Shown here: piece after piece, positions 1 through 64,000 of the stretch
Numbering within the stretch: position 1 is the first letter of the stretch
Layout of the letters: every line of letters begins with the position of its first letter
Virus record (IMG/VR): IMGVR_UViG_3300044645_001661
DNA length: 64,000 nt
Strand: one strand, 5' to 3'
DNA from: a virus
Taxonomy: Duplodnaviria; Caudoviricetes
Notes under the pieces: model-generated
Told to the model about the DNA's origin: nothing
Databases searched by the model: none
Seen by the model: the letters and a program-made list of their open reading frames with translations, nothing else
Made by a program: the position numbers and the translations under genes

Positions 1-8419: not shown

Positions 8420-11400
8420 ATGGCTGTATTAGATCCTAAAAAATTATTACCATCTTCTAAAGAAGAAAATAAAAAGGCATCTTATAGTAATGCTACTCGA
8501 TTTTTAGTACCTGCAAAGAACGTACAGTATAGAGATACTGCACCAGTTCCTCAAGAACTTGAGCAACAAGAATCTAATAAAGATTTAAACAAAGATATTT
8601 TAATAATAAAAGAAAAAGTAATATCTATAGAAGATATTTTAAAAAAAAGTTTAGATTTACAAAAGAAAACGCTAATTGGTAAGAGTAAAGAATTAGAAAA
8701 TAAAAAAAGGGTAAAAAAAGAGAACATTTTAGAACAAAAAAAAGATAAATCACTCCCTGGAGGTTTATCTATTCCCACTAAAAGACTGGGATTACTTGAT
8801 AGTATTAAAAATTTTGTCACTAGCACTTTACTTGGATTTGTTTTAGTAAGATTAGTAAAATATCTTCCACAAATAATTGAGTTCAGTAAAAAATTAACTC
8901 CAGCAATAACTTTCATTGAAAGTTTTATTGGTGGAATGGCTGATAAACTAGTCAGTTTTATTGAAATTGGATATGGTGTTTATGATAAAGTTAGAGATAC
9001 TATCAAAAATATTGGTGGGGAAAATCTCCAAAAAACATTTGATCAATTCTCTGGACAATTAAACACATTTATTAATCTTGCTATAATTGCTGGAATGTCC
9101 ACCATAGGTGGAACTGATTTTGGAATGGGTAAAAAGAAACCAAAAGGTGGATTTGGTAATCAAAAAGGTATTAGTGGAGGGAAACAATTACCAGCAAATG
9201 ATAGACTCAATCGTTATTTGAATCGTGGTAAAGAAGCAAAATTAATTGAAAGAAAATTTGGTAATAGTGCAGCAAGATATTATGAAGAACTAAGAGATTC
9301 TGGTAAAAATTCTTCACAAGCATTTAAAGAAGTTAAGAAAAGATTTCAACCAAGAGGATTATTTAATCGCAGAAATATTTCTGGACTTGCTGGAGATGGG
9401 CAAACTGCAGGACAAGTTGGAAGAAGGGGAATTGGAAGAACTGCTAATAGATTTGCAGCAAGAACTTTTGGTAAAGGTGGTGCAAAAATTGCTAGTGGTG
9501 CTACTAAGGCACTTGGTAGATTTCCAATTATTGGACCTTTAGTTGATTTTGCTTTTAGATATTTTGTTTTACGTGAACCTTTAGGGAAAGCAACTGCGGG
9601 TGCAGTTGGTGCTGGAGTTGGGCAAGCACTTGGAACTTGGCTGGGTGGTACTGTTGGTGGTGTTGCTGGAAGTGTAGTTCCAATTATTGGTAATTTAATT
9701 GGTGCTGGTGCTGGTGCTGCAATTGGTGGACTACTAGGTGGATTGATTGGTGACCAATTGGGTGTGAGTTTATATGAAACAATTACTGCTTATCAAAGAC
9801 CTGAAAAAATTGAAGGACGTGCTAAGGGTGGACAAATATCTACACGAAGTGGAAAGCAAGTAGGTGGAAAAATACAAAGAACATTTAAACGAACAAAACC
9901 AAAACCACCCAAAATATCTGAAAGACCAGTTCAAATTGGTAAAGATGTTGGTGGAAGAGATGTAATAGAAAAAGTATTTAATCCAGAGGATCCAAAAAAT
10001 TCTCAACAAATGAGCTCTTTGAGGGTTTTAACAACTGCGTCTAGTGAGCTTAAAAAACCAAACAGTTCATTTTTTGGACAAATTATGGGCGTTGGTGTTG
10101 ATCTTGTAATGGGTCAAAAACCAAACAAAAATTTTTATGACCGAGTTGGAAATGCTTTTGGTTCCGTTATTCAGCAATTGATTGATGCAAATGCTGATAT
10201 AGCAGTTAATGATACTGCAAGATCTATTTTAGCAATGGCTAATGGTGGAATAGTTCCTACTATGTTGTCAAATGATAAATTAAATTTTGGTGAAAGAGTT
10301 GGAAATTCTGTTGCTGGAATGTTTAGACAATTTGTAGAAAGGCAATCTGATATAATTTTAAATTCTATTAAACTAGAGTCTGAAAAAACACCTCCTGCTG
10401 GATCTGTTACTGGAGATTCTACTGTGGGGATGGATGGAGAACTCGCTGCTGGAACTTTATCGAGGGGTCAAATAAGTATTGAACAACTTGTTGGATTAGC
10501 TAAAGGTGCTGGATTTAGTCAATCTGATGCCGTAATTATGGCTGCAATTGCTATGGCAGAATCTGGTGGAAATTCGAACGCACATAATAATAATCGAGCT
10601 ACTGGAGATAACTCTTATGGATTATGGCAAATTAATATGATTGATAGTCTTGGACCAGAAAGACTTAAACAATTTGGAATTTCGAATTATGAACAGTTAA
10701 AAGATCCCGTAATTAATGCACATGCTGCTAAAAAAACAAAAGAAAGTCAGGGATTTTCTGCCTGGTCAGTTTATAAAAGTGGTGCCTACAAGTCATATTT
10801 AAACGCTGCACAAAGAGCTTCAGGATCTCCAGCGATTACGGTATATAAACCATCTACTGGTGGAAATATTGATCCAAATATGAAGATGGGATCTCAACAA
10901 GGAAGTTTGCAATCAGTGAGATCTTTAGCTGAAAGTATGGGAGTACCATTATTTTCATCTTATCGCCCAGGTTCTAGAGGATTTCATGGTGTTGGTAGAG
11001 CAATGGATTTTTCGAATGATAGTAAAGGACTGGGAACTTCACAACAACTTGCATTGGCAAAAGAAATTGTTAAAAGATATGGAAGTTCTGTACAAGAATT
11101 GATATATACTCCTCTTGGATTTGGAATATCTGGGGGTAAAAAAGTTCCTTTAACGCATTGGGGTCCTCCTTCAAAATCTAAATGGGCTGGTGGAGATCCT
11201 TCCAATACAAATGCTGCTCATTATGATCATGTGCATGTTGCTTTTAAAAAAGGTGGATATACTGGTGATGGTGGTGTTGGTATGCTTCATAAAAACGAAA
11301 TGGTTATGTCTTCAAAAGCAGTTAGTTTATTTGGAAGAGAAACTTTTGAAGCAATGAATGAGATGGGAAATAAAATGCATGATATGAAACCATCTGCAAA

Positions 11401-11602
11401 AATATCAAAAGTAAATAAAAAATCTTATGCTCCAGAAAGTATAAAATCACAAGCATCATATGAGTCTACTGGAATGAAAGTTGTAATACTTCCAATACAT
11501 GAGAGAATTAAATCTACATCTACTATTGGATCTGGTGGAAAAATTCCTACTATTGGAAGATCCGCACACATAGATAATAGTATCGAATCGGCACTAGCAT
11601 GA
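8420..11602 (+). CDS. Tape-measure-like protein with lytic transglycosylase-like and M15-like peptidase domains
   Basis: 1060 aa; Gly/Ala-rich hydrophobic segment; AIAMAESGG...SYGLWQIN; SSYRPGSRGFHGVGRAMDF...HYDHVHV. Confidence 0.7.
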   Translation: MAVLDPKKLLPSSKEENKKASYSNATRFLVPAKNVQYRDTAPVPQELEQQESNKDLNKDILIIKEKVISIEDILKKSLDLQKKTLIGKSKELENKKRVKKENILEQKKDKSLPGGLSIPTKRLGLLDSIKNFVTSTLLGFVLVRLVKYLPQIIEFSKKLTPAITFIESFIGGMADKLVSFIEIGYGVYDKVRDTIKNIGGENLQKTFDQFSGQLNTFINLAIIAGMSTIGGTDFGMGKKKPKGGFGNQKGISGGKQLPANDRLNRYLNRGKEAKLIERKFGNSAARYYEELRDSGKNSSQAFKEVKKRFQPRGLFNRRNISGLAGDGQTAGQVGRRGIGRTANRFAARTFGKGGAKIASGATKALGRFPIIGPLVDFAFRYFVLREPLGKATAGAVGAGVGQALGTWLGGTVGGVAGSVVPIIGNLIGAGAGAAIGGLLGGLIGDQLGVSLYETITAYQRPEKIEGRAKGGQISTRSGKQVGGKIQRTFKRTKPKPPKISERPVQIGKDVGGRDVIEKVFNPEDPKNSQQMSSLRVLTTASSELKKPNSSFFGQIMGVGVDLVMGQKPNKNFYDRVGNAFGSVIQQLIDANADIAVNDTARSILAMANGGIVPTMLSNDKLNFGERVGNSVAGMFRQFVERQSDIILNSIKLESEKTPPAGSVTGDSTVGMDGELAAGTLSRGQISIEQLVGLAKGAGFSQSDAVIMAAIAMAESGGNSNAHNNNRATGDNSYGLWQINMIDSLGPERLKQFGISNYEQLKDPVINAHAAKKTKESQGFSAWSVYKSGAYKSYLNAAQRASGSPAITVYKPSTGGNIDPNMKMGSQQGSLQSVRSLAESMGVPLFSSYRPGSRGFHGVGRAMDFSNDSKGLGTSQQLALAKEIVKRYGSSVQELIYTPLGFGISGGKKVPLTHWGPPSKSKWAGGDPSNTNAAHYDHVHVAFKKGGYTGDGGVGMLHKNEMVMSSKAVSLFGRETFEAMNEMGNKMHDMKPSAKISKVNKKSYAPESIKSQASYESTGMKVVILPIHERIKSTSTIGSGGKIPTIGRSAHIDNSIESALA

Positions 11603-12870
11603 CCGCAAATAAAGAAGCACAATCTGCTAATATTAAAAAGTTTATCATTTACTCTAATAGAGGAAGTGGTTCTTGTGATGTGTCTGCTGGTGTTGTGTTG
11701 TTTGATTATTATGAGAGTGTGTTAGAACATACAGTAACGGTTTCTGTTACAATTATTGATACTGGAAATGCTGCAAATAATAAAACTGTTCTAGAAGGAC
11801 TAAAATTATCTGGATTTGAAAAGGTTGAACTTGAGTTTGAAGATAATTATGGAAATGTATTAAAATTTGATGAATTATATGTATCTAAAATTAGAAATAT
11901 TTTTTCAGATAGACAAAATGCAGTATTTACTTTAGATATTGTAAGTAAAGAATATCTGACGAATCAATTTACAAACTCTGAAGTTTATCGAAGATTTGAT
12001 GGAGAAATATCAGAATCTGTAATGAGAATTCTGAGAGATAACATAAAAACTGATAAAATTATAGATGTAGATACAACCGTAAACAAATATAATTTTATTG
12101 GTGGAGGTAAAAAACCATTTAAACTTGCCACAGAGGTTGCAAAATTATCAGTTCCTAGTGGGTCATCTGGAACTTCTGCTGGATATTTTTTATTTGAAAC
12201 TTATGATGGGTTTAAATTTAAATCTATAGATAAATTATTTGAACAAGAACCCGTAAAAAAATATATTTTTAATGGAACTACATTACTTCCACCAGGATAT
12301 GATGCTAAAATATTAAGATATGATGCCAGCAAAACAATTGATGTAATGTCTAATTTGATTATGGGATCTTATGAAAGTAAAATGGAATCGTTTGATCCAT
12401 ATACAGATAAATTTAAAACCACTAAGCAATTGTCATCAGAACAGCAGGAAGAACTTGGTGGATTAGAGTCTCCCAAATTAGGTGAAGGTTTTGAGGGTGC
12501 AACTAGAAGATCTTATAAAAGAATGGATGTTGGGCATTTACCCGAACCAGCAAACAATAGTAAGGCTCAACTTCAAAAATCGACAAAAGAAAATTTAGAT
12601 TCTAATAATGTTCTTATTCAATCTTCTATGAGATATAATCAGGTTTTTACTCTGATATTAAGTATTATTATTCCAGGAGATTGTTCATTAAGAGCTGGTG
12701 ATTTAGTTTTTTGTGATTTCCCAGAACAAGGTGAAAAGGACACAATTATGGCAGACAAGGAATTAAGTGGTATATATATGATATCAGATATATGTTTTCA
12801 CATTACACCAAGTTCAACTCTAACAAAGATAAATTTGGTTCGTGATTCATTTGGAAGAAAACCAAGGTAA
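11599..12870 (+). CDS. Baseplate hub/tail protein (gp27-like)
   Basis: DYYESVL...GYFLFETYDGFKFKSIDKL...IPGDCSLRAGDLV...LSGIYMI...L.RDSFG; synteny. Confidence 0.65.
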   Translation: MTANKEAQSANIKKFIIYSNRGSGSCDVSAGVVLFDYYESVLEHTVTVSVTIIDTGNAANNKTVLEGLKLSGFEKVELEFEDNYGNVLKFDELYVSKIRNIFSDRQNAVFTLDIVSKEYLTNQFTNSEVYRRFDGEISESVMRILRDNIKTDKIIDVDTTVNKYNFIGGGKKPFKLATEVAKLSVPSGSSGTSAGYFLFETYDGFKFKSIDKLFEQEPVKKYIFNGTTLLPPGYDAKILRYDASKTIDVMSNLIMGSYESKMESFDPYTDKFKTTKQLSSEQQEELGGLESPKLGEGFEGATRRSYKRMDVGHLPEPANNSKAQLQKSTKENLDSNNVLIQSSMRYNQVFTLILSIIIPGDCSLRAGDLVFCDFPEQGEKDTIMADKELSGIYMISDICFHITPSSTLTKINLVRDSFGRKPR

Positions 12871-12875
12871 AAATC

Positions 12876-13088
12876 ATGGATACCATCAATCAACATATTG
12901 AACAGGATAAAAAAATTCTTGATGATCCTTTAACTTCTCCTCAATGTCGTCGTCACACCGAAGATGAATTGAAGTCATTAGAATCATATAAAGAAAATCA
13001 TCCAAATGATGATCACGATCCTTCTCCTTTAGAATTATTTTGTGATGAAAATCCTGATGCTCCTGAATGTAGAATATACGAAAGTTAA
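12876..13088 (+). CDS. cp12: CP12-like Calvin cycle inhibitor (cyanophage type)
   Basis: C-terminal LELFCDENPDAPECRIYE with the C-x8-C pair. Confidence 0.85.
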   Translation: MDTINQHIEQDKKILDDPLTSPQCRRHTEDELKSLESYKENHPNDDHDPSPLELFCDENPDAPECRIYES

Positions 13089-13091
13089 TAA

Positions 13092-15425
13092 ATGGAATTT
13101 GCTGGATCTTTTTTATTTGAATCGGATAAACCATGGTTAATATGGGAAGGAATTGTTGCACCTAGAAGTGAATGGCCCAGAGATGATGAGGGTCTTGAAA
13201 CTAGAGAGCAATTACAAAATTGGGCTTATCGTGTCAAGGTGAGAATACAACATGTTCATCCTGCGGATAAAAAAATACTTCCAGATTCTGCTCTTCCTTG
13301 GATTGAAGTCCCTACAACTATTATGGGATCTGGGCATAAAGGTACTGGAATAACCCCTGGAATTACTCAAGGAACTAGAGTTTGGGGTATTTGGGGAAGT
13401 CCCTCTACAAAAACCAATCCCATAATGTTGGGTGTTAAAGTAAATAATGATCAAACAGAATTAGTAAAAACTCAACCATCTGACGCAGCATTTACTCCTT
13501 ACAGTGGATATACTCCTGAAGATATTGTCGCTGGATATGATGTACCTTTAGCAAAGGGATTACCTTTAGAAGGAATAAATTATCCAAATATTTGGAGTAT
13601 TTCTGATTTAGACATATTAAATGAACCTAAATTTGCTGTAGCAGCACCATCAGACTGTGAAAAAATTCCTTTAAGAGGAATTCAAAAATCAATTCAAGGT
13701 TTAATACAAGATATTGAAAAAGTTCAAAGTCAATTGAAAAGATGGCAAAATTCTGCACAAGGTTGGATTGCTGATAAAAAAGCTTACATTCAAAAATTAA
13801 TTGACAAAGCGGCAAAATTTATTTCTAAAGCACTCAAATGGGTATTTGAAGAAATTAGAAAATATGTTTTGGAACAAATAAATGATAAAACAAAAAAACT
13901 TTATTATTTGGTAAATCCACCAGATAGAGATAAAGTAAAAGCTGCAAAAGATACTGTTGTAGAATTAATAATTTGTTTGTTTAATAAGTTAATTGCCAAT
14001 CTAATTAAAATGGTTGGTAGATTTTTATTTAATGCTTTTGATAAATTTATCACTGTTCCTGAATGTGTAGTTGAAAACTTTATTGCCAATTTATTAGGTA
14101 ATATATTGGGTCTTGTTAGTGGACTAGTAGATAAAATACTTGGAACTTTATCTTCTATTTTGGGTACAGTTTTTAGTATCGCTGATGGTATTCTTGGACT
14201 TCTTAAAGCGATTCTTGGATTTTTCTTATGTGATGAAAAACAAGAATGCCCACAAGCTAAAGAATGGGATATATTTGAAGCTGGAGAACCTGGATCTATT
14301 TTTGATTTCGATTCTATTATAAGTAAGGCTAAAGGTATTGCTGCTAGTGTATCTGGGTTATCCAGTATTGATGATTTGAATATTAATTTCTCCAACATGA
14401 TTTCTGGTAAAGGATCTGCATTTGATGCTTGTAATACTGGACCAGTATTTTGTGGTCCCCCCGCAGTTCAAATTTGGGGTGGTGGTGGATCTGGTGCCAT
14501 AGGAAATGCTATAATAAGTGCTTCTGGAGATTTATTGGGTGTTGATATAATTGCAGGTGGATTTGGATATACTGAAGCACCATATGTTAATTTTAAAGAT
14601 CCTTGTGGAAAAGGTAAAGGTAGTAGAGGTAGAGTTGTAATTGATGATGATGGTAGTGGAAATGGAACTGGGTCCGTATCAAATGTAGTTATTTTAGATG
14701 AAGGGTATGGATATTTACCCTCACCAAATGGAGATCTTGGTGGTGATGGGAGAACGTGGGCAACAAATAATCAAACAATTGTTCAAAGATCTAGTGGTAG
14801 TTATGATCTTCCTTATGATCCAGGTGAAGAAATAATTCCAGAGTTAAGAGGTGGTGATCGAGTAATTAGGCCAGAAGATAGGACTATATTGAACACTATT
14901 GCCGTTTTGGGTGGAGGTTCTAATAATCCTACTAATTTTGATCCTACTAATATTGGAATTGCTGGAAGTAGTACTGGTAGTTCAAGTATAGGATTTGCTG
15001 GAACTGATACTGCATCTAATAATATTTCTGTACCTGGAACTGGTATTGGTGGAGGAACAGATTTTAAATCTTTCCCAAGAATTAATGTTGGTTCTTATCC
15101 TGTAATTTTATATCTTTGTGGTATTGATATTGAGAATGCTGGTATAAATTATTCTAGTGAAGATAAAATTGTCATAGAACCAAATACTGGTGGAGCTGTT
15201 GTAGAACCAATTTTTGGACCATTTGGTGTATTAACTGGAATTAATATTATTGATGGTGGAAAAGGATTTACTGAAAGACCAAATATTTACATTAATTCTG
15301 AAACAGGTTATAATGCAAAATTGAATCCTATATTTTGTGTTAGTAGATTTGGTGATGATACTGATGGTGAAGTTCCCAAAAATGTCAATATTATTAGAGT
15401 AGTAGATTGTGTGGGTAAAGTTTAA
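13092..15425 (+). CDS. gp5: gp5-like hub/spike N-terminal part (OB fold, helical region, GxGY repeats; no lysozyme motif seen)
   Basis: RVKVRIQHVHP...LPWIEV...GITQGTRVWGIW...PIMLG. Confidence 0.7.
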   Translation: MEFAGSFLFESDKPWLIWEGIVAPRSEWPRDDEGLETREQLQNWAYRVKVRIQHVHPADKKILPDSALPWIEVPTTIMGSGHKGTGITPGITQGTRVWGIWGSPSTKTNPIMLGVKVNNDQTELVKTQPSDAAFTPYSGYTPEDIVAGYDVPLAKGLPLEGINYPNIWSISDLDILNEPKFAVAAPSDCEKIPLRGIQKSIQGLIQDIEKVQSQLKRWQNSAQGWIADKKAYIQKLIDKAAKFISKALKWVFEEIRKYVLEQINDKTKKLYYLVNPPDRDKVKAAKDTVVELIICLFNKLIANLIKMVGRFLFNAFDKFITVPECVVENFIANLLGNILGLVSGLVDKILGTLSSILGTVFSIADGILGLLKAILGFFLCDEKQECPQAKEWDIFEAGEPGSIFDFDSIISKAKGIAASVSGLSSIDDLNINFSNMISGKGSAFDACNTGPVFCGPPAVQIWGGGGSGAIGNAIISASGDLLGVDIIAGGFGYTEAPYVNFKDPCGKGKGSRGRVVIDDDGSGNGTGSVSNVVILDEGYGYLPSPNGDLGGDGRTWATNNQTIVQRSSGSYDLPYDPGEEIIPELRGGDRVIRPEDRTILNTIAVLGGGSNNPTNFDPTNIGIAGSSTGSSSIGFAGTDTASNNISVPGTGIGGGTDFKSFPRINVGSYPVILYLCGIDIENAGINYSSEDKIVIEPNTGGAVVEPIFGPFGVLTGINIIDGGKGFTERPNIYINSETGYNAKLNPIFCVSRFGDDTDGEVPKNVNIIRVVDCVGKV

Positions 15426-16009
15426 TGACAAAGGCTAAAATACATAATCCATTAAAACTTGGTAATGATTATGGGCAAATAAAATTTGGGCACATTAATA
15501 TTAATAATCATGTTGCTGGTGTAATGATACGTAATGGTCCTCCAGCACCTGCTGCGGAACATTATATGCAGCTTATGTCTACTGGGACTATGGCTGGTGG
15601 AACAATTAATAGATGTCCTGGAGTCTATCAGATTTGGTGTGGTAATAATCCAGTAACAAATGTATCATTTGTTTTAAATGCTGTTGATGGGGATATCATT
15701 ATTCGTGCTCCAAATGGTAGAATAATGATGGAAGCAAAAAATATTGATATTAGAGCAAATGGTGATAGTAACAAAAGTGGATTTGTAAATATTGATGCTA
15801 ATGAAAAAGTAATTATTCGTTCTAAAAATATTGAACTTAATGCATCTTCAGTAGCAAAATTTTTCTCTTCTGGATTATGTGAAGTAGTTGGCAAAAATAC
15901 ATTAAATTTTGCTGGAGGTTTAATTGATTGTGCAGATGGTGCTACCTCCGTTAAAAAATCTAAAGGAATATCTAACTTAGAAAATCAAGAAGCAAGGGAC
16001 TCGACTTAA
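15425..16009 (+). CDS. gp5 C-terminal beta-helix-like spike protein
   Basis: Beta-strand repeats GDIIIRAPNGRIMMEAKNIDIRA...VNIDANEKVIIRSKNI; directly after gp5. Confidence 0.55.
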   Translation: MTKAKIHNPLKLGNDYGQIKFGHININNHVAGVMIRNGPPAPAAEHYMQLMSTGTMAGGTINRCPGVYQIWCGNNPVTNVSFVLNAVDGDIIIRAPNGRIMMEAKNIDIRANGDSNKSGFVNIDANEKVIIRSKNIELNASSVAKFFSSGLCEVVGKNTLNFAGGLIDCADGATSVKKSKGISNLENQEARDST

Positions 16010-16010
16010 T

Positions 16011-16790
16011 ATGAAATTACCTGACGTAGAAGTTAAAAAAAGATTATTTGTTGGTGTTGGTGATCCGTCACTTGTATTGGGATTGGGACCAACAGAAATT
16101 AGAGGATCTGCGTATGTAGAAGGACCAGAAGTTGTTGGAGATCCAAAAGTTTTTGGTGCAGGACCAAAAGCTACCTTGATGGTTGGTCCAAATAAAAACT
16201 CAGACTCTCCACCAAATATTATTCCTGGTGCTTTATGTACTGGTAACAATTCACCTTATTCATTAGGTGTAATTGGTAATGCTGCTATTTTTACACATCT
16301 CGATGTAAATGGTAACATTAGTGCTGGTAATAATATTATTGCTCAGGGTGAAGTGATGTCACGTTGTGGTGGGCATATTCTTTCTGCTAAAAAGAATTTT
16401 GACATTCCACACCCGACAAAAGAGGGGTGGAGACTTCGCCATACTTGCCCAGAAGGACCATCTAATGATGTATATTTTCGAGGTAAAACTAAAAAAAATA
16501 TTATAGAACTTCCAGAATACTGGTTAAATTTAGTTGATGAAGATTCTATAACTGTTAATTTAACACCGATTGGAATAAATCAAGACCTAGTTGTTGAGGA
16601 TATTAAAGATAATAAAATTTATATAAAAAATAATGGATTCCCAATACATTGCTTTTATCATGTTTATGGTGAAAGAAAAGATGGTGAAAAACTAATTCCT
16701 GAATACGAAGGTTCTACCCCTGCAGATTATCCAGGTAATAATGATGAATACTCTGTATCTGGATATCATTATGATGTTAAGGAGGATTAA
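16011..16790 (+). CDS. Spike/fibre-associated protein, FDIxHP family
   Basis: KNFDIPHPTKEGWRLRHTCPEGPSNDVYFRGK...EYEGSTPADYPG. Confidence 0.6.
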   Translation: MKLPDVEVKKRLFVGVGDPSLVLGLGPTEIRGSAYVEGPEVVGDPKVFGAGPKATLMVGPNKNSDSPPNIIPGALCTGNNSPYSLGVIGNAAIFTHLDVNGNISAGNNIIAQGEVMSRCGGHILSAKKNFDIPHPTKEGWRLRHTCPEGPSNDVYFRGKTKKNIIELPEYWLNLVDEDSITVNLTPIGINQDLVVEDIKDNKIYIKNNGFPIHCFYHVYGERKDGEKLIPEYEGSTPADYPGNNDEYSVSGYHYDVKED

Positions 16791-16792
16791 AA

Positions 16793-17449
16793 ATGGCTGA
16801 AGAAGGAACTTTTGTATCAAAAAGAGTTGGACGAAGAAATTGTGGAGATAAAGGTATTAAAGGACCATTCTCTACAAAATTTGATTATATTTTAAAATCT
16901 TTGACTGGGGATGATGATTATCCAAAAGAAGCATGTACTCCCTGGATTCATTATAACGTTAAGGTTGGAAATTTAAAGGCGGATCAAATTGTTCAAGCAG
17001 CAGATGTTAAAACTGCATCAGTTAGTTCATTAAATGCAAAGGCTGCAGTTTGGGATTCTAAGAAATCTTTTGATATTCAACACCCAACAAAACAAGAACA
17101 TCGTCTTAGATATATTTGTCTGGAAGGACCAACTGCAGATGTATATTTGCGTGGAAAACTAGTAAATAACTCTTATATTGAGTTGCCAGATTATTGGAAA
17201 GATTTTGTTGATATGGAAACTTTAGCGATAACGTTAACTCCAAATGGACATTGGCAAGAATTATTTGTCGATAAAATTGAATGGGGTAATAAAATTCATA
17301 TCAAAAATAATTCTGGAACTTCAATTAATTGTGATTATGTTGTGTTTGGTGAACGTATTGATACAAATAAAAATATTTCTGAGTATCAAGGCTTGACACC
17401 AGCAGACTATCCAGGGGATAATAAGGAATATAATATTAACGGTAAGTGA
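16793..17449 (+). CDS. Paralog of 16011-16790
   Basis: KSFDIQHPTKQEHRLRYICLEGPTADVYLRGK...EYQGLTPADYPG. Confidence 0.6.
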   Translation: MAEEGTFVSKRVGRRNCGDKGIKGPFSTKFDYILKSLTGDDDYPKEACTPWIHYNVKVGNLKADQIVQAADVKTASVSSLNAKAAVWDSKKSFDIQHPTKQEHRLRYICLEGPTADVYLRGKLVNNSYIELPDYWKDFVDMETLAITLTPNGHWQELFVDKIEWGNKIHIKNNSGTSINCDYVVFGERIDTNKNISEYQGLTPADYPGDNKEYNINGK

Positions 17450-18123
17450 TGCATAGAGTACATGAAGCATTCCCCCTGATTGTTTATCAGGGAATGGTGG
17501 ATTGTCACGAAAAAATTAAGAGTAATCTTGATGAACTTCGTGACTATTGGTTTGATGGATATCAGAATGAAAGTCCAGAATATTCTGGTAGAATTTTTGT
17601 TCATCAAAAAAAGTCTTGTAAACCTTTTTTTGAAGAATTACGTACACATGTTGATAATTATTTTGGATATTTAAATGTTGATTATTCAAAATTAGATTAT
17701 CATATTATCAAATCTTGGGTTGGATATCATCAAGATGATGAGACACCATCTGTAAAACCTCATAATCACAATGCATCAGATTTGAGTTTTGTTTATTATG
17801 TTAAAACTGATGAGACTTCTGATAAATTTTGCGTAGCACAAGAAAAAAATCCTAATGAATGTGTTGGTGATTTGTTCATGGAAGCAATGCAAAGAAATTT
17901 AATTACTGGATATAATAAGTATAATTGTAATGTTTATAGTATTACTCCTATTGAAGGTAGTGTTGTAATATTTCCAAGTAAAATTGGTCATTTTACTCAA
18001 AAGTTTACCGAACGACAAGGGGAGAGGTTAGTTATTCCTGGAGATATTCGAGTTACTTTAAAACCACAAAATCCAGATTATCATCAAGGGTCTACACATC
18101 CTTCTCAATGGTTACAACTTTGA
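17446..18123 (+). CDS. 2OG-Fe(II) oxygenase-like
   Basis: IIKSW...PHNHNASDLSFVYYV...EGSVVIFPSKIGHFT...RLVI. Confidence 0.75.
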   Translation: MMHRVHEAFPLIVYQGMVDCHEKIKSNLDELRDYWFDGYQNESPEYSGRIFVHQKKSCKPFFEELRTHVDNYFGYLNVDYSKLDYHIIKSWVGYHQDDETPSVKPHNHNASDLSFVYYVKTDETSDKFCVAQEKNPNECVGDLFMEAMQRNLITGYNKYNCNVYSITPIEGSVVIFPSKIGHFTQKFTERQGERLVIPGDIRVTLKPQNPDYHQGSTHPSQWLQL

Positions 18124-18850
18124 GAGGGTCGTGTTTTTTATAGATCTTTTGGACCTCTGACATCCAAGGTTCATCTCTCATCATCCAATCCATATCATAA
18201 TCAAGTGTGATATGCTCTGGACCAATATACCTGTCGATGTATGATTTGATTAGGGTTTCTCCAAGAGAGACATCACCCCAATCATTATCGTGCATCTCTT
18301 TTGTTTTCGTATATAATTTAAGATATTTTTTCATCCAATAACAGTTACCATGGGCAAAGTAATCCACGTAAGAATCTTCTGGATTACACGGTCCTGGATG
18401 AACTTTCCATGCTGGTAGGACTAAATCTTTATCTGGTTGAAGTTTAAAATTTTTAATAGAAAAGTCGCCTCTACATTTGATAATAGTGTCATATTCCATG
18501 GGATTAAAAAGACGCAATCCCAAATAATTAGAATACCATTGTCGGAGGATTCTATATGACCATTCTCTTCCATTTATTTCTAACCCATTTGATTTGAATT
18601 TAAATTCTGGAAGAGTCTCTTTATCTCTAAACAAGTAGTTTTTAGGTTTATATTCTTTTATTATTTTATCTATATCTATCCGAACTATTCCAGATCCCAT
18701 GTAAAGTTCGGAATAATTGTAAGAACTGATATATACATCAGTTGAATACTTGTCAATAATATTAGATTTTATGTTTTGGAAGTGGTTCTCCCAATTTCTC
18801 ATGTATCCAGTCAATAATAATGCTATTTTCATTTCATTTTTAAATATCAT
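18092..18850 (-). CDS. Glycosyltransferase-like hypothetical protein
   Basis: KIALLLTGYMR...DVYISS...YDTIIKCRGD...DYFAHG...GETLIK. Confidence 0.5.
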   Translation of the reverse strand: MIFKNEMKIALLLTGYMRNWENHFQNIKSNIIDKYSTDVYISSYNYSELYMGSGIVRIDIDKIIKEYKPKNYLFRDKETLPEFKFKSNGLEINGREWSYRILRQWYSNYLGLRLFNPMEYDTIIKCRGDFSIKNFKLQPDKDLVLPAWKVHPGPCNPEDSYVDYFAHGNCYWMKKYLKLYTKTKEMHDNDWGDVSLGETLIKSYIDRYIGPEHITLDYDMDWMMRDEPWMSEVQKIYKKHDPLKVVTIEKDV

Positions 18851-18878
18851 ATATATAAAATTATAATGATAATTTAAA

Positions 18879-19673
18879 ATGTCTGAACTTGTAAATTTAT
18901 TAACTTTAGAAGCATCTCAATTAGAACAGAACTCTGATGGACTTCCAGAGTATCGTGATAGGGCTGCTGGATTAGCTGCTTCTTATAGATTGCCATCAAA
19001 ACAATTTGATGATTTGGCATTAAATCTTTTAACTTCTGCAAATGCTGCAAAAGCTACTGCAGTATCTTTAGGTGGCAATACTGGATTAAATACATCTTGT
19101 TATACTGCAGATACTGCTTGGATTACTTCCACTTATGGAAGTCTTGTTGCTAGTGTTGGTGTTGCATCTGCGGCGTCTTTAGGGATTGTTGGATTAGGAT
19201 CAATACCAATTGCATATGGTATAATTAAGGGTGATGCACTAGAAGCATATACATACCCTAAAGTGGATAATTTAGACGTAAGTGTTGAGAATCCATTTGA
19301 AGGTGAAGGATATGTCACTGTAAATTCAGGAAATTCTGGTATTGGTAAAAATACTCGATATACTGTAAACGGTGGATCTACAATTGGTAATGTATTTTCA
19401 ATATCAAGTTCACCGATTCCAATATTCGGTGGAACTTGTCCTGGGTCTACTATAGCATCAGGTGTATCACCATTAATAACTCAATATTCAAATTCATCTG
19501 CTGGAATATCTTCGTATAATACTTTAGCAACTAAAGTGAAAAAATATAAAACAGAATATGAATTTCATGTGTGGTCTTATAATAGAAAAATAAAAGAAAA
19601 TGATGATGATTCTGCAGATCAACTTGTAGTAGCGGGAATTCTCACAGATCCTGTGTATGGTGGACCTTATTAA
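18879..19673 (+). CDS. Hypothetical, probably structural
   Basis: 264-aa Gly/Ser/Thr-rich ORF in the late region. Confidence 0.55.
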   Translation: MSELVNLLTLEASQLEQNSDGLPEYRDRAAGLAASYRLPSKQFDDLALNLLTSANAAKATAVSLGGNTGLNTSCYTADTAWITSTYGSLVASVGVASAASLGIVGLGSIPIAYGIIKGDALEAYTYPKVDNLDVSVENPFEGEGYVTVNSGNSGIGKNTRYTVNGGSTIGNVFSISSSPIPIFGGTCPGSTIASGVSPLITQYSNSSAGISSYNTLATKVKKYKTEYEFHVWSYNRKIKENDDDSADQLVVAGILTDPVYGGPY

Positions 19674-19693
19674 ATGGCATCCCCAGGGGGGGC

Positions 19694-19725
19694 TTGACAA
19701 CCGTTTAAGATCTTGCTATTATAAT
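19694..19725 (+). promoter_or_regulatory. Sigma70-like promoter
   Basis: TTGACA 19694-19699; TATTAT at 17-nt spacing (TATAAT at 20). Confidence 0.6.
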
Positions 19726-19755
19726 CAGGTAAACAACGCAACAACCACAATAAAT

Positions 19756-19959
19756 ATGATTGATGAAAACGTTGATGAATATTTGACACGTTGCGTAGTT
19801 GATACAAGTACACGTACTTTTTTAATCTATTCAAATCTGGGAGATGAAAAAGTAATTGAATGTAACAATTCTCAAGAATTTTTAAACGTTCTTTCTTTTG
19901 TTAGGAGTGTGCTTGGATCTGATACTTTGGTTTATGCAGACCCCCTTGTAAAGGGGTAA
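19756..19959 (+). CDS. Small hypothetical
   Basis: Start re-called to ATG 19756 downstream of the promoter: MIDENVDEYLTRCVVD. Confidence 0.6.
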   Translation: MIDENVDEYLTRCVVDTSTRTFLIYSNLGDEKVIECNNSQEFLNVLSFVRSVLGSDTLVYADPLVKG

Positions 19960-19964
19960 TATAT

Positions 19965-20035
19965 GCGGGTGTGGTGTAGCGGTAACATACCATCCTTCCA
20001 AGTTGTAGTCACGGGTTCGATTCCCGTCACCCGCT
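19965..20035 (+). tRNA. tRNA-Gly(UCC)
   Basis: GCGGGTG/CACCCGC acceptor, GGTTCGATT T-loop, CT-TCC-AA loop; anticodon stem has 2 mismatches. Confidence 0.85.
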
Positions 20036-20081
20036 TACCAAAATAGAATTTTGGTATCAAAAATTTTTACAAAATCTTTTT

Positions 20082-20300
20082 ATGAATCCTTATAAAATTT
20101 CTTATAGGACCCTATGTGAATCTGTGGTTAAAACAACCCCAGAAAATGTAAAAGAGGCAAATGAAGGTTTGTTTTATTGTACCATGACTTTGCCAGCTGC
20201 TGCTAAGCATTGTGGCATGTCACAAAAAGAAATGAAATTGACTTTTTATGAATATTTAAAATACAATCCTGCATCTTATATCGATGATAGGGGGGAATAA
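20082..20300 (+). CDS. Small hypothetical, possible HTH
   Basis: MTLPAAAKHCGMSQKEMK. Confidence 0.6.
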   Translation: MNPYKISYRTLCESVVKTTPENVKEANEGLFYCTMTLPAAAKHCGMSQKEMKLTFYEYLKYNPASYIDDRGE

Positions 20301-20335
20301 CTAAAGGGATTGAGTATAACTCTCCGCCCCCCATA

Positions 20336-20343
20336 TATAAATA
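20336..20343 (+). promoter_or_regulatory. Late promoter TATAAATA
   Basis: Exact T4 late consensus. Confidence 0.6.
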
Positions 20344-20344
20344 A

Positions 20345-20626
20345 ATGGTGATTCTTATGGCGTACAGAATCGATGCCACGTACTGTTGGTATAATAAAGG
20401 AAGTATGATTGTAAAAATGTATTTTATTAATCATATACCATTTACTTTTGATGAACTTCCCGCCATTTCTATAGAAGATCCAGAATTAATTTCTATTGCT
20501 GATAAAAATAGAAGATACGATCCTGAAGATTTATACAAAACTTCTTTTTATTTGATTGATGAGGAAGCACATCCTTGTTTATTCCCAATAGAATTAGAAA
20601 ATCCTGAAGATCTTCCTGTAGATTAA
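20345..20626 (+). CDS. Hypothetical (start may be ATG 20357)
   Basis: ORF track. Confidence 0.6.
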   Translation: MVILMAYRIDATYCWYNKGSMIVKMYFINHIPFTFDELPAISIEDPELISIADKNRRYDPEDLYKTSFYLIDEEAHPCLFPIELENPEDLPVD

Positions 20627-20627
20627 T

Positions 20628-20699
20628 GCCTTTCTAGCTCAGTGGTAGAGCACTCGCCTTGTAAGCGAGCGGTCATCGGTTCAAGTCCGATGGAAGGCT
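20628..20699 (+). tRNA. tRNA-Thr(UGU)
   Basis: Full cloverleaf: GCCTTTC/GGAAGGC, CTCGC-CTTGTAA-GCGAG, ATCGG-TTCAAGT-CCGAT. Confidence 0.95.
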
Positions 20700-20715
20700 T
20701 GAGTTTATTACTCTT

Positions 20716-20871
20716 ATGTCACTAATTTCACAACGAGATCGAGATATTACTATTGAAGCACTCGATTTTTATATCTTTAGTAAAGGTGTTGATTTTACTG
20801 AGGAAAAAAGAATGGAAATCAATGCCCTTATTAATTGGTTGAAGTTGGAGAAATTTAAAAATGAAAATTAA
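20716..20871 (+). CDS. Small hypothetical (51 aa)
   Basis: Hand translation MSLISQRDRDITIEALDFY...LKLEKFKNEN. Confidence 0.6.
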   Translation: MSLISQRDRDITIEALDFYIFSKGVDFTEEKRMEINALINWLKLEKFKNEN

Positions 20872-21025
20872 TTTGTGGTATTGTACTGAAATGAAGCAAT
20901 GGAGATGGACATTAACTGATGATCATCGTCCAGTTGTTAAACAAGAATCTGGACAACAACCAGAATTAAGAGTTGCTATGAATGATATTGCAAATACTGT
21001 AGAATATATGCTTGACAACCATTAA
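20861..21025 (+). CDS. Small hypothetical (54 aa)
   Basis: Hand translation MKINLWYCTEMKQWRWTL...TVEYMLDNH. Confidence 0.6.
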   Translation: MKINLWYCTEMKQWRWTLTDDHRPVVKQESGQQPELRVAMNDIANTVEYMLDNH

Positions 21026-21040
21026 AATTTATCTTATAAT
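21012..21040 (+). promoter_or_regulatory. Consensus sigma70 promoter
   Basis: TTGACA-17 nt-TATAAT. Confidence 0.8.
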
Positions 21041-21045
21041 TAATA

Positions 21046-21107
21046 TGCGATACTAATTCGCAGTGACCCAAAAAGTGTGACGGTAGAACCCTCCTTGTGA
21101 GGGTTTT
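21046..21107 (+). ncRNA. Candidate small RNA, about 60 nt
   Basis: Starts just after the consensus promoter; 5' hairpin TGCGA/TCGCA; ends in terminator; only ORF is M-R-Y. Confidence 0.45.
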
Positions 21108-21110
21108 ATT
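21087..21110 (+). terminator. Intrinsic terminator
   Basis: AACCCTC-CTTGT-GAGGGTT followed by a T-rich tail. Confidence 0.65.
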
Positions 21111-21136
21111 GTATTTCTATTGCGGATTTTTAAGTG

Positions 21137-21144
21137 AATAAATA
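21137..21144 (+). promoter_or_regulatory. Late promoter AATAAATA
   Basis: 30 nt before the fibre ATG. Confidence 0.65.
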
Positions 21145-21173
21145 AATCATAATAGAAATCTTAGTATAATAAA

Positions 21174-24100
21174 ATGGGTCTTAGTCGCTTAGATAATTTC
21201 TTAAAGAATAGTAGAGGTGATATTTTATATGTTGATCCCTCAAGTATAGATTCAACTGACAGTATTGAGAATCAAGGTAATTCTCTGGTCAGACCCTTTA
21301 AAACTATTCAAAGAGCCTTAATAGAAGCCGCAAGATTTTCTTATCAAAGAGGTCTGGATAATGATCGCTTTGGTAGAACAACAATTATCGTTTATCCTGG
21401 AGAACATTTAATTGATAATAGGCCAGGATGGATACCTATACATGATAATCCAGTAGCTGGTAATAATTGGTTAACCAGAGGTGGGGCAGTATCTAATGAA
21501 TTCCCAGAATTTAATTTAAATTCTAACTTTAATATTAATGATGATACTAATGATCTTTATAAAATGAATAGTGTATATGGGGGTATTATTATTCCTCGTG
21601 GTACATCTATTGTTGGTATGGATCTTAGAAAAACTAAAATCCGTGCTAAATTTATTCCCAATCCAGAAGATTCTACAATTGATAGAACATCAATTTTTAG
21701 AGTAACTGGATCTTGCTATTTTTATCAATTTACATTTTTTGATGCGGACCCAAATAGTGTTGTATTTAAAGATTATGGTCCTACTAAGTTTGTTCCAAAT
21801 TTCTCTCACCACAAACTTACGTGTTTTGAATATGCTGATGGTGTAAATCCAGTAATTATTGATGATGATTATATTACATATAAAACCACAAAGACTGATT
21901 TAGATTTATATTATGATAAAATAGCTCTTACATATGGATCTTCCAGTGGAAGATTGATAAGTCCAGATTTTCCAAATAGTGGAGTTGATGTTCAAACAAA
22001 AATTGATGAATATAGAATTGTTGGATCAAAAGGACAAAATGTTGGTATTACAAGTATTAAAGCTGGTGATGGTGTAGTATCTTCAACCACAATCACTGTT
22101 GATATCGAAGAATCAATCGGTGGATTGGATGTAGATACTCCAATTAGAATTGAGGGTGTTCCTACTGCTGGTTATAATGGTCAATATGTTGTAAGTACTT
22201 CGGAAAGTTCTACTAGAATTACTTATAAAACATCTTCTGCTCCTGCTAATCCTCTACCAACAATTGTTAGTGGAACTCCAACTCTTAATATTGTTGTAGA
22301 TACTGTTACCTCTGCATCTCCATATATCTTTAACTGTTCTCTTAGATCAGTATTTGGTATGTGTGGTCTTCATGCTGATGGTAATAAAGCCGATGGATTT
22401 AAGTCCATGGTTGTGGCACAATTTACAGGCATTGGTCTACAAAAAGATGATAATGCATTTTTAAAATATAATTCTACTTCTGGTGTATACGAAGATAAAA
22501 CAGCAGTATCGAATATTCATACAAATTCTTCTGCGGTATATAAACCAGAATATGAAAACTTCCACATTAAGGCATCCAACGATGCATTCTTACAGTTAGT
22601 TTCTGTATTTGCTATTGGATATGCAAATCACTTCTTAGCGGAAAGTGGTGGTGACCACTCTATTACAAACTCTAACTCAAACTTTGGTGCAAAATCTCTT
22701 GTCGCTAGGGGATTTAAAAAAGAAGCATTCCCAAGAGACGATACTGGATTTATAACACATATTATTCCTCCTCAAGAAATTCAGAGTGAAGATATTAACA
22801 TTGAATACACTTCTATTGACGTAGAAGCAACAGTAGGTATTGGAAGCACTACAAGATTATATCTTTACAACGAAACCGATTTAGCTAATCCCCCATTATC
22901 TGTTGTTGATGGATATAGAATTGGATCTAAAATAAATGATGAACTGAAAGTTCTTCTTAATATAAACGGACAATCTACAACAAAAACATCGAAAATTATA
23001 ATGCCAAATACCCAAGGAAGGGGTATTTATGAAAGTTCTTCTTATAAAGAAGCTATTGTTGGCCGAACAAATATTGGTATTAATAGTATTTCTTCTAATA
23101 CTTTTACTTTAACTGCACCCCACCAATTTATACAGGGTGAATCTTTAAGAGTTTATAGTAGTGATGGTGAACTTCCTGATGGATTAAATCATAACCAAGT
23201 TTATTATGCTATTACTGCGGGAATTAATTCCAATCAAGTTAAACTTGCACAAACTTTTAATGATACAATTACTGAAGATGCTGTAATTGTTAATAATAAG
23301 GGTGGTATTTTAACATTTGAAAGTAGAGTATCTGACAAAAAATCTGGAGATATTGGGCATCCAATTCAATTTGATAGTGGTAATGGGCAGTGGTATATTA
23401 CTGTCAGTGGAATATCTAGTTACAATCAAATATATTCTAGTGTTGTTGGTCTTGGAACTACGACTCTGGGAAGAACAACTCCAAGAACATTTATTACTAG
23501 AAAGTCTGATACTAGATCATTAACCGATAAGATTTATAAAGTTCGTTATGTAATACCAAAAGATTCTGCAGTTGTTGCAAGACCACCTAGAGATGGATTT
23601 GTAATTCAAGAATCTAATACTACTATTGGTGCAACACAAGAAGAAATTGGAAAATATAATAGTGTTGATGCTGTAATTTTAAATAATTCATCGGAATTAA
23701 GGAATTATAGATTTATATCTAATGCTATTTGGGATTCCGTTGGTATTGCAACTCTTACTACTGAAATTCCACATGAATTATCTGTGGGATCATTGATTCA
23801 GATCAATAATATTAAATCTGGATTTAATACTACTGGTATTGGTAATAGTGGATTTAATGGTGAATATTATGTAACTTCTAAACTTTCTAGAAGAGAATTC
23901 ACAATTGGATTAACTACAAATCCAGGATTATTCCAAAGTGATACCTCAACTAGAGATATAAATTTACCATATTATAAGAGAGTTAGATTCAATAATACTT
24001 TTGTAATATACAAATCAGAAGAAATTCAGCAGTATGTTCCAAATACCAAAGACGGTGTTTATCACTTAACTATTGTTGATTCTTCCAATTCTCCTTCTGT

Positions 24101-27002
24101 TGAACCATTTACTCAATTAAGGTTCTCACAACCAGTAAAAAATCTTTATCCACAATTAGATAGAGACAATATTAATTCTGATCCAGATCCAACAGTATCT
24201 TTTGCATTACCTTCTCCATTAGGATTAGTTGAAGTTAATAATCCTCAAAATTCTATTACTAGAGAAAGTATTGTAAGAAGCATTAATGATTTTGCTGTAG
24301 GTTTTGGATTAACAGATATTCAGTCTTCTTCTGGATTAGCACATACATTATACACTAGAATTGATCATGGATTGAATAGAATTACTAGAGTTGGTATTGT
24401 AAGTGCTGGTGAAAATTATGGATCTGGATCTGGATCTATTGAAACCCTTTATAATGCTAAATTAGTAGGATTTGCTGGATCTACAACTGGAAATTATGCC
24501 ACTGCAAATATTAAAGTTGATGCCTTAGGTAGAATAACAGATGTTAGAGTTATTGATGGTGGATCTGCTTATGGAATTGGCAATACTCTTTCTGTAGTTG
24601 GTGTAGGTACAACTTTAGGTCATATTGTTGGTGTAGTATCTGTAACTCAAATTAATAATGATATTGGTAATGTAATTTCTATAAGTGGTTTATACGATAA
24701 AGTTTTTGGGTCTTATAATAATCTTTATAGAATTACTGGAATTAATGTAGGACAGACCAATCAAATTCAAGTTGTATCTTCTTCTGAGGTAATAGCACAA
24801 TATCCATTTACTGGATCTACCCCTATTGCTGGAGTTAATACCAATGGATTGAGTAAAATTAATGCCACTCTTTTAAATACAGTTGAATCTTATGTTACTG
24901 GTAATTCTTTAGGGATTACATCATTTACATATAATAATGTAACTGGAATTGCAAGTGTTACAACACTTCAATCTCATGGATTTGTGAATGGTACTAAATT
25001 CAAAGTTGGTGGATTTAATCAAAGCGTTTATAATGGTAATTTCATTGCATCAAAAATTGTTGGATTAAATGATTTTGAATTTAATATTGGAATAGGTACG
25101 ACCTCACCAATATCTTCTGGAACTGCATACATTTATATACCAGGATTTGCCGCACAAGGTGGATTGCTGTCTGTAGATAATGAAGCAAATTCGAGTAGAC
25201 TTGTTGCTCAATATGCTGGAATTACAACTACTTTAGATGTTGCATTAGTAGATCCAACAATCAATACTCTTACAGTTACAAATGCATTAGATCGTAACTG
25301 GCAAGCTGGTGATTATATTATTGTTAATACCGAAATAATGCGTATTAGTGAAACTGTTGTAATTAATACTGCAATAGATGTATTCCGTGGATTATTTGGA
25401 ACTTCGAAGCAATCTCATCCAGCAGGATCTGTTGTTAAGAGAGTAAGATTTAAACCTATTGAATTTAGAAGAAACTCTATCTTACGTGCTTCTGGACATA
25501 CATTCGAATATCTTGGATATGGCCCAGGTAACTACTCCACAGCACTTCCTGAAAGACAAGATAGACAGTTTATTGATGTTGAAAGAGTCTTATCTCAATC
25601 TGTAAGTGATGACGGTGGAACTCCAATTTATAATGGATTAGATGATAATGGTAATACCTATACAGTTAATAAAGTAACAAACGCATCTACTGGTCAAGAC
25701 TTATTAACTAAAGCACCAATTCCAACTGTTAGAGGTGAAGACATTACCTCTAATACACAAGCAGTAGGTTTTGATGTAGATTCTACAGATGACCTGACAG
25801 TTGCTAGAGGATTAAAAGTTGAAGGTGGAACTGAGTCTACTATCATCTCAGAATTCAATGGACCAGTAATTTTTACTGAGAAAATAACATCAACTTCTGA
25901 AGATGGAATTTTAGCGTCTTCTTTATTCCTCCAAGGTGAATCTACAACTTCTAGAAAATATACTGTAGGAATTGCTACTCCAGGATTATCTGGAAATGCT
26001 GGAGATATTGTCTATAAAGCAGATCCTAATGGTGGAGTTGCTGTTGGTTGGGTTTATACATTAGAGAATTCCTGGCAAGAATTCGGTCCTATTAAATCTG
26101 TAGGAACAGAAAGATATTGTGGTATCTTTAGTGGTGCATTTGTTGGTGATGGATCTGGTCTCGATAATGTATCTGACGTTTGGGTATTTGATGGTATTGG
26201 TATCTCTACCACAAGAGCTGTTGGTATGGGAACAACTTCATCTGTTCCAAGTGTTGCACTATATGTTGGTGGTAATGCTATATTTGCTGGTGTTACTACA
26301 ATTAGAACAAACCAGTTAACTTTTGACGTTCCAAATGGATTCCTTGTTAATACTGGTATAACCACATTTAATCAGCAAGTTAATGTTAATACATTAAGAA
26401 CAATTGGTATTTCAACATTCCAAAATGATGTTATTATTACAACAAATCCAGCAACTACTGGTGATACTGCTGGTAATTTCCTAAGATTTGTTCAATCTGA
26501 TACATCAATTACTTCTGCCTACCAGTATGGTGGAATTAATTGGGAGGGTAATGATATTGGTAATAATGGTGTAAGAGGATATATTAGAGGTGTTGCTGAA
26601 GGTAGTACAGGACAATTTGCTATTACATTCGGAACACAACAATCTGGACCTTCTGCACCAATTGAGCAACTTAGAATTGCTTCTGATGGTAATATAACTG
26701 CTAGTGGTGAAATTACTGCACTATCTGATGAAAGATATAAAACAAACGTAAAAAATATTGATGATCCTCTTGCTAAAGTTCTACAACTTCGTGGTGTAGA
26801 ATATGATAGAATTGATAAAGAACAACATACTATTGGACTCATCGCTCAAGAAGTAGAAAAAGTCCTCCCAGAATTAGTTCATGAAAATCATGAGGGAGTA
26901 AAATCAGTTGCATATCAAAATATGGTTGCAATTCTGATTGAGGCGATTAAGGAACAACAAACACAAATTGAAGATCTGAAGAAGCGACTAGACAATCTAT
27001 AA
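21174..27002 (+). CDS. Large tail fibre/structural protein with C-terminal peptidase S74 intramolecular chaperone
   Basis: MGLSRLDNFLKN...RPFKTIQRALIEAARFSY N-terminus; SDERYKTNVKNI...GLIAQEVEKVLPELV...IEAIKEQQ at C-terminus (Ser codon 26724). Confidence 0.88.
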   Translation: MGLSRLDNFLKNSRGDILYVDPSSIDSTDSIENQGNSLVRPFKTIQRALIEAARFSYQRGLDNDRFGRTTIIVYPGEHLIDNRPGWIPIHDNPVAGNNWLTRGGAVSNEFPEFNLNSNFNINDDTNDLYKMNSVYGGIIIPRGTSIVGMDLRKTKIRAKFIPNPEDSTIDRTSIFRVTGSCYFYQFTFFDADPNSVVFKDYGPTKFVPNFSHHKLTCFEYADGVNPVIIDDDYITYKTTKTDLDLYYDKIALTYGSSSGRLISPDFPNSGVDVQTKIDEYRIVGSKGQNVGITSIKAGDGVVSSTTITVDIEESIGGLDVDTPIRIEGVPTAGYNGQYVVSTSESSTRITYKTSSAPANPLPTIVSGTPTLNIVVDTVTSASPYIFNCSLRSVFGMCGLHADGNKADGFKSMVVAQFTGIGLQKDDNAFLKYNSTSGVYEDKTAVSNIHTNSSAVYKPEYENFHIKASNDAFLQLVSVFAIGYANHFLAESGGDHSITNSNSNFGAKSLVARGFKKEAFPRDDTGFITHIIPPQEIQSEDINIEYTSIDVEATVGIGSTTRLYLYNETDLANPPLSVVDGYRIGSKINDELKVLLNINGQSTTKTSKIIMPNTQGRGIYESSSYKEAIVGRTNIGINSISSNTFTLTAPHQFIQGESLRVYSSDGELPDGLNHNQVYYAITAGINSNQVKLAQTFNDTITEDAVIVNNKGGILTFESRVSDKKSGDIGHPIQFDSGNGQWYITVSGISSYNQIYSSVVGLGTTTLGRTTPRTFITRKSDTRSLTDKIYKVRYVIPKDSAVVARPPRDGFVIQESNTTIGATQEEIGKYNSVDAVILNNSSELRNYRFISNAIWDSVGIATLTTEIPHELSVGSLIQINNIKSGFNTTGIGNSGFNGEYYVTSKLSRREFTIGLTTNPGLFQSDTSTRDINLPYYKRVRFNNTFVIYKSEEIQQYVPNTKDGVYHLTIVDSSNSPSVEPFTQLRFSQPVKNLYPQLDRDNINSDPDPTVSFALPSPLGLVEVNNPQNSITRESIVRSINDFAVGFGLTDIQSSSGLAHTLYTRIDHGLNRITRVGIVSAGENYGSGSGSIETLYNAKLVGFAGSTTGNYATANIKVDALGRITDVRVIDGGSAYGIGNTLSVVGVGTTLGHIVGVVSVTQINNDIGNVISISGLYDKVFGSYNNLYRITGINVGQTNQIQVVSSSEVIAQYPFTGSTPIAGVNTNGLSKINATLLNTVESYVTGNSLGITSFTYNNVTGIASVTTLQSHGFVNGTKFKVGGFNQSVYNGNFIASKIVGLNDFEFNIGIGTTSPISSGTAYIYIPGFAAQGGLLSVDNEANSSRLVAQYAGITTTLDVALVDPTINTLTVTNALDRNWQAGDYIIVNTEIMRISETVVINTAIDVFRGLFGTSKQSHPAGSVVKRVRFKPIEFRRNSILRASGHTFEYLGYGPGNYSTALPERQDRQFIDVERVLSQSVSDDGGTPIYNGLDDNGNTYTVNKVTNASTGQDLLTKAPIPTVRGEDITSNTQAVGFDVDSTDDLTVARGLKVEGGTESTIISEFNGPVIFTEKITSTSEDGILASSLFLQGESTTSRKYTVGIATPGLSGNAGDIVYKADPNGGVAVGWVYTLENSWQEFGPIKSVGTERYCGIFSGAFVGDGSGLDNVSDVWVFDGIGISTTRAVGMGTTSSVPSVALYVGGNAIFAGVTTIRTNQLTFDVPNGFLVNTGITTFNQQVNVNTLRTIGISTFQNDVIITTNPATTGDTAGNFLRFVQSDTSITSAYQYGGINWEGNDIGNNGVRGYIRGVAEGSTGQFAITFGTQQSGPSAPIEQLRIASDGNITASGEITALSDERYKTNVKNIDDPLAKVLQLRGVEYDRIDKEQHTIGLIAQEVEKVLPELVHENHEGVKSVAYQNMVAILIEAIKEQQTQIEDLKKRLDNL

Positions 27003-27008
27003 ACTGTC
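26991..27008. promoter_or_regulatory. Palindromic operator copy 1
   Basis: GACAATC-tata-AACTGTC; TATAAT at 27041. Confidence 0.65.
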
Positions 27009-27034
27009 AGGGGGGTTGACAACCCCCCTTTTTT
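27009..27034 (+). terminator. Terminator hairpin with TTGACA across its loop
   Basis: AGGGGGGTT-GAC-AACCCCCCT then TTTTT. Confidence 0.8.
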
Positions 27035-27057
27035 ATGGTGTATAATAATGGAGTAGT

Positions 27058-30000
27058 TTGATTTTATTATCTGTGTCCCTGGTCAATATCTACGTTGATA
27101 GTCTTAAAAGCGGCGTAAATTCTTTCAACGTTGGTCAGACAATTTATACTTATGATCATCGTCATCGCAATAGTGACTATGGTAAAGCAAAGCAGACGCT
27201 TGCTCAAACAAAAGACCAGTACATTAATTACGCCTGGTGGACAAATGTATCTACTCGTGATGATGGTAAGGACGCTGGACACGATAAGATTATTCATTCT
27301 TGGTTGGATACTCTTCCTGGGATGAAAAGGATTGGTGCAAAAAATAGTGAGACTTTTGAATTTGATCCAAAATTTTATAATCTTGAGATCATCGTTCAAA
27401 TGATCTATGAGAAATTTTTCTCTGGTAAGGAAAAAGTATATACTGAATTTAAACCTCGCCCATATCAACAGAAGTTTTTGCAAAAAATTGCTTCTGCATG
27501 GAATGTTAGTGAAGAATTTTTGTTGTTTGCCAAGTGCCGTGCAGGTAAGTCTGCTATGGTTCTCAAGCATATTGTAGATAGTAATTATAAACTTTCTCTG
27601 GTTTGTTCTCGTCAAAGGTCACCAGAAGCTTCTTGGGAAAATGATTCTAACGAATTCTTTCCTACAATTAAATACATTTCTGTTCAAGATCCTTCTTGGG
27701 AAACGTATCTTGAATACTGGATGGAACGTGATGTAAATATTGTTCTATGGGGTACTGTACAGAGCTTTATTACACGTATTGATAGGATTCATAATATTGA
27801 TTTTGTTGCTTTTGATGAAGCACATATTGGTGGTACTGCTAAACAGTTCACCACTCTTCGCAACAAAATTAAAAGTCGTATCTGCTATATTTCTGGGACT
27901 GCTCATAAACTTTGCTGGATGTTCCCTGATGAACGCCAAAAGTTTGTGTATACTTATTTTGATGAACAATTTGATGTTCAAAATGGTGTTTTTAAGCGTC
28001 CTAAAATGAACATTGCTTTCGCAAAATACCAAACTTCTGCATATCAGGAAATTTTTGGTGATGATCCTGATGCTATGAAGAATATCTTCACAATGGAAGA
28101 TGATAAGTTTTTGTATGAGATTCTTGTTCGGGAATTTATTCACAAATACTTTGGTCCCCAACGAGAGATTCGCATTGGAGATCGTCTTTTAAGGGGTACA
28201 TATCACATGATGGCACTTCCTAGTGTCAAAGCATGTCATGCATTTCAAAAGTTGGTGCATTGTTATTATCCTTCCCTAGTTGTTACTTCAGATACTAATA
28301 AAGATCAAGATGATATTAACCGATTTCTTGAAGAAAATTCAAAAGCACTTATCATTACACAATCTGCAAACGTTCTTGGTGTAACTGCCAAAAAAATTGA
28401 TACCGTTATTAATTGTAAAGGTGGTGAATCTATTGAGTTTTGGACTCAATTTGCTTTCCGTGGTGGTTCTGGTGTTCATGATTGGTGGGTGATTGATTTT
28501 GATGCTCAGAGGTGTCTCCGTGCCATTCACACAGCATTCCAACTTGCATGTGATAATAATCCTGCACTATCTCAATATAGTGTAGTTGACTTTACCAATA
28601 TTCACGAATGGAATGATGGATTTAAAGAACTCAGTAAAGAACTTTTTGAAGATGCCCTCGCCGCTGATGTTGAGGGAAGCATCTCTACCATTACCAGTAT
28701 CGTAGAATCTCTGGACCTTAGTAAGATTAGCGATTTTAATCTAAAACTCAAAACCGATCTTTCCACGGTTATGAAAGAATCACAACTTAACGATGAGGGT
28801 GCCAACAACAAAAGTTGTATCGTTCGGGAGACTGAGCGTGTAAAAAAGTCTAATGACCTTGACACTTTGAAGAAGCAGACTGTCAAGGCACTTCTTGAGT
28901 CTATTCCTCTGACCATGTTCTACATCATTCGTAATGGTCAAAATGTATATTCAATCAATGATGTTATTGGTTCTGCAGTTTATCCTTCTGTTACTGGTGA
29001 CTGTGAGGGTATTCTTGATGATGTGATTAGTAAGAACCCTCATAGCATTGAACTTTTAACTCGTCGTATTGGTATTGTTTCTAATAGTATTCAAAAGAGT
29101 ATTAGGAATTCCGTTTCTCATACTATTAATGAGTTGTCTGTGTCTTCTCAAATTCAACAGTCTATTCCTGTCGAACTTTTTGATCTTATGATTGATAACT
29201 GCAATGATCTTTCTAACGTCTACATGTTTGGTGATCCTAGTGGATCTCACACTGCCCGTCTTTTAGAGCGACAAGTGGATCCAAATAACATTACCGTATG
29301 GGAGAGTTGCAATAGTCATCGTAATCGTGTAAAATATATCAATGATAGTATTAATATTGTTGACTCTCATCCAGATATGAAGTTTACCGCCATTTTAGCA
29401 AATCCTCCATATAACGATCCCACCAAAAAAGCAAAGAACAATAAACTTTGGCCTATTGTGGTTGAACAGCACCTTGAACTGGTTGCTCCTGGAGGAGACA
29501 TTTGTGAAGTTACTCCTTCATCTGTTCTTGGAACAACAGGTAAAGGTAAAAAGTTTATGAAGTTGTTCTCTACAAAGTATAATCTAAAAATGATTGATTA
29601 TACTGCAGATGATTACTTTACTGAGGGTGTTGCTATTTGTCGTTGGCATCTTACAAATGAACCTTATCAGGGTAAAACCACTGTCATTACTCATGATGGT
29701 TCCTTTACTTGGGATTTGCGAGATGGTCTTCCTCTTGTTGGAGATTCTGCTCTTAAGCATTCTATCCTTAATAAGATTGCTAACTCTAACCATCCACGTA
29801 TTCCTCTAAAGATGGGTCAAGCAATTGCTAAAGAAGATCATATTCCTGATGGCAAGTATGAGATCTACCACTCTTCTAAAAAAGTTAAACGCACCAATAT
29901 TGTTCCTACAACTGGAGATGTGCTAAAGTTTATTGTTCCATTCTCTTCTACGTATAAGAATGGTGGCATCTTTACCTCTAGCGGATTTGTGGGTATGTTT

Positions 30001-30228
30001 AATTGTTGGTGTCCAATTACTTCGGAAGAAGAAGGGGATCGTCTTAGTAAAATCTTTGACAATAAAATTATTCAGTTCTTTATTGATAATTACAAAAAGA
30101 CTGCTGGATTTACTCCCGCCATTAAAAATGGTGAAGTACCTGACATTACAGACTATGCTAATTTGTCTGATCAATTTGGTTTTACTGAAGAAGAAGTTGA
30201 GTATTTAAAGAAAAATAATGCCATCTAA
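27058..30228 (+). CDS. Nuclease-like N-terminus + SF2 (ResIII-type) helicase + N6-adenine MTase catalytic/TRD region
   Basis: AKCRAGKS (Walker A variant), DEAH, SGTA, ILANPPY; degenerate SAM motif MFGDPSGSH; start may be GTG 27073. Confidence 0.8.
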   Translation: MILLSVSLVNIYVDSLKSGVNSFNVGQTIYTYDHRHRNSDYGKAKQTLAQTKDQYINYAWWTNVSTRDDGKDAGHDKIIHSWLDTLPGMKRIGAKNSETFEFDPKFYNLEIIVQMIYEKFFSGKEKVYTEFKPRPYQQKFLQKIASAWNVSEEFLLFAKCRAGKSAMVLKHIVDSNYKLSLVCSRQRSPEASWENDSNEFFPTIKYISVQDPSWETYLEYWMERDVNIVLWGTVQSFITRIDRIHNIDFVAFDEAHIGGTAKQFTTLRNKIKSRICYISGTAHKLCWMFPDERQKFVYTYFDEQFDVQNGVFKRPKMNIAFAKYQTSAYQEIFGDDPDAMKNIFTMEDDKFLYEILVREFIHKYFGPQREIRIGDRLLRGTYHMMALPSVKACHAFQKLVHCYYPSLVVTSDTNKDQDDINRFLEENSKALIITQSANVLGVTAKKIDTVINCKGGESIEFWTQFAFRGGSGVHDWWVIDFDAQRCLRAIHTAFQLACDNNPALSQYSVVDFTNIHEWNDGFKELSKELFEDALAADVEGSISTITSIVESLDLSKISDFNLKLKTDLSTVMKESQLNDEGANNKSCIVRETERVKKSNDLDTLKKQTVKALLESIPLTMFYIIRNGQNVYSINDVIGSAVYPSVTGDCEGILDDVISKNPHSIELLTRRIGIVSNSIQKSIRNSVSHTINELSVSSQIQQSIPVELFDLMIDNCNDLSNVYMFGDPSGSHTARLLERQVDPNNITVWESCNSHRNRVKYINDSINIVDSHPDMKFTAILANPPYNDPTKKAKNNKLWPIVVEQHLELVAPGGDICEVTPSSVLGTTGKGKKFMKLFSTKYNLKMIDYTADDYFTEGVAICRWHLTNEPYQGKTTVITHDGSFTWDLRDGLPLVGDSALKHSILNKIANSNHPRIPLKMGQAIAKEDHIPDGKYEIYHSSKKVKRTNIVPTTGDVLKFIVPFSSTYKNGGIFTSSGFVGMFNCWCPITSEEEGDRLSKIFDNKIIQFFIDNYKKTAGFTPAIKNGEVPDITDYANLSDQFGFTEEEVEYLKKNNAI

Positions 30229-30634
30229 AAATAAACATAACAAAAAGCATGGATCTCAACTTGAGAGATCTGATGAGAGAATCAAACAGACGCAGGAGGT
30301 ATTTACTCCTCCTGCCCTAATTGATAAAATGATTTTGGATATTCCAGAAGAGGTTCTTAAAGATCCAAGTTCTAAATTTATTGATAACTGTGCTGGTGAC
30401 GGTAATTTTTTAGTTCAATTACTTAAAGCACTTAGACAATATCATACTGAACAGCATATTGTAGATAATATGTTATATGCTGTGGAGTTAATGGAAGATA
30501 ATCATAAAGAATTATGTAAAAGAATTGGGGTGTCCACCTCCCATCCTCACTATGTGTGCTATGATGCCCTGGAATATCATTACCGATTTGATGGTACGTT
30601 AGGACCAATTACCTTAGACCAATTTTTGAACTGA
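30218..30634 (+). CDS. Small MTase SAM-binding subunit (motifs X and I only)
   Basis: QEVFTP, FIDNCAGDGNF, LYAVELMEDN; no NPPY-type motif in 138 aa. Confidence 0.78.
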   Translation: MPSKNKHNKKHGSQLERSDERIKQTQEVFTPPALIDKMILDIPEEVLKDPSSKFIDNCAGDGNFLVQLLKALRQYHTEQHIVDNMLYAVELMEDNHKELCKRIGVSTSHPHYVCYDALEYHYRFDGTLGPITLDQFLN

Positions 30635-30635
30635 C
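30618..30635. promoter_or_regulatory. Palindromic operator copy 2
   Basis: ACCAATT-tttg-AACTGAC; hairpin 30641-30658; TATAAT at 30669. Confidence 0.6.
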
Positions 30636-30695
30636 CACTCTGCTGCCCCAGGGCGGCATATTTTGCTGTATAATAACTTTATTGAGATTGAGACC

Positions 30696-31925
30696 ATGAT
30701 TCTTCGCCCCCACCAGCACGAAGCATTGCAGATCATGCTTAAGGAGCGTCTTGGCATCGTTGTATTCCCCACTGGTGGCGGCAAGAGTCTTGTTGCCATT
30801 ATGGATGCCAAGCGTCAATTTGACGAGGGTAATAAAACTATTGTTGTTGTTGCTCCTCGCCTCATGCTTGCTCGGCAATTGTCTTCCGAGTTTCTTGAGC
30901 ACATCACCAATGCTTCTGTGATGCATGTTCATTCTAAAAGTGATCTTCCCTACTTTACTACTACAGATCCTAATCAGATCTATGCTTGGAATTATCATAC
31001 TAATGGTAATAAATTGATTGTTACCACTTATCATTCTCTTCATCGTATTCAAGAGTCTGGTATTAAGGTTGATAGCATTTACTTTGATGAAGCACACAAC
31101 TCTACTAAAAGGAATTTCTTCGATTCCACTAAGTATTTTTCTGTTAATTCTGATCGCTGTTATTTCTTTACTGCTACTCCTAAGTATTCTGCTACTTCTT
31201 CCAAACCAGGTATGAATAATAGTGATGTTTATGGTCGGGTTATTTGCAATGTTCCTGCACCTGCACTGGTCAATAATGGATCATTGATTCCTCCTAAAAT
31301 TAATCCCATTAATATCGGTAGCATTCGTCTTAAGGGCGAAGAGGCGGCAGAACGCGATTGTATGACTTTGTTGGATACTATTTGTAATGAAGACCATATG
31401 GATAAAGTTTTGATTGCTGCTCCTAACACTAAGGTTATGGTCCGTATGCTTGCTGAGACTGATTTTATGAAAGAAGTGCGGTCTATGGGGTATGATCTCC
31501 TCTGGATTACCAGCAAACATGGTGCATTTTTGAATGATCAGAAAATCTCCCGTGAACAGTTTTTTCAATTGGTCAATCAGTTTGGTGCAGATCCTGACAA
31601 AAAATTTATCGTCATGCATTATTCTATTTTGAGTGAAGGTATCTCTGTTCCTGGTCTTACTTCTTTGATTATGATGCGTCAAATGAATGTTATTGAGATG
31701 TGCCAATCTGTTGGTCGTGTTTTGCGTCTTCATCTTGATGATGTCAAGCGTATTCAGAATGGTACACTTACTCCAGGCAAACTTAGCGACTACACCAAAT
31801 CATTCGGTCTAGTTCATGTTCCTGTTTACAGTAATGTTGGTATTGCTACTGTTAAGCGTCTCCAAAATATCGTAGATACGGTATTTGTACAAGGTCAACC
31901 TGCAATTTCTACTATTAAGCGATGA
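30696..31925 (+). CDS. DEAD/DEAH-box (ResIII-like) helicase
   Basis: LRPHQ, PTGGGKS, DEAH, TATP, ILSEGI, QSVGRVLR; start re-called to ATG 30696. Confidence 0.9.
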   Translation: MILRPHQHEALQIMLKERLGIVVFPTGGGKSLVAIMDAKRQFDEGNKTIVVVAPRLMLARQLSSEFLEHITNASVMHVHSKSDLPYFTTTDPNQIYAWNYHTNGNKLIVTTYHSLHRIQESGIKVDSIYFDEAHNSTKRNFFDSTKYFSVNSDRCYFFTATPKYSATSSKPGMNNSDVYGRVICNVPAPALVNNGSLIPPKINPINIGSIRLKGEEAAERDCMTLLDTICNEDHMDKVLIAAPNTKVMVRMLAETDFMKEVRSMGYDLLWITSKHGAFLNDQKISREQFFQLVNQFGADPDKKFIVMHYSILSEGISVPGLTSLIMMRQMNVIEMCQSVGRVLRLHLDDVKRIQNGTLTPGKLSDYTKSFGLVHVPVYSNVGIATVKRLQNIVDTVFVQGQPAISTIKR

Positions 31926-32095
31926 AAGAAGGATTTATTACTAAAGATGGTTATGCCGCCGTTCCATTTGGAAATCAACTTATGGTCATTTATGATGGAC
32001 AGCAGTTAAAGGTCTGTAGGACCGAACGTTCTGCCCGCAATTTTATCAAACAACATTCGTCTCAACCCAAATCTGGAACTGTTTTTATTAATTAA
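31922..32095 (+). CDS. Small hypothetical (57 aa)
   Basis: Hand translation MKEGFITKDGYAAVPFGNQL. Confidence 0.6.
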   Translation: MKEGFITKDGYAAVPFGNQLMVIYDGQQLKVCRTERSARNFIKQHSSQPKSGTVFIN

Positions 32096-32098
32096 ATT

Positions 32099-32293
32099 AT
32101 GAAATCTAAATTCATCTACGTCTCTCCTATCACCAAAAAAGCAAAGTACAACTTTTCTTCCATAATGAATTCCCTTCATTCTTGTAGGGTTAAAGATGAA
32201 AAGGATGATATGATTTATTTGGAATCTCTTAATAAGATGTATTATTTTTGGGTCAACAAAAAGAAAGATCCTAATTGGAAAATTGAAAAATAA
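32099..32293 (+). CDS. Small hypothetical
   Basis: ORF track. Confidence 0.6.
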   Translation: MKSKFIYVSPITKKAKYNFSSIMNSLHSCRVKDEKDDMIYLESLNKMYYFWVNKKKDPNWKIEK

Positions 32294-32774
32294 TATGTGG
32301 CAGATAAAACATCTTGAATATGATTATGCAGATTATTTTGACAAATGGATATCATATTTTAAATATAAATCTGATTTACTTCAAGATACTACAAACAACT
32401 GCCTATCTAAAAATTGCTTTGCAACAAAAAATCTGCTAAAATTTGTAGGTGATGTTGAATTTTTAGATATTATTGAAGAATTAAAATCTACTTGTGAGGA
32501 ATATGTAAATAAAAAACTAAAATACTTTTATTTGCATATGATTGATTATGAAAATGGTGGTGAAATGGCACCACATAAACACGATCATAATGAAGACTAT
32601 AGTTTTATTCTTTATCTTAATTCTTGTAATGATGGAGATACCGTTCTCCATCTTGATTCTGAAATAAAAATAAAACCAGTTAAAAATAAAATGGTATTAT
32701 TTTCTTCGGATATTGTTCATTCTGCTATTTTTTCCAATCAAAAAAGAATTCTTGTTGGGGGACTAAAACTATGA
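32283..32774 (+). CDS. 2OG-Fe(II) oxygenase
   Basis: PHKHDHNEDYSFILYL...GDT...MVLFSSDIVHSA...RILV. Confidence 0.78.
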   Translation: MKNNMWQIKHLEYDYADYFDKWISYFKYKSDLLQDTTNNCLSKNCFATKNLLKFVGDVEFLDIIEELKSTCEEYVNKKLKYFYLHMIDYENGGEMAPHKHDHNEDYSFILYLNSCNDGDTVLHLDSEIKIKPVKNKMVLFSSDIVHSAIFSNQKRILVGGLKL

Positions 32775-33325
32775 AATCTTATGAGATTACTCATTTTTCT
32801 TATCGGCACTGGCCTTCATACCATGATGAGGGATGTTATAAATTAAATCTTGTCTTTCGTGCTTGGGAGGTTGAAGAATATTCATACATAAAGCAAAGAT
32901 TTATGGATGAATGTAATGAATGGAAAAAAACAGAAATAGTTACTGATCTTGATCTCTATGAAAAATATAGAGATGGCATAAGAATGCTAGATGCAGATAC
33001 TGGTAGAGAACTTCTTAGTGAAAAAAGGACTGAAGAAGAAAAGGCACTAGACGACAGGAAATATATTCCAATTCAATTTGTAAATGATAATAACTTGGAG
33101 AGAGAAGAGGTATATACCAAGGGATATGAGGAGAATTGGAATAGTATGTTTAAATATATTGAAAAATTTGATTGTTTTCAATTTTATGAATATTTTAAAA
33201 TCAATTCAGTCACAAAAGGTATAATTCAATACATAGAAGAACTTAAAAAGGTAGAAAATCCTGATACATATTACGCAGAGCAATTGTATCATGCTATTAA
33301 ATGTTTAGAACATTGGTGGGACTGA
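32771..33325 (+). CDS. Hypothetical
   Basis: ORF track; coupled overlap. Confidence 0.6.
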   Translation: MKSYEITHFSYRHWPSYHDEGCYKLNLVFRAWEVEEYSYIKQRFMDECNEWKKTEIVTDLDLYEKYRDGIRMLDADTGRELLSEKRTEEEKALDDRKYIPIQFVNDNNLEREEVYTKGYEENWNSMFKYIEKFDCFQFYEYFKINSVTKGIIQYIEELKKVENPDTYYAEQLYHAIKCLEHWWD

Positions 33326-33357
33326 ATCAAGATATATAATAAAGTTGTTATTTTATA

Positions 33358-33603
33358 ATGTTAACTCAATTACAATTAATCTTTCTTACTATATTTGCAT
33401 TTGTTACTTATGCTATGGTAACAGATCCAAATGTGGTAAGATTTTTTGATTTATGTATTAAATTATTAAAAATAAACACAGAAAGATTTTTTTGGATGAT
33501 AAGATTTCATCCTTTAGTTACGACCAATCCTGTAAGTCAATGGTTGATGATGCGTAAATATATGAAACAAGCAGAAAAACTACAAAAAGAATTAAATGAG
33601 TGA
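33358..33603 (+). CDS. Small hypothetical with N-terminal TM helix
   Basis: LIFLTIFAFVTYAMV. Confidence 0.6.
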   Translation: MLTQLQLIFLTIFAFVTYAMVTDPNVVRFFDLCIKLLKINTERFFWMIRFHPLVTTNPVSQWLMMRKYMKQAEKLQKELNE

Positions 33604-33613
33604 GAGTTATTAA

Positions 33614-34330
33614 ATGGAAGAAGATTTAAGAGTTAAACATGCAGATATTTTAAAAGATCCAGATGGTCCTTTAAATCATTATAATGTAATATATCCAGAT
33701 GATCCAAGAACGCACAATCATTTTGATTTTTGTGGTAATACAATTTATAGGGCATATAATGTATTAAGTTTAGAAGATCGTCAAGCATTGTTAGAAGAGA
33801 TTGACGATGAATTGTCTAAAAATCCTAATTGGGATTTGTCGGTAGAAGCAACTAAAGAACTTAGTACTAGAAAGTTAAAAAATAAAGAATGTTGGGTTAA
33901 TTTTTTTAAAATGGTGAAAACCCATTTGTACAATTATGCAAAGATAACAAATAATCCAAAAATTCTGGAATTAAAAATTCAATCTTATTGGGCAAAAAGA
34001 TTGAGAGATGTTTCTGAGGAAAAATATGCAGAAGAATTGTATATAAACTACGGAAATACTCATAGTCATCAACATTTTGATTTGGGATTAATTTTTTATT
34101 TGCAAAATCCTTCAAGGATTTATGGAACATTGATTGAAAATAATGGACGTGAAGTTGTAATTCCTGGTGACGAAAATTCTTTGCTTTTACATCATTCTGC
34201 AGTAAATCATCAACCAGCACATCCACCTCCGATAGTCGCAAAAGATTATTATAGATGTGTCATCGTTGCAGATTTTATGTATCCAGATAAAGATAAAAAA
34301 ATGAGAGTTGCGGATGACAGAAAAAGATAA
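33614..34330 (+). CDS. 2OG-Fe(II) oxygenase-like
   Basis: SYW...HSHQHFDLGLIFYL...LLHHSAVNHQP...RCVIVADF. Confidence 0.6.
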   Translation: MEEDLRVKHADILKDPDGPLNHYNVIYPDDPRTHNHFDFCGNTIYRAYNVLSLEDRQALLEEIDDELSKNPNWDLSVEATKELSTRKLKNKECWVNFFKMVKTHLYNYAKITNNPKILELKIQSYWAKRLRDVSEEKYAEELYINYGNTHSHQHFDLGLIFYLQNPSRIYGTLIENNGREVVIPGDENSLLLHHSAVNHQPAHPPPIVAKDYYRCVIVADFMYPDKDKKMRVADDRKR

Positions 34331-34547
34331 AAAAATTTATAAAAATATTTTTAAAAAAATATTAGAGAATAAAAAGGATACCATGTCCTATGAGGAAGGG
34401 ACATGGTTGATGGAACGACCAGAAATGATGGATCTTGCAAAAAAATTAAATGCAAAGGTAAAAATAATGGCTAGATTTCCAGAATATAAAAATACCATAG
34501 AAGAAATACTTTTTATTCTTGACTTATCAGACAGGTTTTTAAGATAA
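34308..34547 (+). CDS. Small hypothetical
   Basis: ORF track. Confidence 0.45.
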   Translation: MRMTEKDKKIYKNIFKKILENKKDTMSYEEGTWLMERPEMMDLAKKLNAKVKIMARFPEYKNTIEEILFILDLSDRFLR

Positions 34548-34615
34548 GAATAATTTATACCCTGTTGTCTTTTTGATCTTTTTTTGCTACCATTGGAACA
34601 TAGTAAACCAGAATC

Positions 34616-35758
34616 ATGCATTACAAATTTCCAACAATTACACATTTGGATCAAGTTAAGAATGCTATTGAAGGTTATGACGAATTTCGTGTAACTGATA
34701 AAGGATTCTATACTGTTGTAAATTATGCTGTAGCTTTTGATAATACTTTTGATATTAATGATGAAAATGATATTAATGGTATGATTCGTAGGGAATGTCG
34801 GGGATTAATTTTTGATGTTGATGGTAATTTGATTTCGCGTCCCTATCATAAGTTTTTTAATTTAAATGAAAGAGAAGAAACTCATATTGATACTGTAGGA
34901 TTTGATCTTCATACTGTTCTTGAAAAAATGGATGGATCAATGATTCGTCCTATTCCAACAGAACATGGATTTAGACTTGCCACAAAAGCAGGAATTACTG
35001 ATGTTGCAATAAATGCTGAAATTTTTATTTCAGATAAACCAGAATATGCAAATTTTATTAATCATTGTATTGCTCGGAATTTAACTGCAATCTTTGAATG
35101 GTGTTCTCGTAAAAACAGAATTGTTGTTGATTATCCAGAAGATAAATTAATTCTTACTGCTCTAAGAAGTATTAAAAATGGATCTTATTGTTCATATAAT
35201 AATCTGCGTCTTCTAACAGAACAATATAATATTCCTCTGGTTAAAAAATGGCCAGATAATATGAATATCCAAGAATTGGTTGAGTATGTTCGTAATCTTG
35301 AGGATGAAGAAGGTATTGTTCTAAGGTTTGACAATGGACATATGTTGAAAATTAAAGCGGAAGAGTATGTACTTCGTCATAAAACTAAAGAGCAAATCAG
35401 TCAAGAAAAAAATGTTTTGGATGTAATTATTGAAGATAAAGTTGATGATGTAATTCCTTTGCTATTAGATTCTGATGCAAGTAGATTGAAATATTTTCAA
35501 AAAGCATTTTGGATTAATGTGGATGATGTTGCATTTAATTTAGCTGAGACATATCAAAAAGGAAAACACTATCAAGATAAAAAATCCTTTGCTGTAGAAT
35601 TTGTTCAAAAACTTAGTCCTCATTTACAACCATTCATGTATGCAATGAATTCTGGAAAAGGTTCTAAAAGTCTCTTGGTAGAATCTATTAAAAAATCATT
35701 AACCTCACAAACTAAAATAGACCAATCTCGTTGGATGTGGGGAAACTTAGTTTGGTAA
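34616..35758 (+). CDS. rnlA: T4 Rnl1-like RNA ligase
   Basis: RECRGLIFD...RPYHKFFN, EKMDGSMI (motif I), FEW, EEGIV, LKIK. Confidence 0.9.
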   Translation: MHYKFPTITHLDQVKNAIEGYDEFRVTDKGFYTVVNYAVAFDNTFDINDENDINGMIRRECRGLIFDVDGNLISRPYHKFFNLNEREETHIDTVGFDLHTVLEKMDGSMIRPIPTEHGFRLATKAGITDVAINAEIFISDKPEYANFINHCIARNLTAIFEWCSRKNRIVVDYPEDKLILTALRSIKNGSYCSYNNLRLLTEQYNIPLVKKWPDNMNIQELVEYVRNLEDEEGIVLRFDNGHMLKIKAEEYVLRHKTKEQISQEKNVLDVIIEDKVDDVIPLLLDSDASRLKYFQKAFWINVDDVAFNLAETYQKGKHYQDKKSFAVEFVQKLSPHLQPFMYAMNSGKGSKSLLVESIKKSLTSQTKIDQSRWMWGNLVW

Positions 35759-35762
35759 ATTT

Positions 35763-36239
35763 ATGGAAACCATATTACTAGAACCACATAAAACAATATT
35801 AGTTCTTAATGCAAGTTATGAACCAATAAATTTTTGTAATTGGAAAAGGGCTATTGTGCTTCTTTTAAAAGAAAAAGCACAACTACTGTCATCTAGAGTA
35901 ATTCGTTTAATTAATTACATACAGTTACCAATTTCTAAAATAATGTCATGTAAACCATCAAGACAGTTGGTTTATAAAAGAGATGATAATCGTTGTCAGT
36001 ATTGTGGATCAATAAAACAACTTACTATTGATCATGTAATACCAAAATCTAAAGGTGGTAAAGACACCTGGGAAAATTTAGTTGTTGCTTGTATGTTATG
36101 TAATACGAAAAAAGGTGATAGGACACCAGAAGAGTGGGGAGTTCCATTGCATCAAAAACCAAAGGCACCATTTAATAAAATGACAATTAGTTTAAAAACC
36201 TCTAATGTTCCTGAATGGAAGGAGTATGTTTATGCCTGA
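35763..36239 (+). CDS. HNH endonuclease (McrA-like)
   Basis: LVLNASYEP...RDDNRCQYCG...TIDHVIPKSKGG..TWENLVVAC..CN..KG. Confidence 0.9.
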   Translation: METILLEPHKTILVLNASYEPINFCNWKRAIVLLLKEKAQLLSSRVIRLINYIQLPISKIMSCKPSRQLVYKRDDNRCQYCGSIKQLTIDHVIPKSKGGKDTWENLVVACMLCNTKKGDRTPEEWGVPLHQKPKAPFNKMTISLKTSNVPEWKEYVYA

Positions 36240-36720
36240 ACTTTTAATGCTTTGTGGTATTCCTACCTGTGGGAAATCCACATATGTTGAAAAACTGAAG
36301 AACTTGGACTACTGGAAGGATGCAGTAGTTCTTTCTACTGATAATTACATTGAAAAACAAGCACAACGAATGGGTCTGACTTATAATCAGATTTTTGATG
36401 ATGTGATTGATGATGCAACTAGGGAACTTGAACTTGAGTTGAATATGGCAAAGGATAAAGGAAAGAACATCATTTGGGATCAGACAAACTTATCAGTCAA
36501 GACCCGAAAGAAAAAACTTTCTAAAGTCCCTTCCATTTACCGCAGGGATGCTGTATACTTTGTCATATCACTAGAGGAGGCACTGGAACGGAACGATCAC
36601 CGTGAAGGGAAGTTTATTCCAAAAAGCATCTTAAAGAGGATGTGGCATCAATTTGAAATTCCAACTCGCAATGAGGACTTTGATTATGTTGAAAAAGTTG
36701 AGGTTCAAGGAACCGTATAA
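36232..36720 (+). CDS. P-loop polynucleotide kinase-like (AAA_33), PseT kinase-type half
   Basis: LMLCGIPTCGKST, STD, IIWDQTNL, RNDHR; start re-called to ATG 36232. Confidence 0.85.
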   Translation: MPELLMLCGIPTCGKSTYVEKLKNLDYWKDAVVLSTDNYIEKQAQRMGLTYNQIFDDVIDDATRELELELNMAKDKGKNIIWDQTNLSVKTRKKKLSKVPSIYRRDAVYFVISLEEALERNDHREGKFIPKSILKRMWHQFEIPTRNEDFDYVEKVEVQGTV

Positions 36721-36916
36721 TCATCATATTGAATATACAAATGATATTGACCGCATCGTGAAGATCTTTGCGGATCGTGGATATGAAATCTCACACTCTG
36801 ATGCAATCCGTGCCTGGGAAGAATTTTCTGATAGTATGTGTGCTGGATGGATGTGTCTTGGAGAAGATGATGAAGTGTTCCACGATGCTTTTTATTATTT
36901 TGAGGAAGTGGTGTGA
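36653..36916 (+). CDS. Small hypothetical
   Basis: ORF track. Confidence 0.55.
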   Translation: MKFQLAMRTLIMLKKLRFKEPYNHHIEYTNDIDRIVKIFADRGYEISHSDAIRAWEEFSDSMCAGWMCLGEDDEVFHDAFYYFEEVV

Positions 36917-37365
36917 CTGAACGTAATTGTTTTATTTTTGATTTGGATGGAACTATTTGTAATGTCCATCATCGCAAACAATATGTTGCCACTAAGCCCC
37001 GTAATTGGGATGCTTGGAATAAAGGTCTGGTAAATGATACTCCTCATTTAGCAGTTCAAAAAGTATTTCAAGCACTTCGTAATGATTGTGAAGTTGATTT
37101 AATTATTGTTTCTGGTCGTTCGGATGATTATAAGGAACAAACAGTTCAATGGTTGACTGACAATCAAATCTTTTATGATGAGATTTATATGAGAAAGTAT
37201 GAGGATCATCGTGATGATTGTATTGTCAAAGGTGAAATTGCTGACGAAATTCAGAAAACTCATAATATTATTGGAGTTTTTGATGATCGGCAGCGTGTGG
37301 TAAATATGTGGATTCAGCGTGGTATCTTTGTATTTGATGTTGCACAAGGTCTGGGGAACTTCTGA
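36913..37365 (+). CDS. HAD phosphatase, PseT 3'-phosphatase-type half
   Basis: FDLDGT, VSGR, MRK..DHRDD...K, FDDR. Confidence 0.88.
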   Translation: MTERNCFIFDLDGTICNVHHRKQYVATKPRNWDAWNKGLVNDTPHLAVQKVFQALRNDCEVDLIIVSGRSDDYKEQTVQWLTDNQIFYDEIYMRKYEDHRDDCIVKGEIADEIQKTHNIIGVFDDRQRVVNMWIQRGIFVFDVAQGLGNF

Positions 37366-37367
37366 TT

Positions 37368-37682
37368 ATGATTGACACACTTATTGCTGGATTGACTTGC
37401 GGAATTGCAACTTTTTACGGAATTGGAGACGGATTTCATGGACAAACAACTGCTAACGGTGAGCGGTTTGATGCTTATCGTTGGACTGCAGCTCATCCTT
37501 ATCTACCTATGGGTAGCAAAATTAGGGTAACGAACCAAAACAACGGAAAACAAGTTATTGTAAGAGTAAATGATCGTGGTCCATATAGTCATGCTGATTT
37601 GGATCTTTCTTATGCTGCCTTTGCTCATATTTCTTCTACGAGTAAGGGTAACGCTACTGTATGTTGGAGAGTAGTTGGATGA
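37368..37682 (+). CDS. rlpA: RlpA-like (DPBB) lytic transglycosylase
   Basis: ATFYG...TANGERFD....TAAHP.LPMGS..RVTN..NGK.V.VRVNDRGP....LDLS. Confidence 0.88.
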   Translation: MIDTLIAGLTCGIATFYGIGDGFHGQTTANGERFDAYRWTAAHPYLPMGSKIRVTNQNNGKQVIVRVNDRGPYSHADLDLSYAAFAHISSTSKGNATVCWRVVG

Positions 37683-38479
37683 AAGTTCGTTTAGTCAGTG
37701 ATTTACATTTGGAAATGTGTGAACACGGGCATGGAGTTCCTGACCTTGGAGAGGGTGAAGTTCTGATCCTTGGTGGGGATATTCTCTGTGCTCGCCACTT
37801 CAAAAAGAATGGTTCTCTCAAAGAAGTTTATACTAACTTCCTAAAGAAGTGTGCTGACAATTTTATGCATGTTCTGTATATCACAGGGAATCATGAAGCA
37901 TATGGATACAACTATGAAGGAACCTGGAATGTTCTAAAAGAGAATCTTCCTGAAGGTATTCAACTGATGGAAGATAATGTGGTGAAGATTGCTGATTGGG
38001 TTTTTATCGGTTCTACTTTTTGGACTGACTTCCGTAATGGAAATGCCCTGGAAATGATGGAAGCGGCACAGTGTATGAATGATTATAAGACTATTCGTAT
38101 CACTCCAAAGTATCGTAAGATGAATCCTGATGATACATATGGTTTCCATCGTAAATCTAAGCAGTTTCTTCTGGAACAGTTAGAACTTTTTAAAAACCAG
38201 AAAATCTGGGTTCTCACGCACCACGCACCTTCTTACCAGTCCGTTCACGAAAAATACCGAAAATCGGGCATCGCAAACGGTGCCTATGTCAGCGATCTTG
38301 ACGGTCTCATCCTGGACAACCCTGAGATTAGGGTCTGGTCCCACGGTCACACCCATACTTCATTTGACTATAAAATCGGTGAATGTCGGATTGTTTGCAA
38401 TCCCAGAGGATACTACAATGGTTACAACAATAGAGATTTGAACTTGGACTTTGACCCTAACTTTGAGATTGAGTTATGA
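37679..38479 (+). CDS. Calcineurin-like metallophosphoesterase
   Basis: SDLH, GGDI, GNHE, THH, HGHTH; start re-called to ATG 37679. Confidence 0.9.
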   Translation: MKVRLVSDLHLEMCEHGHGVPDLGEGEVLILGGDILCARHFKKNGSLKEVYTNFLKKCADNFMHVLYITGNHEAYGYNYEGTWNVLKENLPEGIQLMEDNVVKIADWVFIGSTFWTDFRNGNALEMMEAAQCMNDYKTIRITPKYRKMNPDDTYGFHRKSKQFLLEQLELFKNQKIWVLTHHAPSYQSVHEKYRKSGIANGAYVSDLDGLILDNPEIRVWSHGHTHTSFDYKIGECRIVCNPRGYYNGYNNRDLNLDFDPNFEIEL

Positions 38480-38673
38480 ATTACAAAACTTTTGATGATT
38501 GGTTTGATGAGTTGGAGGGATTTTCCTATCGATCTGAGCGGTTTTGGGATGATTTTGAGTATGCGTCTCAAACTAAAGATTATTCTATGATCAAAAAATG
38601 GTTAAAAACTGCTTGGGAGATTGGATATCAAAGCTCAGAAAGTAAATTTTATGGTGGGACAAAAAATGATTGA
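38476..38673 (+). CDS. Small hypothetical
   Basis: ORF track. Confidence 0.55.
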   Translation: MNYKTFDDWFDELEGFSYRSERFWDDFEYASQTKDYSMIKKWLKTAWEIGYQSSESKFYGGTKND

Positions 38674-38833
38674 TACTGTTAGATTTCCTTATCCGAATTT
38701 TCCATTTAGATTGGAGTATGAAGAAAATAAGGTTAAGAAAGTTTGTCATTTTGAATGTAAAGAACATCTCGATAAATATTTGGAACGACATAAACTTAAA
38801 AAAAATAAAGTTAAAATAGAAAATCGTAAATGA
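38666..38833 (+). CDS. Small hypothetical
   Basis: Start re-called to ATG 38666: FPYPNFPFRLEY..CHFEC. Confidence 0.6.
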   Translation: MIDTVRFPYPNFPFRLEYEENKVKKVCHFECKEHLDKYLERHKLKKNKVKIENRK

Positions 38834-39663
38834 AAACCTTTAAAGTTCCGCACATAGAATTACATGTAACGCATACTTGCAATTTTAGTTGTGAAGGATG
38901 TTCTCATTATTCAAATCACGGACATTCTGGAACTTTATCTCTAAAAGAATGTGATGAATGGTTGTATTCTTGGAGTAGAAGATTGCAACCAGAATTGTTT
39001 ACTATATTGGGTGGAGAACCAACTCTTAATAAGAATTTAATTGATATAATTTATCTGGTAAGAATGATGTGGCCAGATACTGCAACTGCAATTGATTTAG
39101 TATCAAATGCAAGTTTTTTGCATATGCACTCTGATTTACCACAAGCGTTGCTTGATACTGATACTACTTTAGCAATTTCAATTCATAGTAAAATACATCC
39201 TGGGTATGTAAATAAATTTAAAAAAGGATATAGATTGGCTAAAGAATGGAGAAAGCAGTATGGAATAAATTTAGAATTTTGGGACTTTACAACAGATACA
39301 TGGATGCCCCAATATAAAGGATTTGGCAATAATATGATGCCATATGAAGATAATGATCCAAGAAAAAGTTGGGAAAAATGCTTATCTAAAAAGGCTCTAC
39401 AAATACATGAAGGTAAATTGTGGAAGTGTCCACCTCTGGCATATTTACCGATGCAAACAAAAAAATATGAACTTGACAAAAAATGGGATCCTTATTTAAA
39501 ATATAAACCATTGGATATAAACTGTTCTGATCAAGAACTTGAAGAATTTTTAAATAGGGAAGATGAGTGTTTTTGTGCTATGTGCCCAGCAAATATTGAC
39601 AATCCATATCAAAAAAATGATCCAACTCTTCCTGTAAGTTATTGGGAGAAGTTAAACTCATGA
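38830..39663 (+). CDS. Radical SAM protein
   Basis: CNFSCEGC (CxxxCxxC), GGEP, Cys-rich C-terminus (C...WKCPP...CFCAMC). Confidence 0.9.
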   Translation: MKTFKVPHIELHVTHTCNFSCEGCSHYSNHGHSGTLSLKECDEWLYSWSRRLQPELFTILGGEPTLNKNLIDIIYLVRMMWPDTATAIDLVSNASFLHMHSDLPQALLDTDTTLAISIHSKIHPGYVNKFKKGYRLAKEWRKQYGINLEFWDFTTDTWMPQYKGFGNNMMPYEDNDPRKSWEKCLSKKALQIHEGKLWKCPPLAYLPMQTKKYELDKKWDPYLKYKPLDINCSDQELEEFLNREDECFCAMCPANIDNPYQKNDPTLPVSYWEKLNS

Positions 39664-41084
39664 TTACCTGGGGAATATCATCAGAAAGTCACAATGCAGC
39701 TCTCTCTGTATTTGTTAATGACACATTAGTTTTTGCTAGTGAAAGTGAAAGATTTAGTGGTATAAAAAATGATGCATATTTGAATGATGATATTATTAAC
39801 TATGCACTAAAGTTTGGAAAACCAGAACTGGTCTGTTGGTATGAGAACCCGTATAAGAAAACACTTAGACAACTTCTTGCAGGTCAAGGATGGATCCAAA
39901 ACGTCAAGAAGTATGTTGATGTTCCAATCAAGTATTATGATCACCATTATACTCATGCTTGTGCTGGTTATTTCACCAGCAAGTTTGATGAATGTTGTGT
40001 GGTGGTTATTGACGCTATAGGTGAATTTCAGACACTCACTATCTGGGAAGCAAACGGTAATAGATTAAAACTTAAGTTTCAACGTAAATATCCACACAGC
40101 ATCGGACTTTGGTACTCTGCGATGACTCAAAGGTGTGGATTAAAACCAAATGAAGAAGAATATATCCTCATGGGCATGTCTGCTTATGGGGATAAACTTC
40201 TTTATGAAAATGATATCTACAGAGATTTTATAGGATTTAGGACTGCAACATTTAAAAAAAACTTACATAAAGGATGTAGAGATTGGAGACCTGACATTAA
40301 AAACACTTTTGATATTGCTGCTGCAACTCAAGACATTTATGAAACAATGTTTAGAGATATTCTACAGAGAGCATCTAATATTGTTGATAGTAGAAACTTA
40401 GTTCTGATGGGTGGATGTGCATTAAACTGTGTTGCAAATCCAATTGCATATTATTACTTTGATGATGTGTGGATTATGCCTGCACCTGGTGATAATGGAT
40501 CTGCCATTGGATCTGTTCTTGCTCATAAAAAACATCATATTGATTGGCATGGACCTTATCTTGGATATCATATTAAACCAGTTGCAACAAATGAAGAGAT
40601 TGTTGATCATTTAATGGATCATGGTCTTTGTGGAGTTGCAAGGGGTCGTGCAGAGTTTGGTCCTAGAGCATTAGGTAATCGTAGTTTGCTTGCCGATCCT
40701 AGAGACCGAAAGATTAAATCAATGGTCAATGATATAAAACAGAGACAACAGTTTAGACCATTCGCTCCTGTAATCATGGAAGAGTACGTGCATGACTATT
40801 TTAATATGCCTACAAATTCATCACCATATATGCAGTATGCGGTTAAATGTAGATATTCTAAAAAGTTTCCTGCAATTGTCCATATAGATAAGACAAGTAG
40901 AGTTCAAACTGTTAATAGACAACAGAATGCAGAACTCTATGATCTTTTAAAATTGTGGAATGAGAAAACTGGTTGTCCAATGTTATTAAACACAAGTTTA
41001 AACATCAAAGGAAAACCAATGGTAAATGATGAGAATGATTGTAAAGAATGGGAAGAGACTTATGGAGTGAAAATATTTTCATGA
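39660..41084 (+). CDS. Carbamoyltransferase, CmcH/NodU family
   Basis: HNAA, HHYTHA, DAIGE, MGMSAYG, GGCALN, PAPGDNG, EFGPRALGNRS, RPFAP, LNTSLN. Confidence 0.93.
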   Translation: MITWGISSESHNAALSVFVNDTLVFASESERFSGIKNDAYLNDDIINYALKFGKPELVCWYENPYKKTLRQLLAGQGWIQNVKKYVDVPIKYYDHHYTHACAGYFTSKFDECCVVVIDAIGEFQTLTIWEANGNRLKLKFQRKYPHSIGLWYSAMTQRCGLKPNEEEYILMGMSAYGDKLLYENDIYRDFIGFRTATFKKNLHKGCRDWRPDIKNTFDIAAATQDIYETMFRDILQRASNIVDSRNLVLMGGCALNCVANPIAYYYFDDVWIMPAPGDNGSAIGSVLAHKKHHIDWHGPYLGYHIKPVATNEEIVDHLMDHGLCGVARGRAEFGPRALGNRSLLADPRDRKIKSMVNDIKQRQQFRPFAPVIMEEYVHDYFNMPTNSSPYMQYAVKCRYSKKFPAIVHIDKTSRVQTVNRQQNAELYDLLKLWNEKTGCPMLLNTSLNIKGKPMVNDENDCKEWEETYGVKIFS

Positions 41085-41818
41085 ACATATTAGAAAATTT
41101 AAACAGTAAGAATTTTTTTCCGATAGATAAACCATCTAATAAATTTTGGTATGATCAAGATACGAAAGAAAGATATGTCCACAATCTAAAAGTTCAACCA
41201 AAAGAATGGCATTATAGGGATAAAATTGTTTATTATATTACAAATTCTTTTGGATATAGGACCAAACAATTTAAAGACATTGATTGGAGAAAGTGTATAG
41301 TTTTGTTTGGTTGTTCTTACATTTATGGTGTAGGTAGTGCAGAAGATGAAACCATATCAGGATATTTAGAAGAAATAACTGGAATTCCTGTGATTAATAT
41401 GGGATCACCTGGATCTTCTCCAACATTTTCTTTACACAACTCTGCTATTTTAAGTGCAAAATATCCAACTCCTAAAGCAATAATTTATGGATGGTCTTCT
41501 CAATATAGGTGTCCTTTTTATACCAAAAATGAAGTAATTCATTGTGGTAATTGGTTAAAGGATTCTAAAAAAATGGGAGAAACGTGGAATAGTAATGAAG
41601 AACATCCTGCAGTAAACTTAAAATTATCATCCATAATTTCTAGAGAAATGTGGAATAATAGAACAAATTATTATGAGTTCACATTTTTTAAAACAGTTGC
41701 AGATACTCTTTCTTGTGATTATATTAAACAAGTTGATTATGCAAGAGATTTAGGACATGCTGGAAAAGAAACCAATAAAATTGCAGCAGAAACTATTGCT
41801 AAAAATTTAAATTTGTGA
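41081..41818 (+). CDS. SGNH/GDSL-like protein
   Basis: NSFGYRT...LFGCSYIYG...INMG...ARDLGH; start re-called to ATG 41081. Confidence 0.6.
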   Translation: MNILENLNSKNFFPIDKPSNKFWYDQDTKERYVHNLKVQPKEWHYRDKIVYYITNSFGYRTKQFKDIDWRKCIVLFGCSYIYGVGSAEDETISGYLEEITGIPVINMGSPGSSPTFSLHNSAILSAKYPTPKAIIYGWSSQYRCPFYTKNEVIHCGNWLKDSKKMGETWNSNEEHPAVNLKLSSIISREMWNNRTNYYEFTFFKTVADTLSCDYIKQVDYARDLGHAGKETNKIAAETIAKNLNL

Positions 41819-41845
41819 TATCATTTAATTTTAACAGTAAGATTT

Positions 41846-41971
41846 ATGGCAACAAGAACTTACACTCAAAAAGATGGTACTATTTGGGAATGGGAAGAAA
41901 CTCCAGAACTCTTAAATATTCTTGCCCAAATTCACAATTCCCAAAACAATGAACAACAAAAATCTAATTGA
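41846..41971 (+). CDS. Small hypothetical (41 aa)
   Basis: Hand translation MATRTYTQKDGTIWEWEETPE. Confidence 0.5.
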   Translation: MATRTYTQKDGTIWEWEETPELLNILAQIHNSQNNEQQKSN

Positions 41972-42164
41972 TGATTCTTTTTATGTTGAGCGTTCTAGAT
42001 GGGGAACGTGGAGATCCTTTGATGCAAATGGAAAAGAATTAATTACTACCTTAACGGAAGAAAATTGTATATCGGCAACCCGATTTTATTTGAAAGGAAT
42101 GCAAGAAGGATGGTCTACTGATACTTCAGTTAAATATGAAGGTGTTGTTGGTGGTAAATTGTAA
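41949..42164 (+). CDS. Small hypothetical
   Basis: Start re-called to ATG 41949; ends KYEGVVGGKL. Confidence 0.6.
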   Translation: MNNKNLIDDSFYVERSRWGTWRSFDANGKELITTLTEENCISATRFYLKGMQEGWSTDTSVKYEGVVGGKL

Positions 42165-42277
42165 TGGGTAATTCAATACAAAAAATCTTTATACATATTA
42201 TTGAATATTTTGAAAAAGTGAAACTAAAAAAATTGGAAAACAAAATTAAAAAAGAAGATAACTTCATATATAAATGA
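42164..42277 (+). CDS. Small hypothetical (37 aa)
   Basis: Hand translation ends KKEDNFIYK; coupled overlaps on both sides. Confidence 0.5.
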   Translation: MGNSIQKIFIHIIEYFEKVKLKKLENKIKKEDNFIYK

Positions 42278-43080
42278 TAAATCGATTTAATTTAAAGTTT
42301 AATAATAGAAATATTATTAAGTCAATTAATAATAATCAATTTTTACCTCTTGCAAATCATACAGTTTATAATGAAGGCAAATCTATAAATTCTAATAGAT
42401 TATGCTTAAAAGGTACTTGGGATTATTCTGGGACAGATTCTCATTATCTCTATAATAATAATTTAAAAGTTCAACCAGAAAATTGGTATTATCGTGATAA
42501 TAAAGTAGGATATACTTTAAATTCTGAAGGATATAGAACCAAAGAATTTGATGAAGTAGATTGGAAAAATTCTATTGTTATATTTGGATGTTCTTATGTA
42601 TTTGGAACGGGAGTTGATGATAAGCATACAATCTCTTCTTTTTTAGAAGATTTGACAGGTATGCCAGTTATTAATATGGGTGTAGGTGGTTCATCTATTC
42701 AATTAGCACTGCACAATTCTATGATTTTAAATGATCGTTATGGTCCACCTGCTGCTGTTGTATATGGGTGGACTTCATTAATGAGATATCTTGTATATCA
42801 TCCACTTTATTTTGATAATAAAATACCGACAGATAGTATTAACGTAAAATCTGCAGAACACTTAGTTCCTTTTAATATGATGAATGTCAAAATAGTTCGT
42901 AATCTGTGGAAAGACTGTTGTAAATATTATGAATTTAGTGTTTTTAAAACCACTTCTAGTATTTTGAATTGTGATTTTTATCAACCAAAAGATGATTATG
43001 CAAGAGATATGAAGCATTGTGGTAAAGATACTAATAAAGAATTTGCAGAACTAATAAACGTAAATCTTTCATTACTATGA
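42274..43080 (+). CDS. SGNH/GDSL-like protein, paralog of 41081
   Basis: NSEGYRT...IFGCSYVFG...INMG...ARDMKH. Confidence 0.6.
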   Translation: MINRFNLKFNNRNIIKSINNNQFLPLANHTVYNEGKSINSNRLCLKGTWDYSGTDSHYLYNNNLKVQPENWYYRDNKVGYTLNSEGYRTKEFDEVDWKNSIVIFGCSYVFGTGVDDKHTISSFLEDLTGMPVINMGVGGSSIQLALHNSMILNDRYGPPAAVVYGWTSLMRYLVYHPLYFDNKIPTDSINVKSAEHLVPFNMMNVKIVRNLWKDCCKYYEFSVFKTTSSILNCDFYQPKDDYARDMKHCGKDTNKEFAELINVNLSLL

Positions 43081-43220
43081 ACTATCATGTATTAGATCCA
43101 ACAACACCTTGGTATGAATTTTTATCATATCAAGAATGTTGTCTTAGTTTAGGTAGACCTTGTAGATTAGGTAGTTTTCTTCGTTATCATTCATATCTAA
43201 AAGAGATTGGAGTAAAATAA
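43077..43220 (+). CDS. Small hypothetical (47 aa)
   Basis: Hand translation MNYHVLDPTTPWYEFL. Confidence 0.55.
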   Translation: MNYHVLDPTTPWYEFLSYQECCLSLGRPCRLGSFLRYHSYLKEIGVK

Positions 43221-43492
43221 TGATTAAAAATATCATTAATAAATTCTTTGATCGAATTTTAGAAGAATATGATGTAAAAACTCACAATGTTAATTTGGTA
43301 GATAGAACGAATTTTAAAATTTCCCTTGCGGATGAAATTGCCAATCTTCATTCCAGAATACGTTATCTTGAAAAAGAAAATGTTTGTATGGCAAATGCAA
43401 TGTATGAACTTGAAAATAGATTACAATCGAAAATTGACAAAATTAATCCTCCAGTGTTAAATTTAAATGACTTTACTTTAGGGGAATCATAA
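43220..43492 (+). CDS. Small coiled-coil hypothetical
   Basis: ORF track. Confidence 0.6.
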   Translation: MIKNIINKFFDRILEEYDVKTHNVNLVDRTNFKISLADEIANLHSRIRYLEKENVCMANAMYELENRLQSKIDKINPPVLNLNDFTLGES

Positions 43493-43683
43493 TGTACGAA
43501 TCTTTGACTGAATTTGAACGTGCTTTGGCAAGATTTGGTGATAAAGTTCAATATATTGTTGGTCTTGAGATTTCCAACAAAATGAACCCAGAAACTGCAT
43601 ATCAAGAGATTAAAACTTTAATGAAGGAACTAAAAAAACTTCGTAAAAGAGAAAAAAATGACTGGGAAGAAGATGACAAATAA
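43492..43683 (+). CDS. Small hypothetical
   Basis: ORF track. Confidence 0.6.
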   Translation: MYESLTEFERALARFGDKVQYIVGLEISNKMNPETAYQEIKTLMKELKKLRKREKNDWEEDDK

Positions 43684-43852
43684 AAAAGATAGTTTAAGAG
43701 TAACTGAAGAGAAAGATGGTAGTTTTACAGTTGAATGGGATTCTGATGATCCTACATACTCTTGGTTAAATGGAAAGACAGAAGACGAATTAACAAAAAT
43801 TTTAACAGAACAAATAGAAAATTATTTAAATCAACTTAAAGAAAATGGATGA
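43658..43852 (+). CDS. Small hypothetical
   Basis: ORF track. Confidence 0.55.
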   Translation: MTGKKMTNKKDSLRVTEEKDGSFTVEWDSDDPTYSWLNGKTEDELTKILTEQIENYLNQLKENG

Positions 43853-44078
43853 TAAAGTAATCAAATGGTCTTTACCAGTACAATATGATTTAGAATCTGG
43901 TGATTATTTTATTAACTTTCCAGAAGATCTTTTAAATGCAGCAAATTTAAAAGAAGGTGATCAAGTATTTTGGATTGATAATAATGATGGTTCTTTTACA
44001 ATAAAAAAAGTAAAAGAAGATCAACCTAAAACATATCAAGATATGATTGCAGATGGATTCTGGATAAAGGAGAATTAA
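43845..44078 (+). CDS. AbrB/MazE/SpoVT-like DNA-binding protein
   Basis: YFINFPEDLLNAANLKEGDQVFWIDNNDGSFTIKK. Confidence 0.65.
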   Translation: MDDKVIKWSLPVQYDLESGDYFINFPEDLLNAANLKEGDQVFWIDNNDGSFTIKKVKEDQPKTYQDMIADGFWIKEN

Positions 44079-44084
44079 AATTCC

Positions 44085-44092
44085 AATAAATA
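44085..44092 (+). promoter_or_regulatory. Late promoter AATAAATA
   Basis: About 30 nt upstream of 44124. Confidence 0.6.
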
Positions 44093-44123
44093 AGTAAATA
44101 AAAGAAAATAATATCGTTATAAA

Positions 44124-44684
44124 ATGGCAGTATTAACCGCATCTGGTATTCTATTTAATGATAGTACATCATTAAATTCAAGATATGATGTTATTCCACA
44201 ATCATCAGTAGCAGTTTTTTATCAATCTTCTGCACCTACAGGGTGGACTAAAGTAACGACACATAATGATAAAGCACTTAGAGTTGTTAGTGGGACTGGT
44301 GGTGGTTTTGGATATGGTGGAGTATCTGGTGCTGGAGGATTAACATTTTCTTCTGCATTCCCTTCAGATTTAAAAAACCTTAACATTCCAATTAGCATCA
44401 CTGCAAATATTGCTGGAACTGTAGGAAATACGACTCTTTCTGTTTCACAAATACCAGATCACACTCATGATAGCTTAACTGGTGGTACTAGTTCTGCATC
44501 ATCTGGGGGTTCTTCTTTTAGAACTCCAGGAAATACTGCTACTGGTGGAGTAGTAAGTCCTGGAGGAACTGGTGGATCACATAACCATCCTTGGTCAGGA
44601 AGTGTTGGGATTACTTCAACTGCTACTGGATCTTTGGATTTGAGGGTACAATACATAGATGTAATTATCTGCAGTTTCGACTAA
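44124..44684 (+). CDS. Short tail fibre / collar-domain-like protein
   Basis: APTGWTK..THNDKALRVVSG...GNTTLSVSQIPDHTH...HNHPW...VQYIDVIICS. Confidence 0.7.
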   Translation: MAVLTASGILFNDSTSLNSRYDVIPQSSVAVFYQSSAPTGWTKVTTHNDKALRVVSGTGGGFGYGGVSGAGGLTFSSAFPSDLKNLNIPISITANIAGTVGNTTLSVSQIPDHTHDSLTGGTSSASSGGSSFRTPGNTATGGVVSPGGTGGSHNHPWSGSVGITSTATGSLDLRVQYIDVIICSFD

Positions 44685-44685
44685 T

Positions 44686-45243
44686 ATGGCAGCTTTAACT
44701 GGTAGCGGGATAAGATTTAGTTTAACTGATTTTACCGATGTAATAGATTCTTTTTATTGGATATATCCTGCTGGAACTAAAAAAATATTTTATCAAGCAG
44801 ATGCACCTACTGGTTGGGTGAAAGATACAACTCAAAACAATAAAATGTTGAGAGTTGTTAATGGATCTGGAGGAGTTTCTGGTGGAACTATATCTGCATC
44901 TAACGCTTTTATATCTACTGGTACAGAAGTATCTTTTCCATTTTCTGGATCCTATTCGGTAGATGGGGCAGTTGGAAATACAACACTTTCTTTAACACAA
45001 CTACCAAATCATACTCACACTGGAACTATGGGTTCTAATGGTGGTGCAGATGCAACTCCTTTTAGTAATGCTGGATCTAGAACTTTTTTTGGTAGTGTCG
45101 CCACAAGCGGTATGCTTGAATCTACTGGTGGTGGATCTCATACTCACCCTTGGAGTGGTACTCTTAGTCTAAATTCTAATATTGCTAGTACCACAGATCT
45201 GAGTGTTCAATATGTTGATGTGATTATTTGCACATTATCATAA
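44686..45243 (+). CDS. Short tail fibre / collar-like paralog
   Basis: APTGWVK..QNNKMLRVVNG...GNTTLSLTQLPNHTH...HTHPW...VQYVDVIICT. Confidence 0.7.
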   Translation: MAALTGSGIRFSLTDFTDVIDSFYWIYPAGTKKIFYQADAPTGWVKDTTQNNKMLRVVNGSGGVSGGTISASNAFISTGTEVSFPFSGSYSVDGAVGNTTLSLTQLPNHTHTGTMGSNGGADATPFSNAGSRTFFGSVATSGMLESTGGGSHTHPWSGTLSLNSNIASTTDLSVQYVDVIICTLS

Positions 45244-45281
45244 ATATGTTATACTAATTATTAAAACACTTTGCACTAGTT

Positions 45282-45623
45282 ATGAAAATTGAGCCTGGTA
45301 AATATTGTCCTCTTCTTAAAAAAGATTGCATTGGTATAAAATGTTCTTGGTATACTCATGTTAGGGGAGTAAATCCTAATACTGGACAAGAAGTTGATGA
45401 ATGGTCTTGTGCTATTACTTGGCTTCCTATGATGCTAATTGAAAATTCTCAGCAACAAAGATCTACTGGTGCTGCTGTCGAATCATTTAGAAATGAAATG
45501 GTAAAGGCAAATCAAACCAATATTAATGTCTTATCTGCTGCAGCACAAATGCTTCAAGCAACTATGGATGAAAAAACAAATAAAATTCTACCAACAGATG
45601 TAAAAGAGGTAACAGATCAATGA
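45282..45623 (+). CDS. Cys-containing hypothetical, fibre-associated by position
   Basis: CPLLKKDCIGIKCSW...CAITWLP; CATAAATA at 45239-45246. Confidence 0.6.
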   Translation: MKIEPGKYCPLLKKDCIGIKCSWYTHVRGVNPNTGQEVDEWSCAITWLPMMLIENSQQQRSTGAAVESFRNEMVKANQTNINVLSAAAQMLQATMDEKTNKILPTDVKEVTDQ

Positions 45624-46402
45624 AAGTAACTGTTATTTACCCTGACAAATTTATCAGTGTTGATGGCAAAGGAATGTATTTTGCCGAAAATTGGCCTTTT
45701 GAAGAAACTGATATTCATGCAATTCAGTGGCATGGAGATAAAGGAGAATTAGAATATAATACACCAATCCCAAATAAAGAACTTAGTGATAAATCAGAAA
45801 TTAAAAAATATGTAGATTTATTTACTGAAGGATATCAAAAGTGGATGAAAGAGCAAGAAATCCTTGCAGAGATTGAAAAAGAAAAGTTAATGACATGGGA
45901 AGATGCCATGAAAGAACTTGAACTTCAATTAGATGTCATGCAAAAAAATCATGAATTTGAATTGGAGCAAATGCTGAGAGAGCAAGATAAGCATTTGGAT
46001 GGAGTTAAAGAAGAATTTGAATTGCAAGTAGAGCAAATTTATAATAAGGTTCAAGAGAATCAACTCAATCTTTACTATGCAGAAAATGCAATTGAAGATG
46101 AATCTAAAGAGAAGAGTTATGATAGTATGACTATTTTTGATAGTAATATTGACCCTTCTCTCTTTGATGATAGTGTAGATCCAACAGAATATGATGCAGA
46201 AGAAGAAACTGATGAAGAGGAATCTGGAGTAGATGAGACTTCTAATATTCAAGACTTCAAAAACTTTGATTTAAGTTTATTAGAAGATGAATTTAATTTA
46301 GAAATGTTATTTGAAGATGAAGATTCTCCAATTGTAAATGAAATTGAAGAACTCATTGAACAAGAACACCAAGTAGACGCAGCACAAATTCCAGATAACT
46401 GA
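45620..46402 (+). CDS. Acidic hypothetical (possible fibre assembly factor)
   Basis: IHAIQWHGDKGELEY N-terminal domain, coiled coil, Asp/Glu-rich tail. Confidence 0.5.
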   Translation: MKVTVIYPDKFISVDGKGMYFAENWPFEETDIHAIQWHGDKGELEYNTPIPNKELSDKSEIKKYVDLFTEGYQKWMKEQEILAEIEKEKLMTWEDAMKELELQLDVMQKNHEFELEQMLREQDKHLDGVKEEFELQVEQIYNKVQENQLNLYYAENAIEDESKEKSYDSMTIFDSNIDPSLFDDSVDPTEYDAEEETDEEESGVDETSNIQDFKNFDLSLLEDEFNLEMLFEDEDSPIVNEIEELIEQEHQVDAAQIPDN

Positions 46403-46419
46403 TAAATTGTTATTTTATT

Positions 46420-47586
46420 ATGAATCAATCTTTACTTGAAAATGGGTATGTTGTAGTACCTAATTTTATATGCTCAGAGAGGGCAAAAAAATTATCAGAA
46501 GAATTTATAAAAATATGTAATGAAAATAATCTAAGTGGAGATTCACAAGTTCCAACTTCAAAATCTCAATACAATTATATTTCATTTTTAGAATTGTTGT
46601 GTGAAAAAACACCAAATGTATCATCAATTATTGGTGAAACTGTTTTACCAACTTATAGTTATGCTAGAGTGTATGAACAGGGAAGTGTTTTGTCATCACA
46701 CACCGATAGAAAAGAATGTGAAATATCAATTACGGTTAATTTAGATTCTGATATAGTTTGGCCTATTTGGGTTATAATGCCAAATGGAAAACAAAAGAAG
46801 ATTACTCTAAATCCAGGTGATGGTTTAATTTATTTGGGTATAGATATAGTTCATTGGAGAGAAGAATTCGCAGGAAGTTATTGTTCTCAAGTCTTCTTAC
46901 ATTATGTAAGAAGTAGAGGTCCTAATGCATCTTTATATTTTGATAAAGATAATAAACAGTTTTGTAATTTTACCGAAATTAAAAAAAGTCCAGAAGTGAT
47001 AGTAAAAACAGAAAACTATAAAAGTAAAAACCCTTTAGACTCATATATTAAAATATATTATTCTGCAATTCCTGAAGATGTATGTGATTTAATTTTGAAA
47101 GAATATCAAAACTGCGAGGATTGGAATCCAAGCAGAACTGGAAATGGTGAAGTAAATAAATTTATTCGTAATTGTGATACAATTGGATTGTCTATGCCAG
47201 ATGTAATCAATAAAAATATTGATGCTAGAAAACAAATTGATTCTTTATTATTTGAATATTCTGGTAATACTCTTAAACAATATGTTGAAGAATTTCCACA
47301 TTGTCAATTAATTTCGGATAGTGGATATGATCTTTTACGGTATGATCCTGGGGGATATTATTCCATCCACACTGATTCTCACAAAACAACTCCAAGAACA
47401 GTATCTTGTTCTTTTAATTTAAATGATGATTATGAAGGTGGGGAGTTTGCCTTTTTTGATAGAGAAGTAATCATTAAAGCACCTAAAGGTTCTGCTATTG
47501 TATTTCCCTCAAACTTTATGTATCCTCATGAAGTTATGGAAGTTAAATCTGGATCTAGATATTCAATTGTTACATGGTTCGTTTAA
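46420..47586 (+). CDS. Tandem double 2OG-Fe(II) oxygenase (prolyl-4-hydroxylase-like)
   Basis: Domain 1 HTD...HWR; domain 2 HTD...YEGGEF...YPHEV...RYSIVTW. Confidence 0.85.
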   Translation: MNQSLLENGYVVVPNFICSERAKKLSEEFIKICNENNLSGDSQVPTSKSQYNYISFLELLCEKTPNVSSIIGETVLPTYSYARVYEQGSVLSSHTDRKECEISITVNLDSDIVWPIWVIMPNGKQKKITLNPGDGLIYLGIDIVHWREEFAGSYCSQVFLHYVRSRGPNASLYFDKDNKQFCNFTEIKKSPEVIVKTENYKSKNPLDSYIKIYYSAIPEDVCDLILKEYQNCEDWNPSRTGNGEVNKFIRNCDTIGLSMPDVINKNIDARKQIDSLLFEYSGNTLKQYVEEFPHCQLISDSGYDLLRYDPGGYYSIHTDSHKTTPRTVSCSFNLNDDYEGGEFAFFDREVIIKAPKGSAIVFPSNFMYPHEVMEVKSGSRYSIVTWFV

Positions 47587-47593
47587 CCGTACA

Positions 47594-47622
47594 TTGACAA
47601 AGTAACAATATTAAACTAACAT
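47594..47622 (+). promoter_or_regulatory. Sigma70-like promoter
   Basis: TTGACA-17 nt-TAACAT. Confidence 0.45.
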
Positions 47623-47644
47623 TAAAATAAATTGGTATTAAAGT

Positions 47645-47866
47645 ATGGCATTATCAAAATCTGTTGAAGAATCTTTAAAAGAAGCAGAATCTTCCCTTCG
47701 CAATGCCCTTGCCTTTGCAGCAAGGCAAGAAAAACCATTTGTTGGTAAACATATTGCTTGTATGATTGCTGATCTTGAAGCACTTATTAAAACTGATGAA
47801 CTAATGGATAAACTTGAAGGTCGGATGAAAGGTGATAGGGGAATTTGGGGACCATTTGGAGAATAA
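47645..47866 (+). CDS. Small hypothetical
   Basis: ORF track. Confidence 0.65.
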   Translation: MALSKSVEESLKEAESSLRNALAFAARQEKPFVGKHIACMIADLEALIKTDELMDKLEGRMKGDRGIWGPFGE

Positions 47867-47958
47867 TAAGATTTGCAATACCAATAATTAAGAGACTATT
47901 AAAAATCCCATAGATAATCATATAATGTGTTAAAATCAACACAGTTACGTAAAAACAA

Positions 47959-48111
47959 ATGGAATTAACTCAAGAAGAATGGGATGAGTTGGTTGCTCTT
48001 AAAGATGCAATTAATTACAATCCGTCTCAAGTTCATTATGAAAAAATGGAAAGATTTACTGAATTGTTTGTTAGAACATTGGAAGGAAAAGGTGACAATT
48101 ATCCAATGTGA
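47959..48111 (+). CDS. Small hypothetical (50 aa)
   Basis: Hand translation MELTQEEWDELVALKDAINYNP. Confidence 0.6.
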   Translation: MELTQEEWDELVALKDAINYNPSQVHYEKMERFTELFVRTLEGKGDNYPM

Positions 48112-48140
48112 TACATAATTAATAAAGTATCATAAAATAA

Positions 48141-48536
48141 ATGGATTTAGATTTTACTACTCAATCTATTTTACTGAAGACAGGACTTCTTTGTTTAAGA
48201 CTAACTACAAATTATTTTAATGAAGTCTCTAGCATTGCGAAAAAACAAATTAGAGATAATATCAATGTTAGGGACAATAATTTTAAGTTAAAAGAACTTG
48301 AAAATTATCTTGAATTGGGATCTTTTTTTATTGAAGAATCTAAAAAGTACTATAAGATTCATCAATTTACTGACGAATCTGATTCAAAAATTCACTGTTT
48401 TGTCGATAAAGAGAATGGATTAGTTTATAAACCAGTTAATAGAAATTCTCCTAATAAGAAAAGATCTTATCAAATTGATACATGTATAGATTGTGCTGAT
48501 TGGAGAGGTTATTACTTGAGTGATGTTCCAATTTGA
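48141..48536 (+). CDS. Hypothetical, paralog of 52001-52456
   Basis: KKYYKI...IHCFVDKENGLVYKP. Confidence 0.6.
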   Translation: MDLDFTTQSILLKTGLLCLRLTTNYFNEVSSIAKKQIRDNINVRDNNFKLKELENYLELGSFFIEESKKYYKIHQFTDESDSKIHCFVDKENGLVYKPVNRNSPNKKRSYQIDTCIDCADWRGYYLSDVPI

Positions 48537-48544
48537 TAACTGTC
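48527..48544. promoter_or_regulatory. Palindromic operator copy 3
   Basis: TCCAATT-tgat-AACTGTC. Confidence 0.6.
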
Positions 48545-48548
48545 CACT

Positions 48549-48582
48549 CCTCCTTGACGGGAGGTTTTTTTTGTCTTATATT
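48549..48582 (+). promoter_or_regulatory. Terminator hairpin overlapping a sigma70-like promoter
   Basis: CCTCC-TTGACG-GGAGG-T8; TATATT 17 nt after the -35. Confidence 0.7.
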
Positions 48583-48605
48583 ATGGGAGTCAAACAAACA
48601 CACCA

Positions 48606-48893
48606 ATGATTTCTCTTCCAAACTTTGCAGAATTTGCCGAGAGCGTCAATACTGACGAAGAACTGAACGCAGATAATTATTGTAATCAACAACCTGTTGC
48701 CATGGAGTTTACGTTTGAAGAGCACGATCTTCTGAATAGTATTCTGGTTCATGCTCTTGATGGAATGGATCTTGCAATTCCGTGCATTTATGATTTTCCA
48801 GAAGACTCTGAAATTCGTCAGCGATATATGATGCTTGATGAGATGAAGAATCGTTCTTACTCCATCTGGTCTCAGCGTTTTGGTAACAAGTGA
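48606..48893 (+). CDS. Early-type hypothetical
   Basis: ORF track; follows promoter. Confidence 0.6.
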   Translation: MISLPNFAEFAESVNTDEELNADNYCNQQPVAMEFTFEEHDLLNSILVHALDGMDLAIPCIYDFPEDSEIRQRYMMLDEMKNRSYSIWSQRFGNK

Positions 48894-49375
48894 TGACTAC
48901 TTGGAAAGCTGATGTATTTGTCAATTCTCAAGTTGGCAAAATCTCAACAGAAGTTGAAGCTGCAACGTTTTCTGGTGCTAAAGAACAAATCTATGCAAAG
49001 CATGGTGACGTTCAGCAGATTTATAATCTGAGGCAAGTATCTTCAGACTCTTCTTCTGGATTTACTTCATCTTCTGGTGGTAGTACCTCTGGTAGCATTG
49101 CACTTGTTGGTCTTGTTGCTGCTGGATGGGCGTTTATTACGTTTACTCCCTGGATCCTAATGTTTGGCGGTGGTATAGCATCAACCTGGATTATTCAAAA
49201 ACTTCTTAGAACTGATTTAGAGTCTGCATCTGATTCGGGTAATAATGGTGCTGTAGCATTAATTCTTGGTACTGCCATTTTGTTTGGTGGTGTTGGATTT
49301 GTACAAGGCGAGTTTATTCGCAAATCTTTTGAGACAACCGAAACACCTCCTACGCAAATTCAAAAACAACAATGA
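48890..49375 (+). CDS. Membrane protein
   Basis: Two or three hydrophobic helices after a Ser/Gly linker. Confidence 0.6.
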   Translation: MMTTWKADVFVNSQVGKISTEVEAATFSGAKEQIYAKHGDVQQIYNLRQVSSDSSSGFTSSSGGSTSGSIALVGLVAAGWAFITFTPWILMFGGGIASTWIIQKLLRTDLESASDSGNNGAVALILGTAILFGGVGFVQGEFIRKSFETTETPPTQIQKQQ

Positions 49376-49662
49376 AATTCTCTGATCTTGATTTCCAACC
49401 TCACACTAACTATCCTGACCGTGGTATTGCTGCCCGTCAATTCTTTGATAATGGATATGGTGTAAGTATTGTACGTTTTACAAGTCCTTTTGGATTTGGC
49501 GGTTCATATGGTGCTGATGAAGGACTGTATGAGGTAGCAGTCATCAAAGGAACTGAAGATGATTGGAATATCTGCTATGGTACTCCTATCACTGATGATG
49601 TTCTTGGGCATCTATCTGAGGAAGAAGTTGAAGTCCTGCTCTATGAAGTTAAAAATCTCTGA
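49372..49662 (+). CDS. Hypothetical
   Basis: FDNGYGVSIV...GSYG...LYEVAV. Confidence 0.65.
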   Translation: MKFSDLDFQPHTNYPDRGIAARQFFDNGYGVSIVRFTSPFGFGGSYGADEGLYEVAVIKGTEDDWNICYGTPITDDVLGHLSEEEVEVLLYEVKNL

Positions 49663-49668
49663 GGTATT

Positions 49669-49848
49669 ATGAAAATTCTCACTCTTGCTTTTGGTGTAAT
49701 TGTCCTTGCTGTTGCTGGACTATTCTTTGAAGCGTGGTTGCTTGGACTTATTCTGTCTTGGTTTGGTGTATCCCTTTCCTTCTGGCAGAACTTTGCTATC
49801 ATCTTCCTTGCTAATGCTATCTTCAAAACCAACGTATCTTCTAAATGA
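49669..49848 (+). CDS. Small 2-TM membrane protein (59 aa)
   Basis: Hand translation MKILTLAFGVIVLAVAGLFFEAWLLGLILSWFGVSLSFWQNFAIIFLANAIFK; GAGG RBS. Confidence 0.65.
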   Translation: MKILTLAFGVIVLAVAGLFFEAWLLGLILSWFGVSLSFWQNFAIIFLANAIFKTNVSSK

Positions 49849-50162
49849 AACCTATTCTTGCTATTGTCGGTGGTGTCGTTGGATTGGGTGCCCTGACTTG
49901 GGGTATTGCTTACCACGAATTGATCTTTACGTCATTCTTTGCTCCTAAGTTTGAGAATGTTCGGAGGAATACTTTTGAACAGTCAAAGTCCTTCCGAACT
50001 GGTGCTGTTCAAGAACTGCAAAATATGCAGTTTGAATACATCAAAGCATCACCCGAACATAAGAAAGCACTTGCAGATATTATTCGGCATCGTGCTGTAG
50101 AAGTTCCTGCTGATGCTATGCCTTCTGACCTTCAATCCTTTATCTCTAATCTCCCCCAATGA
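49845..50162 (+). CDS. Membrane-anchored protein
   Basis: N-terminal TM, then helical APKFENVRRNTFEQSKS. Confidence 0.65.
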   Translation: MKPILAIVGGVVGLGALTWGIAYHELIFTSFFAPKFENVRRNTFEQSKSFRTGAVQELQNMQFEYIKASPEHKKALADIIRHRAVEVPADAMPSDLQSFISNLPQ

Positions 50163-50644
50163 AAACCATCGTTTCTGTTGCTGCACTTACTGTTCTTGGT
50201 CTTACTCTGACTGGTTGTGAAATTGAACAAAATTCTGATGATACTCAGCGTTCACAACAAGAGCGAATTCTGAAGGAAGGTACTGCTCAAAGTGGTATGC
50301 CTGCCATTAAGAACTTCCGTGAACGTAAGTTGCTGAAGCAGATTATTGAAATGCGTGACCAAGATGGTCTGGTGACTTATACTTACACTGTTCCCGAAAC
50401 TACTGGTCGTCCAGTGTTTCTGTGTAATTCTATTGGGTATGGTCTTCCTGCTGCCACTCAATACACTAATCCAGAGAAGTATGAATACACTGGCACAACT
50501 CTTCCACAGGCAGATCCTAATGGTCTCTTCTCTCCTGACAGTGCCGAAGGTACTTGGGTGATGTGTTCTGATCCTTCTGGTAGTGGCAAAACCCGTCCTG
50601 TTTATGTTGAACCCCGTATTATTGTTTCTCCTTTCAAACTCTGA
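50159..50644 (+). CDS. Lipoprotein
   Basis: Signal peptide with lipobox LTGC (Cys20). Confidence 0.75.
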   Translation: MKTIVSVAALTVLGLTLTGCEIEQNSDDTQRSQQERILKEGTAQSGMPAIKNFRERKLLKQIIEMRDQDGLVTYTYTVPETTGRPVFLCNSIGYGLPAATQYTNPEKYEYTGTTLPQADPNGLFSPDSAEGTWVMCSDPSGSGKTRPVYVEPRIIVSPFKL

Positions 50645-50652
50645 GGTAAATT

Positions 50653-51060
50653 ATGACTCGTTACAATGATCCAAACACCCCTGTTGCTATTGTCTTTGGT
50701 GCTGGATTTGTAGTTGTTGTTGCTCTGCTATTCTTTGGTGGACCACTCTATAATGTGTGGCAACAATCTCTTGCTGGTAAAGCAGAACTGCAGAAGGCAG
50801 AATATACTCGTCAAGTAGCAGTGCTGGAAGCACAAGCAAAGAAAGATAGTGCTCAACAACTTGCTGATGCTGAAATCATCCGTGCTCAAGGTGTTGCTAA
50901 AGCAAACCAAATCATCGGTGATAGTCTGAAAGATAACCGTGAGTATCTTCAGTATCTGTATATCACTGGTCTGGAAGAAGGTTCCAACAAAGGCAACGTG
51001 ACCATCTATGTTCCGACTGAAGGTGGTATGCCTGTCCCTACACTTCAAATGAATAAATGA
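50653..51060 (+). CDS. Membrane protein with SPFH/prohibitin-like coiled coil
   Basis: N-terminal TM; ADAEIIRAQGVAKANQIIGDSL...YLQYLYITGL. Confidence 0.6.
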   Translation: MTRYNDPNTPVAIVFGAGFVVVVALLFFGGPLYNVWQQSLAGKAELQKAEYTRQVAVLEAQAKKDSAQQLADAEIIRAQGVAKANQIIGDSLKDNREYLQYLYITGLEEGSNKGNVTIYVPTEGGMPVPTLQMNK

Positions 51061-51224
51061 TCGAACTCCTCGCTAGTGCTATTATTGCTTCAGGCAATCA
51101 ATCCGAAGAAATTAATAAGTTTTGTTCTTATGTTGTCGGTATTCCATATGCTAGCGATAATTTTACTGATGAGGAATGGAAAAGATTTGTTTATTGTAGG
51201 GAAAATTTAAAAATTATCGATTAA
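51057..51224 (+). CDS. Small hypothetical (55 aa)
   Basis: Hand translation MIELLASAII...FCSYVVGIPY. Confidence 0.55.
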   Translation: MIELLASAIIASGNQSEEINKFCSYVVGIPYASDNFTDEEWKRFVYCRENLKIID

Positions 51225-51231
51225 CTTTATT

Positions 51232-51258
51232 GGGGAGAATGATCTTCTCCCCCTTTTT
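51232..51258 (+). terminator. Intrinsic terminator
   Basis: GGGGAGAA-TGATC-TTCTCCCC-C-TTTTT. Confidence 0.8.
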
Positions 51259-51263
51259 GTCTT

Positions 51264-51980
51264 ATGTATGAATTTAATAATTTTATTTTTAACTGCTGCG
51301 TTTGGTATTATGCTAAAAGATTGGGTGTTATTGATGCCTTAACTTGGGAAATAATCATTGCCAAAGCAACAAATAGTCAATGGGTTCCTGGTGATCATTT
51401 TATGGCAGATGTTGTGAATCCAGAATATCTCTGTAATGTCAAATCATTAAAAAAGAAATTTGCTAAAGGTAATAAACAATCTTTAAGTTATGTGCAATGT
51501 AGGGCACCAATTTCTAAAGATAGAACACTGTTGGATGATGAGTTGGGAAGTCAAATTATTTTAACTTTAATTCAAAAAAAGCAAGAAAGTTTTGATCAAT
51601 TTTCTTGTAATATAATGAAAGACTTTTTAATTCAACATTATAGAGATGGTGAAAAATACTTTGCTAGAGTGTTTTTATGCGATCATCCAGATTTTAACAA
51701 TTATAATTTGCAGTGGAAGGATGGTGAAGGTAAAATAGAAGATTCAAAAAGTTGGTTTTTGAAACGTGCATATGGAGATGCAAAGCATGGGCAAAACTGT
51801 GTACATATCAAAAAGGTTTTTGAAAAATCTACGTTAATTGCTGATATTGTTGTTGAATGTCCAGATGAACATAATGTTTCTAATGAATTAATTGTTGAAG
51901 AATATTTAAAATACCATCAGGGGACAGATGAACGACTGTCCACAGGAGCAAACGGGTTGGAGGATTCTGTTGTACAATAA
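51264..51980 (+). CDS. Hypothetical, possible PD-(D/E)xK nuclease-like
   Basis: MADVV......CNVKS; weak motif only. Confidence 0.45.
   Translation: MYEFNNFIFNCCVWYYAKRLGVIDALTWEIIIAKATNSQWVPGDHFMADVVNPEYLCNVKSLKKKFAKGNKQSLSYVQCRAPISKDRTLLDDELGSQIILTLIQKKQESFDQFSCNIMKDFLIQHYRDGEKYFARVFLCDHPDFNNYNLQWKDGEGKIEDSKSWFLKRAYGDAKHGQNCVHIKKVFEKSTLIADIVVECPDEHNVSNELIVEEYLKYHQGTDERLSTGANGLEDSVVQ
51923..51940. promoter_or_regulatory. Palindromic operator copy 4
   Basis: GACAGAT-gaac-GACTGTC; TACAAT at 51973. Confidence 0.65.
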
Positions 51981-52000
51981 CTTCAGTTCAAACAAAGGAC

Positions 52001-52456
52001 ATGACCACGACCTTCGCTGACTATGCCGCCCAGCAAGAGGCACGGAAGGACATTGCTGCTGCTGTTCTGGGGCACACCTATGCCCTTTGTGAGGCACTAC
52101 GTCAGAACTTTATTGATTACAGCATCAAGATGCACCAGCGTTCTCTTAATCGCCTGGAAGGTAATACCGAAACTGGTATTACCTATCACCATTCTTGTAT
52201 TGAAAAACTGAAGCAGGGTACTTGTGATTATGACTTCACAATTGAGTCTGGTCGTAAGTATCACAAAATCATTATGAACGCTGCTGGTTCTCGTTCTGTT
52301 CATGCTTTTGTGGATAAGCAAACTGGTCAAGTATATAAGTCCGCCAGTTGGAAAGCACCTGCCAAGGGTGTTCGCTATGATCTTCGCATCATTGAGCAGC
52401 GTGAATGGTTGCTTCAACATGCTGACTGGGCAGGTTCGTATCTTTATGCACGATGA
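52001..52456 (+). CDS. Early-type hypothetical
   Basis: SGRKYHKI...VHAFVDKQTGQVYKSASWKAPAKGVRY; AAGGA RBS. Confidence 0.7.
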   Translation: MTTTFADYAAQQEARKDIAAAVLGHTYALCEALRQNFIDYSIKMHQRSLNRLEGNTETGITYHHSCIEKLKQGTCDYDFTIESGRKYHKIIMNAAGSRSVHAFVDKQTGQVYKSASWKAPAKGVRYDLRIIEQREWLLQHADWAGSYLYAR

Positions 52457-52520
52457 ATATGACAAAAGCGGATAAATTTATTTTCATCTCTTCGTTCATT
52501 TGGTTTCTTCACTGGGGCAC

Positions 52521-52970
52521 ATGTATTACCTTGAAACTTCTGGATATGGCTATCGAAAGCGGGTCTGTGAGAGTGTTACCGATTGGTTTATGAATCGGTA
52601 CATGCCAAGACATCACATTGGTCTACGTGTTGTTCATAAAGGTCTCAAACGAGAACTAGTTTATGGTTATTGTGATGTTGATGGTGACATCAAAAGACCC
52701 AGAGACTTTTTAATTGAATTGCAAACTCACATGAATCCTGAGATGTACATAAAGACCCTGATTCACGAGTTGATTCATGTTCGTCAATGGGTTTTTGGTG
52801 ATCTTCGTGATAAAAGGGGGAAGATGTATTATGGATCTGTAAATGTGGAAGATCTTGATTATGAAGATCAACCACATGAAATTGAAGCACGAGAACAGGA
52901 AGAGACGCTGTATATTACTTATTTGATAGAGACTGGGCAAATGAATTTTAAACCTGTTAGATCTTTTTAA
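52521..52970 (+). CDS. HExxH metallopeptidase-like
   Basis: TLIHELIHVRQW...PHEIEA; start re-called to ATG 52521. Confidence 0.7.
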   Translation: MYYLETSGYGYRKRVCESVTDWFMNRYMPRHHIGLRVVHKGLKRELVYGYCDVDGDIKRPRDFLIELQTHMNPEMYIKTLIHELIHVRQWVFGDLRDKRGKMYYGSVNVEDLDYEDQPHEIEAREQEETLYITYLIETGQMNFKPVRSF

Positions 52971-52973
52971 TGT

Positions 52974-53009
52974 ATGGGAGGTAGGTATTTACCCTACCTC
53001 CCATTTTTT
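52974..53009 (+). terminator. Strong intrinsic terminator
   Basis: 12-bp stem ATGGGAGGTAGG/CCTACCTCCCAT plus T run. Confidence 0.9.
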
Positions 53010-53047
53010 GTTAAATAATTATTAATCTATCAGTAATAAAATTGCAC

Positions 53048-53992
53048 ATGGAAAAAGCAATTTATTGTATTATTGATAAAAAAATACATCCAGAGGATAC
53101 TGCTTTTGGTAATAGGATGTACATATGGACGCAATTCTATTATTTAACTTATAGGACTAATTTTGAATATAAAATTATTGTTCAAGAAGAACATTGGCCA
53201 GAACTAAAGTTTTTAAATTTGCCGAATACTATTGCACTAAAAAAAGAAGATTTTTATACGAAACAAAAAAAATACAAAATTAGCAAGAATCATTTAAAAA
53301 CAATAATCTTTGATAATTGTACTAAGTATTTGAGGACTCATGATTATTGGTATCTTGATGAGTGGTACATTGTGGATGGTGGATATGATGAACTTGATAT
53401 TTCAAATCCATATTCTTTGATAAAATTTAAAAATCCATCTATAAATGATATTTTAAGTAACTATTTTAAATCTTTTGTTTCTATTCATATTAGAAGATAT
53501 CATGGAATATATTCAACTGAAGATGACCTAGATGAGATGCCTCTAAGTTTGAAGGAACAATATTTAAAAGAAACATTTAAACCAATATTAAAAACTGCTT
53601 ATACTTATATAAAGGATGAAGTATATTTCAAATTAATAGAAAAATTATTAGAATCTAATCAAAATGTCAAAATTTACATTAGCACGGATCTACCAGAAAA
53701 GTTTTACAAACATTACAAAACAAGATATTTTAAAAATACTATAAAGGATAAAACCAATTATTATGAGAATTTAAAAAATATTTTGAAAGAATGTTTTCCA
53801 GAATCAATAATTGATAGAAATAAAAAAGTCGTTGAGGATTTATTGGATTTTTTTGTTATTGCTTATTCAAAATTTATTATCATGCCAGACTACTCTACTT
53901 GGAGTAGAATTGCACAAAAAGTCAAAAATACAAATTATCTAAGATTACCTATCGAAGATAATGCATTAAATCTGTTAAATTTTAAAATGTGA
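53048..53992 (+). CDS. Fucosyltransferase-like glycosyltransferase (GT11/GT23-like)
   Basis: FGNR, VSIHIRR, IYISTD, DFFVIAYSKFII...STWS. Confidence 0.6.
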   Translation: MEKAIYCIIDKKIHPEDTAFGNRMYIWTQFYYLTYRTNFEYKIIVQEEHWPELKFLNLPNTIALKKEDFYTKQKKYKISKNHLKTIIFDNCTKYLRTHDYWYLDEWYIVDGGYDELDISNPYSLIKFKNPSINDILSNYFKSFVSIHIRRYHGIYSTEDDLDEMPLSLKEQYLKETFKPILKTAYTYIKDEVYFKLIEKLLESNQNVKIYISTDLPEKFYKHYKTRYFKNTIKDKTNYYENLKNILKECFPESIIDRNKKVVEDLLDFFVIAYSKFIIMPDYSTWSRIAQKVKNTNYLRLPIEDNALNLLNFKM

Positions 53993-54008
53993 CACTTGCT
54001 AAAGTGTC
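53991..54008. promoter_or_regulatory. Palindromic operator copy 5 (perfect)
   Basis: GACACTT-gcta-AAGTGTC; TATGAT at 54040. Confidence 0.7.
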
Positions 54009-54135
54009 CAACAACATGCACGTATTGAATCAAATCCATTATGATGTCAATGGTTCCATCGAAAACAACCATGACACACTTTGTTGACAAACAAAAACAT
54101 TTAATTTATACTTGAGGAGTTGTTTAAATCAAAAC

Positions 54136-54369
54136 ATGAAATATCTTTACATTGTTGATTATTGGATTCCCTTTCCTTCTTCCGAATATGGTGGTCTCTT
54201 TAATGTAATTGCAGAGAATGATACAGAGTGTCACGATATTCTCTTAGATTGGAGAGAAGAATACGATAGTCAATATGATAGTCGTATTATGGAACGTGTT
54301 GTGTCTGCACCAAAGTTCTTGCTTGGTGAAGATCAGGAATCCCGAATTGTAGAAAGTTTTACTACTTGA
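54136..54369 (+). CDS. Small hypothetical
   Basis: Start re-called: MKYLYIVDYWIPFPSSEYGG. Confidence 0.6.
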   Translation: MKYLYIVDYWIPFPSSEYGGLFNVIAENDTECHDILLDWREEYDSQYDSRIMERVVSAPKFLLGEDQESRIVESFTT

Positions 54370-54370
54370 T

Positions 54371-54526
54371 ATGACTTATCACAACGTATCTCATGCTAAT
54401 CACATCCTTAAAGAATTAAAAGAACAACATCAAAAAAGAATTGAATATTTAGAGAATAAAATTCAAGAATTGCAAACAGAGATTGAACTTCTTAAAAATT
54501 ATCAAAACAAAATTTACGATTGTTGA
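54371..54526 (+). CDS. Small coiled-coil hypothetical
   Basis: Hand translation. Confidence 0.5.
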   Translation: MTYHNVSHANHILKELKEQHQKRIEYLENKIQELQTEIELLKNYQNKIYDC

Positions 54527-54729
54527 TTATTATGAATGCTGAATTAAATGAAATCCGCGAAGATTGTATTACAAATGTAGAAAACTATTTTTGTACTAGA
54601 ATTATTGATCATATGGACTGTGGAAATCTTTTTGATGCCCAAGCGATTCATGAGGAATTTGTGATTGATGAAGAAGATGTCCCAAAAAATTGGTTGTTTT
54701 TGAACGATTTTACTTGCAATGATTATTGA
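54520..54729 (+). CDS. Small hypothetical
   Basis: ORF track. Confidence 0.55.
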   Translation: MLIIMNAELNEIREDCITNVENYFCTRIIDHMDCGNLFDAQAIHEEFVIDEEDVPKNWLFLNDFTCNDY

Positions 54730-54889
54730 AGAAGGAAAATTAGTCAAATATAAAGATTATGTTGGAAAAATAAAATTTATTTCTCCACAATATTTGACTA
54801 TATGTAATCCTGGTTTTCGTTGGGATGTTTGTGTTGTTGTTTATTCTGAAGACTTTCATTTAATTCATGAAGTACCAAGTGACGTATAA
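54719..54889 (+). CDS. Small hypothetical
   Basis: Hand translation MIIEEGKLVKYKDYVGKIKF. Confidence 0.5.
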   Translation: MIIEEGKLVKYKDYVGKIKFISPQYLTICNPGFRWDVCVVVYSEDFHLIHEVPSDV

Positions 54890-55025
54890 AAATCCTAAGA
54901 ATAAAAAGGGATTTTACTCAGATCAAAAGGCAGTATTTTTAGATGTATCTGACGCAATTTTATGGCAAGAACATGTTAAAAATCAAGGAGCAATTGATGT
55001 TGAAATGGTAGTTGATTTCTCATGA
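54867..55025 (+). CDS. Small hypothetical
   Basis: Hand translation MKYQVTYKNPK. Confidence 0.5.
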   Translation: MKYQVTYKNPKNKKGFYSDQKAVFLDVSDAILWQEHVKNQGAIDVEMVVDFS

Positions 55026-55213
55026 AAGTTATTCAAACTTGTGGATCTTATAATCCAGATGATGGATATTCTCTTTGTATTGCATTTAGTGAAAAACATG
55101 CCATTACATTAGATGGACTAGATAAAGAAGATATGTTAGAATTAAAGTCTTGCATCGATTGCATGATTTTTGATCTATACGAAGAAGAAGAACTTTATGA
55201 AGGAGAATTCTAA
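55022..55213 (+). CDS. Small hypothetical
   Basis: ORF track. Confidence 0.5.
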   Translation: MKVIQTCGSYNPDDGYSLCIAFSEKHAITLDGLDKEDMLELKSCIDCMIFDLYEEEELYEGEF

Positions 55214-55421
55214 AACTTTTTGGAGATGGTGGGCAAAATCTTTAGGTGAAAAAGCTTCTAAATGTGATCGTGAGTCGGATACCATTGCAGGTATCCGAAC
55301 TTTTATTTTTTTAACTTATTTGATTACTAACTGTTTTATTGTTGCTGGAGTCATGAGACATTGGAATGATTCTCCAATAGAAATTAAAATAGAAGTTCTC
55401 AATGATTCTAAAATGATCTAA
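55197..55421 (+). CDS. Small membrane hypothetical
   Basis: WRWWAKSLGEKA...IRTFIFLTYLITNCFIVAGV. Confidence 0.6.
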   Translation: MKENSKTFWRWWAKSLGEKASKCDRESDTIAGIRTFIFLTYLITNCFIVAGVMRHWNDSPIEIKIEVLNDSKMI

Positions 55422-55464
55422 CAATAGTCATTATTAAATAAATAAATTATCCTTTTTTATTAAT

Positions 55465-56565
55465 ATGATTAAAATAAGATTAGAGCATAATACAACTGGG
55501 AATGGATTGGGTTATCAAATATCTTCATATGTTTTGCTTAAAAGTCTGGCAAAACATTTTGGATATGAATATGGTACTGATGAGTTTGAATTTTTAAATT
55601 TAAGATCAACTTTTGAGGGTGTGTCCTTTGATGGTGCAACAAGACCAGACACTGAATATGATAAATTTCTTGAATTTGCGGATAATGAATCTTTTGATAC
55701 TATTGTAAATAAAGGTCTTGAAGATGAAAGTTTAATATTTGGATATCCAAGTCCAATGAACTTTTATAAAAAAGAATATTATGATGAAGTAAAAAAAGAT
55801 CTAATATTTCGTAAAATTATAAAAAATAAGTGTGCAGAGTTTGTTAATAAATTTGAGGGTCAAGAGATCATATCCTTACACATAAGAAGAGGTGATTTTT
55901 TAGATCCTATTAGTGGGATGTTTGTATGTGGTGATGATTATTATAAAAATGCTTTAAAACTTCTTCCAGAAGATGCAAAGGTTTTTATATTTACAAATGA
56001 TAAGTCCTATGTAAAAGGCAATCCACTTTTTCAGGGAGATAGGTTTGTTTTAATCACCGACATTTATAATGACAATCAACCTATTAATTGTGATTATGGT
56101 CAATTAATTGATAAAATGTTGGATTTTAGTGGTCATTCTAGATTTAATTACAAATTTGTTATTGCACAGATTGCTGCTAAAGAAGTAAAGACTGTAAAAT
56201 CTATTATTGATGAATTACATCCCAAATATCTGGAAAAAATAAAAAATAATTTATATAATCATTCATTTGATTTATGTCTCATGACAATGTGTGATTATCA
56301 TATTGCAGCAAATAGTACATTTGGTATGTGGGGAACTACATTATCAAGCAGTAAAAAAATTATATACCCCAAATACTGGATGCATGGTCATGTACCAAAT
56401 CCATTAGAACTTGAAAGGAAGTTAGATCTTGGTGATTATGATCAAACCAAAGATATTGGTGGAGATTTTATGAGAGATCAACAAAGAAACTCTATCGGTA
56501 TTGAAAATCCAGATCAAATTATAAGTCAATTAGAAAGTGAAATAAATAGCATAAAGGATGTATAG
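55465..56565 (+). CDS. Alpha-1,2-fucosyltransferase-like (GT11)
   Basis: GNGLGYQ, ISLHIRRGDF, FIFTND, DLCLMTMCDYHIAANSTFGMWG; AATAAATA at 55437-55444. Confidence 0.8.
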   Translation: MIKIRLEHNTTGNGLGYQISSYVLLKSLAKHFGYEYGTDEFEFLNLRSTFEGVSFDGATRPDTEYDKFLEFADNESFDTIVNKGLEDESLIFGYPSPMNFYKKEYYDEVKKDLIFRKIIKNKCAEFVNKFEGQEIISLHIRRGDFLDPISGMFVCGDDYYKNALKLLPEDAKVFIFTNDKSYVKGNPLFQGDRFVLITDIYNDNQPINCDYGQLIDKMLDFSGHSRFNYKFVIAQIAAKEVKTVKSIIDELHPKYLEKIKNNLYNHSFDLCLMTMCDYHIAANSTFGMWGTTLSSSKKIIYPKYWMHGHVPNPLELERKLDLGDYDQTKDIGGDFMRDQQRNSIGIENPDQIISQLESEINSIKDV

Positions 56566-56776
56566 GATTATGTCAGAAAGAGCAGAACGTTTATCTAATC
56601 TTTATTTAAATTCTTTAACTCTCACTTCTAGAAGAACCAGATTAAAAAAACACCAAGTTGGTGCTAAGGCACTTGCTACTTTTTTATCTGCAGTTGTTGA
56701 TGAATGTGAAACAATGACTATGAAGACTAGTAAGGAAATCTATCAAATTATAGATGAACTTGAAAATATTGACTGA
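56558..56776 (+). CDS. Small hypothetical
   Basis: ORF track. Confidence 0.5.
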   Translation: MYRIMSERAERLSNLYLNSLTLTSRRTRLKKHQVGAKALATFLSAVVDECETMTMKTSKEIYQIIDELENID

Positions 56777-56807
56777 TAATAAATAATTTATAATAAAAAT
56801 CAGAGAT

Positions 56808-57001
56808 ATGAAAACTTTTAGGCAATTTTGTGAACAAATTCCTAGTATTGAACCATCTGATTACACAAAGATGTATCAGATGGTTCAAATTTAATATCTA
56901 AGAGACAACAAATATCTCATGCCCATAAAGAAATGTTAGCAAGGGCAACTCGTGAACAAAAAGCAAGATTAAAAACCTTACATGACATAGAAATGAAATA
57001 A
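56808..57001 (+). pseudogene. Small gene split over two frames around a 14-bp inverted repeat
   Basis: MKTFRQFCEQ... stops at 56894; -1 frame continues to TAA 57001; AATAAATA at 56778. Confidence 0.45.
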
Positions 57002-57002
57002 G

Positions 57003-57020
57003 ACCACTTTAAAAAGTGGC
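57003..57020. promoter_or_regulatory. Palindromic operator copy 6
   Basis: ACCACTT-taaa-AAGTGGC; TATAAT at 57054. Confidence 0.7.
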
Positions 57021-57026
57021 ACATGA

Positions 57027-57050
57027 GGCATCCAGGTTCGCTTGGATGCC
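57027..57050 (+). terminator. 10-bp UUCG-loop hairpin covering the -35 position
   Basis: GGCATCCAGG-TTCG-CTTGGATGCC; short T tail. Confidence 0.55.
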
Positions 57051-57084
57051 CTTTATAATGTGTGGGTACTCAAGGGATAACCTC

Positions 57085-64000: not shown

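Follow-up and report, generated by a model that had tools for sequence, protein, structure and literature searches.

An early-type operon of a T4-like cyanophage (family Kyanoviridae) probably encodes a two-subunit N6-adenine DNA methyltransferase of the gamma lineage, with the two halves of the enzyme in reverse order. The operon lies in a 64,000-nucleotide stretch of viral DNA (the window) and consists of two ORFs on the plus strand, 27058-30228 (1056 aa, TTG start) and 30218-30634 (138 aa, ATG start). In the proposed mechanism, the ~280 C-terminal residues of the 1056-aa chain would give the catalytic half (β4, NPPY, and motifs IV-VIII) together with the target-recognition domain (TRD), and the 138-aa protein, made by stop/start coupling, would give the canonical SAM-binding half. 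The two proteins would bind each other, and the pocket of the small subunit would deliver SAM to the NPPY site, with a DNA adenine as the presumed substrate. The catalytic half would sit behind a T5orf172-like domain and an SF2 ResIII-like ATPase, forming a Type ISP-like nuclease-motor-methylase-TRD arrangement whose N-terminal domain may cut DNA. The role of the system would be the marking of phage DNA, possibly combined with an attack on DNA of the host or of rivals that lacks the mark.

The operon and its flanking signals

An earlier sequence-only reading had pointed to this pair; both ORFs lie where it placed them, every motif it quoted was located, and the small ORF overlaps the stop of the large ORF by 11 nt. 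The features of the locus are as follows.

27009..27029, plus strand: terminator-like hairpin and T-run (9-bp stem, 6 GC pairs, TTTTT tail)
27039..27048, plus strand: TGTATAATAA box, extended -10-like; the same 10-mer occurs again at 30667-30676
27058..30228, plus strand: large ORF; TTG start 4 nt past GGAG, alternative start GTG 27073
27058..27456, plus strand: N-terminal domain, aa 1-133, T5orf172/GIY-YIG-like fold (AF2 pLDDT 81)
27448..28557, plus strand: SF2 (ResIII-like) ATPase, aa ~131-500 (phrog_16 'DNA helicase', E 1.3e-15)
28558..29154, plus strand: linker/coupler region, aa ~501-699 (part of phrog_22930; no family match)
29155..29382, plus strand: the large ORF's own divergent SAM-binding half (X' QQSIP, I' MFGDPSGSH, II' ITVWES, III' INIVDS)
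29383..30228, plus strand: catalytic half (β4, NPPY, motifs IV-VIII) and TRD-like tail (Pfam Eco57I, N6_Mtase)
30218..30634, plus strand: small ORF, 138 aa, stand-alone SAM-binding half
30641..30676, plus strand: second hairpin (30641-30658), T-rich tail, and second TGTATAATAA box (30667-30676); repeat of the upstream set
30696..31925, plus strand: downstream SF2 helicase, 409 aa, ATG 30696 (Pfam ResIII 2.8e-18, DEAD, Helicase_C)

The first hairpin is placed 3' of a 1942-aa tail-fibre-like gene (21174-27002), whose product has Peptidase_S74 at its C-terminus (Pfam). The operator/promoter copies noticed earlier on either side of the pair are real: both 27009-27048 and 30641-30676 contain a hairpin rich in G+C, a run of T, and the TGTATAATAA box in identical form. 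The box at 27039..27048 is the probable early promoter of the two-gene operon, and the element at 30641..30676 is the operon end and the start of the next unit. By itself, the 10-mer has three copies in the window, a number reached in 6 of 100 shuffles. A TTGACA at 27017-27022 lies 19 nt upstream of the box and so falls outside the 16-18 nt spacing of the scanner. The listed TTG start of the downstream helicase (30663) falls in the promoter box; the helicase itself has weak PDB matches to XPB and UvsW, and its homologue adjoins the small gene in most loci, being the usual downstream neighbour of the pair.

Domains of the two proteins

The small ORF contains motifs X (EVFTP, 27-31), I (DNCAGDGNF, 56-64), II (YAVELMEDN), and III (YVCYDALEY), and no motif IV or NPPY was found in it, in agreement with what had been read from the letters. 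Judged by its sequence, it represents the half of a CamA/HsdM-type adenine methyltransferase that binds SAM (motifs X, I, II, and III). It corresponds to phrog_4376 (E 3e-61) and has further matches to several Type II methyltransferase models and to the beginning of TIGR02987; its family profile aligns to CamA 21-160 (E 7e-12), ending just before β4, and to BseCI. The family comprises 1106 representatives at E<=1e-3, mostly of 100-200 aa. F29, T30, P31, G60, and G62 are invariant or nearly so, and at E89 of 'VEL', the acidic residue that ends β2, almost every member has E or D. The dN/dS of the small ORF is ~0.08-0.11.

In the large ORF, phrog_22930 covers aa 20-712 (E 5e-205) and phrog_3689 'DNA methyltransferase' covers aa 725-1046. 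NPPY occupies aa 782-785 (nt 29401-29412), exactly where it had been noticed, and is invariant in the family alignment (A3). Pfam Eco57I matches over profile positions 51-170 of 171 (E 8e-7, above the cut-off). Foldseek matched the C-terminal 352 aa (model pLDDT 77) to CamA, M.TaqI, M.BseCI, and HsdM at E 1.6e-11 to 2e-8 with probability 1.00 and a TM by query of ~0.4; the likeness to CamA, TaqI, and BseCI takes in the TRD.

Two mappings support the view that the ORFs complement each other as halves of a single methyltransferase domain. The Pfam N6_Mtase profile is split between them, with positions 21-89 in the small ORF (E 1e-3, just under the curated cut-off) and 109-234 in the large one, and on the same solved HsdM chain (2okc_A) the small-family profile maps to 141-247 and the large-family profile to 240-347 as abutting halves. 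The matches of the pair are gamma-type (Eco57I, N6_Mtase, TIGR02987, and CamA). The putative motifs X, I, and acidic II of the small ORF are the canonical ones of the gamma lineage, and the large ORF has divergent SIP, GDPSGSH, and VWE. Membership of the beta class (N6_N4_Mtase) was also considered and was rejected, as PF01555 gave no match and the Pfam, NCBIfam, and PDB matches were all gamma-type.

The SAM-binding motifs of the large ORF (QQSIP, aa 700-704; MFGDPSGSH, aa 723-731) had been called degenerate. They are present and divergent, but the description was overstated, as the half they belong to is conserved, well-folding, and TaqI-like. In the AF2 model, its β1-β3 (pLDDT 86-96) pack on β4 to give a complete Rossmann fold, and by the same prediction the order X-I-II-III-IV-VIII-TRD, with a divergent X'-III' part, is complete within the large chain. 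The TaqI-like GDPxGxH, the acidic residue after β2 (VWE), and VxD are kept across relatives that are ~40% identical. The dN/dS is ~0.06-0.19 for this half and 0.06-0.2 for the methyltransferase parts of the large ORF taken together, indicating purifying selection as in the rest of the protein, and the dN/dS figures are rough because dS is near saturation. Pfam and PDB profile searches did not recognise the half. The notion that the large ORF simply lacks motifs X and I was not upheld.

The N-terminal domain of the large ORF contains NIYVDS (10-15), FNVGQT (23-28), DKIIH (76-80), and SETFEF (97-102). The GIY-YIG/T5orf172-like character suggested for it earlier was supported by fold. Its model resembles T5orf172/MUG113 clusters of the ESM Atlas (TM 0.57-0.67, rmsd 2.6-3.5 Å, 98-110 residues), many of which are fusions to ResIII helicases, and the AFDB clusters that it matched were chiefly those of T5orf172/GIY-YIG proteins (E 1e-3 to 3e-2); the PDB matches HIGLE and Slx1 (Z 4.0-4.4) are under the noise level. 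Y12, G26, T28, R35, D40, Y41, D76, and E98 are conserved, and Y12, G26, R35, and E98 are kept with GIY..YIG..R..E-like spacing, with no Pfam sequence match beside them: neither PF10544 nor PF01541 matched this domain in the 12 cyanophage-type members searched, and hhalign against the GIY-YIG domain of Klebsiella phage LEM-3 was negative. Pfam gave no Mrr or PD-(D/E)xK nuclease match in the large ORF.

The following region has Walker A AKCRAGKS (158-165), DEAH (253-256), SGTA (279-282), and QFAFRGGS (464-471). The first three of these motifs and the phrog_16 match sustain its identification as an SF2 helicase; Pfam ResIII is weak here (aa 131-275, E 0.009, under the cut-off), and a sequence search of the PDB found no solved relative of the region. 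In a group of relatives (L016-L022), the gene is split into two ORFs within the linker/coupler region.

Conservation of the pair and related architectures

Co-occurrence analysis showed that the pair is conserved, with overlapping stop and start, in both directions of search. Among the 78 small-gene loci with enough flank, the ORF directly upstream carries (N/D/S)PP(Y/F/W/H) in 64 and GNFPYG in 2 further cases. The reverse search yielded 35 catalytic-half loci, one of them cut by a contig end, and the small ORF is directly downstream in all of the 34 that could be assessed. Overlaps of 4-23 nt are the rule, the overlapping sequences being unrelated and each small ORF having its own ATG.

Two types of upstream partner have no SAM half at all. 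In the P-SSM2 type, to which P-SSM2 genes 036/037 belong, the partner has 191-194 aa with NPPY at residue 9 and is homologous to the catalytic family of the window (hhalign 97.6%, E 4e-12). The L023 type has 282 aa with NPPY at residue 10, is 56% identical to the window's catalytic half, and shares its tail-fibre/helicase context. As the upstream gene lacks a SAM half, the split is obligatory in many relatives, P-SSM2 036/037 among them. The proposed complementation in trans is therefore compelling for the P-SSM2 and L023 types only; for the phage of the window, whose large ORF keeps its own SAM half, it is inferred.

Single-chain relatives exist in both orders. P0044 and P0100, each found in two samples on phage-like contigs, begin with GNPPY/F and end with a homologue of the small ORF (42% and 36% identity), and from these sequences they are true permuted chains. 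P0047 is a single chain in normal order, and both halves of P0044 and of P0047 align to the two halves in the window. In P0173, two tandem SAM halves precede one catalytic half in one chain, so a 2:1 arrangement of SAM to catalytic halves recurs.

Alternative readings and relation to known systems

The predicted fold of the large ORF is complete, conserved, and selected, which leaves no vacant canonical docking site for the small subunit in this phage, and the model suggests that the large protein might methylate alone. We therefore considered a self-sufficient gamma-class large ORF using its own SAM half, the small protein being an accessory SAM-binding subunit (activator, SAM sensor, or motor/nuclease switch) and not the cofactor site, much as DNMT3L and METTL14 assist a catalytic partner. 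This is possible, though clearly less likely than the two-subunit enzyme. The confidently predicted fold, the conserved TaqI-like motifs under purifying selection, and the two SAM halves per catalytic half of P0173 speak for it; however, the small gene is never lost while the large ORF's own SAM half has been lost repeatedly, that half goes unrecognised in profile searches, and the small protein is 58-68% identical between lineages with and without it, which argues for one shared core role. More speculative, and rather unlikely, is a three-part machine in which the two SAM halves (TaqI-like own, CamA-like separate) would compete or alternate on one NPPY half. Whether the small subunit had SAM bound would then decide if a phage-encoded, Type ISP-like translocating nuclease armed with a GIY-YIG domain methylates the DNA of the phage or cuts that of a host or rival without the mark. 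Such a machine would be a living intermediate of a duplication-and-truncation route to circularly permuted methyltransferases, with stages among the relatives running from full gamma order through an extra half and loss of the first half to a re-fused permuted chain.

The remaining explanations fare much worse. It is very unlikely that the target of the module is RNA, protein glutamine, or a nucleotide precursor: HemK/PrmC and rRNA methyltransferases likewise carry NPPY, and some relatives have weak MTS (PF05175) matches, but the best structural matches are DNA adenine methyltransferases with the TRD aligned over ~350 columns, the best sequence matches are Eco57I, N6_Mtase, CamA, BseCI, and HsdM, and an SF2 motor and a nuclease-like domain in the same chain are in keeping with DNA as the substrate. 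Programmed frameshifting into one circularly permuted chain, without a separate small subunit, would agree with the overlap of the ORFs and with the single-chain permuted relatives; the variable length and unrelated sequence of the overlaps and the separate ATG codons make it highly improbable, and no conserved slippery site was found in the overlaps of the pair loci. A 138-aa ORF without motif IV cannot be a methyltransferase by itself, yet to regard it as a decaying fragment or an over-called ORF is scarcely credible given the size of its family, its invariant motifs, its dN/dS of ~0.1, and a fixed position and stop/start overlap that cyanophage, Klebsiella phage, and other loci all share. 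The sequence-only reading had allowed for a decayed fragment not conserved beside homologues, which synteny, motifs, and dN/dS contradict.

The proposed two-subunit enzyme has in common with CamA, M.TaqI, M.BseCI, and HsdM the NPPY loop, the Rossmann core, and the C-terminal recognition domain; the small ORF aligns to the motif X-III region of such enzymes and the large ORF to the motif IV-VIII region. Each of those enzymes has the order X-I-II-III-IV...TRD within one chain, whereas in the window a protein of its own forms the canonical X-III half, its gene lying after the one for the IV...TRD half, and a second, divergent X'-III' half is present in the large chain. The gene order matches the beta-class motif order IV-VIII-TRD-X-I-III, but the halves are gamma by sequence and fold. 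Naturally split methyltransferases include M.EcoHK31I. Another, M.AquI, is mentioned with α and β subunits in a passage of PMC5944983 (refs 45-46). An active methyltransferase built from two separately encoded polypeptides is the feature of M.AquI that genes and predictions indicate here; unlike M.AquI, the present pair is a predicted adenine-N6 enzyme whose break falls within the Rossmann sheet, after motif III and before motif IV, and whose halves are reversed. 'Circularly permuted M.EcoKI-like DAMs' were noted in jumbo phages (PMC7824862, section 3.4.7), but a permuted enzyme cut into two polypeptides is not described there.

Type ISP enzymes such as LlaGI and LlaBIII combine nuclease, SF2 helicase-like ATPase, adenine methyltransferase, and TRD in one long chain (PMC3553950). 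Read from genes and models, the large ORF has the same domain order, so the Type ISP-like layout proposed earlier stands as regards the nuclease-like fold, the SF2 ATPase, and the methyltransferase-TRD order. It differs in its T5orf172/GIY-YIG-like N-terminus in place of Mrr/PD-(D/E)xK, in a conserved extra small subunit where Type ISP has all functions in a single polypeptide, and in being carried by a lytic phage instead of a host plasmid or chromosome. Bacterial T5orf172-ResIII proteins (ESM Atlas) place the same T5orf172-like fold directly before a ResIII-type SF2 ATPase; their clusters are not reported with a C-terminal methyltransferase-TRD, and the window's N-terminal domain is too divergent for PF10544 detection.

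The two-gene split layout, conserved in many phages, is apparently undescribed, and the analysis offers a predicted function for two widespread phage genes that are annotated as 'hypothetical', including P-SSM2 036/037, ACG-2014f gp051/053, those of S-SKS1 and S-CAM7, and Klebsiella Jiaodavirus gp114/115; Lak megaphage records without annotation contain a related stretch. Each half alone is under family thresholds, so the pair escapes annotation pipelines and phage methylation capacity is under-counted. The pair would be a natural Rossmann-fold enzyme cut inside the central sheet between motifs III and IV with its halves reversed, and its split, unsplit, permuted-fused, and double-half relatives form a series for testing the origin of methyltransferase circular permutation. 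With its catalytic half joined to a T5orf172-like domain and an SF2 motor, the large protein suggests that lytic cyanophages have their own Type ISP-like enzymes, which would bear on host DNA disposal or competitor exclusion.

Organization of the locus

The locus lies in a low-GC (~33%) region of a T4-like cyanophage. Megablast against the phage collection gave no match for it. Relatives surfaced at the protein level only; they belong to Prochlorococcus phage P-SSM2 and to numerous Synechococcus myoviruses (Kyanoviridae). The sequence-only reading had proposed a methyltransferase split over two overlapping ORFs flanked by two operator/promoter-like copies. Both ORFs were present at the coordinates claimed, and all motifs it had named were found in place.

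Features of the locus
21174-27002, tail-fibre-like gene, 1942 aa, directly preceding the pair
27009-27048, G+C-rich hairpin, T-run and TGTATAATAA box, copy 1, 5' of the pair
27058-30228 (+), large ORF, 1056 aa, NPPY at nt 29401
30218-30634 (+), small ORF, 138 aa, 11-nt overlap with the large ORF
30641-30676, G+C-rich hairpin, T-run and TGTATAATAA box, copy 2, 3' of the pair
30663-31925 as listed, SF2 helicase gene, 3' of the pair, 409 aa from ATG 30696

The flanking copies were likewise confirmed, the hairpin, the T-run and an identical box being seen on both sides, and we infer that they are terminator/early-promoter units (TGTATAAT promoter, TGTATAATAA box). As listed, the downstream SF2 helicase starts at a TTG that falls within this promoter-like box; its relatives start with M(Q/I)LRPHQ, so the true start is probably ATG 30696. 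The tail-fibre-like protein carries a Peptidase_S74 intramolecular chaperone domain at its C-terminal end (aa 1851-1903); the same 1942-aa gene is found ahead of the split pair of L023, a relative phage locus.

Domain architecture of the two ORFs

The HMM search suggested by the sequence-only reading recovered N6_Mtase in both ORFs and Eco57I in the large one. Pfam placed the small ORF on N6_Mtase profile positions 21-89 and the large ORF on positions 109-234 of the same profile and 51-170 of Eco57I. PHROGs assigned aa 20-712 of the large ORF to phrog_22930 (function unassigned), aa 725-1046 to phrog_3689 ('DNA methyltransferase'), and the small ORF to phrog_4376 (function unassigned; E 3e-61). 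When compared with the PDB, the small-ORF family profile matched CamA residues 21-160 (E 7e-12), M.BseCI, and residues 141-247 of the HsdM chain 2okc_A, and the large-ORF C-terminal family profile matched residues 240-347 of 2okc_A, alignable only from β4 on, so that the two genes correspond to abutting halves of a single solved enzyme. The proposed complementarity of the ORFs is thus supported by both the Pfam split of the domain and the placement of the two families on one chain. When modelled with AlphaFold2 (pLDDT 77), the C-terminal 352 residues of the large ORF resembled CamA, M.TaqI, and M.BseCI, and the resemblance extended to the recognition domain.

Residues 1-133 of the large ORF formed a confident fold (pLDDT 81). 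In the ESM Atlas they matched clusters dominated by T5orf172/MUG113 (TM 0.57-0.67), several of them T5orf172-ResIII helicase fusions, and the AFDB fold clusters agreed with a T5orf172-type fold. Foldseek of this model against the PDB returned no match at E<=1e-3, and VIA-align against the PDB gave only Z<5; HIGLE and Slx1, both GIY-YIG nucleases, were among the tied entries. The alignment of the N-terminal family with the LEM-3 GIY-YIG domain of the Klebsiella phage using hhalign was negative, and Pfam, NCBIfam, and PADLOC left the N-terminal domain and the SF2 region unassigned except for weak ResIII and PbeA matches. Y12, G26, R35, and E98 are nevertheless conserved in the family, with a spacing like that of GIY..YIG..R..E. 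The possible GIY-YIG/T5orf172-like N-terminus previously suggested is supported by the predicted fold, but has no match at the sequence level. The SF2 helicase-like ATPase was confirmed at residues ~131-500 by its Walker A, DEAH, and SGTA motifs; phmmer of this region against the PDB found no match.

The predicted domains follow the order of Type ISP enzymes, namely putative nuclease, motor, methylase, and TRD (PMC3553950); however, the locus differs in its T5orf172-like nuclease fold and in having an extra subunit. A published account of jumbo phages mentions EcoKI-like adenine methylases that are circularly permuted, as single proteins (PMC7824862, section 3.4.7). In the literature searched we found no account of a two-gene adenine methyltransferase in phages whose halves, separated between motifs III and IV, stand in reverse order, an absence that is not proof of novelty, and none of the fusion of such a split enzyme to a T5orf172-SF2 module. 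The locus is related to known kinds, the split, permuted, and Type ISP-like methyltransferases.

Source of the SAM-binding site

The mapping to two abutting halves of 2okc_A and the conservation of the pair support the sequence-only interpretation in part. Contrary to what had been assumed, motifs X and I are not simply absent from the large ORF. Just ahead of NPPY this ORF contains a SAM half of its own, reading SIP / GDPSGSH / VWE / VxD, which we take to resemble ETP / EPACAHG / VEID / ADF of M.TaqI. The description of these motifs as degenerate goes too far, since the segment, although divergent and undetected by Pfam and PDB profile searches, is predicted to fold and is conserved. BLASTP showed no similarity between it and the small ORF, so the two are not recent duplicates.

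We considered that the small subunit probably supplies the working SAM site, because the large ORF's own SAM half escapes Pfam and PDB profile searches and has been lost repeatedly among relatives, whereas the small gene has never been lost. A self-sufficient large ORF with the small subunit as an accessory SAM-binding partner ranked second and appears less likely, even though AlphaFold2 packed β1-β3 on β4 at residues ~700-775 with pLDDT 86-96, and the motif features are retained at only ~40% identity (e.g., relative loci L083, L040, and L048). Pairwise dN/dS against eight relatives, rough values given that dS was near saturation, was 0.06-0.19 for this half, in the range of the catalytic half (0.06-0.2) and the small ORF (0.08-0.11). 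On the latter values the reading of the small ORF as a decayed fragment was rejected; it is also conserved next to the catalytic half.

Conservation and forms of the pair

The synteny set comprised 80 viral-contig loci with small-ORF homologues (55-89% identity) and the annotated records L001-L003. Co-occurrence analysis, also proposed beforehand, found the catalytic half and the small gene mostly adjacent, whichever half the search started from. An adjacent upstream ORF with (N/D/S)PP(Y/F/W/H) was present in 64 of the 78 loci having enough upstream sequence, and two further loci had GNFPYG in the ORF directly upstream. The reverse search from the catalytic half found the small ORF directly downstream in 34 of 35 loci, the remaining one stopping at the contig edge. 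The partner genes of ACG-2014f, L033, and L039 are separated by one or two genes. L037 and L041 have a DPPY in a 1050-aa ORF, but this ORF encodes a structural protein, and the motif was rejected as a chance occurrence. Stop/start overlaps were mostly 4-23 nt, most commonly 11 and 14 nt, and the junction sequences were unrelated among loci; this fits translational coupling, and a programmed frameshift was rejected.

The same overlapping arrangement was found in Klebsiella Jiaodavirus PKO111 (L003).

Split pair of PKO111
L003 2515-4002, gp114, LEM-3-type GIY-YIG domain fused to the catalytic half, NPPF at residue 239
L003 3989-4450, gp115, 153 aa, annotated 'DNA methyltransferase' but SAM half only

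The split pair therefore occurs in enterobacterial T4-like phages. PHROGs class gp114 under 'homing endonuclease'.

The exhaustive small-ORF search returned 1106 representative proteins at E<=1e-3, and the best 150 were mostly stand-alone proteins of 100-200 aa. Among the single-chain relatives, P0047 has the normal motif order, its small-like half continuing directly into GNPPF. P0044 and P0100, each from two samples and on phage-like contigs, are true circular permutants, since they open with GNPPY/F and carry a small-ORF homologue at the C-terminal end. For P0044 and P0047, each of the two halves could be aligned to its counterpart in the window. The metagenomic P0173 (444 aa) has two tandem small-ORF-like SAM halves, with TP and GxG in each, followed by one GNPPY catalytic half, and is apparently a fused counterpart of the arrangement in the window. 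In two GC-rich metagenomic proteins (P0051 and P0127) the small-ORF-like SAM half is C-terminal; their first ~210-240 aa, with an 'LWWxAP...' motif and no NPPY or family match, may be a different partner domain.

Forms of the upstream partner
Form 1, NPPY at residue 9-10, no SAM half; P-SSM2 036 type of 191-194 aa, L023 type of 282 aa
Form 2, NPPY at residue 65-71, short SAM half ahead
Form 3, NPPY at 236-267, T5orf172-like domain ahead
Form 4 (window type), NPPY at 773-857, SF2 ATPase also present

In some relatives the large gene itself is broken into two ORFs. The cut falls within the linker past the SF2 domain in L016-L022 (e.g., L017 4863-6659 and 6605-8011), and precisely between motifs X' and I' in L040 (2561-4687/4684-5652) and L048 (4883-7003/7000-7995), which would represent a three-gene version of the enzyme. 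Just 5' of the large gene, L017 (3242-4792) and L020 (3247-4797) carry a 516-aa membrane-protein ORF (MPWLSLAILFP...) that by eye looks like an NdhD/NuoM-type host-derived gene.

The short P-SSM2-type family was homologous to that of the window in the profile-profile comparison (97.6%, E 4e-12), and the L023-type catalytic half is 56% identical to the window's, with the same tail-fibre/helicase surroundings. Since form 1 partners have no SAM half, a methyltransferase in these phages would be possible only as a heteromer. The two-gene family is conserved and widespread.
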